Below are positions 1 through 64,000 of a stretch of 64,000 nt of DNA, piece after piece. Both the position numbers and the translations under genes were made by a program. The stretch lies in the NCBI GenBank assembly GCA_963663765.2, contig CAXXUA010000005.1, forward strand, positions 640,001-704,000, given 5' to 3'. The notes below the pieces were generated by a model that saw nothing but the letters and a program-made list of their open reading frames with translations, searched no databases and was not told where the DNA came from. The stretch comes from Candidatus Poribacteria bacterium. Lineage in GTDB: Bacteria; Poribacteria; WGA-4E; WGA-3G. Each line of letters begins with the position of its first letter. Position 1 is the first letter of the stretch.

Positions 1-57
1 GTAAAAATAATTGTATATTTCACTATAAAAGAAGTATCTAAAGTTTCTATCAAAGCT

Positions 58-1372
58 CAGGGTTATTTAGTTTTAAAAACTCTCAGTTATCAAGTTAACT
101 GCGAGTTTAGGTTTTGAAGCTAAGTATTTTATCTCATCTGCTATACGCGTTATCCCAGCAAATCGCAACACTGCTAAGGCTGTATTTCGCAAAGCAGCCA
201 TGATTTGTGGAATAGCACCGCATCGGACAGACGATGCGTCTTCTCCAAGTTGAGTATCACGCATCCAATGCGACTTGTTCTCTATTGACCAATGCCCACG
301 GCGTAGCTCAAGTAAACGTTGGGCAGAAGTTTCTTCGGGTGTCAGACTTGTAATACCATAATGGATTTTGGTTTTTTCTTCTCCTGTTTTCGTGTTTTTG
401 TAAGTATAACGATATTGGAACACTTGTGCTATACCTGGCCAATCCAGATATGCGTTGAGACTTGTGCTTGCTTTCAAACACCTTGTCTCTATTCTACCAT
501 GTGATTTTTCAGAAGTCTCGTGAGTGTAAATAGGGGCTCCCAATTTAGGATGTGGTGTGTTATCAGAAAGCGTGTCTGGAACGTCTTGAAAGAGTTTTTG
601 GATCTCATCGTAAAGGTCCGGTTGGTTCTTTTTGACAGGGAGCACATAGTCTCCATTACCCTCTATGATGGCGTGGCAGAAAGGTCGCTGTGTCAAAAGT
701 GCGTCTGTTGTGATGACTTTACCACTCACATCAAAGTTTTTGAGGATCTCTGTTGAGATCGGTATTTCGTTGGTTTTATCACTGACACCTTTTTGTGTCA
801 GTGTGACGCCTAACTCATGAGACACAACAGAGAGTAAATGGCTTATTGTCGCACCACTTTTCTTACTGGCACGCATCGTTTTACCGTCTATAGCGACTGC
901 GTCAAGACAACCTTCTAAATCAGGTCGATTTTTACAAACGTCTTCTACCCAGTCTGTAAATGTCTTTTCAACAGCATCAGCATCTAAATCTTTTAGAACA
1001 TTATGTATTGTTGCGGGACAAGGTGTTTTCTTGTGTGTAAAACCGAGTGTCCTTGCGAGGTTTGGTTGGGTTCGGGCCCAAGTTGCGATGGATGTATATC
1101 CTTTATGTCCAGTCATAAAACCAATAAGGACAAGTCCGAGGATTGAGTTCAGTGGGTGTCGTTTTCCTTTATTGTTGCGCGGGTCTTGAATTTCTGCTAA
1201 TCTATCTAACAAGTGTCGAGAGTTTTTCTCTGGCATTTTTCACCTCAAAGGTAAGATTTTTTAGGTGAAGTATAGCAGATATAGCGCGATAAATCACGCT
1301 ATATCTGCATATCCAAAAATATTAACGATTGTGATAAAAAACAACCAAAACTCCTAAAACTAAATAACCCTG
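58..1372 (-). mobile_element. ISAs1-family insertion sequence, copy 1 (1315 bp)
   Basis: TIR CAGGGTTATTTAGTTTTA at 58 and its complement ending 1372; 9-bp TSD ATCAAAGCT (49-57, 1373-1381); near-identical to 61841-63155. Confidence 0.95.
73..1236 (-). CDS. ISAs1-family transposase
   Basis: DPR..GKRHPL N-terminus, AIDGKT, NEIP, TDALLTQ, HGRIETR, RGHWSIENKSHWMRD motifs. Confidence 0.95.
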   Translation of the reverse strand: MPEKNSRHLLDRLAEIQDPRNNKGKRHPLNSILGLVLIGFMTGHKGYTSIATWARTQPNLARTLGFTHKKTPCPATIHNVLKDLDADAVEKTFTDWVEDVCKNRPDLEGCLDAVAIDGKTMRASKKSGATISHLLSVVSHELGVTLTQKGVSDKTNEIPISTEILKNFDVSGKVITTDALLTQRPFCHAIIEGNGDYVLPVKKNQPDLYDEIQKLFQDVPDTLSDNTPHPKLGAPIYTHETSEKSHGRIETRCLKASTSLNAYLDWPGIAQVFQYRYTYKNTKTGEEKTKIHYGITSLTPEETSAQRLLELRRGHWSIENKSHWMRDTQLGEDASSVRCGAIPQIMAALRNTALAVLRFAGITRIADEIKYLASKPKLAVNLITESF

Positions 1373-1409
1373 ATCAAAGCTTGCTTGACGTAAGGGAACT
1401 GTGGACATC

Positions 1410-1633
1410 GTAGGGGCGAGGTTTCCTCACCTACGTAAAACCTCTGTTTGGGCGGGGAGACCCCGCCCCATAGGCGTCAATTTAAGAAAAAAGTGTTGGT
1501 GTTTCTCTTGTGGGAGGGGTTTTCAACCCCGATTTGAGAGGAAAAGCGCGTAAAATCGGGGTTGAAAACCCCTCCCACAAGAGATCAAAATCCTTAAATT
1601 GACGCTTATGGGGCGGGGAGACCCCGCCCCTAC
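1410..1633. repeat. Cluster of GTAG-type REP-like hairpins containing a MITE
   Basis: GTAGGGGCGAGGTTTCCTCACC and two GGGCGGGGAGACCCCGCCC palindromes flanking the 1473-1606 element. Confidence 0.7.
1473..1606. mobile_element. MITE with TIR GGCGTCAATTTAAG/CTTAAATTGACGCT and TA on both flanks
   Basis: 14-bp TIR with 1 mismatch; internal inverted GTGGGAGGGGTTTTCAACCCCGA pair; related partial copy at 37183-37318. Confidence 0.7.
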
Positions 1634-1660
1634 GCACAGTAACCAAAACTTTACACACCC

Positions 1661-1702
1661 GATTTCCGCTGCTAATGAGACATTATCACATGAAATCTGG
1701 TA
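1661..1702 (+). mobile_element. Truncated right end of the 154-bp TACCA MITE
   Basis: GATTTCCGCTGCTAATGAGACATTATCACATGAAA matches the 3' part of 4362-4515. Confidence 0.75.
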
Positions 1703-1876
1703 TAATATCTCCCAAATTTTATGTCTTCAATCAGCAATAAATTAACTTGATAGCATCAAGAATATAGTGTAAACTGAAGCATACTTAGTAAACACAACAT
1801 ATCATCCTAAGGTAAGCTTACTTATGATGATAATCCACAAAGTACTTCCTTGTTCTACAGAAATGGGATAATTCCA

Positions 1877-3205
1877 ATGCAAAAACCCAATATTATTTAC
1901 ATTCATTCTCATGACACAGGAAGGTATGTTCAACCCTATGGACATGCAATTCCTACGCCAAACATACAAAAATTAGCAGAGGAAGGAGTTTTATTCCGAA
2001 ACGCCTTCTGTGCAAACCCAACCTGTTCTCCTTCCCGTGCTGCACTACTTACTGGACAATATGCTCATAGCTGCGGGATGGGTGGACTCGCAAACCGTGG
2101 TTGGAGTCTACCCGTACCTGAACATCTCATCCCATATACACTAAATGATGCCGGTTATGTGACTGCATTAGCAGGTTTCCAGCATGTTGTCCGAAAAGTG
2201 CAGGATACAGGTTACAAGCGAATCTTAGCACAGGAATACGGAAATGCTGGAGCAGAACAACGCGCTTGTCAGTTCCTTGACGAAAAACCGAATGAACCAT
2301 TCTTCTTAGACATTGGATTTAGCGAGACACATCGCAAAGCAAAAGGTTTTGATTCGCCTCCAGATGGTGAACCAAAGACAGACCCACGCTACGTTAAGCC
2401 TCCACCAACATTCCCTGACAATCCCACGACACGGCAGGATATGGCAGAATATATTGACGCTGCACGTAGACTCGATATGAAAATGGGAAAAGTATTTGAT
2501 GCGTTGGAAAATAATGGTCTTGCAGAAAATACACTTGTGATTTGTACAACAGACCACGGATTAGCTTTTCCTCGTATGAAATGTCACGTTACCGATCACG
2601 GAATCGGTGTGATGTTGATTGTCCGAGGTCCCGGTGGGTTTGATGGAGGAAAAGTCGTCGACGGGTTAGTTAGTCAAATTGATCTTTTTCCGACTATCTG
2701 TGAATTGGCTGAGATTGAAGAACCTAAGTGGTTACAGGGACATTCTATGGTACCACTTGTTCGTGGTGAGGCTGACGATATCCGAGATGCTATATTTGCT
2801 GAAGTGAATTATCACTGTTGTTATGAACCACAACGTGCAATACGTACAAAAAGATGGAAATATATACGACGATTTGATGACGCGGAAAAGTGGGCGTTAC
2901 CTAATTGTGACGACAGCATCAGTAAATCATATATGCTGGAAAATGATTGGGCAAATCTACCTGTGGAATCAGAACGACTATATGATGTTGTCTTTGATCC
3001 ATCTGAAGCACACAACCTTGTAGGTGATCCTAATTATACAGAAGTGTTAACAGAAATGCGTAGTCGTTTGGAACAATGGAGAGTAGAGACTGATGACCCT
3101 GTCAATGAAAATCAGATAATGGTACCGCCAGAAACCGCAGTCTTAAATGATCCATCAGATGTTTCACCAAGGGACAAAAGTTATCCAGCAACAGAGATTC
3201 TCTGA
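1877..3205 (+). CDS. Sulfatase (FGly-dependent, Cys-type; N-sulfoglucosamine sulfohydrolase-like)
   Basis: KPNIIYIHSHD, CSPSRAALLTG signature, TTDHG; ATG at 1877 chosen. Confidence 0.9.
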   Translation: MQKPNIIYIHSHDTGRYVQPYGHAIPTPNIQKLAEEGVLFRNAFCANPTCSPSRAALLTGQYAHSCGMGGLANRGWSLPVPEHLIPYTLNDAGYVTALAGFQHVVRKVQDTGYKRILAQEYGNAGAEQRACQFLDEKPNEPFFLDIGFSETHRKAKGFDSPPDGEPKTDPRYVKPPPTFPDNPTTRQDMAEYIDAARRLDMKMGKVFDALENNGLAENTLVICTTDHGLAFPRMKCHVTDHGIGVMLIVRGPGGFDGGKVVDGLVSQIDLFPTICELAEIEEPKWLQGHSMVPLVRGEADDIRDAIFAEVNYHCCYEPQRAIRTKRWKYIRRFDDAEKWALPNCDDSISKSYMLENDWANLPVESERLYDVVFDPSEAHNLVGDPNYTEVLTEMRSRLEQWRVETDDPVNENQIMVPPETAVLNDPSDVSPRDKSYPATEIL

Positions 3206-3546
3206 TCTTCAGATATGGATTCAAGGTTAGGTTTTTCGTTTTCTAACGGTACAATCGAAAGCCGGCAACCAAGTGCATTGAGGATAGTACCGAGTGTGTC
3301 AATATGTGGTGCTTTATCGCTTGAAAGTATCTTTAGCAAAGCATCTGGAGACATGTGTGTCCGCTTTGCCAACTCGGTAATACCGCCATGAGCTTCTGCA
3401 ACAACTTTAAGTCCGCTTTGCAACGTAGTTACGTTCTCATAGATTTGGTATTCATCCATTATAGCATCAAGAAAATGTATTGTTTCATCACGATTCATGG
3501 AAAGTCGTTCAGTCAGATATTTACGCCAATCAGATTTCTTTTTCAT
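3181..3546 (-). CDS. Addiction-module antidote (HigA/HI1420-like HTH antitoxin)
   Basis: VAEAHGGITELAKRT..L.KILS...PHIDTL..ILNALG pattern; ATG overlaps upstream toxin stop (ATGA). Confidence 0.85.
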   Translation of the reverse strand: MKKKSDWRKYLTERLSMNRDETIHFLDAIMDEYQIYENVTTLQSGLKVVAEAHGGITELAKRTHMSPDALLKILSSDKAPHIDTLGTILNALGCRLSIVPLENEKPNLESISEDQRISVAG

Positions 3547-3881
3547 CGTTGCGTCTCCTTGAAATCTCTCCAAAAAGTTTTTGCACGTTCAATGTCGCGT
3601 TGCTGAGATGTCTTATCGCCACCACATAATAAAAGAATGATCGTGTTATCCACTTCACCAAAATAAATACGATAACCTTTACCGACATGTATTCGTAACT
3701 CATACACTCCTCTACCCACTGATTTGTAATCACCTAAATTACCTGATTCAAGTGAAATTAGCCGTGCTTCTATCCTTCCTTGTGCCCTTATATCTCGTAA
3801 TGATTCAAACCAATCGGTGAAAGGTGCTCTCCCGTTCTATGTTCTATAGAATTCTAATTCTCGTGGTCGTGTTTCAGGCAT
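3543..3881 (-). pseudogene. RelE/HigB-like addiction-module toxin (HI1419-like) with in-frame TAG at codon 15
   Basis: My translation: MPETRPRELEFYRT*NGRAPFTDWFESLRD..GNLGDYKSVGRGVYELRIHVGKGYRIYFG..LLLCGGDKTSQQRDIERAK; TAG at 3837-3839. Confidence 0.85.
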
Positions 3882-4008
3882 TGAGTTATGTTGCGATGAT
3901 CTCCATGTTAGTATCTATTATACCAAATTAACGGAATTTATCTTTTTCCAACGGTAGGTGCGGTTTCCTAACCGCACACTTAGCAAGACGGATTACGTTA
4001 ATTGGGTA

Positions 4009-4346
4009 TTACTTGGTATCTGTATTTGAACAAGCGATGTCGGTTTGTAACGGTTCAATTGAAAGTTGACAACCAAGTGCATTGAGGATAGTACCGAGTG
4101 TGTCAATATGTGGTGCCTTATCGCTTGAAAGTATCTTTAGCAAAGCATCTGGAGACATGTGTGTTCGCTTTGCCAACTCGCTAATACCGCCTTGAGCTTC
4201 TGCAACGTTTTTTATACCTTCAAGAAGAAAGGTGTATCACCATCACCTTGATATTCTTCTAATGCTACATCAAGATAACCAATCGCGTCTTCTCGGTTAG
4301 CAAGTTCTTCCATTAAATTTTCATGCAAAGTTCTAAACTTTTTCAT
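4009..4346 (-). pseudogene. Second HigA/HI1420-like antitoxin, single-base frameshift near 4220
   Basis: MKKFRTLHENL..YLDVALEEY..DTPFFL then shifted frame GIKNVAEAQGGISELAKRT; 3' block nearly identical to 3266-3403. Confidence 0.8.
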
Positions 4347-4361
4347 GTGTGTGTTTCCTTA

Positions 4362-4515
4362 TACCAATTCAAATAAATCTTGTCTCATTAAGGAATTCTA
4401 CTGTTTACTGGCAGGGGGTTACTCTCTTCGGTAGGAGCGACCTCCCGGTCGCGACCGGGAGGTCGCTCCTACCAGATTTCCGCTGCTAATGAGACATTAT
4501 CACATGAAAATGGTA
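4362..4515 (+). mobile_element. 154-bp MITE (TACCA...TGGTA ends, TTA flanks)
   Basis: Same 154 bp at 7455 (reverse), 25777 and 36343; internal GGTAGGAGCGACC..GGTCGCTCCTACC palindrome. Confidence 0.9.
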
Positions 4516-4518
4516 TTA

Positions 4519-4788
4519 CAATGTCTGTCTATTACCGACGCGGCGTAAGAATCAAAAGCACAATATCCAAAAAAGTTTCGCAAACTCCATCAAAGAATAA
4601 GAAGAAGGATTGAGACAACGATTAGTCAACTGACCCAACAGTTCAATGTTTCACGAATACGTGCGCGTTCTCATTGGGGAATGCTGACACGATTCAACAA
4701 TAAGTTTGCGGGTTTTACACTCGGTGTCTTCTTGAACAAATGTTTAGGACGCAAGTTGATGGCATTAAAGGATGTCGTCCACGCATAA
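4519..4788 (+). pseudogene. IS982-family transposase 3' remnant
   Basis: Translates LPTRRKNQ / RIRRRIETTISQLTQQFNVSRIRARSHWG; RRIET.xSQL is typical of IS982 transposases. Confidence 0.7.
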
Positions 4789-4865
4789 ACTTACATAATA
4801 GAATTTGTTGTATTACATATGGTCATTTAGCACAAGTCGTTAATAAAGAAAACTGGCTGCAAAAA

Positions 4866-4915
4866 CTTTACTGTTATGCTTGTCTCAATCCTTTACTGTT
4901 ATGCTTGTCTCAATC
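4866..4915 (+). repeat. Perfect 25-bp tandem duplication
   Basis: CTTTACTGTTATGCTTGTCTCAATC x2. Confidence 0.9.
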
Positions 4916-5120
4916 AAGATAATTTAGTATAACACGTTTACTCTCGTGCGCTAATTTTAAATAGGTAACGAATAACATCTGAAGATCGATTTCAACAATA
5001 AAGAGCTTCTTAAAATTCACTTGTCTAATTGCACTATACATGATACGATAATATTATTCTAATGTAGCATAACTTGTTAGGTTGTACCATTACTCATGTT
5101 TATGGAAGGAGAATGTGATA

Positions 5121-5924
5121 ATGCGGCACGAACTCACCGCAGAACAAATTGTTTTTTATCAGGAAAACGGATACCTTGTCATTGAGAATTTTCTTTGCCC
5201 TGACGAATTAGTAGAATGGCGGAGATGCACGGATGAAGCAGTAACAGACCGACTCGGAAACTCAGTTGAAATTATGACTAACCAACTGGACCCAGCGAAT
5301 TTTTATGCACATGTCTTTACGCAGTGCTTACGTCTATCCGATACTCACCCAGGTATGCGAAAGTTAGTGCATGACCCCAAAATTGGACAGATGGCAACGC
5401 AATTAGCAGGTACTGAAGGTATGCGAATTTGGCATGACCAAGCACTCATTAAACCACCCAACGGAAACCCAACTGCATGGCACCTTGATGTCCCATATTG
5501 GTCGTTTGACTCACATAATGCGGTTTCGTTCTGGGTTGCATTGGATGACGCAACATTAGGAAATGGTTGTATGTGGTATATACCTGGTACACACAAGACT
5601 GCTCGTTTTGATAATGTCGGCATTGGTGAAAACATCGGTGCATTATTTAAAGTATATCCTGAATGGAAAGAACTTGAACCTCAATCTGCTCCATGTCCAG
5701 CGGGGTCTATGGTCTGGCACAATGGATTAGTTGCACACGGGGCTGGAGCAAATATGACGTTTTCACATCGTAGAGCGATGACATGTGGGTTCATGCCTGA
5801 TGGATGCACCTTTAATGGAAAAAGAAACATCCTCCCTGAACCATACTTCAACTCATTAAAAGTTGGGGACGTACTCAACGACGATGTACAGAATACACTT
5901 GTCTGGCACAACGATTGGACTTAG
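5121..5924 (+). CDS. PhyH-family Fe(II)/2-oxoglutarate dioxygenase
   Basis: FYQENGYLV, WHLD, NGCMWYIPGTH, distal HGAG; AAGGAG RBS before ATG 5121. Confidence 0.9.
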   Translation: MRHELTAEQIVFYQENGYLVIENFLCPDELVEWRRCTDEAVTDRLGNSVEIMTNQLDPANFYAHVFTQCLRLSDTHPGMRKLVHDPKIGQMATQLAGTEGMRIWHDQALIKPPNGNPTAWHLDVPYWSFDSHNAVSFWVALDDATLGNGCMWYIPGTHKTARFDNVGIGENIGALFKVYPEWKELEPQSAPCPAGSMVWHNGLVAHGAGANMTFSHRRAMTCGFMPDGCTFNGKRNILPEPYFNSLKVGDVLNDDVQNTLVWHNDWT

Positions 5925-5979
5925 ATAGAATTATTAGCATCACTTGACAATTATAATTAGGAAAAGGAGAAAATAGAGA

Positions 5980-7374
5980 ATGGCAAAACAACCAAATATC
6001 GTTTTATTGGGGGTTGATTCCTTACTCGCAACACACATGAGTTGCTACGGGTATCACCGAAAAACAACACCACATATTGACAAGTTTGCTGAAAGTGGTA
6101 CACTCTTTGAGAAAACATATAGCGCACACATACCAACAACAAGTGCCTACGCATCAATGCTTACCGGTATGGATACATTTGGCACACAGGTTGTTGCACT
6201 ACGACACAAAGGACCTCTCAGAGAGGAAGTGAAAACATTAGCAGAAATCCTAAGAGGAACAGGTTACGATACCACTTGTGTGGGATTCGGAGGACCAAGT
6301 GCCCGAGGTTTCGACACCTATCTTGATTACGCAAATTGGGGTGCGGATGAAACTGGACGCAGCCCAAAGGCAGAAAACCTTAACAAAACCACACTCCCTG
6401 AGTTGAATAGGTTAATTGACCAGAGTGATGAGAAACCGTTTTTCCTGTTCCTACGACACATGGACCCACATTCACCTTACTTGCCTCCTGCCCCCTATGA
6501 ACGCATGTTCTACCACGGAGATGAGTGTGATCCAAACAATAAATCTATGGAACCTGTGATGTCATTCAAACCGTTCTGCGATTACTTTGCCTCATGGATG
6601 CCTGTAGGTATAACAGATAAAGATTACGTCATTGCACAATATGATGGTGCAGTCGCATATATGGACGCTTGTATTCAAACACTCTTTAATGCTCTTGAAA
6701 CACGTGGGATGTTGGACAATACAATCGTTATTCTGAATGGTGACCACGGAGAAACCCTCTATGACCACGAATGTTGGTTCGACCACCACGGACTCTACGA
6801 TGTAACGTTACACGTACCGCTCATAATTCGCTATCCTGAACGTATACCAGAAGGTAAAAGAGTCTCTGGATATAACCTACATAAAGACCTTGTACCTACA
6901 CTACTTGAATTAGCAGATATTGAGACTGATATTGATTTTGATGGTAATAGTCTAACACCTCTAATTCGCGGTGAAATTGCTTCTTATGATAGCGAGTTTT
7001 ATATCACTGAATGCACATGGATGCGGAAACACGGATGGCGAACACCTGAATGGAAACTCATTGTCGCACTTGAACCCGATTTTCATTACAAACCACCCGT
7101 TGAACTCTACAATCTCATTCAAGACCCTGATGAGAATGAAAACCTTGTTCAATCACACCCCGATATTGTCAATGTATTAGAAACACGAATGAAGAATTGG
7201 ATTCTCAAACGTGAAAAGGAAACAGGATTACCAAACCCAATAATGCATCAAGGAGATTGGCACGGACACAAAGGCATAGGGGCATTCAAATCTTCTGATC
7301 AGGCATATAACACATTACATATCGGAAATCCGGGTGAAGCAGCACGTTTACAAGCAAAGTCACGGGATGAATAG
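5980..7374 (+). CDS. Sulfatase-like alkaline-phosphatase-superfamily hydrolase lacking the CxPxR motif
   Basis: PNIVLLGVDSL, PTTSAYASMLTG in place of CxPxR..LTG, DPHSPY, GDHGE, HHGLY. Confidence 0.85.
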   Translation: MAKQPNIVLLGVDSLLATHMSCYGYHRKTTPHIDKFAESGTLFEKTYSAHIPTTSAYASMLTGMDTFGTQVVALRHKGPLREEVKTLAEILRGTGYDTTCVGFGGPSARGFDTYLDYANWGADETGRSPKAENLNKTTLPELNRLIDQSDEKPFFLFLRHMDPHSPYLPPAPYERMFYHGDECDPNNKSMEPVMSFKPFCDYFASWMPVGITDKDYVIAQYDGAVAYMDACIQTLFNALETRGMLDNTIVILNGDHGETLYDHECWFDHHGLYDVTLHVPLIIRYPERIPEGKRVSGYNLHKDLVPTLLELADIETDIDFDGNSLTPLIRGEIASYDSEFYITECTWMRKHGWRTPEWKLIVALEPDFHYKPPVELYNLIQDPDENENLVQSHPDIVNVLETRMKNWILKREKETGLPNPIMHQGDWHGHKGIGAFKSSDQAYNTLHIGNPGEAARLQAKSRDE

Positions 7375-7454
7375 CAATTAGTTATCAGTTGTCAGTTGTC
7401 AGTAACGAGATTTCAGATTTATACTCATGCTTCTTACTAACAAATGACAACTAA

Positions 7455-7608
7455 TACCATTTTCATGTGATAATGTCTCATTAGCAGCGGAAATCTGGTA
7501 GGAGCGCCCTTCCGGTCGCGACCGTGAGGGCGCTCCTACCGAAGAGAGTAACCCCCTGCCAGTAAACAGTAGCATTCCTTAATGAGACAAGATATATTTG
7601 AATTGGTA
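7455..7608 (-). mobile_element. 154-bp TACCA MITE (reverse orientation)
   Basis: TAA on both flanks; reverse complement of 4362-4515; lands in a TGACAAC-type heptamer tract. Confidence 0.9.
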
Positions 7609-7643
7609 TAACAACTGACAACCATTAAAAAAAGGAAAACGAA

Positions 7644-8465
7644 ATGCCAGATTACACACGAGATGAGGTATTAGCACAACTTAGGTCGGAGTTAGACAAA
7701 GGCAAATCCTTGCTTGCAGTTGGCGCAGGAACAGGTATAACGGCAAAATTCGCAGAAAAAGGTGGCGCAGATCTGATTGTTATTTACAACTCTGGTCGCT
7801 ATCGTATGTCAGGTTTCGGGTCATGTGCAGGACTCTTAGCATACGGTGATGCAAATGCAATTGTTATGGAGATGGGAGAACGCGAAGTTCTACCCGTTGT
7901 ACAAGAAACACCTGTTATTGCTGGTGTTAACGGGACTGACCCAACCCGGAGGATGAGCAACTTCCTAAAGCAGGTACGTGATGTAGGTTTTGACGGTGTC
8001 AATAACTTTCCTACCGTCGGCGTGATTGATGGCACTTTTCGTGTAACCCTTGAAGAAACTGGAATGGGATTCTACAAAGAAGTTGAGACAATCAACATCG
8101 CACATGAGATGGATCTGTTCACTATCGTCTATGTATTCAATCCAGAAGAAGCAGAGAACATGGCGAAGGCAGGTGCAGATGTAATTATCGCACATATGAA
8201 CACTACAGTCGGCGGCACAATCGGGGCAGAAACTGCTTTTACCCTTCAAGACGCAGCAAAGCGTGTACAAGAAATTTGTGATGCAGCAATTGCACAGAAT
8301 CCTGATGTGATCTGCTTGTCACACGGTGGTCCAATCGCAAAAGCACAAGATGCAGCGTATATCAATGAGCATACAGATACTGTTGGTTTTGTTGGTGCAT
8401 CCAGCATTGAACGATTTGCATGCGAGGAGAGTATTCCAAAAGTTACTGCTTCATTTAAAGAATGA
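7644..8465 (+). CDS. PEP hydrolase-like / Tm-1-like TIM-barrel protein
   Basis: GAGTGITAK, IYNSGRYRM, AYGDAN, NFPTVGVIDG, HGGPI, GASSIER; paralog of 60551-61378. Confidence 0.9.
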   Translation: MPDYTRDEVLAQLRSELDKGKSLLAVGAGTGITAKFAEKGGADLIVIYNSGRYRMSGFGSCAGLLAYGDANAIVMEMGEREVLPVVQETPVIAGVNGTDPTRRMSNFLKQVRDVGFDGVNNFPTVGVIDGTFRVTLEETGMGFYKEVETINIAHEMDLFTIVYVFNPEEAENMAKAGADVIIAHMNTTVGGTIGAETAFTLQDAAKRVQEICDAAIAQNPDVICLSHGGPIAKAQDAAYINEHTDTVGFVGASSIERFACEESIPKVTASFKE

Positions 8466-8539
8466 ATTTCTCATTACAAAGATATTTCTTTTTTCTTCAA
8501 TTTATCACTTAAATTCCACTTAAAAAAGGTAGTTTACAC

Positions 8540-11380
8540 GTGCATTCAAAAAGACTTTTGTTCATTACATTTGCTCTCATTTTTGGTTGCTGCTTCAATT
8601 GTTTAGCACAGAAACCAAATGTCCTTAAACATGGGGGTTCAATCCAATCAATAGAATTTTCACCTATAGATGCATCGCTTGTTGCCAGTGCCAGTGATGA
8701 TCACACAATAAAATTATGGAATTTGCAAAATAATACATCAACAACACTCACTGGACATACAGACAAAGTTAATGCTGTAACGTTTTCTCCGAATGGGAAA
8801 TTTCTCGTGAGTGGTAGTAATGACCGGACTATAAGAATCTGGGATGTCCTGAAAAAACAGAATTTAGCTGCGCTAAAACATATATCATCAGGAGATACCA
8901 CATCAACTATCATCTCAGTGGCATTTTCCCCTAATGGAGAGATGCTGGCAAGTTCAGGACATCAAAGTGTAAAACTATGGAAAACTGACAACTGGAGTGA
9001 ATTGTCTACTTTAAAACATGACGATTGGGTGCATGCAGTGGTTTTTTCACCCAATGGAAAACTCCTTGCCTCCGTAGATGGAAAAAAGATAAAGATCTGG
9101 GATGTCAATAAACGTCAAGAAATCGCTCAATTGGAAGCCGATGAAAACTGGGTCGGTGCAATCGCATTTGCACCTAATAGTGATATCTTTGCAAGTGCCG
9201 GGTCAGAAGGAAATATCAAATTATGGTCTGTATCAAATTGGAAAGTTTTTAGAGAAATTAAAGATGTTTCCTCAGTATCTGACCTTGCCTTTTCACCTGA
9301 CGGTAAGAACATCGTCAGTGCAGGACAATCAGTAGTCGTTTGGTCTGTTGAGAACGGTAGAAAGGTTGCATCATTCACAGAACACACTGGCTGGGTGATG
9401 GAAGCGGCATTTGCACCAGATGGAACGACCATCGCAAGCGGAGGACTTGACGATGGAAAACTATATGTCCAGAAGTTAACATCTTCCAAAATCTCACAAG
9501 GTGAACCAAACACCGTACGACTAATCTATTTTGTTCCAAACGACCTTTCACCACAACCTGACATGGGCACAAAATTAGATAAACTGATAAAAAACGTTCA
9601 GAAAATATACGCCTCACAGATGGAATATCACGGATTCGGAAGGAAAACATTCAAGTTTGAAACTGATGCTTCTGGTAAAGCAGTGGTACATCATGTAAAA
9701 GGTAAGTTTGAAGACAAATATTACCAAAAAAAGTCTGGGAAGGTTTGGACTGAAATTGACAAACGATTCGACACACACAATAACATATATCTCGCTGTTT
9801 TAGAAAGCCGTGAAGAACTCCTTGATGGTTACGCATGTGGGTTTGGTGGAACACGGGGTAATTTCGGTGGAACCGTACTTATCCCCGCATCTGGAAGATG
9901 TTTTTATGAAATTGCTGTGACCGTTCACGAACTTGGTCACGCCTTTGGTTTAGCACATGATTACCGCAACAATCTAAAACCTTGGGTAGATTTATTTTCC
10001 AATGAACCGATGACGACATCTCTCTGTGCTGCACAGTGGTTAGATGTACATCGTTACTTTAACCCTTATGAAAAACCTTCCAACCAACGTACGAAAATAC
10101 AGATGACAACACCGACGCGAGTAGAAAACACCGATAAAGTACGTTTCCAATTTACTATTACAGATCCAGATGGACTTCACCAAGTTCAATTTCTATTACC
10201 AGATTCTCACAATTCACCTTTCTCAAAATTGCAGGATTTTAAAGCTTTGAATAGCAAAAAAGAAACTGTTGAGTTTCTGACTAATAAACTAACACCTAAG
10301 ACAAAATCTGTATGGGTACGTTGTATAGATAAGAATGGATATTTTACCGTGAAAAGATTTCGCATCAACACACAACCTCTACTTCCATCCCCAAGAACTG
10401 TTTTAATACCAGATGTCAATTTAGTTGCTGCCATACGAAATGCTCTTGGTCTGTCCTCAGATGACCCAATCACGCAATTGGATATGCTAAACCTATACGG
10501 ACTTAATCCGTTCGGAAACTTTGATGCCAGCAATCAAAAAATAACTGATATTACTGGTATAGAACACGCAACGAATTTAACAAGCCTAAATCTCAGCAAT
10601 AATCAGATTAAAGATATAAGTCCAATTGCAAAAATGAAAAACTTACGTGTATTGAAGCTTCATAGAAATCAAATTACCAAAATAAAACCAATTACAGAAC
10701 TGACTAACTTAATAGAATTATCTTTAAAACAAAATCCAATTGAAGATATATCGCCTATAAGAACGCTTCTTGAAAGGAACCCAAAACTCCAACATGATGT
10801 ATGGCATCATTTATACAAGGTAGATAAAATAACCGGACCATGGCTCTGGATGATTGCACCAACAGAAAAAGGACAAGGTGGTGCAAGTGCCATTGATGTC
10901 GATTCACTTGCTGTAATGACAAATGGTGTTGTGACTGAAAGCATTATTGCAAAAAATAATGTCAAAGAAGGTGATGTCGTTAGTGATCGCTTTTGGAAAC
11001 GAGCAAAAATTAGTGCTACCAATGATGACAATCTAAATAAACTTGTTAAGCAAATCGGTTTCACAGATGGAATAGATTCGGCTTCTATAACAAATGGTAT
11101 TTACGTCCAAGATCATAATGCTTATGCACACATCACGCTTAAGTCTGCTACCGATCAACCAAATGTGAGAATGTTTGTTGGAAGTGATGATGCTATAAAG
11201 GTCTGGCTAAATGGAAAAGTAGTCTATAAGAATGCAATCAACAGAGGGGCTAAAAACTTTCAAAACAGTTTCCTAGTTGATTTAAAAGCGGGAGACAACC
11301 TACTATTGGTTAAAGTCGGTCAGAGCGGTTACAAATGGAGTATGTTTGTCGGCATTAATGCTGATATAACTATGAAGTAA
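8540..11380 (+). CDS. Secreted multidomain protein: WD40 propeller + zincin peptidase + LRR + C-terminal beta domain
   Basis: Signal peptide; GH..V..FSP.G..SGS.D..WD repeats; HELGHAFGLAH; L.L..NQI.DISPI repeats; GSDDAIKVWLNG. Confidence 0.85.
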   Translation: MHSKRLLFITFALIFGCCFNCLAQKPNVLKHGGSIQSIEFSPIDASLVASASDDHTIKLWNLQNNTSTTLTGHTDKVNAVTFSPNGKFLVSGSNDRTIRIWDVLKKQNLAALKHISSGDTTSTIISVAFSPNGEMLASSGHQSVKLWKTDNWSELSTLKHDDWVHAVVFSPNGKLLASVDGKKIKIWDVNKRQEIAQLEADENWVGAIAFAPNSDIFASAGSEGNIKLWSVSNWKVFREIKDVSSVSDLAFSPDGKNIVSAGQSVVVWSVENGRKVASFTEHTGWVMEAAFAPDGTTIASGGLDDGKLYVQKLTSSKISQGEPNTVRLIYFVPNDLSPQPDMGTKLDKLIKNVQKIYASQMEYHGFGRKTFKFETDASGKAVVHHVKGKFEDKYYQKKSGKVWTEIDKRFDTHNNIYLAVLESREELLDGYACGFGGTRGNFGGTVLIPASGRCFYEIAVTVHELGHAFGLAHDYRNNLKPWVDLFSNEPMTTSLCAAQWLDVHRYFNPYEKPSNQRTKIQMTTPTRVENTDKVRFQFTITDPDGLHQVQFLLPDSHNSPFSKLQDFKALNSKKETVEFLTNKLTPKTKSVWVRCIDKNGYFTVKRFRINTQPLLPSPRTVLIPDVNLVAAIRNALGLSSDDPITQLDMLNLYGLNPFGNFDASNQKITDITGIEHATNLTSLNLSNNQIKDISPIAKMKNLRVLKLHRNQITKIKPITELTNLIELSLKQNPIEDISPIRTLLERNPKLQHDVWHHLYKVDKITGPWLWMIAPTEKGQGGASAIDVDSLAVMTNGVVTESIIAKNNVKEGDVVSDRFWKRAKISATNDDNLNKLVKQIGFTDGIDSASITNGIYVQDHNAYAHITLKSATDQPNVRMFVGSDDAIKVWLNGKVVYKNAINRGAKNFQNSFLVDLKAGDNLLLVKVGQSGYKWSMFVGINADITMK

Positions 11381-11546
11381 AAATATAGGATAATATGGTC
11401 TTGTAGGTTGAGTTAAATTTGCAAACCCATAAGTGTCAATGAAGTGCACAATCCTTCACCCATTGTAGGGTGAGGTCTTCAGGGAATGCTAATAAGTAAT
11501 CATACCGTTAAAGCTGAACGTTCACAGTAGCAAAGGGTAAAAACAC

Positions 11547-11822
11547 ATGCAGAGCATAGCAGAACATTACTTACAACAAGGCATCGAAAAAGGCTTTGAA
11601 CAAGGTGAAACACGAACCAAGCGCGAAGATATTCTGAAACTCTTACAACTCCGATTTCACAATGTACCAGAACCACTTGCTGATACAATTCGCAGCTTTG
11701 ATGACCGCAACCGACTTGAAACGCTATTTGAAAAAGCTGCCACTACCCATACGCTTGAGGAACTTCGGACAGAAGTTGACGCACTCGCTGATGATCAAAA
11801 ACAGAACGAAAGTTCAGAATAA
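11547..11822 (+). CDS. Stand-alone Rpn/YhgA-type C-terminal domain protein
   Basis: MQSIAEHYLQQGIEKGFEQGE..LLQLRF..VP resembles the C-terminus of Rpn PD-(D/E)XK proteins. Confidence 0.6.
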   Translation: MQSIAEHYLQQGIEKGFEQGETRTKREDILKLLQLRFHNVPEPLADTIRSFDDRNRLETLFEKAATTHTLEELRTEVDALADDQKQNESSE

Positions 11823-11972
11823 AACAGTGCAAGATATAGTTCTTGGATTTTTCACACAGCAAAGTCTCTATTTAACATACACCAATCTATTCATGCGCTT
11901 AAGGATCACTAATGCGACGTGCTAATCACTGTTGCTAAGCCAAGGTAAACTATTGAAATAGTGGAGATACTA

Positions 11973-14369
11973 ATGTTCAGTAAAGTAGACGAGTTTCAAT
12001 TACTAAATGCGGATGATGCCGAATTAATGCGTATCAGCAAAGAAGGCACACTGTCCCTAAATCTAAACGAGATGCAGACAATTCAATCCCATTTCGCATC
12101 ACTACAACGCAACCCTACCGATGTAGAACTCGAAACAATCGCACAAACTTGGTCAGAACATTGCGTTCATAAGACGTTCAAAAGCCTGATACTTTATTCC
12201 GAAGATGGTAAAGAAACAGAACAGATTGACGGACTTTTTCCAAGCTACATCCAGCGCGCAACTGAGGAGATAGACAAACCATGGTGTGTCTCCGTTTTTT
12301 CTGACAATGCGGGTATCATAGAATTTGATGGAAAATACAATCTCGTCTTCAAGGTAGAAACCCACAATCACCCATCCGCAATAGAACCTTATGGTGGTGC
12401 AGGAACAGGAATAGGTGGCGTTATCCGTGATTCACTCGGCACAGGACTTGGCGCGAAACCTATTCTAAACACTGATGTTTTCTGCTTTGGCTTGCCAGAC
12501 ACCCCTTACAATAACTTACCTAAAGGAACTCTCCACCCAAAACGTGTGTTCAAAGGCGTTGTCGCTGGTGTCCGAGATTATGGTAACCGTATGGGTATCC
12601 CAACAGCAAACGGGGCTATCCTATTTGACACTCGCTACACCGCTAATCCACTTGTTTTCTGTGGAAACGTTGGACTAATTCCAATAGATAGATGCGACAA
12701 ATCCGTTGAACCAGGTGACTTAATCGTTGCTGTCGGAGGACGCACTGGACGCGATGGAATACACGGGGCAACCTTCTCCTCTGCAGAACTTGATGATACT
12801 TCCGAAAAACTTGGCAGCGTTGTTCAAATCGGCAATCCAATAATTGAGAAGAAAATAGTTGACGCATTGTTACAAGCACGCGACCTAAACCTTTACCGAT
12901 CAATTACAGACTGTGGCGCAGGGGGGTTCTCATCTGCTGTCGGAGAAATGGGTGAAAATACGGGTGCAGAAGTCCACCTTGAGCGCGTTCCTCTGAAATA
13001 CGATGGATTGGCTCCATGGGAAATATGGCTATCAGAAGCACAAGAACGGATGGTCATTTCTGTTCCACCAGAAAATCTGAATGAACTCATGGCAATCTGT
13101 GAAGCAGAAATGGTGGAAGCAACCGTCCTTGGCAATTTTACAGATACTCATAGATTGCAAGTATTCTTTCAAGGCTCAGTAGTAGCGGACTTAGACATGA
13201 ATTTTCTGCACAAAGGTCTACCACAACATATCAAAAAAGCCATCTGGCAACCGCCACAACACAAAGAAATGCAATCACGAGATAGCAAAACACAAGACTA
13301 CACTGAAGACTTATGCAAACTCCTCGCAAGTCCAAATATTGCCAGCAAAGAATCTGTCATCCGTCAATATGACCATGAGGTACAGGGCGGAATCGTTATC
13401 AAACCTCTCGTCGGCGTGGAAAACGATGGACCCAGCGACGCATGTGTAACGACACCTATTATCGGTAGTGAAAAAGCTGTTATCGTAGCAAACGGTATCA
13501 ATCCAAAATATAGTGATGTTGACCCGTATATCAGCGCAGCATCAGCGATTGATGAAGCACTCAGAAACATAATAGCAGTTGGCGGCACAATTGAAAAAAC
13601 AGCATTGTTGGACAATTTCTGTTGGGGTAATCCTGACAAACCTGACCGCTTAGGAGCATTGGTTCGCGCAGCAAAAGCATGTTACGACATCGCAACTGCT
13701 TACGGTACCCCATTCATCTCTGGCAAAGATAGTCTTTACAACGAATACCGTGACACAACTACTGGAGAACAACGCGCAATCCCTTCAACCCTACTCATAT
13801 CAGCAATCTGTGTAATGCCTGATGTAAGCAAAGCAATTACAATGGATGTAAAATCACCTGGCAACCTAATCTATGTTATCGGTAATACTTATGCTGAGTT
13901 AGGAGGTTCTCACTACTTCGGTATACACAATCACATCGGTAATACTGCACCACAAGTACGACCCAATGATGGCAAACTCACAATGAACAGTCTAAGTTTT
14001 GCAATTGACAATGGCTTAGTACGATCCTGTCATGACTGTTCCGAAGGTGGAATCGCAGTCGCAGCAGCAGAAATGGCTTTCTCAGGCGGCTACGGTATGT
14101 CATTAAACCTAAACAATGTCCCAATAGGTGAGGAAATTCCTTTTAATGATTTTCTGCTATTTTCAGAATCAAACAGCCGATTCCTTGTAGAAGTTGAACC
14201 TGAAAACAAGAACTCTTTTGAAAAACACATCACTGATGTCTCAATCGGGTGTTTAGGAACTGTAACTGATACTTCAGAATTCATCATCAAAGGTTTAACT
14301 GGTAACACAATAATTGAAACAACCATTGACAAACTTAAAGCGGCATGGCAAACACCATTGCATTCGTAA
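11973..14369 (+). CDS. purL: Phosphoribosylformylglycinamidine synthase subunit PurL
   Basis: WSEHCVHK, KVETHNHPSAIEPYGGAGTG, DCGAGG, SEAQERM, QYDHEV; adjacent purQ. Confidence 0.97.
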   Translation: MFSKVDEFQLLNADDAELMRISKEGTLSLNLNEMQTIQSHFASLQRNPTDVELETIAQTWSEHCVHKTFKSLILYSEDGKETEQIDGLFPSYIQRATEEIDKPWCVSVFSDNAGIIEFDGKYNLVFKVETHNHPSAIEPYGGAGTGIGGVIRDSLGTGLGAKPILNTDVFCFGLPDTPYNNLPKGTLHPKRVFKGVVAGVRDYGNRMGIPTANGAILFDTRYTANPLVFCGNVGLIPIDRCDKSVEPGDLIVAVGGRTGRDGIHGATFSSAELDDTSEKLGSVVQIGNPIIEKKIVDALLQARDLNLYRSITDCGAGGFSSAVGEMGENTGAEVHLERVPLKYDGLAPWEIWLSEAQERMVISVPPENLNELMAICEAEMVEATVLGNFTDTHRLQVFFQGSVVADLDMNFLHKGLPQHIKKAIWQPPQHKEMQSRDSKTQDYTEDLCKLLASPNIASKESVIRQYDHEVQGGIVIKPLVGVENDGPSDACVTTPIIGSEKAVIVANGINPKYSDVDPYISAASAIDEALRNIIAVGGTIEKTALLDNFCWGNPDKPDRLGALVRAAKACYDIATAYGTPFISGKDSLYNEYRDTTTGEQRAIPSTLLISAICVMPDVSKAITMDVKSPGNLIYVIGNTYAELGGSHYFGIHNHIGNTAPQVRPNDGKLTMNSLSFAIDNGLVRSCHDCSEGGIAVAAAEMAFSGGYGMSLNLNNVPIGEEIPFNDFLLFSESNSRFLVEVEPENKNSFEKHITDVSIGCLGTVTDTSEFIIKGLTGNTIIETTIDKLKAAWQTPLHS

Positions 14370-14410
14370 CTTTTTAACAATTGATGTGTTTTATCCAATA
14401 AGGAGAAAAC

Positions 14411-15220
14411 ATGAAACCAAGAGTACTTATCCTTCGAACAGCAGGAACCAACTGTGACATAGAAACAGAGGTTGCATTTCAACTCGCTGGTGCACATACC
14501 AATTTAGTGCACATTCAAAACATTATATCTGGTAAGGCTGACCTATCTGAATATCAAATTCTCGCAATCCCCGGTGGCTTCTCTTATGGAGACGATATTG
14601 CTGCAGGTATACTTCTGGCAGTTGAGATGAAACATAAACTTAAGGATGCACTCAATCAGTTCGTCGCAGACAAAAAACTCATTATAGGGATATGCAACGG
14701 ATTCCAAGTCCTTGTCCGTACAGGATTGTTACCTGGGGTAGAACTCAAAGCACAAAATGTCAAAAAGGAATCAACACAACGCACCACTTTGGCAATGAAC
14801 ACATCAGCGAAGTTTGAATGTAGATGGGTAGAATTGGAAACACAACAGAGTCCATGTGTTTTTACAAAAGACATCAAACAACACCTATATCTTCCAGTCG
14901 CACATGCTGAGGGCAGGTTCACTGCTCCACCGGATGTACTAAGACAGTTAGAGTCAAACAACCAAGTCGCTTTACGATATAAAAATGGATCACAGTTAAC
15001 CTCAGATAAGACTACCTATCCAAATAATCCGAACGGTTCTGATGCTGATATTGCAGGTATTTGTGATGTAACTGGTAGAATATTTGGTCTGATGCCACAT
15101 CCCGAAAGGTTTTTGACCAAATGGAATCATCCCCGATGGACGCGCGAAGAACTATCAGATGAAGGTGACGGACTCGTTATTTTCAAAAACGCTGTCAATT
15201 ATGCAAAAGCAAACCTATAA
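14411..15220 (+). CDS. purQ: FGAM synthase glutaminase subunit PurQ
   Basis: GTNCD, PGGFSYGD, GICNGFQ, AHAEG, NPNGS, MPHPER. Confidence 0.97.
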   Translation: MKPRVLILRTAGTNCDIETEVAFQLAGAHTNLVHIQNIISGKADLSEYQILAIPGGFSYGDDIAAGILLAVEMKHKLKDALNQFVADKKLIIGICNGFQVLVRTGLLPGVELKAQNVKKESTQRTTLAMNTSAKFECRWVELETQQSPCVFTKDIKQHLYLPVAHAEGRFTAPPDVLRQLESNNQVALRYKNGSQLTSDKTTYPNNPNGSDADIAGICDVTGRIFGLMPHPERFLTKWNHPRWTREELSDEGDGLVIFKNAVNYAKANL

Positions 15221-15654
15221 TGAACAACAGATTATCACAGCGACTGCTCCCCTTCTATATGAAAATGCCTGTTTTTTTCGCGTTTATCATAATTACATTT
15301 CTGGGACAGGTGTTATGGATTGTTGTGATTTCAATGAATGAGAACATTGATCTACGTTGGTCAATTTTGGGTTATGCAATTGGGATTATTCTCGGTTTTG
15401 TGCAAGGAAAGTGGACTGCACTACTTTGGGAAAACTCATTCCTACAAGTGTTAAAGCGTGAAATCACATTTTGGGACGCAAAAGGTGCAAAAAGTCTAAC
15501 ATTCTTTACATGTCTGTTGCTCGGGTTGCCAATCTTAGGAATTCTCTTGATAAAATCTACAGCAAAGTTAGCAGGAATACAATCTTACATTTTCGGTTTT
15601 ATCGGGGCAATGAATCTCGCACTGTTTTTGTGGGTTCGACGCATCCCAAAGTAG
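15220..15654 (+). CDS. Hypothetical 4-TM membrane protein
   Basis: TAATG overlap with purQ stop; four hydrophobic segments. Confidence 0.7.
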   Translation: MNNRLSQRLLPFYMKMPVFFAFIIITFLGQVLWIVVISMNENIDLRWSILGYAIGIILGFVQGKWTALLWENSFLQVLKREITFWDAKGAKSLTFFTCLLLGLPILGILLIKSTAKLAGIQSYIFGFIGAMNLALFLWVRRIPK

Positions 15655-15698
15655 ACATATCTATTCTTATGTATTTGTCAATTCTGCTTTTAGTTTTC

Positions 15699-16109
15699 CT
15701 ACTCATTTGTAATTATTATTTTGTTTTTTTCAGATATATCCCACACACCTACAACTGCAACAATAAACCCCACAGCACATAGAAACACACCGTAATTGGT
15801 TTCATTGATATCAAGGTCCCAACTATCAGCAAAAAACAATACAAAAAAACAGATAAGACCTACAATACTGCTTAAATACACAAATAATTTTGATATTCTT
15901 ACTATTGATTCTCTGTATAAGAAAAGACTGGTGAAGATAATAAGCAAGGCAGCAAGAAACATCACTCTAACAGAGAACACATACGCATTAGAATGTAAAC
16001 TATCATTAGCCAGTACAACACCAGAATCATCGTCACCCCAAGGCAATGCAAAACTAGATAAAGCTATTACACCTCCCACAAGTATAATTAACCGCGAATA
16101 CTGTTTCAT
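15699..16109 (-). CDS. Membrane protein, paralog 4 of tandem array (~4 TM)
   Basis: FALPW near N-terminus, YGVFL..VGFI near C-terminus; start overlaps upstream stop. Confidence 0.75.
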   Translation of the reverse strand: MKQYSRLIILVGGVIALSSFALPWGDDDSGVVLANDSLHSNAYVFSVRVMFLAALLIIFTSLFLYRESIVRISKLFVYLSSIVGLICFFVLFFADSWDLDINETNYGVFLCAVGFIVAVVGVWDISEKNKIIITNE

Positions 16110-16906
16110 TCTTCATTTCCGTTGCTTTTTGTTTTATTTTCATGTATATACTGGTAATCAGTGACATTCGTAGTTTCCATACAACAGAAAACACCAATCA
16201 ATGCAAGGATAAAGCCAATAACCGCCACGAACCCACCATATCGTGGGTTCGTTAAGTAATTATCTCCAACCTTAAAATTTAGACTATCGCCAAGGAAAAG
16301 TACTAGGAAACAGCAAATTCCCATGCTGCTACTCATCAAAACTAAGAATGTGGACCAGGACCTCCATTGGGTTTCCTTGATGTATCTAAAAATACCAACA
16401 CCTATCATAGTCAAAGTCGCTATGAAAGATATGATAAAAATATTAAATCCTTTATCAATACTGTTTAATACCAAAACGAACCCAGAAGACAAACCAATAT
16501 TGTAAAGGACGATAGCCAAAATACCAGCAGAATTAAGTGAAAAAATTAACTTACATACAAATGCAATGACTACGATAATTCCTAAAAAAGTCATAAATTG
16601 AATTAAAATAAACGAACCCCATACGCCAATGATTGCTAAGAATAATAAAGTCATCATAACAATAAATAATGAACTTGCAAGAGTTATCATGATTACGGAT
16701 GTAAGATTCAATTTGGATTGACGCTTCAACTTATAAATCCCAATAACAAGAAGTGTCAAAGCTGCAACCAATCCAATTGTTAACAACGTTGCTTCGCCGC
16801 TATTTGCAAGCACAGCACCTGAGTGACTATCGTCCCAAGGCAACGCAAAACTAAATAAAGCTAATACACCTCCCACAAGTATGATTAGCCGCGAATACTG
16901 TTTCAT
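16106..16906 (-). CDS. Membrane protein, paralog 3 of tandem array (~8 TM)
   Basis: MKQYSRLIILVGGV..FALPW shared with paralog 4; YGGF..IGFI. Confidence 0.75.
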   Translation of the reverse strand: MKQYSRLIILVGGVLALFSFALPWDDSHSGAVLANSGEATLLTIGLVAALTLLVIGIYKLKRQSKLNLTSVIMITLASSLFIVMMTLLFLAIIGVWGSFILIQFMTFLGIIVVIAFVCKLIFSLNSAGILAIVLYNIGLSSGFVLVLNSIDKGFNIFIISFIATLTMIGVGIFRYIKETQWRSWSTFLVLMSSSMGICCFLVLFLGDSLNFKVGDNYLTNPRYGGFVAVIGFILALIGVFCCMETTNVTDYQYIHENKTKSNGNEE

Positions 16907-17517
16907 TTATCATCACCGTTTGGATTGGTATAAACATCAGGGTTCTCTGAAATCCTATTAGGTTTAGGATAGAGTAATTGACCGACGATTACAATAATAT
17001 ACCCAATAGCAGTTAGAAACGCGCCATACTTAATTACGCCATCATCTAAGTCTATACCGATTACATATTTCTCAACATAAAATAGGACAAGAAAACAGCA
17101 GAGTCCAACACAGCACCCTATGATAGCAAGATTCCTAAACAGAGACATAGAACGCGATCCTTGATTAAACATAAGAATGATGGTGCCGAGAACAACTATA
17201 GATGCAATAAAAGAAATGGCACATACATTAACTCCGGTATTGACTAAATAGAGAAGTGATATTATAAAAAAGATACCACCTGTAAAAATCATAAGCAGTG
17301 ACAGAGAAATAAGGGCTGGATCCGTTCTTGATATCCGTTTCAACATATAGATGCCTATCATCAACACAACTAATGACAGTACAATCGCAGATGATGCTTG
17401 CCACACCCCAAATTTCACTGCAATAACACCAGATACTTGGTCTACCCAAGGTAAAGTAAAACTAAAAAATGCTAATATACCGCCAGCAAGTGAAAGAAAC
17501 AACGGAAACTTCTTCAT
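16903..17517 (-). CDS. Membrane protein, paralog 2 of tandem array (~6 TM)
   Basis: FTLPW..SG; CCVGLCCFLVLF; YGAFL..IGYI. Confidence 0.75.
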   Translation of the reverse strand: MKKFPLFLSLAGGILAFFSFTLPWVDQVSGVIAVKFGVWQASSAIVLSLVVLMIGIYMLKRISRTDPALISLSLLMIFTGGIFFIISLLYLVNTGVNVCAISFIASIVVLGTIILMFNQGSRSMSLFRNLAIIGCCVGLCCFLVLFYVEKYVIGIDLDDGVIKYGAFLTAIGYIIVIVGQLLYPKPNRISENPDVYTNPNGDDK

Positions 17518-18065
17518 TCTTCCTCATCCTCAGCTACTATTTCGTAATCCGGTTCATTGTCTGTTGGAACGTTATAGTTGGATTTTGGAATACCAAGTGA
17601 ACCGATGAAGGCAACAATAAACCCAACAACTGCACCATAACCACCAATCTGTAAACTGATAACGTCTTTTAGATTCTTATCCGGAAGTGAAGATTCTAAT
17701 ATCTCACCCGCTAATTTCATACCTGCATTAATACCTTGCATAAAACGTAGGAGTGACAACAAGACGAATAAACCCCCTACAACACTACATATCAATACAG
17801 GAATTCTTGATTTCCATGGTGTCTTCTCATAGAGCATGTATATGCAAATACCAATAATTGCAACAAGAGCGAGAAACGATAGGAGGACGGTAGCATTTCC
17901 ACCTATTGCTATATCAAATCCTGATACTGACTTCTCTAACGTCATATTAGGCATTAAATCTCCAAGACCTAAAGCTGACAAATCAATTTTTATCCATGGA
18001 AAAAGGAAGCAGAGAAAGGCTATTCCTGCTCCTAACAACGGAATCTTAAGGGTATTCTGTTTCAA
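17514..18065 (-). CDS. Membrane protein, paralog 1 of tandem array (~4 TM)
   Basis: FLFPW..SG; IGGYG.VVGFI; TTG start. Confidence 0.7.
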   Translation of the reverse strand: MKQNTLKIPLLGAGIAFLCFLFPWIKIDLSALGLGDLMPNMTLEKSVSGFDIAIGGNATVLLSFLALVAIIGICIYMLYEKTPWKSRIPVLICSVVGGLFVLLSLLRFMQGINAGMKLAGEILESSLPDKNLKDVISLQIGGYGAVVGFIVAFIGSLGIPKSNYNVPTDNEPDYEIVAEDEEE

Positions 18066-18134
18066 GGTGTTTTCCTTATATTGTAGTTGTATTAGCGAAT
18101 TCAGATTAATTGTTCAAAACATATTTTTGATAAA

Positions 18135-18932
18135 TTAACGGGCTCCGCACGCCTGCAGACATGCTTGCATGTGTCCTCTTGATTCAGCTGCGATTGTGCA
18201 GCACTGCTCCAAACTGTATTCTCTTGCACCAATAACTTCAAGGTTCAACGGACCAGTATACCCATTTTCATGCAATACACGTATATATCCGACAAGGTCA
18301 ATTTCACCGCGTCCGTTTGCCTGCATTTCAGGAGTTCCAGGACCGCGTTGTGTTCCCTTGCAATCACGGATATGAACATGTTTCACGCGGGACACAACTG
18401 CAGCGATGGCTTCCACAGTATTTTCACCTGCGCGGTGAATATGAGATGGATCCATATCTATTCCAAAAGCAGGTGAAGAAATCTCTTCCATAGCCCGAAG
18501 CGTAGTCGGTGTATTATAGATGCTCGCTCCTACATGTGCCTTCACACAAAGCGTAACACCATAATGTTCTGCACGTTCAGATAGATTACCAAGAGAATCT
18601 ATTACACCAGACCAAGCAGATTCATCGTCTGACGAACCACCAGGTCCACAGTTGACAATCGGTATCCCAATCTCAACCGCTGCTTGAAAAGCAAGTTCCA
18701 TTCTCTCAGCATCCCGTGAGGGTTGTTCCATTGCCAACAACTCAAGACCGTACTCTTTTGAAAAACGTTTGATGTCATCTGCGAGTTCTACCCAGTTTGC
18801 AAGTACAAGATGTTGACTCATCCCATCAATCGCAGAAAGTTCTATACCGTCGTAACCTGCTATTGCAATGTGCTTAAAGGCTGTCTTCATGTCATAACCA
18901 CCAAAAAGCACAGAATTTGCTCCTAATTTCAA
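18135..18932 (-). CDS. Sugar phosphate isomerase/epimerase (xylose isomerase-like TIM barrel)
   Basis: GYDGIEL, DPSH, HVHIRD, G.GEID, GY.GPLNLE. Confidence 0.85.
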   Translation of the reverse strand: MKLGANSVLFGGYDMKTAFKHIAIAGYDGIELSAIDGMSQHLVLANWVELADDIKRFSKEYGLELLAMEQPSRDAERMELAFQAAVEIGIPIVNCGPGGSSDDESAWSGVIDSLGNLSERAEHYGVTLCVKAHVGASIYNTPTTLRAMEEISSPAFGIDMDPSHIHRAGENTVEAIAAVVSRVKHVHIRDCKGTQRGPGTPEMQANGRGEIDLVGYIRVLHENGYTGPLNLEVIGAREYSLEQCCTIAAESRGHMQACLQACGAR

Positions 18933-19045
18933 ATGTATTTCTCCTTCTAAAATGCCGTCAGAACCATATTATTAATTAATGTTATTTTAATATTTTTAGA
19001 ATTTACACACAACGGTAAGCGAGCTTTTATGAAGATTAAGTTATT

Positions 19046-19167
19046 CAGGACTTACGCACACAACGGTAGGCGCGCTTTGTAAGCGCGCTGGAAACCGAAA
19101 AAATGCTGAAAATTACACCATTTTCGTCATAATTCTTCATCAAATCATGAAAACTGCGTAAGTCCTG
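19046..19167 (+). mobile_element. 122-bp MITE with CAGGACTTACGCA TIR
   Basis: Perfect 13-bp TIR; 5-bp TSD TTATT; a 5'-truncated sister copy lies at ~19242-19331. Confidence 0.92.
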
Positions 19168-19409
19168 TTATTAAACGGGTTGTATTAGTTTTCACAAACC
19201 CGGTAGGTGCGGTTTCCTAACCGCACTGTTGGGACTTGATGTGTAAGCGCGCTGGAAGCACAAATAATGTTGAAAATTACATCATTTTCAGCACAATTCT
19301 TGAATAAATCATGAAAACTGCGTAAGTCCTGATAATATTGAAAATTACATCATATTTTTCATAATTCTTGAATAATAACATCAATATTGTATAACTCCTG
19401 AGTATTATT

Positions 19410-20489
19410 CTAAAGTCCACTCAAGGTCGGAAGTGGGTGTGGACGTACCAGGATCCCTCCCTGTTCATAAGACTCCATCGCTGCCCATGTGTATTCAAGC
19501 GCAGCCAAAGCATCTCTACCGGATGCACGGACTTTTTCCTTTGGCACTCCGTTAGTAATGTCTTCTAAAAATGCGTGAATCCTTAATGGGAAGGTCTGTG
19601 AAAAATCCTTAATGCCTGAATCCGTGACGACAACATCTCCACCTTCAGGTGCACCGGGTGAGGGCCAAAAGGTAACCTTCTCAATGCAATTTTCAATGCA
19701 GAATGTCCCGCGCGTACCAGCAAGCTCAACACTCCACCAACCACCGAGTCCGAAGGTTGCATCACCACGTTGACTAAGTAGATAACCGATACATCCATTT
19801 TCAAAGCGAAGGTGAATGCTGTTGATTGACACCATCAGGTCCCCTTCACGCCGCCTAAAATGTGGACGATCCATAAACGCTTGCACATGCGTCACATCAC
19901 CACAGAAATGACGCATCACACTAAACGGATGAGACAAAAACGCCTTCACATGAAAATATGGAAAACCATCTGAACGTGGGGCTTTTGAATAACTGTAATT
20001 GAACTCACCACCAGCAAAACCCATCTTGTGAAGGATGTAGACCATCTCACCAATCTGTCCCTTCTTGATATATTCCATTGCCTGTTCAGCAGGAGGAGTA
20101 AAATAGTGGTTGAGATTACAACCGAGGTAAAGGTCCTTTTCTGAGGCTTTTGCAACCATATCCCGTGCCTCTCCGATGTCATTTGATATCGGCTTTTCAA
20201 CAAGCACATGTTTGCCTTTTTCAAGTGCCTCCATAGTCGGTTCATAATGCCAACTGCCGTTCTCATTCCCACCCGTAGTAACATCAACGATATCTAAGTC
20301 AGGTTCCCCATCAATCATATCCGCTAAGCTATAATATGCTTTTACTCCCAACCTTTCTGCGGAACTGTCTGCACGTTCCTTTACAATGTCGCATACCGCG
20401 ACAAGTTCTGCTAAATCATCATTCGCATGGCAATTTGCATGATTATTTCCTATGCCGCTCATGCCTACAACACCAACTTTTAATGCCAT
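19410..20489 (-). CDS. Gfo/Idh/MocA-family oxidoreductase
   Basis: KVGVVGMSGIG, KHVLVEKP. Confidence 0.9.
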   Translation of the reverse strand: MALKVGVVGMSGIGNNHANCHANDDLAELVAVCDIVKERADSSAERLGVKAYYSLADMIDGEPDLDIVDVTTGGNENGSWHYEPTMEALEKGKHVLVEKPISNDIGEARDMVAKASEKDLYLGCNLNHYFTPPAEQAMEYIKKGQIGEMVYILHKMGFAGGEFNYSYSKAPRSDGFPYFHVKAFLSHPFSVMRHFCGDVTHVQAFMDRPHFRRREGDLMVSINSIHLRFENGCIGYLLSQRGDATFGLGGWWSVELAGTRGTFCIENCIEKVTFWPSPGAPEGGDVVVTDSGIKDFSQTFPLRIHAFLEDITNGVPKEKVRASGRDALAALEYTWAAMESYEQGGILVRPHPLPTLSGL

Positions 20490-20569
20490 TATTTATTTCC
20501 TTCCAATAGGTAATTATAATCTATATTACCACATTTTATACGGTTAGAGTGTGTTTGTCAACAAATATT

Positions 20570-21315
20570 CAGAGGCATTCAATTGTTGATGTTTGCGCCT
20601 AAGAGTGTAAGTGCTATTTTATGTCTTACTGCAAAATAGCAGAATACATAAGCTATTTCAGTAATAGGTTTTGCCATCTATGGCGCCTGCGTCTTATCTT
20701 CTGTGTAAATAATTGCGAATACATCAGCTGCCCACTCGCTGAGTGTTTTTTCTAAAGCACTGATGTCTTACTTTCAGGACTTACGCACCCAACGGTAGAC
20801 GCGCTTTGTAGGCGGGGAATGCCAAAAGGCATTCATACCGTTGATTTGGCGCTGGAAACCGAAAAAAATGCTGAAAATTAAACTATTTTCGTCATAATTC
20901 TTCATCAAATCATGAAAACTGCGTAAGTCCTGACTTTTTGAAACAATAATGGACTGTTGAGGCATAGGGTGTCTTCTGATAGGTGAACCCAAGGGCTACA
21001 ACGAGTTTGGGCGGATAAGCGCACCCTTATTCTGCGATGGCACCATAACTACAATATCCACACATCATGGCGACTACAGAAAGACCTAAGATAGCAGGTA
21101 GCGGATGTCGTTTTCCTTGTAGGTTGCGTTTATCAGGAACTTCTGCTAACATATCAAGTAGATGGTGAGATGCTTTTTTCGTCATTATTACCTCCAAAGC
21201 ATAAATGCTTATATATTCTTTGAGGCAAAGTATATCAGATATAGCGTGACTTCTCATGCTATATCTGATATATACAGAATCTGCACAAAATAATATCGAC
21301 AATTGAATGCCTCTG
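20570..21315 (-). mobile_element. Internally deleted ISAs1-family element (second subfamily)
   Basis: 21-bp TIR CAGAGGCATTCAATTGT(T/C)GAT; remnants MTKKASHHLLD..QGKRHPL, DAGAIDGKT (~20670-20696) and a C-terminal-like tail; no TSD found. Confidence 0.8.
20775..20932 (+). mobile_element. CAGGACTTACGCA MITE (158 bp, with 35-nt insert) nested in the ISAs1 remnant
   Basis: TIRs; TSD ACTTT. Confidence 0.92.
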
Positions 21316-21390
21316 ATTTCTATACCCTAACCGCTGGAGATTTCACATCTACACGGAAGATGTGAATAAGGAAGTAGGAAGTGAAGGATA

Positions 21391-22248
21391 ATGAAGTCTT
21401 TCAAACTGGAAACACGAACCAAAATCTTCATCATGTTGATCTGCGGATGTCTTGTCATCTTACTTGACAGTCCGACTTCGCTATTAGCATGTTTTGTGGC
21501 AAGCCTTCTACTTGTTTCGTCTTCATTTCCATCATTCAGACAGATCCGTTTGCTGTTGATATTTCTATTCTTTACAACATGGGGATTGATCTACAGTCAA
21601 GGCATATTTTACAATACGTATCCTCGAACGGTATTAGTTACACTTGTACCGGCAGAATTCCCACTAATTGGGCAGTGGACAGGTGGGATACGCATATATC
21701 GTGAGGGTATGTTTCATGGGATTATCCAATCACTTAGATTTAATACCACACTGGTCATCGGTTGTTATATAGTTTGGACTACACAACCACGCGACCTTCT
21801 GCTGGCATTAGGGCAGTTGCGTGTTCCGGGAGCACTTGCCTTCATGGTGACTTCTGCTTTGCATTTCATACCAGTGATTACAAGTGAAGCTGCTGCAGTC
21901 ATCCGTTCTCAAAGATTGCGAGGTTTTCGTTTTCTAAGATTTAATCTTATATCCACTATGCAAAGAGTCATCAGTAGTTTCAGACCGATTTTAGCTGGGA
22001 ATATACGACACGCGACAAATCTTGGTGAGTCAGTTGAAAGTCGCGGATTTTCAACTGAGAACGCCGACCAGAGAACATCATTGCAAAGTTCACAGATGGG
22101 AAGTTGGGATTATTGTCTGCTTGGACTGCTGTCCTTAAGTTTGATAAGTGTTATCGGTTTGAAATTGATCTATTTTTGTTATGCAAACGGAATATACTAT
22201 GGTTCATGGTTGAGAGGGATCTATACATTTACGCGAGAGGTATTGTAA
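21391..22248 (+). CDS. ECF transporter transmembrane component T (EcfT/CbiQ family)
   Basis: TT.PRDL..AL..LRVP, SQRLRG and ESRGF motifs. Confidence 0.85.
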   Translation: MKSFKLETRTKIFIMLICGCLVILLDSPTSLLACFVASLLLVSSSFPSFRQIRLLLIFLFFTTWGLIYSQGIFYNTYPRTVLVTLVPAEFPLIGQWTGGIRIYREGMFHGIIQSLRFNTTLVIGCYIVWTTQPRDLLLALGQLRVPGALAFMVTSALHFIPVITSEAAAVIRSQRLRGFRFLRFNLISTMQRVISSFRPILAGNIRHATNLGESVESRGFSTENADQRTSLQSSQMGSWDYCLLGLLSLSLISVIGLKLIYFCYANGIYYGSWLRGIYTFTREVL

Positions 22249-22266
22249 AGGAGGTGCATTGTTCTA

Positions 22267-22785
22267 CTATCGTCCAACTTCCCATGCCAAGTGTTGCAAC
22301 TCTGGACCGATAAGTTTTTCCCAAGCTAAACGCACAGCAGCATTTGATCCGGGCGTAGAGATAACAACCTTACCACGATAGACACCTGCCGTCGCACGGG
22401 ATAACATCGCAGCCGCGCCAACTTGGTCATAACTAAACATCCGAAAAAGTTCTCCAAATCCCGGTAAAGTTTTCTCCAATTTGCGATTGAGTACGTCAAA
22501 AGTAGTGTCACGCGGAGCAATACCAGTGCCACCATTGAAAATAATGACTTGAGCATCACTTTGAGACATTTTATCCAATACATCAGATACTTGATCAGGT
22601 TCGTCTTTGATGATTTGATAAGCAGTTACTTTGTTACCTTCTGCACTTAGTTTTTCACGCAAGAAGTCCGCGTTTGTGTCTGTTTCAGGTGTGCGAGAAT
22701 CACTCACGGTGACAATCGCAACTGATACAGGTCCTTCTTCAGCTGCAATCTCCCTATGTTGTTGTGTACTTGTCGATGTGTTCAT
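22267..22785 (-). CDS. moaB: Molybdenum cofactor biosynthesis protein MoaB/Mog
   Basis: [36 protein letters not shown]; start moved to 22785 because 22818 lies in a MITE. Confidence 0.9.
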
Positions 22786-22804
22786 CAAATTTCCTCTGTT
22801 AAGG

Positions 22805-22926
22805 CAGGACTTACGCACCCAACGGTAGGCGTGCTTTGTAAGCGCGCTGGAAGAACAAATAATGTTGAAAATTACATCATTTTCATCACAATTCTTGATT
22901 AAATCATGAAAACTGCGTAAGTCCTG
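22805..22926 (+). mobile_element. 122-bp CAGGACTTACGCA MITE
   Basis: TIRs; imperfect TSD TAAGG/TAATG. Confidence 0.9.
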
Positions 22927-22934
22927 TAATGTTT

Positions 22935-25154
22935 TTATTGGTTAGGATAAGTTTTATCTAAATGTCTCGGCATAGTAAAGAACGCACCTAATGTTTCTTC
23001 TGTAAGAGTCAGCTGAAAATCATCCGGTTTTGGATGTCCAATCACATAAGCAGTGATACCTGACGATTTACATAACTGAATGGCTTGTTCTGTCGGGTAC
23101 TTTCCTGTTGTCGGTTCATCGGTCAATATCAATATATAACGTTTCGCGAAGGGACTAAATTTTACTTGAGGTAGTCCTTCAACGATAGCATCAATGAGAT
23201 GTTCATCACCACCAAAAGGATCTCCCATTAGATTTTCAATAATGACTTCATTTAAGGGCATCTGTTTTACATCCACACCGTCAACGGTTTTAATAGCGTC
23301 TTTTGCTTCAGCAAAACGAATCAATCCGATACGATATTTCAACGGAAAGATTGAAAGTCTCCCAATGAGAGTGCTTAATCCGAGCATGACAGCTTGTGAT
23401 TTTCCTCCCATACTTCTGCTATAGTCTAACATGACAACGATGTCAACATTCGGTCTTGCAATAGAATTAGAAGCGGTACCTGGCTGTCCTCCTATATAAA
23501 CGAGAAGACTATCATTATCTTTTCTGAACGTATAAATCTGATTGTTTTCTTGTTCAGTCATTACCCATCTTTCAGAACGCCGTTGCATAGACGCTATAGA
23601 ATCTTGACTAAAATTACAGTTTTGAGGGTGGTTTCCTGCATAGACATGTAGCGTATTCTCAACTCTTTGGATAGCACATATTTTTTGGTTTGTTGGATCA
23701 CATATCACCCACAAGTCGCTTTCCTTTTTATCCAAGACCGTTGCGTTTTCCGAAAGGGAAAGATCCGAATTTAACGAAACTCCATTCTTTACAATTTCCT
23801 TTTGTATTGCTTGCAAAGAGATTTTACCATCCGGAACCGGAATTGGTAATTCAAACTGTAAACTGAGGCTAAACATAGACTTGTTTGCACTCTGACGTAT
23901 ATCAACGGCTATATCACGAAATGATTTGAGAAGTTTTTCGTTGCCTGCACGATTACTCGGTAGTGAATTTGGGTTGTATGTACTCCCGGGAATAACTTCC
24001 CATACACCACCAGTCACTTCTGCTAATTTCTGTTGAAATGGTTCTGGAAATCCAAGTACATTCACTCTAATTTTATCAAATTTTGATTTCTCTATTACTT
24101 TTGTCTGCATATTACTTTTTGAATCTTTTCCTCTATAACTGGTAGAGGCAGGTTCATCAGTAACAAGTATTAAGTGTTTATTAGCATCTGCATGAAACTC
24201 TATGAAATTTAATGTGTCAACAAGGGCGTCAAGAGCATTTTCGTCACCACTGAGTTGAACTTCTTTCATACGCTTACGAAGAACACCTACATCTGGCATC
24301 AGGTTTCTCGTTCTGATTTCTTGCCCTTCCTGTCTGACACTAAACTCTGACATACCCAGATAATATTCAATGTTAATACGATCAAACGCATCTGTCATAC
24401 TGTAAAGATTATTGGCAACTTGCTGTATGTTGTCTTGCATACTTGCACTCGTATCAAGAACAAATACGACATTGACTTTATCACCTTCTCTTGTACCAAT
24501 TATGTGATCAGCAATACGCTCAAGTGCTTCTGCAAAAGGATTAGATTTATCACTGTTCCCCGATTCATCACCCTTTCCTCCAATTCCATCAGCAAAACCT
24601 TGACCTATGTCACCGATGTCAGCAGTTCCAGTAGATTCAAGCCTGTTGAAACCACTTTTTCCATCACCTTTGACGCGTTGTCGCAGGCTTTTCGTGCCTT
24701 TACCAGAAGTAATTTCAATTGGGCTTTGAACAGATTTGGCAATTGCATCTTCTCGTTTGATTAACTGCTGTGATTGTGTCGTGACATCAGGGAGTCTTGT
24801 TGAAGTATCTGAAACTTTTTCTGTTGCACTGTGCATGAGGACCTTGTCCGATGGTCGCACTGTTTCATCAATCAGATTTGATGCTGCTGTAAGTTTTACA
24901 TTTTGAGGTCGATAATCTGCAAGTGAGTCAGTACGTTTTGCTGTCATTACTTTCTTTGGCATTGGTCGTTTTAGACTTCGTCGATTAATATCAGGTTTAT
25001 TTGTATCAAAAATCTCTACGCCGATAACATCGTCATTGTTGTAACTCAGTTGCGTATAATAGAAAAATGTCAGCAGTATTGCTAAACAAACATGAATAAT
25101 TGCGGCAATCAGGCAGGCATTCAATGAACGTTGTTTTTTTCCTTTCTTAATCAT
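22935..25154 (-). CDS. Membrane-anchored protein with two VWA domains
   Basis: N-terminal TM; MIDAS motifs VLDTSASM and MLDYSRSM; LVTDEP/ILTDEP. Confidence 0.85.
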
Positions 25155-25211
25155 GGTATGCTCCTATAAGAATTTGTCCAGTTGAATGCTTCTCGCTCTT
25201 TGAAATGTATT

Positions 25212-25497
25212 CAGGACTTACGCAAAAACGGTAGGCGGTGAATGCCTAAATGGCATTCATACCGTTGATTTGGTGCTTTGTAAGCGCGCTGGAAACCTAG
25301 AAAAATACTGATAATTATATCATTTTCATCCAGGACTTACGCACACAACGGTAGGCGTGCTTTGTAAGCGCGCCGGAAACCCAGAAAAACGCTGATAATG
25401 GCATCATTTTCATCATAATTTTTGATTTAATCAAGAAAACTGCGTAAGTCCTGTCATCATAATTTTTGATTTAATCAAGAATAATGCGTAAGTCCTA
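25212..25497 (+). mobile_element. CAGGACTTACGCA MITE carrying a 36-nt insert and a nested copy of its own family
   Basis: Outer TIRs (last base G>A); 6-bp TSD TGTATT. Confidence 0.88.
25331..25453 (+). mobile_element. Inner CAGGACTTACGCA MITE
   Basis: TIRs; TSD TCATC. Confidence 0.92.
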
Positions 25498-25555
25498 TGT
25501 ATTTTTAAGATTATATCAGAAACTATTGTAATTTTCAAGGTTGATCAAACGAATG

Positions 25556-25684
25556 CAAAGGTATTCAATTGTCACAATACATCTTTGTGGGAGGGGTTTG
25601 TAACCCCGATTTGTTATGCTGGTTCTCTGAAATCGGAGTTGCAACCCCCCACAATAGTCCATTTTGGATAATTGAATGCCTTTG
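25556..25684. mobile_element. MITE with ISAs1-subfamily-2-like TIR (CAAAGGTATTCAATTGTC)
   Basis: TIR resembles 20570/21315 ends; 10-bp near-TSD CAAACGAATG/CGAACGAATG; REP-like GTGGGAGGGG cargo. Confidence 0.8.
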
Positions 25685-25776
25685 CGAACGAATGGGTGTG
25701 TAAAGTCTTTGATAAACAGAATCACATATCACACAGATTACGCAGATAAAACCTATACATCTAATCGTATTCCTTA

Positions 25777-25930
25777 TACCAATTCAAATAAATCTTGTCT
25801 CATTAAGGAATTCTACTGTTTACTGGCAGGGGGTTACTCTCTTTGGTAGGAGCGACCTCCCGGTCGCGACCGTGAGGGCGCTCCTACCAGATTTCCGCTG
25901 CTAATGAGACATTATCACATGAAAATGGTA
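25777..25930 (+). mobile_element. 154-bp TACCA MITE
   Basis: TTA flanks; near-identical to 4362-4515. Confidence 0.9.
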
Positions 25931-26080
25931 TTAGATAACGCTTATTTTACGCAATTCTACATCAAGATGGTGTCTTATCCGAAGTATCCGTGTTGTCCAT
26001 GATTCTGAAATACAAATGCCAAAACTTTACACAACTCATTTACTATGGAAATTTCTCAACAAAAAATAGTATAATAACAT

Positions 26081-26194
26081 CAGGACTTACGCACCGAACG
26101 GTAGGCGGGGAATGCCAAAAGGCATTCATACCCGGGGAATGCCAAAAGGCATTCATACCCGGGGAATGCCAAAAGGCATTCATACCGTCCTACC
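26081..26194 (+). repeat. Left end of a CAGGACTTACGCA MITE followed by three tandem 27-bp hairpin units
   Basis: CGGGGAATGCCAAAAGGCATTCATACC at 26106, 26133, 26160. Confidence 0.9.
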
Positions 26195-26239
26195 ATTTGT
26201 GAGATAGGTCGTAGTAAAACAATCTTAACAGGAGAATAT

Positions 26240-27091
26240 ATGGATACGAATGCTATAAAACGAAAGTATAAACTAAGTCCAGAAGAACGATCTTCTTGGG
26301 AAGAAAATGGTTACTTTATCCGATATGATGTTTTCACAAAAGAAGAAAACGATGTACTACGACATATTGCTGATGACATTGCTACCGGCAAAAGACCTTT
26401 CGCAGCGAAAAACATGCATAAAAACGCCTTGGTCATAGATGGCAAAACCGATGCAACTGGTATTTACGCTATGCACTGCATACATCATATAAGTCATTAT
26501 TCTCCTGAATTTCTGGAGCGCACACGCGACACACGTCTTACCGACCCAGTTGTTGACATCGTTGGACCAGACGTTCTCGGTCTGAATAATCTTTATATCT
26601 GGAAACCACCAAAAATCGGATTGGGTTTTCCATGGCATCAAGACCGATGGTATTTCAACTGGCAGTATAAGGTTGTTGCTACAGTTGGCACTTGGACTGC
26701 TATTGATGAATCAGACAAAGAAAATGGATGCTTATATGTCATCCCCGGCAGCCATAAGCATGAAGTGTTGGAGCATGTAAATCTTGAAGGTTTACAACAA
26801 AATGAATTTAAACAGGCAGTCGGTGCGCGAGATGAAGATGGGATTGCAGTTGAAGTGCCGCCTGGAGCCGTTATTTTCTTCAACAACAAACTCCTTCATA
26901 TGAGCACTCATAACCACAGTGATCGTTTTCGTAGGTGTAATGTCGCACATTATATCAGTGCAAAATCGGAACGCGTCCCAACAAAAGATGATACAAAAGT
27001 TAGACCTGTAATGTGGATTCGGGGTAAGATATATCCAAGTTTTTCATATAAAGTTTATCGTGATGTCTTGACTATTCCTGTGTCTGTATAA
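26240..27091 (+). CDS. PhyH-family dioxygenase
   Basis: WEENGYF, PWHQD, ENGCLYVIPGSH, LLHMS..N. Confidence 0.9.
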   Translation: MDTNAIKRKYKLSPEERSSWEENGYFIRYDVFTKEENDVLRHIADDIATGKRPFAAKNMHKNALVIDGKTDATGIYAMHCIHHISHYSPEFLERTRDTRLTDPVVDIVGPDVLGLNNLYIWKPPKIGLGFPWHQDRWYFNWQYKVVATVGTWTAIDESDKENGCLYVIPGSHKHEVLEHVNLEGLQQNEFKQAVGARDEDGIAVEVPPGAVIFFNNKLLHMSTHNHSDRFRRCNVAHYISAKSERVPTKDDTKVRPVMWIRGKIYPSFSYKVYRDVLTIPVSV

Positions 27092-27116
27092 TATTATTTC
27101 TAATATATAATGTCTC

Positions 27117-28118
27117 GGCTCATGTATAATTTAAGTGCGATTTAATATAATTGTGATTTTTGTTGAGTTGTGTTATAGTGTAGCGTATGGATTTTCCAAT
27201 ACTATCTTTGATTGATGATGAACGTGCGGAGGAATGGTTGCTAAACCATTTCCACCCTCAAGGTTTATTCTGTCCCCATTGTGAAGCCAGCGTGGAGGAG
27301 GCACGCTATTTCCGAACAACAAAAACAAGTGGCTTGAAGGTATACCGCTGTAATAAATGCTCAGGTGTGTATAACCTATATAGTGGGACAGTATTTGCTC
27401 ACAAGCGTTTTCGACCTGCACAAGTTGTTTTGCTCTTACAAGGTCTATGCAAAGGCTTTACGACTTCTCAGTTGGCACGCGAGCTGAATATTAGTCGTCA
27501 AACAGTGCATTATATACGACAGGTTCTGCAGACATCTGCTCAAATGCTTCAACCAGAGGCTGTTTTACCCGATACTGAAACTGAAACAGATGAGATGTTT
27601 CAAAATGCTGGTGAAAAAGGAGAACCGCATCTTGACCCAAAGGATCCACCGCGTCGGCGCGGGAATAAACGCAAAGGTCATGGCACTTATGAAAATGATC
27701 GTCCCCCTATTATCGGCACGGTGGGTCGTGAAAGTGGTCTCGTGTGATTGCGTGTCGCACATCACACCGATGGTGCGACACTCTCAGCCCATGTGCATCA
27801 GTGGACGCTGCCGACTGCTACCGTATATACAGATGGATGGCGCGGGTATAACGGTATTGACCGCCCCCATGCAATCGTGTGTCATAGTGATGGCGAATGG
27901 GCAAGAGATGACGATATGGATGGTTTTTGCGAAACCCACATCAATTCGATTGAAGGCGTATGGACAACGGTCCGCAACTTTCTACGCCCATTTCGCGGTG
28001 TTCATAGGAAATTCCTCGCAGGATATATTGCTATTTGTGAATTTGCTATTAATATCAAGTCTGTCACTGTTGAATTTATATCAAAACTTGTCCAACGCAC
28101 TTAATCATAACATGAGCC
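27117..28118 (+). mobile_element. IS1595-family insertion sequence (1002 bp)
   Basis: TIR GGCTCATGT..TTAAGTGCG / CGCACTTAA..ACATGAGCC; 8-bp TSD AATGTCTC. Confidence 0.92.
27187..28104 (+). pseudogene. IS1595 transposase with in-frame TGA at 27745-27747
   Basis: CPHC..C..C zinc ribbon, ETDEMF, VYTDGW..Y, HINSIEG; ORFs 27187-27747 and 27748-28104 are in the same frame. Confidence 0.85.
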
Positions 28119-28134
28119 AATGTCTCTTATGTAG

Positions 28135-28414
28135 CAATACCTTCGCCAATAATAGACATTCTGTCAGATTGTGCGGTCAGTTGTAGCACATTCTTCCAGA
28201 TTGTGCGTGTAGTTGTAGCACATTCTTCCAGATTGTGCATATAAATTATTCTGTCAGATTCTATCGTCAAATTAGACGCTATGATAAATAAAAATACTTC
28301 AACGAAAACCTGAAGTTATTTTTATTTATGTAATCCTAACAATATCACAGAGCAATGGTAGATCAACACTATATACTCATTCAACTGAAGCACTCAAAAA
28401 TGGCGAAGGTATTG
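28135..28414 (+). mobile_element. MITE with CAATACCTTCGCCA TIR and 2.3 copies of a 32-bp unit
   Basis: 14-bp TIR; 8-bp TSD TTATGTAG; sister of 54365-54740. Confidence 0.92.
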
Positions 28415-28567
28415 TTATGTAGTACAGACTGTTAGTTTGCGCCGTATTAGATTACATTTCACAATTACCTGTCATGTAACATCATTTTTTCAAAATGGCA
28501 TATCATACTAACTATGGTGCAAAAACCTTGAGGACATTATCTTCACTCTTTGAAACCAAATCCTAAT

Positions 28568-29590
28568 ATGAACTTATCCTCAAAAATAGGTGTTGGTGTT
28601 ATAGGTACTGGAAGAATCGGAAAACTGCACATACAACACCTTGCGCAAAATATACCAGAAACAGAACTCCTTACAATATGTAGCTTTGACACAAAGAGTT
28701 TGAAATCCCTTGCGGAACAGTACAGAATTCAAAAGATTACCTCTGATTATCATACCTTAATGGTCGATACGCATATTGATGCTGTTGTCGTTGCTTCATC
28801 AACGGATAGCCACGTAGAGATTTGTCAAGCTGCAGCAAAAGCAGGTAAGCATATTTTTTGCGAAAAACCAATTGCTTTAAACCTAAATGAGATTGACCAG
28901 ATATTGTCAATAACTAAGAAAACAGGAGTCAAGTTTCAAGTAGGTTTTAATAGAAGGTTTGACGAAAGTTTCATGCGTGTTCGGGATGTAGTTGTCTCAG
29001 GTGAGATTGGGGAACCACACATATTACGTATCACCAGCCGAGACCCAGAACTTCCTCCAATTGAATACCTTAAGGTTTCTGGTGGGATTTTTCTTGACAT
29101 GACGATACACGATTTTGATATGGCACGTTATCTCGTCAACGATGAAGTTATTGAGATCTATGCTGCAGGTGGGGTGCTAATTGAACCGAAAATCGTTGAA
29201 GTTGGTGACATAGATACTGCGATCATCACGTTACGTTTTCAAAATGGTGTGTTCGCAACAATTGATAACAGCAGAAAGGCAGTTTACGGATATGATCAAC
29301 GGGTAGAAGTATTTGGTTCAAAGGGAATGGTTGCAGCAGGAAATCCGTTGTCTCATACGGTAACTATCAGTGGAAGCACTGGAAGTTATACCTCGCCTCC
29401 ACCCCCGTTTTTCATTGAGCGATATAAGACTTCATATCTGTCAGAAATGCAAGCATTTGTTGGATGTATTATAGAAGATAATGAACCATTAGTTACCGGT
29501 GAAGATGGACGTATACCGATTGTGATGGGTTATGCTGCAGAAAAGTCAATACATGAAAATCGTCCTGTTTTGTTGTCTGAAATTTCATAA
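28568..29590 (+). CDS. iolG: Inositol 2-dehydrogenase (Gfo/Idh/MocA)
   Basis: GTGRIG, FCEKP, GFNRRFD, SRDP, DMTIHDFD, YGYDQRVEVFG. Confidence 0.85.
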   Translation: MNLSSKIGVGVIGTGRIGKLHIQHLAQNIPETELLTICSFDTKSLKSLAEQYRIQKITSDYHTLMVDTHIDAVVVASSTDSHVEICQAAAKAGKHIFCEKPIALNLNEIDQILSITKKTGVKFQVGFNRRFDESFMRVRDVVVSGEIGEPHILRITSRDPELPPIEYLKVSGGIFLDMTIHDFDMARYLVNDEVIEIYAAGGVLIEPKIVEVGDIDTAIITLRFQNGVFATIDNSRKAVYGYDQRVEVFGSKGMVAAGNPLSHTVTISGSTGSYTSPPPPFFIERYKTSYLSEMQAFVGCIIEDNEPLVTGEDGRIPIVMGYAAEKSIHENRPVLLSEIS

Positions 29591-29605
29591 TAACCCAAAC
29601 TTGAA

Positions 29606-30337
29606 TTACTCGTGACCACCAACTTCACCTATCTGAATTTCAATTTCATCACGATTACGAATCCGTTCTACAAGACCGTCACGAATATCTACAATCCTAT
29701 CAGATACATCAAGCATCTTTAGGTCGTGTGTTGCAGAAATTACAGTGACACCTTGTTCCGTATTCAGTTGTTTAATTAGGTCAATGATTTCGCGTCCAGT
29801 AATCGTGTCAAGGTTTGCTGTAGGTTCATCTGCAAGGATGATACTGGGATCATTAGCAAGTGCTCTTGCGATTGCAACACGTTGACGTTGACCGCCAGAA
29901 AGCTCATCAGGAAGGTGATACATTCTATCACCTAAGCCGACCCTATCCAGCAGTTTTTCTGCTTTTTCGTTACGCTGTTTTTCTGGGATTCCAGCAAAGA
30001 TCATGGGTAAGGTAACATTGCCGTGTGCTGTACGCACATTCAGTAAGTTGTAACTTTGAAAGATATAACCGACGCGGTGACATCGAAACGCTGCAATTTG
30101 ACGTTGGGAAAGCTGCGACATATTCTGACCATCAATATATACGTCACCTTCAGTGGGACGATCAAGCGCTCCGATCATGTTAAAGAGTGTAGATTTACCA
30201 GAACCAGAAGGTCCCATCAATGAGATATATTCTCCGCGCTCAATTTCAATATTGATACCGTCCAAGGCACGCAGAACATTTGAACCCATTCTATACTCTT
30301 TTACTACATCTTCAGTTTTTACAACAATATCTGGCAT
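29606..30337 (-). CDS. ABC transporter ATP-binding protein (LolD/MacB-like)
   Basis: GPSGSGKST, LSGGQRQR, ILADEPT; start 30337 after AAGGA. Confidence 0.92.
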   Translation of the reverse strand: MPDIVVKTEDVVKEYRMGSNVLRALDGINIEIERGEYISLMGPSGSGKSTLFNMIGALDRPTEGDVYIDGQNMSQLSQRQIAAFRCHRVGYIFQSYNLLNVRTAHGNVTLPMIFAGIPEKQRNEKAEKLLDRVGLGDRMYHLPDELSGGQRQRVAIARALANDPSIILADEPTANLDTITGREIIDLIKQLNTEQGVTVISATHDLKMLDVSDRIVDIRDGLVERIRNRDEIEIQIGEVGGHE

Positions 30338-30389
30338 AGTCAATCCTTCTGACATACTCCCCAAGCTAAAGCATGGGGGTTCTTAGTTC

Positions 30390-31580
30390 TTATATTGGAA
30401 ACGGTTTGAGTTGTTTCCAAACGACTTTTCCTGCTTCCGTGTCTCGTGCCCTTTCCTGAACAGCGTTGGGTCTTATTTGCACTCCACAGGCGTGACTTTC
30501 GGTGTGTCCCACCGTAGTTGGTTTCAAGTTTATTGCAGCGTTGACATCTCTATCTATAGACATATCACATTGACTGCAGTGATACATTCTTTCTGAAAGT
30601 GTAAGGTCTTTCTTTTTGTGTCCACAACCGGAACAGGTTTTACTACTTGCAAAGAACATATCTGCTTCTTTGACAGGTATACCGTGCACTTCTGCTTTTG
30701 TCTTGAGTTTTAGCAGGAAACTGCCTAATGCTGTATCTGACAATGCTTTTGCGAGGTTTCTGTTCTTCAGCATATTAGTAACCTTGAGTGTCTCAATACC
30801 GATCACAGATGCGAGGTTGACAATCTCTGTAGTTGCTTTATGATGTGCATCGTTTCGGATACAAGCGATACGATAGTAGATACGTTCTAACTTGTGTTTT
30901 TGTTTGAACCAGTTGTTAGACTTGAAAACGTTTCTACTTAATCTACGTTGTTCTCTTGCTAACTTCTTTTCATATCGTTTCAGGGGTCTTGGATTATCAT
31001 ATTTCGTGCCATCACTCAATGTGGCAAGTGTGTTTATGCCTACATCTATACCAATCACAGGGTGCGTTGAGTTATCAACTGCTTCGGTGTCCTCTGTTTC
31101 TATGGTGATAGATACAAACCAACGATGTGCTGTCCTTGAGATCGTCACTTTCATAATCTTACCCACAAAACGCAATGATTCAAACATGCTAATCCAACCA
31201 ATCTTAGGAAGTTTGATACGCTTACCTTCAACTTCTACAGATTGATTATTTGTGGTGAATGCGTCCTTTTTGCCACGCTTCTTGAACTTCGGAAACTTCG
31301 CACGCTTACCAACCCAATTCGCAAGCGCAGCAGACAAGTTACCAAATATGCTTTTATTGGCTACAACCTGATCCATATCTTTAGTCCAAGCATGTGCTTT
31401 CTTAGCAATATTAAATCGAGTGTTTAACTTCGCAGCGGATAAGAACTCATCATTTGCCAATGCAGACTTGAAATCTGCTAATGCATGATTATATGCAAAT
31501 CTCGCATAGCCACACTGTTGTGCAAACCATTTTCGTTGATTGTTATTTGGATTCAATGCAATCTTATGTGTTTTTAGCAT
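30390..31580 (-). CDS. tnpB: RNA-guided endonuclease TnpB
   Basis: GIDVG, IETL, CSGC/CSQC zinc finger, DRDVNAAINL; RuvC D-E-D intact. Confidence 0.95.
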   Translation of the reverse strand: MLKTHKIALNPNNNQRKWFAQQCGYARFAYNHALADFKSALANDEFLSAAKLNTRFNIAKKAHAWTKDMDQVVANKSIFGNLSAALANWVGKRAKFPKFKKRGKKDAFTTNNQSVEVEGKRIKLPKIGWISMFESLRFVGKIMKVTISRTAHRWFVSITIETEDTEAVDNSTHPVIGIDVGINTLATLSDGTKYDNPRPLKRYEKKLAREQRRLSRNVFKSNNWFKQKHKLERIYYRIACIRNDAHHKATTEIVNLASVIGIETLKVTNMLKNRNLAKALSDTALGSFLLKLKTKAEVHGIPVKEADMFFASSKTCSGCGHKKKDLTLSERMYHCSQCDMSIDRDVNAAINLKPTTVGHTESHACGVQIRPNAVQERARDTEAGKVVWKQLKPFPI

Positions 31581-31667
31581 GATGATATTCCAGTCCTATG
31601 AAGACGTCAGTTCCCTCTACTAAAGGTGTGTAGGTGTTAGTAGCACCTACACTGAACTGGTATAATG

Positions 31668-31696
31668 AGTATCTCATGGTTTAAACCAAAAATCAA
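31668..31696 (-). promoter_or_regulatory. Candidate sigma70 promoter for tnpB
   Basis: TTGATT-N17-GATACT on minus strand; overlapping palindromes ATGAG-N3-CTCAT and TGGTTTAAACCA; downstream hairpin 31628-31652. Confidence 0.4.
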
Positions 31697-31916
31697 GTTT
31701 TTTCTTGACACAAGCACTTAGCACGACTACATCCCACTACCTAAAGGTAGGGGTTTTGTCGTGATTCTTGATAACTTCTTCTAAATTGGTAAAGTTTGAA
31801 TATAATTATACACTTTCGTTCAACGGTAGGCGCGGTTTCCTAACCAATGCAGAATACCAAATGCGTATTCTGCCGAATTCAAAAATATGATTTATCAAAC
31901 TCACGTTACCATAGTA

Positions 31917-32594
31917 TTAGACTTCGGTTCGCATTGCTTCAGCAGGAGGAAGTTTCGCTGCACGCCATGCGGGAAACGATGATCCAATTACTGCCAAAAT
32001 CATGCCGAGTACGCATCCAAAAAGGATTAGCAGCAACACCCCTAATTGCATGGGACCGTTCTCAGGTCGTGCAGGTAATAAGGGGAAATAGAAGAACAGG
32101 TCCAGTCCATAATTCTTCAAACCTAATGCAACAGCACCCAATGTGCCAATTAGCGCTCCAATCAACGCACCAGCAAATCCTTGAAAACCCGACTCAAGCA
32201 GAAACAGACGCACAACAAACCCATCAAGCGCACCAAGGCATTTCATCGTCCCAATTTCACGAAATCTTTCAGTTACTGCCATTAACATTGAATTCGCAAT
32301 TCCTACAACGCAGACGATTAAGGACATGATAATCAACCAAATATCTTTCGTTGATATTCCTTGTTCAGATGTTTCGTCTATATTCGTGATGTCTGTACTC
32401 CTACCACTTTCCTGCAGTGCAAATTCAATCTCGTTATTAGCCCAGACAGAAACAAGAAATGCTATACCAAGTGTTATACCAGCTGTTGTGATAATAGACC
32501 TACCGAAACGTATTTTAAGGCTTTGGAAACTGATCCTTAGCGATTCTAAAAATGGAAGGTCAATTTGTTCCTCAATGGGTGCTTTCTGGTTCAA
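31917..32594 (-). CDS. FtsX-like ABC transporter permease
   Basis: VTERFREIGTMKCLGA, PAWRAAKLPPAEAMR. Confidence 0.88.
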   Translation of the reverse strand: MNQKAPIEEQIDLPFLESLRISFQSLKIRFGRSIITTAGITLGIAFLVSVWANNEIEFALQESGRSTDITNIDETSEQGISTKDIWLIIMSLIVCVVGIANSMLMAVTERFREIGTMKCLGALDGFVVRLFLLESGFQGFAGALIGALIGTLGAVALGLKNYGLDLFFYFPLLPARPENGPMQLGVLLLILFGCVLGMILAVIGSSFPAWRAAKLPPAEAMRTEV

Positions 32595-32676
32595 GATATT
32601 GTCTCCATAATAATAATTGTTTGTTGTAGTATTTTATCATGAATTCAAGAATAGGTCAAGAGGGTAGGATTATTAG

Positions 32677-33036
32677 CAGGGATATTCAGTTTTCAATATT
32701 TTTGATGATATTTTGCTATGACGTTAATTTTGTATGTTGCCATCTTGTCCGTGTCTTTAGTCCCGTAGGGACGATATGTTTATAGATAAATGTTATCTAA
32801 CTCTCTTGAGTTCAGTAGGAACGGCATAGAAGAATAAACAAATCGTCCCTACGGGACTAAAGAGCTGGGGAGGGTATTCGTTTTCTATAAACATATCGTC
32901 CCTACGGGACTAAAGAGCGATGTTCATGTTTCAATAATCTAAAATTGATGTATAAGGTGCAGTTAGGAAAACTCATTTGGGTATTAACTTTCAGTAAATC
33001 TCAATAACAGAAAACTCCTAAAACTGAACAACCCTG
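32677..33036. mobile_element. ISAs1-derived MITE (360 bp) with GTCCCGTAGGGACG REP-like cargo
   Basis: CAGGGATATTCAGTTTT..AAAACTCCTAAAACTGAACAACCCTG, resembling the ISAs1 ends; near-TSD ATTATTAG/ATTATTTAG; sister of 43056-43462. Confidence 0.85.
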
Positions 33037-33046
33037 ATTATTTAGG

Positions 33047-33321
33047 GGTGTGTAAAGTTTTTGCACAGAGGTACTAACTTTTGTTCTCTTTAGTCCCGTA
33101 GGGACGCAATGTTTATAGAAAGACGTTATCACATCCCCTCTCTTTAGTTCCGTAGGAACGACATAGAAGGATAAACATATCGTCCCTACGAATACACAAC
33201 TTGAACGTCAAAACTCATTAGGACTCTGTGTCCGCAATCTCTCATTTAATCAGTTGCGGCGGGGCGCAGAGACCTGCCCTACAATGGAGAGTGGGATGTT
33301 TTTGCAAAAACTTTACACACC
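33047..33321. mobile_element. MITE with TIR GGTGTGTAAAGTTTTTGCA
   Basis: Perfect 19-bp TIR; GTAGGGACG cargo; lone ends at ~1646-1660 and ~25694-25706; no clear TSD. Confidence 0.7.
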
Positions 33322-33422
33322 AGATTTTTAACAGTGATATTCAGTTTTCAATATTTTTGACAATATTTTATCACATTCGTTAACCCTTGAGTTAGCTTAT
33401 TTTACCGAAGCTAACTCAATCT

Positions 33423-33579
33423 TTATCTGAACCAGGATTTTCATGATTATAGGATTACCAAGATAAGAGTTTGAGTTATCAGACGTTCTTGTTATTGCTA
33501 GACTTGTCTAAGATTGCGCATACACATAGAGTTCATTCATTAAAAAAATCTTTGATAAGCGAAATCCTTGTTCAGACAA
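33423..33579. repeat. Inverted-repeat element TTATCTGAACCAGGATTT...AAATCCTTGTTCAGACAA
   Basis: 18-bp inverted pair with 2 mismatches; separate hairpin TTGAGTTAGCTT/AAGCTAACTCAA just upstream. Confidence 0.55.
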
Positions 33580-33746
33580 AAAAATATATACATCAAAATA
33601 AGCAAATAGGATTACTAACGTATGTGATAAAATCTATCCGAAAATCTTAAAACAAAATAATCCTGAAGAATTATATTGACTATTAATCTGTTGTACTCTA
33701 ATTTGGTATAATACGATATTTGTTCAACTGTCTATGGAGAAGTGAC

Positions 33747-35048
33747 ATGCGATTAATTGAAGGATTACTTGTTGGTATATCTGCAATTCGTTCAAACAAG
33801 ATGCGTTCTTTGCTGACGATGCTTGGGATCATCATAGGGGTTGCTTCAGTACTCGCAATGATATCCATTGGTGATGGCGCAAAAGAGATAGTCCTGCGCG
33901 ATGCACAAAAACTTGGGGGGGCAAACCAGTTCACTATCTACCGAACTTGGCATAAACAAGTGGGAACACGATGGGTAAGAGTCCGTAGTAATGAATATTT
34001 GGACTACGATGACGTTAAAGCAATTGAAGCTGAATGTCCAACAGTCAGAGCAGTAACCCCAAGGATACCTGAATGGAGAGGAGCATTAGTCCAAGCCGCT
34101 GGTGGTGCAGAAGCACGCGCAGGATATAACGGTGTTGACGCTACATACAATACTGCTATGGATTGGGAAACCCAGGAAGGAAGATTTATTACCGACGAAG
34201 ATGTCGAAAACGCAACAACAGTCTGTGTACTCGGGGCTGAGTTAGCAGTTGATCTGTTTGGTGAAAAATCACCGCTCGGACAAGAAATAAAAATCGCAAG
34301 AGGCGATGGACGCTATGACCGTTGGGGACGTAAGGATAACTCACGAACTACAGAACGCTTTACTGTGGTTGGCACAATGACTCCACGAGGAAGGAGTCTG
34401 CGCTTCGGTTGGAGCTACGACGGACTTGTCTTTATGCCCGTCACTACAACTCAAGAACGTTTTACAGGGGATGATAGAATTCAAGATGTTGTCGTTTATG
34501 CCAATACAGTTGAAGATGTACCAAAAGCAATCAATGAGGTGAAAGCAGTCATCCGAAAACGACACAAAAACCAAGATGATTTCATCAGAGTATTTGATAT
34601 GCGGGAAGGAATGGCACAACTGGAGAAAATCAGCAAAATGATTAAGATCGCATTGGGCAGTATCGCTGGATTTTCACTACTTGTTGGCGGTATCGGTATA
34701 ATGAATATGATGCTTGTTGCAGTAACTGAACGCACACGTGAAATTGGACTTCGCAAAGCTCTCGGCGCAACTCGGTTGGACATTCTAATCCAATTTCTAA
34801 TGGAATCCATTGCAATGTGTGGTTTAGGAGGATTGATTGGTATAGGATTAGGGGTCTTTGCGGGGCAAGGAATGTCAGTACTCGCAGTTAAAATCGCAAA
34901 GATTGTACCTGAATGGCCATCCATTGTTTCAACAAATTGGGTCGTGTTCTCTATCTCATTTTCTGCGTTAATTGGCATCTCGTTTGGATTATATCCAGCA
35001 ATAAAAGCATCATCTCTATCACCGATTGAAGCATTACGTACAGAATAA
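33747..35048 (+). CDS. MacB-like ABC transporter permease
   Basis: RSLLTMLGIIIGV, GGIGIMNMMLVAVTERTREIGLRKALGA, PIEALR. Confidence 0.92.
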   Translation: MRLIEGLLVGISAIRSNKMRSLLTMLGIIIGVASVLAMISIGDGAKEIVLRDAQKLGGANQFTIYRTWHKQVGTRWVRVRSNEYLDYDDVKAIEAECPTVRAVTPRIPEWRGALVQAAGGAEARAGYNGVDATYNTAMDWETQEGRFITDEDVENATTVCVLGAELAVDLFGEKSPLGQEIKIARGDGRYDRWGRKDNSRTTERFTVVGTMTPRGRSLRFGWSYDGLVFMPVTTTQERFTGDDRIQDVVVYANTVEDVPKAINEVKAVIRKRHKNQDDFIRVFDMREGMAQLEKISKMIKIALGSIAGFSLLVGGIGIMNMMLVAVTERTREIGLRKALGATRLDILIQFLMESIAMCGLGGLIGIGLGVFAGQGMSVLAVKIAKIVPEWPSIVSTNWVVFSISFSALIGISFGLYPAIKASSLSPIEALRTE

Positions 35049-35085
35049 AAAACTTCTTGAATTATATACTTTGTGAATTATAACA

Positions 35086-35778
35086 ATGGAGAACTATATG
35101 CAACGATTGGATATTCTACATCCATCTATTGATGATTATTTGCTTGACATAATCCCAGAACGCGATGAAGTACTTACGGAGATGGAAGCACACGCACACA
35201 CAAACCGTTTTCCAATAGTAGGACCCCTCGTCGGACGTGTGCTACACCAATTGATACTCCTGACAAATCCGACACGAATATTTGAGATGGGATCCGGTTT
35301 CGGGTATTCAGCCTATTGGATGGCAAAGGCATTGCGTAAACCTAATGCACGTATCATCTGTACTGACGGTTCACAAGAGAATGCCACCCGTGCTGTAGCC
35401 TATCTTGAGCGCGGTGGTATCGCTGAACGTATTGACTACCATGTCGGAAATGCACTTGAAATCATTGATGAAACTGAAGGTGAATTTGACATCATATACA
35501 ATGACATTGATAAAGAAGGTTATCCAGAAGCATTCCATAAAGCAATTCCACGAATCAGGAAAGGTGGTTTGTTTATCACTGATAACATGATCTGGGGTGG
35601 TAGAGTGGTGACGCAAGAACCGGGAAGTAGTACAGAAGGACTCACCGAGCGGGAAAAGTGGTTTCATGAAGCCACCGATGGTGTCAGAGAACTCACACGT
35701 TTACTCTACAATTCCCCCGAAGTATTCACCACTATAATTCCTTTGCGGGATGGGGTTTCAGTTGCAGTGAAAAAGTAA
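35086..35778 (+). CDS. O-methyltransferase (family 3)
   Basis: EMGSGFGYS, DIDKEGY, TDN, PLRDG. Confidence 0.88.
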   Translation: MENYMQRLDILHPSIDDYLLDIIPERDEVLTEMEAHAHTNRFPIVGPLVGRVLHQLILLTNPTRIFEMGSGFGYSAYWMAKALRKPNARIICTDGSQENATRAVAYLERGGIAERIDYHVGNALEIIDETEGEFDIIYNDIDKEGYPEAFHKAIPRIRKGGLFITDNMIWGGRVVTQEPGSSTEGLTEREKWFHEATDGVRELTRLLYNSPEVFTTIIPLRDGVSVAVKK

Positions 35779-35797
35779 TTTTGGAGGTTTGTGCTAA

Positions 35798-36052
35798 ATG
35801 GCTACGATGAAATGCCCCAGATGCGGATCTGAAAAAATCATGCCTAACTTATGGATTCGAGATCGATTTGAAGCATATCAGGGTGAAGACTTAGAAGTTG
35901 TGGTGGAAAGTAAACCAGATGCTCTTTTCTTCAAGGGAACACATAGAGAACCTTTGAGAGCAACGGTCTGTGGTGAATGCGGAAATGTTGGTCTTTCAGT
36001 GAATAATCCAGGAGCATTATGGGAAGTCTTTTCCCAAACAAAGAAAGGTTGA
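35798..36052 (+). CDS. Small zinc-ribbon protein
   Basis: CPRCGS..CGECG; GGAGG RBS. Confidence 0.75.
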   Translation: MATMKCPRCGSEKIMPNLWIRDRFEAYQGEDLEVVVESKPDALFFKGTHREPLRATVCGECGNVGLSVNNPGALWEVFSQTKKG

Positions 36053-36342
36053 TAAGGACTGATATATATACCAATATTATCGCAAGTACATCATGACCAT
36101 TTTGATGGATATTTCTACATGGTTGTTAAAAATACAGTTTCAATTGAATTATGTGATGCAGTCGTGGATGCCATAAGGCATATATACCTTAGATTAATTT
36201 ATTTGGTGAGTCCACACACACAAACCCCATCCTGCGCGACTTCTGCATTTCCGCAATAGAATCCCAATAGATTATACATGATATCTATTGTTCTCAAAAC
36301 AATAAACACAATAAACACACACAGCCATAAGGTATAATATAA

Positions 36343-36496
36343 TACCAATTCAAATAAATCTTGTCTCATTAAGGAATTCTACTGTTTACTGGCAGGGGGT
36401 TACTCTCTTCGGTAGGAGCGACCTCACGGTCGCGACCGGGAGGTCGCTCCTACCAGATTTCCGCTGCTAATGAGACATTATCACATGAAAATGGTG
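36343..36496 (+). mobile_element. 154-bp TACCA MITE
   Basis: Near-identical to 4362-4515; last base A>G; TAA/TTA flanks. Confidence 0.9.
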
Positions 36497-36587
36497 TTAT
36501 TAATATGAGTATCTTTCATTGACTTGACAAACAAACTCCTGCAATGTTAAACTTTAACGAATTAGTTTTAAAAAGAAGGCAAAAAAC

Positions 36588-37163
36588 ATGAAAAGACAAA
36601 ACCAATTTCAACAGAAGTCTTCACAACTTCAATTAATATACACTACTAAATGTTTTGTAACAATAGTTTCCATAATAATCTGTCTTACTATTATATCTTG
36701 TGGTAATTCTTATGAACTTGTTGGTAGTGATGAAGAAGTAAGAGTAAAAAATGAACTTGTAGATAGGTCATTTAGACAATTTGCACCCTCAGTAGGTGCA
36801 ACCAAACGTAAAGGCGTTATCATTGATTTCTTTGATTTTGAGGAGCAGACAATCAGTCTGTGGGCACAGTATTCTGAAGGTGATTATGCCAGAAATGAGT
36901 GGGAAGTATTTGCATCGGAATTTCGTGTTGAAAAAGGCGGATCGGAATATAGATTGTTTTTTAAAAACCCACAGTCAAAGCAGGTACTACCAAACAAATG
37001 TGATAATTGCATTGAATTAGAGGGTATTTCTATATCCATACGAAACTTATTTGATAAGGACGAAATTGAATTCAAAATAAATGATGAAGATGGCATCCTG
37101 ACTACTCCGTTTCCGGTCTTCAACTCTTGGACACGGTTTAGTGAAGATGAGTATTTTGAGTAA
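36588..37163 (+). CDS. Hypothetical lipoprotein
   Basis: Hydrophobic stretch ending IISC-G lipobox. Confidence 0.65.
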   Translation: MKRQNQFQQKSSQLQLIYTTKCFVTIVSIIICLTIISCGNSYELVGSDEEVRVKNELVDRSFRQFAPSVGATKRKGVIIDFFDFEEQTISLWAQYSEGDYARNEWEVFASEFRVEKGGSEYRLFFKNPQSKQVLPNKCDNCIELEGISISIRNLFDKDEIEFKINDEDGILTTPFPVFNSWTRFSEDEYFE

Positions 37164-37182
37164 ATTGTCAATAATCGGAATA

Positions 37183-37318
37183 CTCTTGTAGGAGGGGTTT
37201 TCAACCCCGATTTGAGAGGAAAAGCGTATAAAATCCAAATCAACGCCAGAAGCGCTTTAGGCTTCTGGCGGGGTTGAAAACCCCTCCCACAAGAGGTCAA
37301 AATCCTTAAATTGACGCT
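37183..37318. mobile_element. Partial GGCGTCAATTTAAG MITE with a 34-nt insert
   Basis: Matches ~1505-1606 except for an insert at 37235-37268. Confidence 0.75.
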
Positions 37319-37435
37319 TATGGAGCGGCATCCGCACCTACTAGTGACAATTAACATAATATTTCTAGCAAAATGAAGTTCATATATTTAATTTCAAACT
37401 CACGTTAAAAGGCAGTTCAAAGTAAGGAGTGAATT

Positions 37436-38218
37436 ATGCTTACGCAAGAACAAGTAGATTTTTACAATGAGAACGGTTATTTGAAGGTAGACGAACTTTT
37501 CACACCTGAGGAGACCGATGAACTTGCATCTGAAATGGTAAGTATCATCAATAACTGGGGTCAAGAAACTATCGGCTGGCCCGGCCCGTGGCGAACAAAA
37601 TATCTCAAAGAAGAAGACCAACAGACGACAAAAGCTGTATTTATGCATAACCCCCATTTTTATTCAGCTGCTTGGGGTAGAGTGATTTTTCACCAGCGTT
37701 TGACTGGTGCAGTCCAATCATTGATTGGCAATTCTATTCAGTGGCATCACACAGTGTTACATGCAAAACCGCCAGAGAAAGGCACACCGTTTCCTATGCA
37801 TCAAGATTATCCATTTTATCCACATGATGGACTTGATTTTGTGGATTGCCTCGTACACCTTGATGATGCCCCTTTTGAGAGTGGAGCACTTCGGGTAGTA
37901 CCAGGAAGTCATAAAGAGGGACCCCGAGAACACATTACTGGACAAGGAACAGCTCCGCATCTGCCTACTGACAAATTCCATCCAGATTTCATTGACTCAA
38001 TCCCGGTCCCAGCAAATGCAGGTGATGTCATCTTCTTCAGTTATTGTCTTATCCATTGGTCCGAGGTCAATCGGACAGATAAGTGGAGAAAAGCTGTCCG
38101 TTTCGGTTACCACACACCAGAGATGAGGCCGGTCGGTCGTGAACCAAATGAACCTTACAATAACATAATTGCTGGTGGTTTTAGAGTCAATCCCTCGGCT
38201 GGAGAAATCATGGCGTAA
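37436..38218 (+). CDS. PhyH-family dioxygenase
   Basis: FYNENGYL, PMHQD, GALRVVPGSH, LIHWS..N. Confidence 0.9.
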   Translation: MLTQEQVDFYNENGYLKVDELFTPEETDELASEMVSIINNWGQETIGWPGPWRTKYLKEEDQQTTKAVFMHNPHFYSAAWGRVIFHQRLTGAVQSLIGNSIQWHHTVLHAKPPEKGTPFPMHQDYPFYPHDGLDFVDCLVHLDDAPFESGALRVVPGSHKEGPREHITGQGTAPHLPTDKFHPDFIDSIPVPANAGDVIFFSYCLIHWSEVNRTDKWRKAVRFGYHTPEMRPVGREPNEPYNNIIAGGFRVNPSAGEIMA

Positions 38219-38347
38219 CATATCTATTTTATTGAACGTTTGATATTATGTCATTTCAAACAATGCACTCGCGAATACTCCAACACAAGTATGTCGTGAT
38301 GACAAGGATGGATTTAACCTTGATTTCGTGTAGATGTAATAAGAATA

Positions 38348-39275
38348 ATGAAAAAATTTCAATGTTTTTTTGCAGTTGTCTTAATTGGCTGGACAATTTC
38401 TTTCATGGGTTGTCAGAAGGCAAGTCATATTTTAGAACCAGTCTCGACTGAAGAAGAAACATCAGTCAAATTTCCTGATGTCAATTTAGCTAATGAAGTT
38501 CGTAAGGCACTAGACTTACCTAAAGGTGCTGATATTACCAAATCAAAATTGGGCAACATTAACAATTTTACAAATATTAACACAAAATAAGCCAACTGAG
38601 GCAGAACAGATATATGACCTCACAGGTTTAGAACATGCAACCCAGCTTAATTCTCTAAGAATTAGAAATAATAAAATCAATGATGTCAGTCTACTTTCAC
38701 ACTTGAAACAACTGGATTATTTAGAACTCAGTGGTATTGAAATCAGCGACATCAGTCTAATTTCAGAACTGACACAACTTAGATATTTATATCTCAGGGA
38801 TAATAGAATTAGTGACATCAGTCTAATTTCACACATGACACAATTGATAGATTTAGCATTAGACAACAATGAAATCAGTGATATTAGTTCACTCGCGGAA
38901 TTAGCACAACTTAAAAATCTTTATCTCTCAGGTAATGAAATCAGTGATTTTCGTCCAATTGCCGGATTAATCAATCTGGTTGAATTGAATTTACTAACAA
39001 CAAAATTTGAAGACACTCGCGTACTTAATCACTTGACACACTTGACACATTTAAATCTCGGCGGGAATCAAATCAATGACATCAGTCCAATAACAGGATT
39101 AACACAACTAACAGTTTTATACCTCAATAAAAATGAAATTAGTGACATCAGTCCGATAACAGGATTGGTAAATCTTAGGTTTTTATTTTTTGAGGGAAAT
39201 CCGATAACTGATAAGACACCACTTCACACATTACTTGAGAAGAATCCAAATGTAGATATTGATATCAACGATTAA
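38348..39275 (+). pseudogene. Internalin-like LRR lipoprotein with +1 frameshift at ~38551 (possibly a sequencing error)
   Basis: FMGC lipobox and FPDVNLANEVRKAL cap; ~9 22-aa LRRs in the next frame; removing one G from TTGGGC gives SKLATLTILQ. Confidence 0.8.
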
Positions 39276-39314
39276 CACCTTTCTAAGAATAAATTAAGGT
39301 GAAATGGAGGAATA

Positions 39315-40679
39315 ATGTTTGACACAATAAAAAGCAGGCAAAGTGATAGGGGGAACTTACGTTTCTTCTCAATACACATTTTATTTTTTTTCCATATAGG
39401 GTTGTGCTTTACTTTTATTATTAGCACGTATGCTCAAGAACCTACTCTTATTAGCGAACCTTCACTTGCAGAAAAGGTATTTGACAAGTATGAAACATTC
39501 CTCCTAAGAGAAGACATCCTTGAATTATTACCCGTTGTCCTTGAAGAGATCAAAAAACCGGCAAATCAAAACTTACTTACATCAGACAATATTGATCTGA
39601 TACTTGATGACCCCGATTTATTGAAGACCATTGTCCCAGATATAGATGACAAATTTATTACACTCTTGAAGGAAGATGCTGATGTACAAGCCTTTCTTAG
39701 AGATGCAGATGTAAAAGCGTTGTTTCAAGATATAGCTGCTATTGAGGAACTCGCTGCGATGCTTGCTGAAAACCAACCGTCACTTGCAGAACGTGTTTTT
39801 GCCAAATATAAAGGTTTTTTTGAAAGAGAGGATATCAGCGAATTACTACCAGAAGTTCTCATACAGTTGAGGACTCCAGAGATACAACAACTATTAATAC
39901 CTGAAACAATTGCAATTGTCGTGGATAAACCTGATCTGTTGAAGACTTTTGTTCCAGAAATTGACGATGAATTCATTACACTCCTTAAGGAGGATGCAGA
40001 AGTCATTGCTGTGATCAATGACCCAGATGTTCAGTTAATACTACAAGATATACAAGCAATTGAAGAACTTGCAGTACTATTAGAACTTAGTTCCATGCAA
40101 ATTGTGTTAGTTAAGGTTTTGCCTGCTTCTGTGGTATCACCAGAAGTTGGTGAACACCTTATGATTACTATAGACATTGCTGATGGTGAGGATATTGCAG
40201 GATATCAAGGTACGTTGAATTTTGACCCGACTGCTCTTCGTTTTGTTTCCTTGACCCACGGTACTATTCTGACAGGTCAAGTGCAACCTATTGCTACTAT
40301 TGTGGAGGAAAATCAATTAACTTTTGCTCAGATAAGTATTGACACACCATCAGAAACAGGAGAAGGAACACTTGTTACAATTACGTTTGAGGTAGTTAAA
40401 CCTGATGCTTCAACCCTAATTTTATCTGACGTGATAATATCCCTTTTCGGTGCTGTTCCCTTGCAAGTATCCATTGAAAATGCGCAAATACTTGCACCGC
40501 CCCGACCTTGGGATGTGAATGATGATAACAGAGTTAATATCTTGGATTTAACTTATGTTGCATCGTATTTTGGTGACGCAAACGCTCCATCCAACGCAGA
40601 TGTCAATGGGGATGGTAATATCAACATATTGGATTTGACACTGGTTGCAAGCCATTTTGGTGAGACTTATAGGAATTAA
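39315..40679 (+). CDS. Secreted protein: duplicated acidic helical domain + cohesin-like + dockerin-like domains
   Basis: Two ~105-aa PSLAE.VF.KY repeats; GYQ..L.FDPTAL..GEGTL..ITF; DVNDDNRVNILDL / DVNGDGNINILDL. Confidence 0.8.
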   Translation: MFDTIKSRQSDRGNLRFFSIHILFFFHIGLCFTFIISTYAQEPTLISEPSLAEKVFDKYETFLLREDILELLPVVLEEIKKPANQNLLTSDNIDLILDDPDLLKTIVPDIDDKFITLLKEDADVQAFLRDADVKALFQDIAAIEELAAMLAENQPSLAERVFAKYKGFFEREDISELLPEVLIQLRTPEIQQLLIPETIAIVVDKPDLLKTFVPEIDDEFITLLKEDAEVIAVINDPDVQLILQDIQAIEELAVLLELSSMQIVLVKVLPASVVSPEVGEHLMITIDIADGEDIAGYQGTLNFDPTALRFVSLTHGTILTGQVQPIATIVEENQLTFAQISIDTPSETGEGTLVTITFEVVKPDASTLILSDVIISLFGAVPLQVSIENAQILAPPRPWDVNDDNRVNILDLTYVASYFGDANAPSNADVNGDGNINILDLTLVASHFGETYRN

Positions 40680-40709
40680 GTTAAGGGGTGAAAAAGTGAT
40701 TGAAACACG

Positions 40710-40748
40710 ATAACATTTGAGCAGAAATATATCCTGCTCAAATGTTAT
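40710..40748. terminator. Hairpin between convergent genes (candidate bidirectional terminator)
   Basis: ATAACATTTGAGCAG-N9-CTGCTCAAATGTTAT; no strong U-tract. Confidence 0.5.
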
Positions 40749-40761
40749 AGGAGAATAGAAT

Positions 40762-41589
40762 CTAACGTCTTTTGATATTTCCCCAACTCGTAGTCAGTTT
40801 TCCGCCTGGTTTGACAGATAACGTGCCAAAACTGTTCATAGCAAGTTCCATTTCATCAATATCAATTACTCTATCCCACATATAGATTTCAGCGATGATA
40901 GCGTTTAGATATTGACCATCTTCTCGGTGTCCGATAAAAACTGGACGTGTACCAGTTTCACAAGGGATTTTGCCGTTATCAGTTGTTTGTGCCACAGGAC
41001 TCTCGTCAGCGTTTATATACACCTGTGAACCTACACCTAATTTAAATGTACCACATTGATGAAACCAAGTAGTTTGAGGTGCACTTCCTGGACGACTGGT
41101 TTCTGCGACACCTGCACCTGTACAGTCCCAAACTGAGAGACCTGCCCCATTGTCGTCATAGATTAGTAGACCAAATTCCCATGCACTGTGGTATCCTTTT
41201 ATCAATATCGGTTGTCGTGTTTGTCCTTGTGCGTCCGTTGCAGTTGCTAACACTTTCACCCAAGCACAGATAGTAATCCCTTTGTCTTCGTCAACAAGGG
41301 AGTCAATGTCATTCCCTTGGCTTTCCATATCAATTTTCAAATAGGTAGTTTTTCCATCAAATTCCAATGCTTTTGTAATTTTTTCATGCCCAGTATCCAC
41401 CCATTGTGGTGGTTCAGCACTAAATTCCGTTTCAAATTTGTGTGGTCCGTGATCTAAAACTTTTTCACCTTTACCCTCATTCAACGGAAGATACATCCAA
41501 AGTCCATCCTCAATGTCTGCAGCATTTGAACTAACTACAGAATAAGAAAGACAAAGCATTATTAACGTAAACATTTTAAGTTGACGCAT
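40762..41589 (-). CDS. Secreted LamG/concanavalin A-like domain protein
   Basis: Signal peptide; Y.PLNEG.G, ALEFDG, TICAWV, WFH, IAEIYMWDR; C-terminal SVKPGGKLTTSWGNIK. Confidence 0.8.
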   Translation of the reverse strand: MRQLKMFTLIMLCLSYSVVSSNAADIEDGLWMYLPLNEGKGEKVLDHGPHKFETEFSAEPPQWVDTGHEKITKALEFDGKTTYLKIDMESQGNDIDSLVDEDKGITICAWVKVLATATDAQGQTRQPILIKGYHSAWEFGLLIYDDNGAGLSVWDCTGAGVAETSRPGSAPQTTWFHQCGTFKLGVGSQVYINADESPVAQTTDNGKIPCETGTRPVFIGHREDGQYLNAIIAEIYMWDRVIDIDEMELAMNSFGTLSVKPGGKLTTSWGNIKRR

Positions 41590-41659
41590 TTTTAGTCTCC
41601 ATTAAGTAAATATGTATTTATGCTGTAATGCAGAAATGTGAAAGGAACAGTTGAAGGAA

Positions 41660-42652
41660 TTAGGCTTTGTAAAATTCAACTGTTGTACCAGCCATATCAG
41701 CGACTTTCTCTACCAATTTGTTGCGTTCATCCTCGGTCATTCCAGTGAAAGCCTTTGCAATATCAATTTTCTCTTTCAACTGCGCTGCGTTGTCGGGACC
41801 AGTAACAAGCGTACTGACTGGAAATGCCCATACAAATCCAATTGCTTCAGTAATACTGATTCGATTCGGTACAACCCGTGGATTTGGGCCGTGTTTCCCA
41901 TGTCTTGTTCCTCCGAAGAACCCACCATTCGCTAATGATTTCATACCGATCACACCGATGTTTCGCTCAACAAGTGTAGGAACAACACCTTCAATAAAGC
42001 TTTGGTAACTGATGTCTGCAACATTTATAGGTAATTGACATGCGTCAAAGATGTCAGATTTTTCCAAGACACGCAGATGCGCAGATGGACTTGTGTGTCC
42101 TGTAAATCCAATAAAACGTGCTTTTCCAGATTTTTTTGCTTCAGCCATCACATCAAATACGCCATTTAATATCCTTGTGTCAACATCTTCGGGATTCCGA
42201 ATTGCATGTACTTGCCATAAATCCACACGATCTGTATTGAGTCGTTTTAACGACTCTTCAAGATGTTTTCTTGCATTTTTTGCGTCAGTTGCTGTGGTCT
42301 TTGTCATAAGAAATATATCATCACGATATTTTGGTATTAGTAGTTTGCCTAAGCGTTTCTCACTTCCGCCCTTTTGGTAAGAATGTGCGGAATCAAAGAA
42401 ACGTATACCTCCATCCAATGCGGTTTCAATTGTCTTCTGTGCTTCTTTTTCATCCATTTCACCAATATGCCAACCGCCGACTCCTAACATTGTAACATTT
42501 ATACCTGTTTTACCGAACTTACGCATCGGTAAAAGTGTCCCTAATCGATCACTTGAAGGTTTTACTTCCTGACCTGAAGCATTTTTTGATGATAGGAGTA
42601 TACCTGTAGTTAATCCTGCTAAAGTCTTTAAAAATCCTCTTCGATCAATCAT
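41660..42652 (-). CDS. Tat-exported aldo/keto reductase
   Basis: DRRGFLK Tat signal; FFDSAHSY, SLKRLNTDRVDLWQVH. Confidence 0.9.
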   Translation of the reverse strand: MIDRRGFLKTLAGLTTGILLSSKNASGQEVKPSSDRLGTLLPMRKFGKTGINVTMLGVGGWHIGEMDEKEAQKTIETALDGGIRFFDSAHSYQKGGSEKRLGKLLIPKYRDDIFLMTKTTATDAKNARKHLEESLKRLNTDRVDLWQVHAIRNPEDVDTRILNGVFDVMAEAKKSGKARFIGFTGHTSPSAHLRVLEKSDIFDACQLPINVADISYQSFIEGVVPTLVERNIGVIGMKSLANGGFFGGTRHGKHGPNPRVVPNRISITEAIGFVWAFPVSTLVTGPDNAAQLKEKIDIAKAFTGMTEDERNKLVEKVADMAGTTVEFYKA

Positions 42653-42724
42653 ACTATCACCTCCTATCTTTCATAATATAATTACTCTTCATATTTGTCA
42701 AGTATTATTATCCCGTGTAATTTA

Positions 42725-43043
42725 TGGTGAAATATGAAAATAATTATACACTAACAGGTAGGAGCGACCTCCCGGTCGAGACCAGCAAAGCAACACTATG
42801 AATGCCTTAAGGCATTCATAGTGTTGCTCCTACAGAAGAAGTGTATTATTATACCATTTTCATGTGATAATGTCTCATTATCAGCGAAAATCTGGTAGGA
42901 GCGACCTCCCGGTCGCGACCGTTCATCGAGTTGATAGGAACGACCTCCCGGTCAAGACCAGCAAAGCAACACTATGAATGCCTTAAGGCATTCATAGTGT
43001 TGCTCCTACAGAAGAAGTGTATTATTATTTCAATAATACACCA
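42725..43043. mobile_element. Putative MITE (TGGTGAAATATGAAAATAATTA ends) with duplicated REP/palindrome cargo and a partial TACCA MITE
   Basis: Imperfect terminal inverted pair shared with 52139-52443 and 54018-54206; ~90-bp block duplicated at ~42759 and ~42935. Confidence 0.6.
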
Positions 43044-43055
43044 AATATAATCCTG

Positions 43056-43462
43056 CAAGGTTATTCAGTTTCAATATTTTTGATAGTATTTTGTTATACC
43101 GTTAATATTTTTTGCCACCATCTTGTCCATGTCTTTAGTTCCGTAGGAACGACATGTTTATAGAAAATGTTTTCAACCCCAATAGTGTTCCGTAGGAACG
43201 ACATGTTTATAGAAAATGTTTTCAACCCCAATAGTGTTCCGTAGGAACGACATAGAAGAATACACATATCGCCCCTACGGGACTAAAGACATGGGGAGGG
43301 TATTCGTTATCTATAAACATATCGTCCCTACGGGACTAAAGAGCGAAATTCAGTTTTCAATAAATTAAAATTGATGCGTAAAATTCGGTTAGGAAACCGA
43401 ACCTGGGTATTAACTTTCAGTAAATCTCAAGAACAGAAAACTCTTAAAACTGAATAACCCTG
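43056..43462. mobile_element. ISAs1-derived MITE (407 bp)
   Basis: CAAGGTTATTCAGTTT..AAAACTGAATAACCCTG; 9-bp TSD ATAATCCTG; internal 49-bp tandem duplication from 43138. Confidence 0.9.
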
Positions 43463-43547
43463 ATAATCCTGTCTAAAACTTGACAATTCATTTCAGACAG
43501 AGTATAATTGAAAAAATACAAAATTGAAAGTATAGTCATTACAAATC

Positions 43548-44351
43548 ATGAATCGAATTAACAAGAAATTCCAAGAATTGCGTCAACAAAATAGACGCGC
43601 GTTTATGCCCTACCTCTGTGCGGGTGACCCTACCCCAGAGCTAACGACAAAACTCCTTCTAACCCTTGAAGCTGCTGGTGCAGATATGATTGAGCTTGGT
43701 GTCCCATTTTCTGATCCCATTGCGGATGGACCGACGGTACAACGTGCAAGTGAACGTGCATTGAAACATCAAATATCACTGCAAGATATTATAGAACTGG
43801 TAAAATCGGTGCGCAAACAGACAGATATTCCTATCGCATTGATGAGTTACTATAATCCAATCTTTAAGATGGGTGAATCTTCATTTTGTAAGGCTGCAAA
43901 GGATGCAGGTATTGACGGTGTGATCGTCCCTGATCTACCACCAGAGGAAGCACTACCATTACTGGATGTTGCACCAGAATACGATTTCGCTACGATCTTC
44001 CTTGTTGCGCCAACGAGTCAGCAGGAAAGGATGAAAAAAATCGCATCAGTTAGCACTGGATTCATCTATTGTGTCTCATTAACTGGTGTTACAGGTGTAC
44101 GAACAAAATTGTCTGATGAGATCACACCAATGATAGAAAATCTACGTAGACATACAGATAAGCCACTCAGTGTTGGCTTTGGTGTGTCCACACCAGATCA
44201 AGCGAAACAGGTCGCAAAAGTTGCTGACGGAGTAATCGTTGGAAGTGCGATTGTCAATGTGATTGAAGAGAATATGGATGACGAAAGCAAACTTTTGCTT
44301 GCTGTTAGACAGTTTGCTTTGGACTTGGCTGCTGGAACACAAAGTGTCTAA
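43548..44351 (+). CDS. trpA: Tryptophan synthase alpha chain
   Basis: IELGVPFSDPIADGP, YYNP, VPDLP, GVTG, VGFGVS, GVIVGSA. Confidence 0.97.
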   Translation: MNRINKKFQELRQQNRRAFMPYLCAGDPTPELTTKLLLTLEAAGADMIELGVPFSDPIADGPTVQRASERALKHQISLQDIIELVKSVRKQTDIPIALMSYYNPIFKMGESSFCKAAKDAGIDGVIVPDLPPEEALPLLDVAPEYDFATIFLVAPTSQQERMKKIASVSTGFIYCVSLTGVTGVRTKLSDEITPMIENLRRHTDKPLSVGFGVSTPDQAKQVAKVADGVIVGSAIVNVIEENMDDESKLLLAVRQFALDLAAGTQSV

Positions 44352-44467
44352 CTTCAACGTATCTCACAAATATAATTATGGTCAAATCCACCGAATAGCG
44401 AGTCCAATACATCGGTGTTAGAAACCCCTCCTACGATCTATGAGAAAAGTTATTGTAAATCTGTGAA

Positions 44468-45889
44468 CTGACATACTCCCCAAGCTAAAGCATGGGGGTT
44501 CTTAGTTCTTATATTGGAAACAGTTTGAGTTGTTTCCAAACGACTTTTCCTGCTTCCGTGTCTCGTGCCCTTTCCTGAACAGCGTTGGGTCTTATTTGCA
44601 CTCCACAGGCGTGACTTTCGGTGTGTCCCACCGTAGTTGGTTTCAAGTTTATTGCAGCGTTGACATCTCTATCTATAGACATATCACATTGACTGCAGTG
44701 ATACATTCTTTCTGAAAGTGTTAGGTCTTTCTTTTTGTGTCCACAACCGGAACAGGTTTTACTACTTGCAAAGAACATATCTGCTTCTTTAACAGGTATA
44801 CCGTGCACTTCTGCTTTTGTCTTGAGTTTTAGCAGGAAACTGCCTAATGCTGTATCTGACAATGCTTTTGCGAGGTTTCTGTTCTTCAGCATATTAGTAA
44901 CCTTGAGTGTCTCAATACCGATCGCAGATGCGAGGTTGACAATCTCTGTAGTTGCTTTATGATGTGCATCGTTTCGGATACAAGCGATACGATAGTAGAT
45001 ACGTTCTAACTTGTGTTTTTGTTTGAACCAGTTGTTAGACTTGAAAACTTTTCTACTTAATCTACGTTGTTCTCTTGCTAACTTCTTTTCATATCGTTTC
45101 AGGGGTCTTGGATTATCATATTTCGTGCCATCACTCAATGTGGCAAGTGTGTTTATGCCTACATCTATACCAATCACAGGGTGCGTTGAGTTATCAACTG
45201 CTTCGGTGTCCTCTGTTTCTATGGTGATAGATACAAACCAACGATGTGCTGTCCTTGAGATCGTCACTTTCATAATCTTACCCACAAAACGCAATGATTC
45301 AAACATGCTAATCCAACCAATCTTAGGAAGTTTGATACGCTTACCTTCAACTTCTACAGATTGATTATTTGTGGTGAATGCGTCCTTTTTGCCACGCTTC
45401 TTGAACTTCGGAAATCTCGCACGCTTACCAACCCAATTCGCAAGCGCAGCAGACAAGTTACCAAATATGCTTTTATTGGCTACAACCTGATCCATATCTT
45501 TAGTCCAAGCATGTGCTTTCTTAGCAATATTAAATCGAGTGTTTAACTTCGCAGCGGATAAGAACTCATCATTTGCCAATGCAGACTTGAAATCTGCTAA
45601 TGCATGATTATATGAAAATCTCGCATAGCCACACTGTTGTGCAAACCATTTTCGTTGATTGTTATTTGGATTCAATGCAATCTTATGTGTTTTTAGCATG
45701 ATGATATTCCAGTCCTATGGAGATGTCAGTTCCCTCTACTAAAGGTGTGTAGGTGTTAGTAGCACCTACACTGAACTGGTATAATGAGTATCTCATGGTT
45801 TAAACCAAAAATCAAGTTTTTTCTTGACACAAGCACTTAGCACGACTACATCCCACTACCTAAAGGTAGGGGTTTTGTCGTGATTCTTG
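44468..45889 (-). mobile_element. tnpB-only IS200/IS605 element, copy 2 (1422 bp)
   Basis: Same ends as copy 1; TTAT 5' of left end. Confidence 0.93.
44509..45699 (-). CDS. tnpB: TnpB
   Basis: Near-identical to 30390-31580; catalytic residues intact. Confidence 0.95.
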   Translation of the reverse strand: MLKTHKIALNPNNNQRKWFAQQCGYARFSYNHALADFKSALANDEFLSAAKLNTRFNIAKKAHAWTKDMDQVVANKSIFGNLSAALANWVGKRARFPKFKKRGKKDAFTTNNQSVEVEGKRIKLPKIGWISMFESLRFVGKIMKVTISRTAHRWFVSITIETEDTEAVDNSTHPVIGIDVGINTLATLSDGTKYDNPRPLKRYEKKLAREQRRLSRKVFKSNNWFKQKHKLERIYYRIACIRNDAHHKATTEIVNLASAIGIETLKVTNMLKNRNLAKALSDTALGSFLLKLKTKAEVHGIPVKEADMFFASSKTCSGCGHKKKDLTLSERMYHCSQCDMSIDRDVNAAINLKPTTVGHTESHACGVQIRPNAVQERARDTEAGKVVWKQLKLFPI

Positions 45890-45899
45890 ATAAATCGTT

Positions 45900-46796
45900 T
45901 TACATGCCGCGCTTGATATTAAACTCTTTTTCAAATGCTTGCCATACATCCTCTGGTATCTCCACTGTAGCAGCTTCAACACCATCTTCTATTTGTGCCA
46001 AATCAGCTGGACCGAACATGACGATTCCATCTATATGTGCTGACAGACAGAACTGCATTGCTAAGTGTCGGATATTAACACCGTGCTCTTGACACCATTT
46101 CCACATATTATACGCTTTTGGCTCAGCATCAGGATTTCGTCTTTTTTCATCTTCTATGTTGGGTTCAATACCTGTTAAGCTTCCCATGCCCAAAGGACTC
46201 GCAAGAATTATACCTACATCGTGCTTTCGTGCTAAAGGCAATGTCGTTTGTGTAACAGATTGGGATAGTAATGTATAGTCCAAAAAAGTAAGTATTATGT
46301 CAATATGTCCTGTTTCAATTAGTTGTCTATGAAATTCGTGTGAACGCACACCTGCTCCGATATTTCGTACTAAACCCGCATCTTTCATTTCTAAGAGTGT
46401 ATCCAATGCGCAACCTTTTCCTAAGACACTTTCCATATCCATAGGGTCATGTATAAGCACTGCATCAAGATAGTCTGTGCGGAGTTCTTTGAGACTGTTG
46501 TTCACACTCCAACGCGTACCATCAGCAGAAAAGTCCTTACGTCGCTCAGGATGAGTACCAACTTTCGCTTGTAGGTAGACCTTTTCTCTCAGACCGTTGG
46601 AAAGTGCTTCTCCCCATAGATGTTCTGCATGTCCGGGATATGTGTCAAGATAGTTTATACCAAGTTCAATTGCTCGGTGGATTGCCCCGATGACTTCTTC
46701 GTCAGGTTTCCGCCATAGCCATGCTGCCCCTAATGCCAAAACGTTAGGACGCATTTCTGTCCGACCTAAACGACGTTTTTCTAATTTGTTAGACAT
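45900..46796 (-). CDS. Aldo/keto reductase
   Basis: RRLGRT, GINYLDT, SLKELRTDYLD..LIHDP; start at MSNKLE 46796. Confidence 0.88.
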   Translation of the reverse strand: MSNKLEKRRLGRTEMRPNVLALGAAWLWRKPDEEVIGAIHRAIELGINYLDTYPGHAEHLWGEALSNGLREKVYLQAKVGTHPERRKDFSADGTRWSVNNSLKELRTDYLDAVLIHDPMDMESVLGKGCALDTLLEMKDAGLVRNIGAGVRSHEFHRQLIETGHIDIILTFLDYTLLSQSVTQTTLPLARKHDVGIILASPLGMGSLTGIEPNIEDEKRRNPDAEPKAYNMWKWCQEHGVNIRHLAMQFCLSAHIDGIVMFGPADLAQIEDGVEAATVEIPEDVWQAFEKEFNIKRGM

Positions 46797-46818
46797 AAGT
46801 ATTTTCCATACAATACGG

Positions 46819-47418
46819 TTATAGTTCTGATAGTGTTTTTCGCAACTTATGGGTTGATGTGGATAATGATTCTTGTAGATATGGATATTGGAAACTGCCC
46901 CATCTGTCTGGCGGAGGTTCATGAGCTTGTGCTATTCTTAGGTTTACAAAAGTTGGAACATCTTGATGCCAGATTTTTGGTAGTTCGCTTTTGAGAGACC
47001 TTGTATCGTCATATTCATATACATTCTGAAAACCTGCTCCTTCAGCGATCATTTTCCAACTAAAGTTTGGATTGCGTGGTATAGGTTGATTGCCAGTAAC
47101 TTCATAAGTTCCGTTGTCACAGACAAAAAGTAGGTAGTTGTTAGGAGGTTTTTCCAAACCTGTAATTGTTGCAAGAGTACCCAAACACATCAGCATACTC
47201 CCATCACCGTTTAGGATAATAACTTTCTTGTCAGGTCTTGCAAGTGCAATTCCGAGTGCTAAGTCGGCTGCATGTCCCATTGCACTCCCAACAGATGCAT
47301 AGTCCAGAGGGTGTGTTGATATTCTTGCCCACGGTACTGCCATCCCCATCGTAGAGATGACGATTTCGTCTGTTCGTTGTGATGCAATGATTTTTAGAGA
47401 TTCTTCTTTATTTAGCAT
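46819..47418 (-). CDS. ThDP-binding decarboxylase beta subunit (sulfopyruvate/phosphonopyruvate decarboxylase-like)
   Basis: SAMGHA..LALG, GDGSMLM..DNGTYEVTG.QP; no alpha subunit adjacent. Confidence 0.8.
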   Translation of the reverse strand: MLNKEESLKIIASQRTDEIVISTMGMAVPWARISTHPLDYASVGSAMGHAADLALGIALARPDKKVIILNGDGSMLMCLGTLATITGLEKPPNNYLLFVCDNGTYEVTGNQPIPRNPNFSWKMIAEGAGFQNVYEYDDTRSLKSELPKIWHQDVPTFVNLRIAQAHEPPPDRWGSFQYPYLQESLSTSTHKLRKTLSEL

Positions 47419-47512
47419 GGTTCTCGTCATAGTACCCACTGCCTAAAGGCAGGGGAAACCTGTGTTTCCTTGCGGACAGCCGATCTAAGCTACGTCTTAC
47501 GTCTGCTCCACT

Positions 47513-48625
47513 TTAGGCAGCTAAGCCTACCTGTTTGATATTTATTGCGGCGTTTATGTCTCTATCGTGTTCGGTTTTGCACGTAGGACATGTCCAGTGT
47601 CTATCTGCAAGTGTTAGATTGCCGTTTTTGCGTCCACAGCTGCTACAAGGTTTTGTTGTGGAATCCCATTGCCTAATTTGAACAAGTTTTTTATCATGTT
47701 TTGCACACTTGAATTCCAACAATTGAACAAACTGATAGAAAGCGAGATCACTCACTTTTCGTCCCCAGAGGCGTTTCATGCCATCTATATTGAGGGTTTC
47801 AAAGCACAAGGTATCAAAATGTCTGCAAAGGTCTGTAGCAAGTTTCCATTGCCAATCTAACCTCTGTCTTGATACTTTCCTATATTCTCTTGACAATGCA
47901 CGCTTAGCACCATACCAGTTATTAGAACCCTTGACTTTTCTACTAAAAGACTTGTTCAAAGTTCGCAACTTATTCAGTGATTGTTTCAGATATTGTGGTG
48001 ATTGTATTTTGTTTCCATCTGAGCTTGTGAGATATGTTTTCAATCCGAAATCAAAGCCAGCACTTTCACCTGTCTTTGCTATGGGTTTCGGTGTGTCAAC
48101 ATTATCACAGGAAAAACATATCCAGTAATCGCCACACTTGTCACGCTTGATAGTAATTGTTTTGATATCACCTGTTATTTCACGATGTTTATGAAAGGAA
48201 AACCACGTATCTATACAGTTGATCTTGATACGGTTCCCTTCAAGTTTATAACCTGCCTGTGTAAAGGTCATAGAGTTGTATTTGTGTTGGGGTTTGATTT
48301 TCGGTCTACCTACTTTGCGCGTTGTTTTGTCTGATACTCGTTCTTTGATATTCCGAAAGAACGCATCATACGCTTTGCCCATACGCAGCACAACGTCTTG
48401 CACAACTTGACTCGGTAAGTCTGCCCAATGAGGCTTTGTTCGCTTTTTCAACTTCGCAACATGAGCATTCATTCTATAGGCAGATACGTTTTTACCATAC
48501 ATACGGTAATATCTACGCTGCAATCGCATAATATGCACATGAATCTGGTGCATATCGTCAAGCATATTGCCTAACTTGATAGTGTTCTTTTGATTTTGTA
48601 TCTTGTATTTATAGGTTTTTTTCAT
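47513..48625 (-). CDS. tnpB: TnpB (distinct from the multicopy one)
   Basis: GFDFGL, FETL, CSSC/CPTC, DRDINAAINI. Confidence 0.93.
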   Translation of the reverse strand: MKKTYKYKIQNQKNTIKLGNMLDDMHQIHVHIMRLQRRYYRMYGKNVSAYRMNAHVAKLKKRTKPHWADLPSQVVQDVVLRMGKAYDAFFRNIKERVSDKTTRKVGRPKIKPQHKYNSMTFTQAGYKLEGNRIKINCIDTWFSFHKHREITGDIKTITIKRDKCGDYWICFSCDNVDTPKPIAKTGESAGFDFGLKTYLTSSDGNKIQSPQYLKQSLNKLRTLNKSFSRKVKGSNNWYGAKRALSREYRKVSRQRLDWQWKLATDLCRHFDTLCFETLNIDGMKRLWGRKVSDLAFYQFVQLLEFKCAKHDKKLVQIRQWDSTTKPCSSCGRKNGNLTLADRHWTCPTCKTEHDRDINAAINIKQVGLAA

Positions 48626-49041
48626 TGTCCGCTTTGACTTTCAATATAGTCTTTTATAACTTCAAGGGTTACACCACCACAAGAACTAACGAATTTTGAA
48701 CGCGTCCATAAAGACGGCAAGCGACTTTTCAAACTCGGATATTCTTCACGTAGAACTTTTGACGTATAACCTTTGATTTTACCGATAACTTTATCAATAG
48801 AATCTGTTGGGGGTATTTCTATCAGTAAATGGACATGTTCGGGTTGCGTTTCAACTTCCCTGATATAATACCTATATTCGTCCTGTTTTTCTTGTATAAG
48901 TTGTTTGAGTCTGCCTTGTAACTGTGCATCTAAAACTTTACGACGATACTTGGTACACCAAATTACGTGATATTGACAACTATAGATTGTCTTATTTGTT
49001 GTTCTATAATCACGTCTTTTATTTGATATTTTGAGCGGCAT
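48622..49041 (-). CDS. tnpA: Y1 HUH transposase TnpA
   Basis: YHVIWCTKYRR, EHVH (HUH), LWTRS, YIESQ. Confidence 0.95.
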   Translation of the reverse strand: MPLKISNKRRDYRTTNKTIYSCQYHVIWCTKYRRKVLDAQLQGRLKQLIQEKQDEYRYYIREVETQPEHVHLLIEIPPTDSIDKVIGKIKGYTSKVLREEYPSLKSRLPSLWTRSKFVSSCGGVTLEVIKDYIESQSGQ

Positions 49042-49236
49042 AATATATAACCTTATTATATTAGTGTATAGTATATAATATAATATATTGATTAGATTGT
49101 CAAATATATATTAGGTTGGCATATTAGCCGTCTACATCCCACAAGCTAAAGCATGGGGATTTGACGGAATAGTGTTAAGCTTACTTTAGACATACAGACT
49201 TGCGCATATTGTAGCAATCTGTTTTTGTGAGAGTAC

Positions 49237-50724
49237 CTATTCATCTTCAGTATTCTCTGGTTTGGGTACTTTAGATACTAATCCATCTTTTTCAATGATA
49301 GCAGAATGTGTAAATCGATAGGTATGACTGTTGGGTCCAGCCGCATGCCAACCGCCTTCAAAAAAACTCATTGCAACGAGATCTCTTTCTGTTTCAGGAG
49401 AATCATCTGGAAAAGGCAGTGATGAAGCCCAATTTGTATAAGTAACCGGTTCACCGCTATCCCATACCCATTCCCCTTCCTTTTCAACATCATTGAGTCC
49501 GATCCAAACTGAACCTCTAAAGAGCACCTCAAGCCAAAACTGTTCTTCTTCGTTGTTTATGGATACCAGATGTGCATCTTCTTGAATAGCTTTTTGCTGT
49601 GCATCGTACCAATTATGACAGTTTATTCTGGCATAAGCATGTCCATTTGCGGGGTTGATGATCCAGAAAATTTTTTCCGGTTTTTGAGGAACTGCTGGTC
49701 GGATCATGGGCGGAGGAACAGCTCTATTGCCAAGTAGACCTTGAACAAGATCACGAGCTTTCTCTTCATCAAACTCTTTATTATTCTTTTTGGTTTGCTT
49801 TTTCTCAACCGGGCTGCCATCCAGTTTTATAACAAGATTTTCAGGATGTTTGTCTTTTGTCAGTACAAAAGGTCCTGCTCCTCCTTTATATCCCTTATAT
49901 TCAACTGAAATTGTATAGTATCCCGGATTATCTCTATATTCTACAAAATAACCTTCAGCGTTGGTAAAGTTATTTGTTCCGTAACCTCCACCACGACTGC
50001 CGAACTCTCGAGCTTGAACTTCCATGTCAAGATCAATTTCCGCATTCGCAACGGGTTTTCCATTAGCAAACACTACTTTCGCAATGATCTTCATTCGCTT
50101 TTCTACGGTGATTACAACATCGTCAAGGTTCACATTTGGTTTCAGTCCAAACGTAAGGTTTGCAAAATGACTATGTGGTTCTTCTGAATAGAAAAAAGTA
50201 AGTTTGTTTAACTTAATAGAGACAAGTCTTATATCCGACTCACCTTTACCGAACATTAGGTGCATTGGAACAGGATTAGCTACTGGGGCATTTTCGGGTT
50301 GTTTCTCTCCTATTTCCCTGATAGGTTGAGGTATTGCTCTTATCTGAATATAACCGGGACGGATATTGGTTGCTTTAAATGAACCATCAGCTTCTGATTT
50401 CACCGTAACCGTACTTTGAGGACCTGCTTTTTGAACTAAAGGTTGTTGATTATTTTGTTGTTGGACAATCGGTCTTCTAATAGCAACTCTCACATGTGGC
50501 TGGAGATTTCCGTTTTTGATTTGCATTGATTGTATAGAAAACATTAAACCTGAGATTGGTTTACCATCCGTATCCACAACTTTTCCAGAAAGGCCACTTG
50601 TAGCATCCTTGTTGGCTATTCCTTGTCTAAGCTGTATTTTTTCTTGAGCATTTATTCCGTGAACGGCAAAAAACAGAACAAAAGCCATAGTAAGATTATA
50701 TACTAAAAAGGTTGACTGTTTCAT
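49237..50724 (-). CDS. Secreted protein: carboxypeptidase-regulatory-like Ig domains + C-type lectin domain
   Basis: SGKVVDTDGKPI; NGHAY..W.DAQ..AHLVSINNEEEQ.WL..WIGLND...EG.W.W.SGE..YTNW. Confidence 0.8.
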   Translation of the reverse strand: MKQSTFLVYNLTMAFVLFFAVHGINAQEKIQLRQGIANKDATSGLSGKVVDTDGKPISGLMFSIQSMQIKNGNLQPHVRVAIRRPIVQQQNNQQPLVQKAGPQSTVTVKSEADGSFKATNIRPGYIQIRAIPQPIREIGEKQPENAPVANPVPMHLMFGKGESDIRLVSIKLNKLTFFYSEEPHSHFANLTFGLKPNVNLDDVVITVEKRMKIIAKVVFANGKPVANAEIDLDMEVQAREFGSRGGGYGTNNFTNAEGYFVEYRDNPGYYTISVEYKGYKGGAGPFVLTKDKHPENLVIKLDGSPVEKKQTKKNNKEFDEEKARDLVQGLLGNRAVPPPMIRPAVPQKPEKIFWIINPANGHAYARINCHNWYDAQQKAIQEDAHLVSINNEEEQFWLEVLFRGSVWIGLNDVEKEGEWVWDSGEPVTYTNWASSLPFPDDSPETERDLVAMSFFEGGWHAAGPNSHTYRFTHSAIIEKDGLVSKVPKPENTEDE

Positions 50725-50742
50725 GTTAATTTCTCCTTTTTG

Positions 50743-52031
50743 TTATTCTGTAGATTTATCTGAGGTTGGTATACCGATTACCATATCTGCTTTTTCAAGA
50801 ATAGCTTTTTCAGTAAGTTTCATGACCGGACTATTGTTTCGGATTCTTTGCCATTTACCGGTCACACCGATGAGAACAGTGTATTTTCTCTTTTTGTCCT
50901 GTTCTTTATCTGTATTTTTATCAGTTTCCGTGAGGAGATTTTCGGTGTCCCAATTAGTATAGGTGAGCGGATCACCGTTATCCCAATGCTTGTCGTTCTT
51001 TTTTAAGCCATCAGTGTATCCTATCCAATAATTAGCATCACCAAAAACATGAAGCAACCATTCTTGTTCTTCTACATCATTGATTGAGACGAGATGTGCT
51101 TCTTGCTCTTTAGCTTTTTCTATTGCTTCTTCAGGAGTTTCACATTCAATTATTTTATATGCGTGTCTGTTTTCGGGGTTAATTGCCCAAACACCTTGCC
51201 GAAGACGTTTGAATGCTGCTTGTCTACGCTCAATATCAGGTTGTTTTAGAATTTGTTGTCTAACTTCTTCTGGTATTTTAGGTTCTTTAGATTTTTCTTT
51301 TAGTTTCAGAGTTAGACCTTCAAGTCGTTGTCCTTCTTCAAGCAGTATTTCCTTTGTTTTCCACGGTTTGTCCTTTATAAGTTACAGTAACAGTGTAATA
51401 CCCAGCTGAATTTACATAGCGAGTAAACTTACCTTCTGCGTCAAGTTTTTTTGTGCCACCACCACTACCCCTACCTCTACCATCTATACTTCGTCTGCTT
51501 ACCCTCAGGTTGACAGTTGCATTGCTTAGCGGTGCACCGTCAGTATCAAGTACTTGACCACTAATCTTCATACGAAGACGGACGGTTATTTTTACATCTG
51601 TAATGTCGTTTTCATCTTCAACACCAAAAGCAAATCCTTCATGCATGTGATATTGATATTGATGCATATAGAAACTAATTCCCCGCATTTCTATTAACCC
51701 GAACTTCATAGTCTGACTGGAATCCTGAAAAGAGTCTTAATCTGTTGATAGAAGGTGAAACAATATTGTTAATAGAGAAAGCACCAGTTGCATCTGTATT
51801 CGTGTGTTGAGGGGGTGGGAACACAGGTTCATTCATATTGAACTGGTCTCTGCTTGGGATGAATTTGCCTTTATATGATTCTATTGTAACCGTTACATCT
51901 GGTACTGGTTTACCATCTTCATCAACAAATTTACCAGAAAAGGTCGCTGATGAGCAGTAAGTAGATGCAGTCAGCAAAACGACTAAACATACGAGAATTG
52001 CCAGAATTGGAGTATACCGAATACGTATCAT
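50743..52031 (-). pseudogene. Paralogous Ig-like + C-type lectin protein with two +1 frameshifts
   Basis: Fragments 51675-52031, 51338-51709 and 50743-~51360 join if one base is removed at CGGG (~51699) and GAAAAC (~51358); AHLVSIND, YWIG, YTNW. Confidence 0.78.
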
Positions 52032-52138
52032 CGTAAAATCCTCCTTGTGTTAAGTTGGGTGGATAAATAGGAAAATTAACGCAATATAAGTATTATACCT
52101 TTTGAAGAATTTACTATCAACGGTAGATTTTAGAATTA

Positions 52139-52443
52139 TGGTGAATTTTGAAAATAAGTTTACATTTCTACAATTTACCATATTTGCTGTCATGACAGAA
52201 TGGTATTCATTTATTTGGTAGGAGCGACCTCCAAATCAACGGTATGAATACCATTAAGGCATTCCCCGGTCTCGACTGTATTGATACATGGTCTCCATAC
52301 GGTCGCGACCAGGAGATTGCTCCTACCAACGTAGGGAACGGTCGCGACCAGGAGATCGCTCCTACCGAATACAAAAGGGAAACAAATAGCACGTCTACCA
52401 AAGCAGTCAACTGAAAACAATGTATAATTTTCATAATTCACCA
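52139..52443. mobile_element. Putative TGGTGAA-type MITE with GTAGGAGCG REP-like cargo
   Basis: TGGTGAATTTTGAAAAT..ATTTTCATAATTCACCA; contains the hairpin insert at 52231-52266. Confidence 0.65.
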
Positions 52444-52507
52444 ATATCAAGAAAAGGTAATTTTAGCGGTATTCAATTGTCGCATCATAGCATATTCAAT
52501 GAACTTA

Positions 52508-53944
52508 CTACTCTTCTTGTAATGGAAGAAATTTTATTCGTGGTTGATTATCCATTGTTGTGGTCATAAATTGTAGGTGTTGCAAAAATTCTGCTTCAGT
52601 CTGCACGCCGTTGATACCGCCTTCCCAGATTGCTAATGTCCGATAACTAATCTTTCCTTTCTCATCAGGATTTAAGATCATAGACATAAGGGATGTGTTT
52701 GAGTCAATGAGTTCATTCTGTTGAGTCTTGGGATAAATCAATGCAACACCGAGTGGATGAGTTCCTTTTGGGTCTGTACCCCAACTCCAAAACATATTCT
52801 GTTTATCATCATACCCATTTGTACCATCTAACTTTGGAATGCCAACAACGATTGCATAATCATCGGGTAATGCCTTATCAATATGGATATTTTGTTCGAT
52901 CCAAGGATTTCTTCCGTAAACATAACTCGTTAATGTCAGTTGATATGTTTCACCATTTATAACCCAAGAGGGTAAAATTCGTTGTACTACAGAACGCATT
53001 GCGCCGTTTGCGAGTATTCTGACATAATCCCCATCGCTTGGAAGAGGGATCATTTTCTGCTGTTTCTTATTCCATAATGCAAATCCTCCACTACCGATTA
53101 AGCCTTCGTCTGGAGAAAGCGGAACCATCATTGTATCTTCAGGATCAAGGAGGGAATTTAAGGACAAACCCACTGACTTGGAAAAATTGAGTTGATCATT
53201 TTGCTTGCGAATATAATAATCTTCTTGACTTTCAAGGTCACGTATCACCCAACGTTCTTCAGGTTCTTTGACCTCAATTCTCAATGCCTGTGGATTCTGT
53301 GTTAAAGTAATCGTGTTACTTTGAAAATGGTTTCTAAATTCTGGTGTGAGTTGTCCATTGCCGAAATCCAATTCACTTTGAAACAACGCATCCACACTGA
53401 ATAACTCTTGCCGTTTCTTGCCATAAGAAATTATTGACCCGTCCGACTTCAGCAAATATGCATTCAGGTCTGATTCCAGTGCTGCCATAACGTTGAGTTC
53501 AGGGAAGATTCCTGCACGAGTCTGCTTATTAACATCCCACGTGAATGTTGCCTTAACATTTGGGTCATAAAGAATTGATATCTCCTTGGTTTCTTCAATA
53601 TCAAGATCCAATAGAAAAACTAATTGATCACGTACTCCATCATAATCAATGTCATCTGCTTGCGCGGGTATCATTGCTTCACGTGGAGCTTTACCCGTAA
53701 CAACTGAAAAAGCATTTAATGAAAAATCAGGACTAACTTTTTGGAGTTGTTCCAAAGTCAGCACTATTGGTACATTTTTTCGTTCAATGGAGAGCGTATT
53801 CTGTATTGAAAAACGGATACGATTCGTATCCTGTTTGCTGCCTGGAAATGCACAACCTGCGAATAAAATCAGAAAAGTGACAGCAAATCTTCGATAAAAT
53901 GTGAGAAGAAGTTTATACCTTTTTGTTGTATATTTATTTTTCAT
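52508..53944 (-). CDS. Lipoprotein, DUF4861-like
   Basis: FAGC lipobox; IPAQADDIDYDGVRDQLVF, ALES, YGK, G.GG, NG.MRS. Confidence 0.6.
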   Translation of the reverse strand: MKNKYTTKRYKLLLTFYRRFAVTFLILFAGCAFPGSKQDTNRIRFSIQNTLSIERKNVPIVLTLEQLQKVSPDFSLNAFSVVTGKAPREAMIPAQADDIDYDGVRDQLVFLLDLDIEETKEISILYDPNVKATFTWDVNKQTRAGIFPELNVMAALESDLNAYLLKSDGSIISYGKKRQELFSVDALFQSELDFGNGQLTPEFRNHFQSNTITLTQNPQALRIEVKEPEERWVIRDLESQEDYYIRKQNDQLNFSKSVGLSLNSLLDPEDTMMVPLSPDEGLIGSGGFALWNKKQQKMIPLPSDGDYVRILANGAMRSVVQRILPSWVINGETYQLTLTSYVYGRNPWIEQNIHIDKALPDDYAIVVGIPKLDGTNGYDDKQNMFWSWGTDPKGTHPLGVALIYPKTQQNELIDSNTSLMSMILNPDEKGKISYRTLAIWEGGINGVQTEAEFLQHLQFMTTTMDNQPRIKFLPLQEE

Positions 53945-54017
53945 TGTGCTTCCTAATGTATTGCGGTCGTGTTTTACGTATATTTTCTTGTAACGACTTG
54001 TGCGAATTGACTATACT

Positions 54018-54206
54018 TTGTGAATTTTTAAAAGAAGTTTACAATTCTACATTTTACCATATTGGCTGTTATGTAAGTATTCTATTCTTTCATTCAGCAG
54101 GAGCGATCTCCATGTGGCGACTGTATTGATACATAGCCACCATACGGTCGCGACATGAAGGTTGCTCCTACCTATGCAAGTGTGTAATTATTTCCATATT
54201 CTACCA
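54018..54206. mobile_element. Degenerate TGGTGAA-type MITE
   Basis: Co-linear similarity with 52139-52443; followed by the right half of a CAGGAC-type MITE ending at 54280. Confidence 0.55.
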
Positions 54207-54364
54207 TATAATACATAATTGTTGATTAACGACTTTTTAACTCCTATAACCCCTTATCAAGGAGGAGTATGTAAGTCCTGTTAATCAAACAAGTATAATA
54301 GAATGTTACAAGAATATAATTAACTGGAACAAGTCATTATTTTTTAATATGCAATTCGTTAATG

Positions 54365-54740
54365 CAATACCTTCGCCAATAATAGACATTCTGTCAGATT
54401 GTGCGGGCAGTTGTAGCACATTCTTCCAGATTGTGCGGGCAGTTGTAGCACATTCTTCCAGATTGTGCGGGCAGTTGTAGCACATTCTTCCAGATTGTGC
54501 GGGCAGTTGTAGCACATTCTTCCAGATTGTGCGGGCAGTTGTAGCACATTCTTCCAGATTGTGCATATAAATTATTCTGTCAGATTCTATCGTCAAATTA
54601 GACGCTATGATAATTAAAAATACTTCAACGAAAACCTGAAGTTATTTTTATTTATGTAATCCTAACAATATCACAGAGCAATGGTAGATCAACACTATAT
54701 ACTCATTCAACTGAAGCACTCAAAAATGGCGAAGGTATTG
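54365..54740 (+). mobile_element. CAATACCTTCGCCA MITE with 5.3 copies of the 32-bp unit
   Basis: 14-bp TIR; TTAATG duplicated; exactly 96 bp (3 units) longer than 28135-28414. Confidence 0.92.
54395..54564 (+). repeat. 32-bp tandem repeat x5 plus a partial unit
   Basis: CAGATTGTGCGGGCAGTTGTAGCACATTCTTC, identical units without spacers. Confidence 0.95.
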
Positions 54741-54755
54741 TTAATGGAAATGCTA

Positions 54756-55562
54756 TTAAAGCAATAATTCATAGATTGCTTTTGCAACCCCATTCTCATC
54801 ATTAGTAGATGTAATGTAATCTGCACATGATTTGATAGGTACAACTGCATTCCCCATTGCAATACCAAATCCTGCGGTCTTTAGTAGACTTTCATCGTTA
54901 TAACTATCTCCAAAAGCGACAACAGATGCTAACGGTATATCAAATTGTTTGGTGAGTGCTGTGAGTGCCATACCCTTAGACACATCTGGATTCATAAATT
55001 CTATATATTCCGGTTGTGTCTGTGTTACATAGAGCTTCTCTGCATATTCTGTTTTGAACCATGTCAGATAATGTTGCAGTTCTTCAGCAGGATGAATAAT
55101 AAGGAGTTTTGTTGGCGTTTTTTCATCTAATTTGCGCAGATCTCCTATCGCAGTTGCGGGAACTCCTGTACGTGCTTCATAGAGTTCGCTCCAATTGTTT
55201 ATTTCAGCCACAAAAAGTTCATCATCCAGACAATAATTCAGGTGTAAATCTTGCTGGATGCAGTCATTTACAACAGTCTTCGCATATTCTGTGGGAACAG
55301 GTGTATGGTGAAATACCTCACCTGAAACTGCATGCTTGACCATCCCACCATTATACGAAATGATAGGATTTTGTAATCCTATCTGATCGCTTATCGGTTT
55401 TATGGAACGATGCATTCTACCTGATACCAAAACAACCATTATCCCATTTGCTGTAAGTTGCTGAAGTGCATCACAGTTTTCTGGTGATACTTTGTGATGA
55501 CTGTCCAGAAGTGTTCCATCTAAGTCAAATGCCGCTAAGCGACACGGTATTTTCTTTTTCAT
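54756..55562 (-). CDS. Cof-type HAD hydrolase
   Basis: FDLDGTLL, SGR, YNG, SKG.AL, FGDSYND, AMGNA. Confidence 0.93.
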   Translation of the reverse strand: MKKKIPCRLAAFDLDGTLLDSHHKVSPENCDALQQLTANGIMVVLVSGRMHRSIKPISDQIGLQNPIISYNGGMVKHAVSGEVFHHTPVPTEYAKTVVNDCIQQDLHLNYCLDDELFVAEINNWSELYEARTGVPATAIGDLRKLDEKTPTKLLIIHPAEELQHYLTWFKTEYAEKLYVTQTQPEYIEFMNPDVSKGMALTALTKQFDIPLASVVAFGDSYNDESLLKTAGFGIAMGNAVVPIKSCADYITSTNDENGVAKAIYELLL

Positions 55563-55603
55563 GTATTGTCAGTTTTTCCGTTCTTATTCAATCGTCGAAT
55601 GTA

Positions 55604-56722
55604 TTACAATATTGCGTGCTCAGTGTTCTTATCAAAGAGATGCATCTGATCGGCATCAAAATCTAACCAAATTTTCTCACCAACTTCTACGTTAAAAGTA
55701 GGGTGCGTTCTAACACGTAGAATAATGGGTTCATGTGACTCCTGATGTGTGCCAATCAGCAGATCAAGGATATTCACAGAACCGAGTGGTTCAATCAGAT
55801 GCACATCAGCAGAGATTTTTCTACCAATCGGTTCTGTCGCAGCAGTGATATGTTCTGGTCGAATGCCAAGAACACAACCATTCTTTGGACTTTTTTTGTT
55901 TATGAGAGCTTGTTGTTCAAACGTTAGATCTATATGAAGATTCGTATGTTTCAGTTCTAATATAGTTGTGCCTTGATATGAGGAAAGTTCAGCCTCAAGT
56001 AAATTCATAGCCGGACTTCCCATAAATCCAGCAACAAATAAACTTTGCGGTTTGTTATATATTTCGTGCGGTGTACCGATTTGTTGAAGCACACCTTGAT
56101 GCATTACTGCAATGCGATCGGCAAGCGACATTGCCTCAATTTGATCATGTGTAACAAAAACAGTCGTAGCACCGATCTCGTGTTGCAATCGTTTGATCTC
56201 TGCGCGTGTGTCAATCCTCAGTTTCGCATCTAAATTCGCCATCGGTTCATCAAGCAGATATGCTTTCGGTTGACGCACCATTGCCCTTGCCAAGGCAACA
56301 CGCTGCATTTCGCCACCACTCAACACACTCGGTTTACGATCTAACATCTCTGTTATCTGCAATGTCTCTGCCACTTTTTTTACGCGAGTGTCAATCTCAT
56401 TTTTTGCAATCTTTACAGCTTTTAATGGAAATGCTATATTGTCATACACACGCAAATGTGGATAAAGCGCATAGAATTGAAAAACAAATGCAATGTCTCT
56501 GTCAGCCGGTCGAAAATCGTTGACGCGTTGACCATCAATTAGGACATTACCACGTTCAGGATGCTCTAAACCAGCAATAATTCTAAGGGTCGTCGTTTTT
56601 CCACAACCCGATGGACCCAGGAATACGACAAATTCTTGGTCCTCAATAACTATGTTAAAATCTTTAACTGCAATGACATCTCCGAATCGTTTTTCAATGT
56701 TTTCTAAAATAATTTGTGCCAT
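55604..56722 (-). CDS. Carbohydrate ABC transporter ATP-binding protein (MalK/UgpC-like)
   Basis: GPSGCGKTT, FQ.YALYPH, LSGGEMQR, LLDEP, VTHDQ, GIRPEH; start 56722. Confidence 0.93.
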   Translation of the reverse strand: MAQIILENIEKRFGDVIAVKDFNIVIEDQEFVVFLGPSGCGKTTTLRIIAGLEHPERGNVLIDGQRVNDFRPADRDIAFVFQFYALYPHLRVYDNIAFPLKAVKIAKNEIDTRVKKVAETLQITEMLDRKPSVLSGGEMQRVALARAMVRQPKAYLLDEPMANLDAKLRIDTRAEIKRLQHEIGATTVFVTHDQIEAMSLADRIAVMHQGVLQQIGTPHEIYNKPQSLFVAGFMGSPAMNLLEAELSSYQGTTILELKHTNLHIDLTFEQQALINKKSPKNGCVLGIRPEHITAATEPIGRKISADVHLIEPLGSVNILDLLIGTHQESHEPIILRVRTHPTFNVEVGEKIWLDFDADQMHLFDKNTEHAIL

Positions 56723-56741
56723 ACATTTTACTTCTGTTTGA

Positions 56742-56870
56742 CAGGACTTACGCATCTCCTCTTAAAGTCCCACTGATAAGGGGGATTTAGGGGGTTAAAT
56801 CTCTGAAATATTGTTTAATAACGACTTTTTAACCCCCTAACCCTTATCAAGGGGGAATACGTAAGTCCTA
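56742..56870 (+). mobile_element. CAGGACTTACG-TIR MITE with different cargo (CCCC..GATAAGGGGG inverted pair)
   Basis: TIR; TSD TTTGA; 129 bp. Confidence 0.85.
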
Positions 56871-56920
56871 TTTGAATAATCTATAAAGTAAAACCGTGTA
56901 ATACAGTTTTACGAATCCAC

Positions 56921-57721
56921 TCAAGGACGGTGGTCTGTGTTAATTGGGGTTTCATCATTTTCCACAAAACGTTCTATGGAATTCCGAGTAGCAGGATTCG
57001 TACGAAAATCTGCAACCCAAGGTTCACGAAAATATGCTTGCTTTTCACGGGGAAGTCCATTTAACACAGCAGGAGGAATGCGAAGTCTATGCCAGTGCGT
57101 TGCAATATGTGCATAGGCACTTAATATCGCTATTCGAGGTGTTTCCCGTTGCCAGATAGGTCCCGCGTGACACAGATTTTCAGTGAAAAAGATCGCGCTT
57201 CCAGCTGGACATTCGTAGGTAGTCAGAAACTGGCTACGTTTACCATCTTCTAACGACATGTGGTCTGGATGCATTGGAAAGTTCGCTTTATGACTACCTA
57301 CAATGAAATGTGTCGCACCATCATTTTTTGAGATGTCTGTTAGTTCAATCACAACTCGTACCATACCTGCATGTATCTTGCCATTATTGACACGGTATCC
57401 AAAAATTGGGTCCGCTTGACGTGGACCTCCCCCATGAAGTTCGCCATGTCTTTGTCCCTTTTTACGCCAAACAGAAAATGTACTCTCCATACGGATATCT
57501 GGACCGATGATTTGATGCAGCACATCAATGACTTTAGGATGGTCAATAAGTATGCTGGATGCACCGCCGGGGATAGCACGATGTTCTGGAGGTAATGATT
57601 CTGGGTTACGACGTATCCTGTCAAGTTGATCTACGATCGCGTCAACTTCGTCCTTTTCAAGGATCGCAGGACGCACAAGAAAACCAGATATGTCAAAACG
57701 AAATTTTTCTTCATCAGTCAT
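56921..57721 (-). CDS. PhyH-like Fe(II)/2OG enzyme with HxG instead of HxD
   Basis: FDISGFL, LHGGG, DGATHFIVGSHK, FTENLCHAG. Confidence 0.8.
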   Translation of the reverse strand: MTDEEKFRFDISGFLVRPAILEKDEVDAIVDQLDRIRRNPESLPPEHRAIPGGASSILIDHPKVIDVLHQIIGPDIRMESTFSVWRKKGQRHGELHGGGPRQADPIFGYRVNNGKIHAGMVRVVIELTDISKNDGATHFIVGSHKANFPMHPDHMSLEDGKRSQFLTTYECPAGSAIFFTENLCHAGPIWQRETPRIAILSAYAHIATHWHRLRIPPAVLNGLPREKQAYFREPWVADFRTNPATRNSIERFVENDETPINTDHRP

Positions 57722-57781
57722 AGTTTCTAACTCCTTCTTACTGACATACTCCCCAAGCTAAAGCATGGGGGTTCTTAGTTC

Positions 57782-59099
57782 TTATATTGGAAACGGTTTG
57801 AGTTGTTTCCAAACGACTTTTCCTGCTTCCGTGTCTCGTGCCCTTTCCTGAACAGCGTTGGGTCTTATTTGCACTCCACAGGCGTGACTTTCGGTGTGTC
57901 CCACCGTAGTTGGTTTCAAGTTTATTGCAGCGTTGACATCTCTATCTATAGACATATCACATTGACTGCAGTGATACATTCTTTCTGAAAGTGTTAGGTC
58001 TTTCTTTTTGTGTCCACAACCGGAACAGGTTTTACTACTTGCAAAGAACATATCTGCTTCTTTGACAGGTATACCGTGCACTTCTGCTTTTGTCTTGAGT
58101 TTTAACAGGAAACTGCCTAATGCTGTATCTGACAATGCTTTTGCGAGGTTTCTGTTCTTCAGCATATTAGTAACCTTGAGTGTCTCAATACCGATCACAG
58201 ATGCGAGGTTGACAATCTCTGTAGTTGCTTTATGATGTGCATCGTTTCGGATACAAGCGATACGATAGTAGATACGTTCTAACTTGTGTTTTTGTTTGAA
58301 CCAGTTGTTAGACTTGAAAACTTTTCTACTTAATCTACGTTGTTCTCTTGCTAACTTCTTTTCATATCGTTTCAGGGGTCTTGGATTATCATATTTCGTG
58401 CCATCACTCAATGTGGCAAGTGTGTTTATGCCTACATCTATACCAATCACAGGGTGCGTTGAATTATCAACTGCTTCGGTGTCCTCTGTTTCTATGGTGA
58501 TAGATACAAACCAACGATGTGCTGTCCTTGAGATCGTCACTTTCATAATCTTACCCACAAAACGCAATGATTCAAACATGCTAATCCAACCAATCTTAGG
58601 AAGTTTGATACGCTTACCTTCAACTTCTACAGATTGATTATTTGTGGTGAATGCGTCCTTTTTGCCACGCTTCTTGAACTTCGGAAATCTCGCACGCTTA
58701 CCAACCCAATTCGCAAGCGCAGCAGACAAGTTACCAAATATGCTTTTATTGGCTACAACCTGATCCATATCTTTAGTCCAACAGGACTTACGCAAAAACT
58801 GTAGGCGTGCTTTGTAAGCGCGCCGGAAACCCATAAAAACGCTGATAATTGCATCATTTTCATCATAATTCTTCATCAAATCATGAAAAATGCGTAAGTC
58901 CTGTCCAAGCATGTGCTTTCTTAGCAATATTAAATCGAGTGTTTAACTTCGCAGCGGATAAGAACTCATCATTTGCCAATGCAGACTTGAAATCTGCTAA
59001 TGCATGATTATATGAAAATCTCGCATAGCCACACTGTTGTGCAAACCATTTTCGTTGATTGTTATTTGGATTCAATGCAATCTTATGTGTTTTTAGCAT
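57782..59099 (-). pseudogene. tnpB: tnpB interrupted by a MITE after about codon 65
   Basis: N-terminal part 58904-59099 and C-terminal part 57782-58781 match the intact copies. Confidence 0.92.
58782..58903 (+). mobile_element. 122-bp CAGGACTTACGCA MITE inside tnpB
   Basis: TSD TCCAA; empty site TAGTCCAAGC seen in copies 1 and 2. Confidence 0.96.
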
Positions 59100-59178
59100 G
59101 ATGATATTCCAGTCCTATGAAGACGTCAGTTCCCTCTACTAAAGGTGTGTAGGTGTTAGTAGCACCTACACTGAACTA

Positions 59179-60426
59179 GTAGATAGTCCATTCTAATTGT
59201 TCGGGTATAGATGTTTTAATCGTACGCGTGCATCGTCCGTTGTAAATTGCCAGTTTACCTGCTTTTGCTCTGCATTTCGCCGTTTTTGCCAGGCTTGTGT
59301 CTCTCTATGGAGTGTCTCTATATCTGGGATACGCCGACACAAACATTGACGCGTAAGGACACTCAGTTCTATTTCCGCTATATTCAACCAACTTCCATGT
59401 ACTGGCGTATGCACGATTTCTAAACGCTTACGCAACCTATTTGCTTCCTCATCTCCAAACACTTTATTGAGCGTCGAAAGTTTGTGTATATTCAGGTTGT
59501 CACAAACTAAAATCACACTTTTTGCTGATGAGTAGTCCTGATCCAATAGTATTTTTACTTCTTCTGCCCAATCCTCTGCCTTTCTGCGCGTCCGAACAGA
59601 CACACGCCTCCATCCCGATAATGCTTCTGTGAATAGGAAGATATTTGCCGTGCCTTTGCGTTTATACTCATTATCTACACGCTTGACTTGCCCCGGTTTC
59701 ACAGGATGCGGATCCCGAACATCATCCCTAAGCGTGACAGATTGTTCGTCCATGTTCACAACAGGTATTTCTGTATCTAAAGGTTTCTGGTAAAGATCAA
59801 GCACTTCTTCCATCGACTTTACAAACTCAGCATCTTTTTCAGGGGGAATCACCCACTGTTGCTGAAGGTGCGGCTTCAAAGCGTTTTTTTTAGTGTCTGT
59901 CTTACCGTTTCTGGAGAAATGCTTTCCACGATTTCAAGTCTTACCAATTCTGACGCAAGTAGGCGTAAAGTCCATTTAGCAGCACCTTCGGGAGGTTCGC
60001 TACAACTCAGTGCTATCAAGCGTGCTTCAGCTTCACCATCAAGTTTACGAGGTGTGGGAGGATGCTCTCGCTTAGCACGAAATAAGACACGAGAAAAACC
60101 ACCTACAGCAAAACGCTTACGCACTTTCGCGACTGTCCTATCAGTGCACTCATACGCTTCAGCTATTTTCCCATCAGTCCAACCGGGACCATTGACATCT
60201 GATTTCAGCAAAATATGAGCATTCCTTATCTTATACGCCTCTTTTTACCTGTGTTTATACAATCTAACAACTCCTGCCGCTCCGAATCAGTGAGTTTTAC
60301 AACATATTTCTTAGTCAAGGTTGTGTTCCTCCTTAAGTTTTGCTATACTATAAGAGAAAAACTCTTGTTTGTCAAGATACTAAGAAACAAAAAAATAAAT
60401 ACAAACTTTTAGTATGGACTATCTAC
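59179..60426 (-). mobile_element. IS630-family insertion sequence
   Basis: TIR GTAGATAGTCCAT/ATGGACTATCTAC; TA duplication within CTAG. Confidence 0.93.
59193..60318 (-). CDS. IS630 transposase (orfA/orfB, -1 slip at A8C 59883-59891; extra 1-bp deletion near 60245)
   Basis: TTG start after AAGGAGG; HTH W.LRLLA; DDE motifs MDEQ, CDNL, SWLNIAEIE. Confidence 0.85.
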
Positions 60427-60550
60427 TAGTATAATGAGTATCTCATGTTTTAAACCAAAAATCAAGTTTTTTCTTGACACAAGCACTTAGCACGACTACA
60501 TCCCACTACCTAAAGGTAGGGGTTTTGTCGTGATTCTTGATAAAACTGAT

Positions 60551-61378
60551 CTATAACCGTATTTTTTTAAATGCTTCAATTTGTGCTGTAATAGCACGTT
60601 CAGTCGGTAGACGTTCTGCACTTGATGCGCCATAAAATCCGACAACACCCTTTGTATTCTGTAAGATGAAAGCCGCATCTTCTGGTTCTGCAATGGGACC
60701 CCCATGGCAAATTACCAATATCTCTGGATTTACTCCTATGGCCGCATCGTGTATCGCTTGCACCCGTTTTGAGGCATCTTCAAGTGTAAAAGCAGTTTTT
60801 GCTCCGATGGATCCTTTTGTTGTAAGTCCCATGTGTGCCACAAGGATGTCCGCACCTGCATCTGCCATCTGTTCTGCTTCAGATTCATTGAACGCATAAG
60901 GGGTGGTAAGCAATCCCATCTGGTTGGCAGTACGAATCATCTCAACCTCGGGACCATACCCCATATCTGTTTCTTCAAGAAGCTGACGGAAAGTACCATC
61001 AATTAAACCCACCGTTGGGAAGTTTTGCACACCAGAAAACCCTATTGCATCAATCTGTCCCAAGAAGATTTTCATCAAGCGAAACGGATCTGTGCCACAA
61101 ACACCCGCAAGTACCGGTGTATTCTTCACGACAGGCAGTACTTCACTTGCCATCTCAACTACGATCTGGTTCGCATCACCATAAGGCATCATACCAGCAA
61201 GTGATCCTCGACCCGCCATTCGGAATCTACCTGAATTGTATATGATAATAAGGTCAATTCCACCTGCTTCTTCACATTTCGCTGATATACCTGTACCTGC
61301 ACCTGCACCAATGATGGGTTTACCTGCATCAATATTACTTCGTAGTTTAGTCAAAACCTCTTCACGTTTAAATTTCAT
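60551..61378 (-). CDS. PEP hydrolase-like / Tm-1-like TIM-barrel protein
   Basis: [51 protein letters not shown]. Confidence 0.92.
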
Positions 61379-61394
61379 ATTTTACCCTTTTACC

Positions 61395-61776
61395 CAGAGT
61401 TATTCAGTTTTCCTAATTTTTGGACCTTTCAAAAAAGAAACCCCCCGGTAGGAGCGACCTCCCGGTCGCGATTTTCTCAAAAATATGTGAAAAATGGTTA
61501 AAACTGAATAACCCTGCATTTTACCCAGAGTTATTCAGTTTTCCTAATTTTTGGACCTTTCAAAAAAGAAACCCCCCGGTAGGAGCGACCTCCAGGTCGC
61601 GATTTCTCACAAATATGTGAAAAATGGTTAAAACTGAATAACCCTGCATTTTACCCAGAGTTATTCAGTTTTCCTAATTTTTGGACCTTTCAAAAAAGAA
61701 ACCCCCCGGTAGGAGCGACCTCCAGGTCGCGATTTCTCACAAATATGTGAAAAATGGTTAAAACTGAATAACCCTG
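61395..61776. mobile_element. Three tandem ISAs1-derived MITEs (~121 bp each)
   Basis: Units 61395-61516, 61526-61646, 61656-61776, each CAGAGTTATTCAGTTTT..AAAACTGAATAACCCTG, separated by 9-bp CATTTTACC. Confidence 0.9.
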
Positions 61777-61840
61777 CATTTTACTATGTAAGTATTCAAG
61801 TGTCTGACATACTCCCCAAGCTAAAGCATGGGGGTTCTTA

Positions 61841-63155
61841 CAGGGTTATTTAGTTTTAAAAACTCTCAGTTATCAAGTTAACTGCGAGTTTAGGTTTTGA
61901 AGCTAAGTATTTTATCTCATCTGCTATACGCGTTATCCCAGCAAATCGCAACACTGCTAATGCTGTATTTCGCAAAGCAGCCATGATTTGTGGAATAGCA
62001 CCGCATCGGACAGACGATGCGTCTTCTCCAAGTTGTGTATCACGCATCCAATGCGACTTGTTCTCTATTGACCAATGCCCACGGCGTAGCTCAAGTAAAC
62101 GTTGGGCAGAAGTTTCTTCGGGTGTCAGACTTGTAATACCATAATGGATTTTGGTTTTTTCTTCTCCTGTTTTCGTATTTTTGTAAGTATAACGATATTG
62201 GAACACTTGTGCTATACCTGGCCAATCCAGATATGCGTTGAGACTTGTGCTTGCTTTCAAACACCTTGTCTCTATTCTACCATGTGATTTTTCAGAAGTC
62301 TCGTGAGTGTAAATAGGGGCTCCCAATTTAGGATGTGGTGTGTTATCAGAAAGCGTGTCTGGAACGTCTTGAAAGAGTTTTTGGATCTCATCGTAAAGGT
62401 CCGGTTGGTTCTTTTTGACAGGGAGCACATAGTCTCCATTACCCTCTATGATGGCGTGGCAGAATGGTCGCTGTGTCAAAAGTGCGTCTGTTGTGATGAC
62501 TTTACCACTCACATCAAAGTTTTTGAGGATCTCTGTTGAGATCGGTATTTCGTTGGTTTTATCACTGACACCTTTTTGTGTAAGTGTGACGCCTAACTCA
62601 TGAGACACAACAGAGAGTAAATGGCTTATTGTCGCACCACTTTTCTTACTGGCACGCATCGTTTTACCGTCTATAGCGACTGCGTCAAGACAACCTTCTA
62701 AATCAGGTCGACTTTGACAAACGTCTTCTACCCAGTCTGTAAATGTCTTTTCAACAGCATCAGCATCTAAATCTTTTAGAACATTATGTATTGTTGCGGG
62801 ACAAGGTGTTTTCTTATGTGTAAAACCGAGTGTTCTTGCGAGGTCTGGTTGGGTTCGGGCCCAAGTTGCGATGGATGTATATCCTTTATGTCCAGTCATA
62901 AAACCAATAATGTTAAGTCCGATGATTGATTTCAATGGGTGTCGTTTTCCTTTATTGTTGCGCGGGTCTTGGATTTCTGCTAATCTATCTAACAAGTGTC
63001 GAGAGTTTTTCTCTGGCATTTTTCACCTCAAAGGTAAGATTTTTTAGGTGAAGTATAGCAGATATAGCGCGATAAATCACGCTATATCTGCATATCCAAA
63101 AATATTAACGATTGTGATAAAAAACAACCAAAACTCCTAAAACTAAATAACCCTG
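61841..63155 (-). mobile_element. ISAs1-family IS, copy 2 (1315 bp)
   Basis: TIRs; 9-bp TSD GGGTTCTTA. Confidence 0.95.
61856..63019 (-). CDS. ISAs1-family transposase
   Basis: Near-identical to 73-1236. Confidence 0.95.
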   Translation of the reverse strand: MPEKNSRHLLDRLAEIQDPRNNKGKRHPLKSIIGLNIIGFMTGHKGYTSIATWARTQPDLARTLGFTHKKTPCPATIHNVLKDLDADAVEKTFTDWVEDVCQSRPDLEGCLDAVAIDGKTMRASKKSGATISHLLSVVSHELGVTLTQKGVSDKTNEIPISTEILKNFDVSGKVITTDALLTQRPFCHAIIEGNGDYVLPVKKNQPDLYDEIQKLFQDVPDTLSDNTPHPKLGAPIYTHETSEKSHGRIETRCLKASTSLNAYLDWPGIAQVFQYRYTYKNTKTGEEKTKIHYGITSLTPEETSAQRLLELRRGHWSIENKSHWMRDTQLGEDASSVRCGAIPQIMAALRNTALAVLRFAGITRIADEIKYLASKPKLAVNLITESF

Positions 63156-63168
63156 GGGTTCTTAGTTC

Positions 63169-64000
63169 TTATATTGGAAACAGTTTGAGTTGTTTCCAAA
63201 CGACTTTTCCTGCTTCCGTGTCTCGTGCCCTTTCCTGAACAGCTTTGGGTCTTATTTGCACTCCATAGGCGTGACTTTCGGTGTGTCCCACCGTAGTTGG
63301 TTTCAAGTTTATTGCAGCGTTGACATCTCTATCTATAGACATATCACATTGACTGCAGTGATACATTCTTTCTGAAAGTGTTAGGTCTTTCTTTTTGTGT
63401 CCACAACCGGAACAGGTTTTACTACTTGCAAAGAACATATCTGCTTCTTTGACAGGTATACCGTGCACTTCTGCTTTTGTCTTGAGTTTTAGCAGGAAAC
63501 CGCCTAATGCCGTATCTGACAATGCTTTTGCGAGGTTTCTGTTCTTCAGCATATTCGTAACCTTGAGTGTCTCAATACCGATCGCAGATGCGAGGTTGAC
63601 AATCTCTGTAGTTGCTTTATGATGTGCATCGTTTCGGATACAAGCGATACGATAGTAGATACGTTCTAACTTGTGTTTTTGTTTGAACCAGTTGTTAGAC
63701 TTGAAAACTTTTCTACTTAATCTACGTTGTTCTCTTGCTAACTTCTTTTCATATCGTTTCAGGGGTCTTGGATTATCATATTTCGTGCCATCACTCAATG
63801 TGGCAAGTGTGTTTATGCCTACATCTATACCAATCACAGGGTGCGTTGAATTATCAACTGCTTCGGTGTCCTCTGTTTCTATGGTGATAGATACAAACCA
63901 ACGATGTGCTGTCCTTGAGATCGTCACTTTCATAATCTTACCCACAAAACGCAATGATTCAAACATGCTAATCCAACCAATCTTAGGAAGTTTGATACGC
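63169..64000 (-). CDS. tnpB: TnpB, 3' part (5' end outside window)
   Basis: Matches C-terminal ~275 aa of the other copies. Confidence 0.92.
   Translation of the reverse strand, partial: RIKLPKIGWISMFESLRFVGKIMKVTISRTAHRWFVSITIETEDTEAVDNSTHPVIGIDVGINTLATLSDGTKYDNPRPLKRYEKKLAREQRRLSRKVFKSNNWFKQKHKLERIYYRIACIRNDAHHKATTEIVNLASAIGIETLKVTNMLKNRNLAKALSDTALGGFLLKLKTKAEVHGIPVKEADMFFASSKTCSGCGHKKKDLTLSERMYHCSQCDMSIDRDVNAAINLKPTTVGHTESHAYGVQIRPKAVQERARDTEAGKVVWKQLKLFPI

What the first reader, a model, noticed from the sequence alone, without database searches (positions are those of the whole stretch)
20815..20849. A ~35-nt hairpin+CGTTGATTTGG micro-element that inserts after CG in REP-like hairpins
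Seen: comparing filled and empty sister repeats in this window gives four inserts. These are 20815-20849 (GTAGGCG|GGGAATGCCAAAAGGCATTCATACCGTTGATTTGG|CGCT), 25238-25273 (GTAGGCG|GTGAATGCCTAAATGGCATTCATACCGTTGATTTGG|TGCT), 37235-37268 on minus (CCCCG|CCAGAAGCCTAAAGCGCTTCTGGCGTTGATTTGG|ATTT) and ~52231-52266 on minus. All are 34-36 nt and form a stem-loop. All end in the invariant tail CGTTGATTTGG, although the 37235 stem sequence is unrelated to the others. Three sit exactly 3' of a CG that can pair with the tail CG; the fourth is within 2 nt. They occupy three different host repeat families and show no conventional TIRs or flanking TSD. Known: very small mobile repeats (SDRs) occur in Nostoc genomes, and HUH enzymes (TnpA, RAYT) move hairpin DNA without TSD. 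Inference: an undescribed ultra-small mobile element with conserved structure and tail that parasitises REP-like hairpins.
Basis: partly seen in the sequence, partly recalled or inferred. Interest (0 to 1): 0.85.

Follow-up and report, generated by a model that had tools for sequence, protein, structure and literature searches.

The report
Tiny hairpin insert targeting CG sites
A 34-36 base hairpin with a fixed 11-base tail has been pasted hundreds of times, always right after a CG, into other small repeats of a sponge-symbiont (Poribacteria) genome, making it one of the smallest apparently mobile DNA units seen and the first of this sort outside cyanobacteria.

Summary
The tail CGTTGATTTGG occurs 428 times in this 6.35 Mb genome against about 3 expected. 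For 299 of those 428 tails an otherwise identical "empty" site exists, and the missing piece is 36, 34 or 35 nt. 230 of 259 complete elements directly follow CG, against 3.5% CG in non-coding DNA. They nest inside each other, form head-to-tail arrays, avoid genes, and keep a hairpin through compensatory stem changes.

The organism is a Candidatus Poribacteria sponge symbiont, not Nostoc. The family is amplified in only one genus.

Filled and empty copies of the host MITE are scattered at random on a MITE tree that resolves subfamilies. Elements sit in about 59 different contexts here and 45 in other species. One ancestral insertion is therefore excluded.

The mover is unknown. No reverse transcriptase or IS110 gene was found. 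HUH Y1 genes are present here but absent from two relatives with over 100 copies each.

Verdict: a new, SDR/REP-like variant of very small mobile hairpin DNA, mechanism open.

The parts
20815..20849 (+). Type I micro-element, 35 nt (7-bp stem GAATGCC/GGCATTC, 4-nt loop, ATAC spacer, tail CGTTGATTTGG). It is inserted after GTAGGCG in the 3' arm (site B) of the REP-1 hairpin of a MITE copy.
   Evidence: site B defined
25238..25273 (+). Type I micro-element, 36 nt, GTG variant with a longer stem. It is inserted after GGTAGGCG in the 5' arm (site A) of REP-1 in a partial MITE copy. An empty MITE copy lies directly downstream.
   Evidence: 19 exact 14+14 empty twins in the genome
37235..37268 (-). 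Type II micro-element, 34 nt (8-bp stem CCAGAAGC/GCTTCTGG, 7-nt loop, tail). It is inserted after GGGGTTTTCAACCCCG in one arm of a second MITE.
52231..52266 (-). Type I micro-element, 36 nt, with one stem mismatch. It is inserted after GAGACCG in the loop of a GTAG-tagged REP (GGTAGGAGCGACC...), antisense to that REP's GTAG.
26108..26186 (+). Stack of three tail-less type I cores (25-nt core, CG, core, CG, core) sitting after GGTAGGCG of a MITE left end.
   Evidence: genome-wide 27/28-nt stacking
20775..20932 (+). Host MITE copy (inverted ends CAGGACTTACGCA / TGCGTAAGTCCTG) that carries the 20815 element. The whole MITE is skipped in a contig of run X5.
25331..25453 (+). Empty sister MITE copy (REP-1 hairpin GGTAGGCGTGCTTTGTAAGCGCGC uninterrupted).
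22805..22926 (+). Empty MITE copy, skipped in a contig of run X7.
37194..37213 (+). Empty arm (GGGGTTTTCAACCCCGATTT) of the same second-MITE copy whose other arm holds the 37235 element.

Best explanation
These are non-autonomous micro-elements of 34-36 nt. Each is a 7-9 bp hairpin whose sequence may vary as long as it pairs, followed by the invariant single-stranded tail CGTTGATTTGG.

A trans-acting activity takes out or copies the unit with exact ends. It places the unit, in one orientation, immediately 3' of a CG that lies in or beside another small hairpin repeat: a REP, a MITE arm, or the loop or tail region of another micro-element. No target duplication results; at most one G is shared.

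Repeated hits on the same CG give head-to-tail arrays. Hits on CGs inside resident elements give nested forms.

Shown here: exact ends, the CG rule, nesting, many independent contexts, structure conservation, restriction to intergenic DNA and to one genus.

Inferred: that the substrate is single-stranded DNA and that the enzyme is of the HUH Y1 kind (RAYT or IS200-like). I give that enzyme assignment about one chance in three.

The confidence figure below is for the statement that these are discrete, trans-mobilised insertions following the CG rule, with the enzyme left open.
For: Exact ends and target:
- 299 of 428 tails have an empty twin. Insert lengths peak at 36 nt (132), 34 nt (73) and 35 nt (15), and composites of 70 and 72 nt fit nested pairs.
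- Boundary ambiguity is exactly one G in 92 of 132 (36 nt) and 63 of 73 (34 nt) cases.
- 230 of 259 complete elements follow CG and 17 more follow another element's tail. CG makes up 3.5% of non-ORF dinucleotides.
- In 78 loci from other species, 58 of 63 elements follow CG, in 45 contexts.

Nesting series in one host (GTCCC-G-TAGGGAC): 602 empty, 56 with a type II element, 43 with type I inside that type II loop, 9 with a third level.

Independent events:
- On a tree of 247 of the 274 canonical MITE copies (the 27 copies classed 'other' were left out) a control label needs 11 changes against 42.9 in shuffles.
- On the same tree the filled/empty label needs 73 against 73.6.

Orientation and target detail:
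- Inside the 274 canonical MITE copies there are 133 forward tails against 3 reverse. In the GTCCC host the count is 114 against 0.
- In REP-1 both used sites read GTAGGCG^. Site B reads GTAGGCG in 27 filled copies against GTAAGCG in 4, while the five commonest empty forms (102 copies) all read GTAAGCG.

Structure: stems CAAATGC, CAGAAGC and CGAATGC each have exactly complementary 3' arms in inserts defined only by the indel. Pair types AT/GC, AT/GC/CG, TA/AT and GC/AT occur at four stem positions.

Other support:
- Only 32 of 428 tails lie in ORFs of 150 aa or more, although such ORFs cover 77% of the genome.
- The family is amplified only in genus g1, with 13-519 copies in 40 of 40 genomes. 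The 72 other genomes of the family have 1-24, and 52 other genomes of the phylum sample have 0-14.
- E. coli TnpA-REP cuts single-stranded DNA at a bare dinucleotide on either side of a hairpin and can transfer strands (passages of PMC3479197).
- This genome has an intact RAYT (NF047646, 122.5 bits) and four IS200/IS605 tnpA copies, one of them in the window.
- A broken second RAYT sits beside an array of REP-1, the main host repeat.
Against: - No orthologous filled/empty pair between strains was seen. Public contigs break at the repeats.
- Only 5 of 259 elements have both flanks unique, and those too are REP-1-like hairpins. Spread by host copying therefore contributes heavily.
- Orientation is fixed within a host family, which copying would also give.

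Against the HUH part:
- No micro-element lies within 1.5 kb of 5 of the 6 Y1 hits in this genome. None lies in 7 RAYT loci of five relatives.
- PF01797 was not found at E <= 0.001 in 4 of 40 genus genomes. These include G024 (one contig, 104 tails) and G001 (4 contigs, 102 tails).
- A RAYT over the curated cut-off is present in only 25 of 40 genus genomes, and the link with copy number is weak (medians 93 against 62, Mann-Whitney p = 0.057, genomes not independent).
- The element has no 5' GTAG tag, and its right end is not a CG.
- GC skew is too noisy to test for a lagging-strand bias.
- The 'core-CG-core' stacks with one extra C and the 8-mer tail repeats fit none of the simple cut-and-paste schemes I tried.
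Confidence: 0.62

Rival explanations
1. There is no mobility of their own. A few ancient insertions or local duplications were carried around by the host repeats (MITE transposition, REP/BIME amplification). Gene conversion between homologous host copies then shuffled the filled and empty states.
For: - Nearly all copies sit in repeated hosts; only 5 of 259 have both flanks unique.
- The host MITE is itself mobile. Its parent is a 1091-nt DDE IS with 5-bp duplications, and whole MITEs are absent in other strains' contigs.
- Orientation is fixed within a host.
- Conversion could scatter the filled state over the MITE tree.
- Site B is seen in 26 of 123 CCCA-subfamily copies and 0 of 53 AAAA-subfamily copies.
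Against: - There are 59 different 6+6 flank contexts in this genome and 45 in other species, and they share only the CG.
- Hosts are unrelated: REP-1, GTCCC hairpin, second MITE, GTAGGAG REP, and the loops of other micro-elements.
- Insert lengths are sharp and no donor flank is carried along.
- Different subfamilies dominate in different species. One example is a genome with 136 tails but only 2 type I 21-mers.
- Conversion needs flanking homology, which is absent between host families.
Confidence: 0.12
2. Enzyme-independent copying occurs by template switching or slippage at hairpins. A stalled nascent strand ending in CG jumps to another hairpin preceded by CG, copies it and returns through G/GG microhomology.
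For: - Junctions share 1 nt (G), and 2-3 nt at 52231.
- Targets are hairpins.
- Tandem arrays, 8-mer tail repeats (CG(TTGATTTC)nTTGATTTGG: 97 with one extra unit, 12 with two) and 27/28-nt core stacks look like slippage products.
- Elements are numerous in genomes where no Y1, RT or IS110 gene was found.
Against: - The right end is always exactly ...TTTGG whatever lay downstream in any donor. Template switching on chromosomal donors should give ragged ends.
- The tail is invariant while the stems vary.
- Amplification is restricted to one genus, although hairpin repeats and RAYT homologues are found across the family.
Confidence: 0.13
3. An RNA route, as proposed for the cyanobacterial SDRs (recalled from the abstract of Elhai et al. 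2008). The unit is transcribed, inserted at the RNA level or reverse-transcribed, and fixed in DNA.
For: - Resemblance to SDRs in size class, nesting and shared fold.
- The hairpin plus tail would fold equally well as RNA.
Against: - PF00078 (RVT_1) gave no hit at E <= 1e-5 in this genome, G024 or G001.
- Elements show no orientation bias relative to flanking genes: 113 co-directional against 118 anti-directional in tandem gene pairs.
- There is no Rfam match.
Confidence: 0.04
4. A site-specific (tyrosine or serine) recombinase moves the unit, treating the hairpin as an attC-like or dif-like folded site, with exchange near the G^TT of the tail.
For: - The tail contains GTTGATT, close to the integron R' core GTTRRRY (consensus recalled, not from a call).
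- The arms and spacer geometry (8-7-8) resemble recombinase sites.
- Insertion is orientation-specific.
Against: - Junction overlap is 1 nt, not the 2 nt (serine) or 6-8 nt (tyrosine) overlap those enzymes need.
- The arms covary, as for a structure, rather than being conserved as protein-binding sequences.
- Insertion points are after CG, not at GTT.
- No integrase search was run.
Confidence: 0.06

Closest known systems
Small dispersed repeats (SDR1-8) of Nostocaceae (Elhai et al. 2008, Genome Res 18:1484). The paper is not held here. I used my recall of its abstract and passages in PMC4390886, PMC5861425 and PMC13756078.
   Same: - Very small dispersed units found inside other repeats (MITEs, short tandem repeats) and inside copies of themselves.
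- Families that differ in sequence but share a fold, supported by compensatory changes.
- Precise insertion point after a CG. SDR5 sits between the 3rd and 4th base of GCGATCGC.
- Confined to one lineage, with the mover unknown.
   Different: - 34-36 nt here, not 21-27.
- A different phylum (Poribacteria), in a genome with HIP1 at background level (29 copies).
- An invariant 11-nt 3' tail shared by all subfamilies.
- An RNA route is disfavoured here.
- The SDR sequences themselves could not be compared, because the paper and its supplements were not available.
REP / REPIN elements with their RAYT (TnpA-REP) transposases
   Same: - 20-40 nt intergenic imperfect hairpins in hundreds of copies, each with an unpaired conserved tag beside the stem.
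- The genome has genuine GTAG-tagged REPs, BIME-like arrays and RAYT genes.
- The E. coli enzyme cuts at a bare dinucleotide on either side of the hairpin, which parallels the bare CG used here.
   Different: - The tag is an 11-nt 3' tail, not a 5' GTAG or CGTC.
- Units occur singly or in direct arrays, not as inverted doublets.
- None flanks a RAYT gene in the loci examined.
- RAYT is not found in 15 of 40 genus genomes at the curated cut-off.
- Here single units are seen precisely inserted into other REPs. I do not know of that being documented for REPs (recall, not searched).
IS200/IS605 family and its small derivatives (IS608-type single-strand transposition; details recalled)
   Same: - Insertion 3' of a short fixed sequence without target duplication.
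- Orientation-specific.
- A subterminal hairpin roughly 10 nt from the right end, like an IS608 right end.
- One IS200/IS605 copy lies in the window.
   Different: - One hairpin, not two.
- The target is only a dinucleotide.
- There is no similarity to the ends of the resident IS.
- Elements are abundant in genomes where no Y1 gene was found.
Classical MITEs, such as the 122-nt MITE in this window
   Same: Non-autonomous, high copy number, intergenic.
   Different: - No terminal inverted repeats and no target duplication.
- One third of the size.
- The MITE here derives from a 1091-nt DDE IS with 5-bp duplications. It is the host of the micro-element, not a relative of it.

Membership tests
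REP/REPIN-RAYT | 20-40 nt imperfect palindrome, high copy number, extragenic | tested here: met
   34-36 nt. 428 tails in the genome. Only 32 of 428 lie in long ORFs, which cover 77% of the genome.
REP/REPIN-RAYT | Conserved unpaired 5' tetranucleotide (GTAG or CGTC) at the hairpin foot | tested here: not met
   The elements start G(G/T)GAATGCC or NCAAATGC. The conserved unpaired part is the 3' tail CGTTGATTTGG. The feature definition comes from passages of PMC3733652 and PMC3479197.
REP/REPIN-RAYT | Cognate RAYT gene flanked by the repeats | tested here: not met
   There is no tail or hairpin within 1.5 kb of 5 of 6 Y1 hits here. There is none in 7 RAYT loci of five relatives. The RAYTs are flanked by their own GTAG REPs.
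REP/REPIN-RAYT | Replicating unit is an inverted doublet (REPIN) | tested here: not met
   Inserts are single units of 34-36 nt. Arrays are head-to-tail.
SDR (Elhai 2008) | Unit length 21-27 nt | tested here: not met
   Units are 34-36 nt. Tail-less 27/28-nt core units do exist as stacks. The length range is recalled from the abstract; SDR5 = 21 nt is stated in PMC13756078.
SDR (Elhai 2008) | Subfamilies of different sequence sharing one fold, with compensatory changes | tested here: met
SDR (Elhai 2008) | Nested insertion into copies of themselves and into other repeats | tested here: met
SDR (Elhai 2008) | Sequence identity with one of SDR1-8; confinement to Nostocaceae | not testable with these tools
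   The paper is not held and supplements are closed. Membership by descent is therefore very unlikely.
IS200/IS605-derived small elements | Left and right subterminal hairpins related to a resident IS | tested here: not met
   There is a single hairpin. The IS ends (TTAACACTATTCCG...) are unrelated.
IS200/IS605-derived small elements | Insertion 3' of a fixed short sequence, no target duplication | tested here: met
   The target is CG, with 1-nt ambiguity only.
IS200/IS605-derived small elements | Bias towards the lagging-strand template | tested here: inconclusive
   GC skew carries no replichore signal in these contigs.
Classical MITE | Terminal inverted repeats and target-site duplication | tested here: not met
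Integron attC | R''/R' cores, 57-141 nt, next to cassettes and an IntI gene | not tested
   Only a partial resemblance of GTTGATT to the recalled R' core was noted. No IntI search was run.

The most novel reading that the evidence does not exclude
A CpG-directed micro-transposition system. A 34-36 nt single hairpin with a fixed 3' tail is the complete cis-acting unit. It is moved by an enzyme that is none of the usual suspects, because genomes with 100-200 copies show no Y1 HUH, reverse transcriptase or IS110 gene. That would be a new way of mobilising DNA, an independent second origin of SDR-type elements outside cyanobacteria, and a tractable route to the unsolved SDR mechanism, through 40 species with 13-519 copies each.
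Probability: 0.2. Interest if true: 0.85.

Novelty: new variant of a known kind. Interest (0 to 1): 0.68.

Why it matters
Mobile DNA this small is known, as far as I could find, only from one 2008 study of Nostocaceae, and the mechanism there was never solved.

Here the same phenomena appear in an unrelated, uncultured sponge-symbiont phylum: nesting, conserved fold, and insertion after CG. The features are cleaner here:
- an invariant tail that marks every copy;
- hundreds of filled/empty pairs in one genome;
- 40 sequenced species of one genus with very different copy numbers.

That makes the question of what moves such elements testable by phylogenetic profiling and by simple oligonucleotide biochemistry.

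It also matters in practice. These elements, their 8-mer tail repeats and their stacks break short-read assemblies of Poribacteria. They also inflate apparent intergenic diversity between strains.

Tried and rejected
1. **Cyanobacterial SDR5/HIP1 link.** HIP1 occurs only 29 times, and no repeated 21-nt insert splits it. The organism is not a cyanobacterium.

2. **Reading Elhai et al. 2008.** The paper is not held by DOI or PMC id. Papers that cite it gave only SDR5's length and insertion point. PMC3184786 does not mention SDRs.

3. **GC-skew test for a strand bias.** The skew is noisy and gave no usable signal.

4. **Read-level presence/absence.** Only Logan contigs were available and they end at the repeats. 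Two contigs skip whole MITEs (window 20770-20932 in X5, 22802-22929 in X7). Nothing bears on the 34-36 nt unit alone.

5. **Orthologous comparison with the nearest species.** They are only about 85-87% identical in genes. The whole repeat cluster after window 25209 is absent there, so no in-place test was possible.

6. **A master element or IS ending in the tail.** None was found.
   - The Y1 loci lack the tail.
   - The 1091-nt IS has no tail.
   - Three hairpin-less tails at C4:201049-201200 and a related site on C13 lie beside unrelated genes.

7. **Phage origin.** The 16-mer CATACCGTTGATTTGG has 7 hits in viral contigs. Only one extends to 19 nt, and it has no hairpin. The type IIa 19-mer has none.

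8. **Rfam.** No family reached gathering score in the window. Only two chance-level miRNA hits appeared at E about 0.3.

9. **Simple cut-and-paste schemes for the stacked forms** (cuts at C^G or CG^, a circular permutation, a 1-nt duplication of C or G). None reproduces 'core-CG-core ... GTTGATTTC TTGATTTGG'. CATACCCGGGGAAT occurs 122 times against 1 for CATACCGGGGAAT. This is left unexplained.

10. **Terminator or sense-strand function.** There is no orientation bias relative to genes.

11. **Literature searches for prior description.**
   - The motif and its complement: 16 papers, 15 listed, all unrelated primers.
   - 'small mobile repeated elements' + cyanobacteria.
   - SDR5/SDR4/HIP1.
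   - Poribacteria with transposase/REP/MITE/REPIN/RAYT: none of the 20 listed holds 'Poribacteria'.
   - Poribacteria + hairpin: 8 papers, none relevant by title or abstract; PMC12985086 was checked by passage.
   - Poribacteria + 'miniature inverted': 1 paper, a cultivation review.
   - Subscription journals and supplements were not searchable.

Full report
**1. The observation**

The four inserts are real and lie at the stated coordinates:
- 20815-20849 (+), 35 nt
- 25238-25273 (+), 36 nt
- 37235-37268 (-), 34 nt
- 52231-52266 (-), 36 nt

All end in CGTTGATTTGG. The window has 4 exact and 2 one-mismatch copies against 1.49 expected, and no shuffle of 100 reached 6. All four directly follow CG. 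As single-stranded DNA three fold clearly better than shuffles (z -3.0, -5.0, -4.4). The 52231 copy has a stem mismatch and folds at z -1.3. In two of the four the flanking CG pairs with the tail CG. Empty sisters of all three host repeats are present in the window.

**2. Scale**

The window is C5:640001-704000 of a 6.35 Mb, 15-contig genome. The tail occurs 428 times there against about 3 expected for a random 11-mer.

I joined 14 nt of left flank to 14 nt of right flank for every deletion of 20-79 nt ending within 6 nt of the tail end. 299 of 428 tails then have an identical empty site elsewhere in the genome.
- The deleted lengths peak at 36 nt (132), 34 nt (73) and 35 nt (15).
- Secondary peaks at 70 and 72 nt are nested pairs.
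- A peak at 20 nt comes from two tails lying 20 nt apart in nested forms.
- The boundary can be shifted by exactly one base (a G) in 92 of 132 and 63 of 73 cases.

There is therefore no target duplication beyond, at most, one G.

**3. Anatomy**

Two geometries share the tail.
- Type I (35-36 nt): G(G/T)GAATGCC, loop, GGCATTC, ATAC, tail.
- Type II (34 nt): an 8-nt arm, a 7-nt loop (CATACGC and variants), the complementary arm, then the tail.

Among inserts defined only by the indel, the arms CAAATGC, CAGAAGC and CGAATGC each come with exactly complementary partners. With copies from other species added, four stem positions show two or three Watson-Crick pair types (that set was filtered for at least 7 of 8 pairs, so it leans towards pairing). 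The tail is invariant across all stems.

Two further length variants were seen:
- The tail can carry extra 8-mers, CG(TTGATTTC)nTTGATTTGG: 97 with one extra unit, 12 with two.
- Tail-less 27/28-nt 'CG + core' units stack in front of type I elements. 121 of 132 stack junctions have an empty twin; 94 of them differ by 27 nt and 57 by 28 nt (some by both).

I could not derive these stacks from any simple insertion scheme.

**4. Target**

A strict pattern finds 167 type I and 92 type II elements.
- 230 of the 259 follow CG.
- 17 follow the GG of another element's tail, which is what a second hit on the same CG gives.
- CG is 3.5% of dinucleotides outside long ORFs.

There are 59 different 6+6 nt contexts. 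They include:
- GGTAGGCG^TGCTTT and TTTGTAGGCG^CGCTGG, the two arms of the REP-1 hairpin
- GTCCCG^TAGGGAC
- CATACG^CGCATT, the loop of type II
- AACCCCG^ATTTT
- CTACCCG^ACCTAC
- GAGACCG^AGGTCG

In the GTCCC host there is a full series:
- 602 empty
- 56 with a type II element
- 43 with a type I inside that type II's loop
- 9 with a third level

A head-to-tail array of about eleven type I units lies at C5:1377870-1378260.

Almost every element sits in a small hairpin repeat. Only 5 of 259 have both flanks unique, and those flanks are REP-1-like hairpins too.

Orientation is nearly fixed relative to the host: 133 forward against 3 reverse tails in 274 MITE copies, and 114 against 0 in the GTCCC host. 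In REP-1 both used sites read GTAGGCG^. Site B reads GTAGGCG in 27 filled copies and GTAAGCG in 4, whereas the five commonest empty forms (102 copies) all read GTAAGCG. In this host the target is therefore more than a bare CG.

**5. One ancestral insertion, or many events?**

The main host is a 122-nt MITE (inverted ends CAGGACTTACGCA / TGCGTAAGTCCTG). It derives from a 1091-nt IS with a DDE-type ORF and 5-bp duplications, present in 8 copies.

Of 274 canonical MITE copies:
- 139 are empty
- 74 are filled at site A
- 22 are filled at site B
- 12 are filled at both
- 27 are complex and were dropped from the tree

On a FastTree of the last 78 nt, which lies outside the insert region:
- a control label taken from the left end needs 11 changes against 42.9 (minimum 35) in shuffles, so the tree has signal;
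- the filled/empty label needs 73 against 73.6;
- site A needs 71 against 65.7, and site B 31 against 30.8.

The filled state is therefore scattered, meaning many gains or losses, or conversion between copies.

In 24 simple site-A copies the element differs pairwise by 2.5%, against 16.7% for the next 40 nt of MITE. Part of the element was fixed by the selecting pattern, and the ungapped comparison inflates the MITE figure.

Across species, 58 of 63 complete elements in 78 loci of other genomes follow CG, in 45 contexts.

**6. Where and in whom**

- Only 32 of 428 tails lie in ORFs of 150 aa or more, which cover 77% of the genome.
- There is no orientation bias relative to neighbouring genes: 113 co-directional, 118 anti-directional, 107 in divergent and 53 in convergent spacers.
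77 are titled Candidatus or uncultured Poribacteria and 1 'uncultured bacterium'.
- The tail is amplified in all 40 genomes of the window's genus (13-519 copies; reversed-pattern control 0-10).
- It is at 1-24 copies in the 72 genomes of the five other genera of the family, and at 0-14 in 52 other genomes of a phylum-wide sample.
- Subfamilies differ between species. One genome has 136 tails but only 2 type I 21-mers.

**7. The mover**

This genome has:
- four copies of an IS200/IS605 element, one at window 47513-49041 with tnpA and tnpB;
- one intact RAYT flanked by its own GTAG REPs;
- a frameshifted RAYT cut by the end of contig C10, lying beside a REP-1 array.

None of this ties the enzyme to the micro-element:
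- There are no elements within 1.5 kb of 5 of the 6 Y1 hits, and none in 7 RAYT loci of five relatives.
- RAYT homologues occur in 89 of 112 family genomes, in the amplified and the non-amplified genera alike.
- PF01797 is not found in 4 of 40 genus genomes, including G024 (one contig, 104 tails) and G001 (4 contigs, 102 tails). These two still hold 205 and 163 matches to the type I 16-mer with up to 2 mismatches.
- A RAYT over the curated cut-off is present in 25 of 40 genus genomes. Median tail counts are 93 with and 62 without (p = 0.057, genomes not independent).
- RVT_1 and the IS110 DEDD domain gave no hit at 1e-5 in this genome, G024 or G001.

**8. Mechanism**

What is shown is an excision or copying step with exact ends, and an orientation-specific insertion after CG in hairpin repeats, without duplication.

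The closest biochemical precedent is E. coli TnpA-REP. It binds a hairpin with a conserved unpaired tag, cuts single-stranded DNA at a bare dinucleotide (C^T) on either side of the hairpin, and can join strands (passages of PMC3479197).

By analogy I propose that a hairpin-binding single-strand nuclease/ligase recognises hairpin plus tail. It cuts after the CG at the foot and after TTTGG, and joins the unit into another exposed CG. This is an inference, and I give the HUH assignment about one in three.

Template switching at hairpins would account for the microhomologies, the 8-mer repeats and the stacks, but not for the invariant right end. An RNA route is disfavoured.

**9. Comparison and novelty**

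The elements behave like the small dispersed repeats of Nostocaceae: nesting, shared fold, insertion after the CG of GCG^ATCGC (the rest is recalled from the abstract). They also resemble REPs in size and setting.

They fail defining features of each known family:
- SDR: length and lineage
- REP: the GTAG tag, the RAYT neighbourhood and the inverted doublet form
- IS200/IS605 derivatives: the two hairpins
- MITEs: terminal inverted repeats and target duplication

I found no description of them or of their motif in the searchable literature. Subscription papers and supplements could not be searched.

I rate this as a new variant of a known kind. It is of real interest because the 40-species series makes the mechanism testable.

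Noticed in passing
window 47513-49041 (-): An IS200/IS605 element with tnpA (139 aa, NF033573 at 141.7 bits) and an RNA-guided TnpB (370 aa). There are four copies in the genome. Its left end starts TTAACACTATTCCG and carries no micro-element motif.
   Followed up: partly
window 19046-19167, 20775-20932, 22805-22926, 25212-25453, 58782-58903; genome-wide: A 122-nt MITE family with about 274 canonical copies. It derives from a 1091-nt IS with a DDE-type ORF and 5-bp target duplications, present in 8 copies. Two window copies are absent from contigs of other samples, so the MITE is polymorphic between strains.
   Followed up: yes
G000 C5:1375900-1377150 and C10:24700-25277: Long BIME-like arrays of REP-1 variants (CTGCAGGCGTGCTTTGTCCGCGCGC, period about 60 nt). 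One array abuts a frameshifted RAYT gene that is cut off by the contig end.
   Followed up: partly
window 42796-42831 and 42967-43002: A 36-nt perfect palindrome (CAACACTATGAATGCC TTAA GGCATTCATAGTGTTG). It contains the type I stem but has no tail, and it is inserted in GTAGGAG-type REPs. It may be a mirrored derivative or a separate family.
   Followed up: no
G000 C4:201049-201200 and C13:448942: Three direct copies of the tail 11-mer without hairpins, 50 and 91 nt apart, each followed by T(G/A). They lie upstream of a 163-aa ORF, and a related site is on C13. They might be protein-binding boxes sharing the tail motif.
   Followed up: partly
genome-wide, e.g. G000 C15:140456: The tail carries a variable number of 8-mers, CG(TTGATTTC)nTTGATTTGG (n = 0 to at least 3). 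Internal units always end in C and the last one in G. The MITE's own subterminal palindrome CTTGATT(A/T)AATCAAG contains the same TTGATT half-site.
   Followed up: partly
genome-wide; window 26108-26186: Stacks of 'core-CG-core' occur (CATACCCGGGGAAT 122 times, CATACCGGGGAAT once). In the tokenised MITE copies every such stack carried an 8-mer-extended tail; the window stack at 26108-26186 has no tail at all. The extra C is not explained by any insertion scheme I tried.
   Followed up: yes
type I copies such as G000 C3:7996 and C15:51494: A further hairpin is inserted in the loop of type I: GAAGCATGC GCGTATG GCATGCTCC, or the GCGAATGC... variant. Its loop is the reverse complement of the type II loop CATACGC. 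This suggests type II-like cores inserted in the opposite orientation without a tail.
   Followed up: no
relatives G009 and G018: G009 has 21 Y1_Tnp hits, many of them split by a TAG, but only 13 tails. G018 has runs of tails spaced exactly 34 nt apart, which are tandem type II arrays.
   Followed up: no
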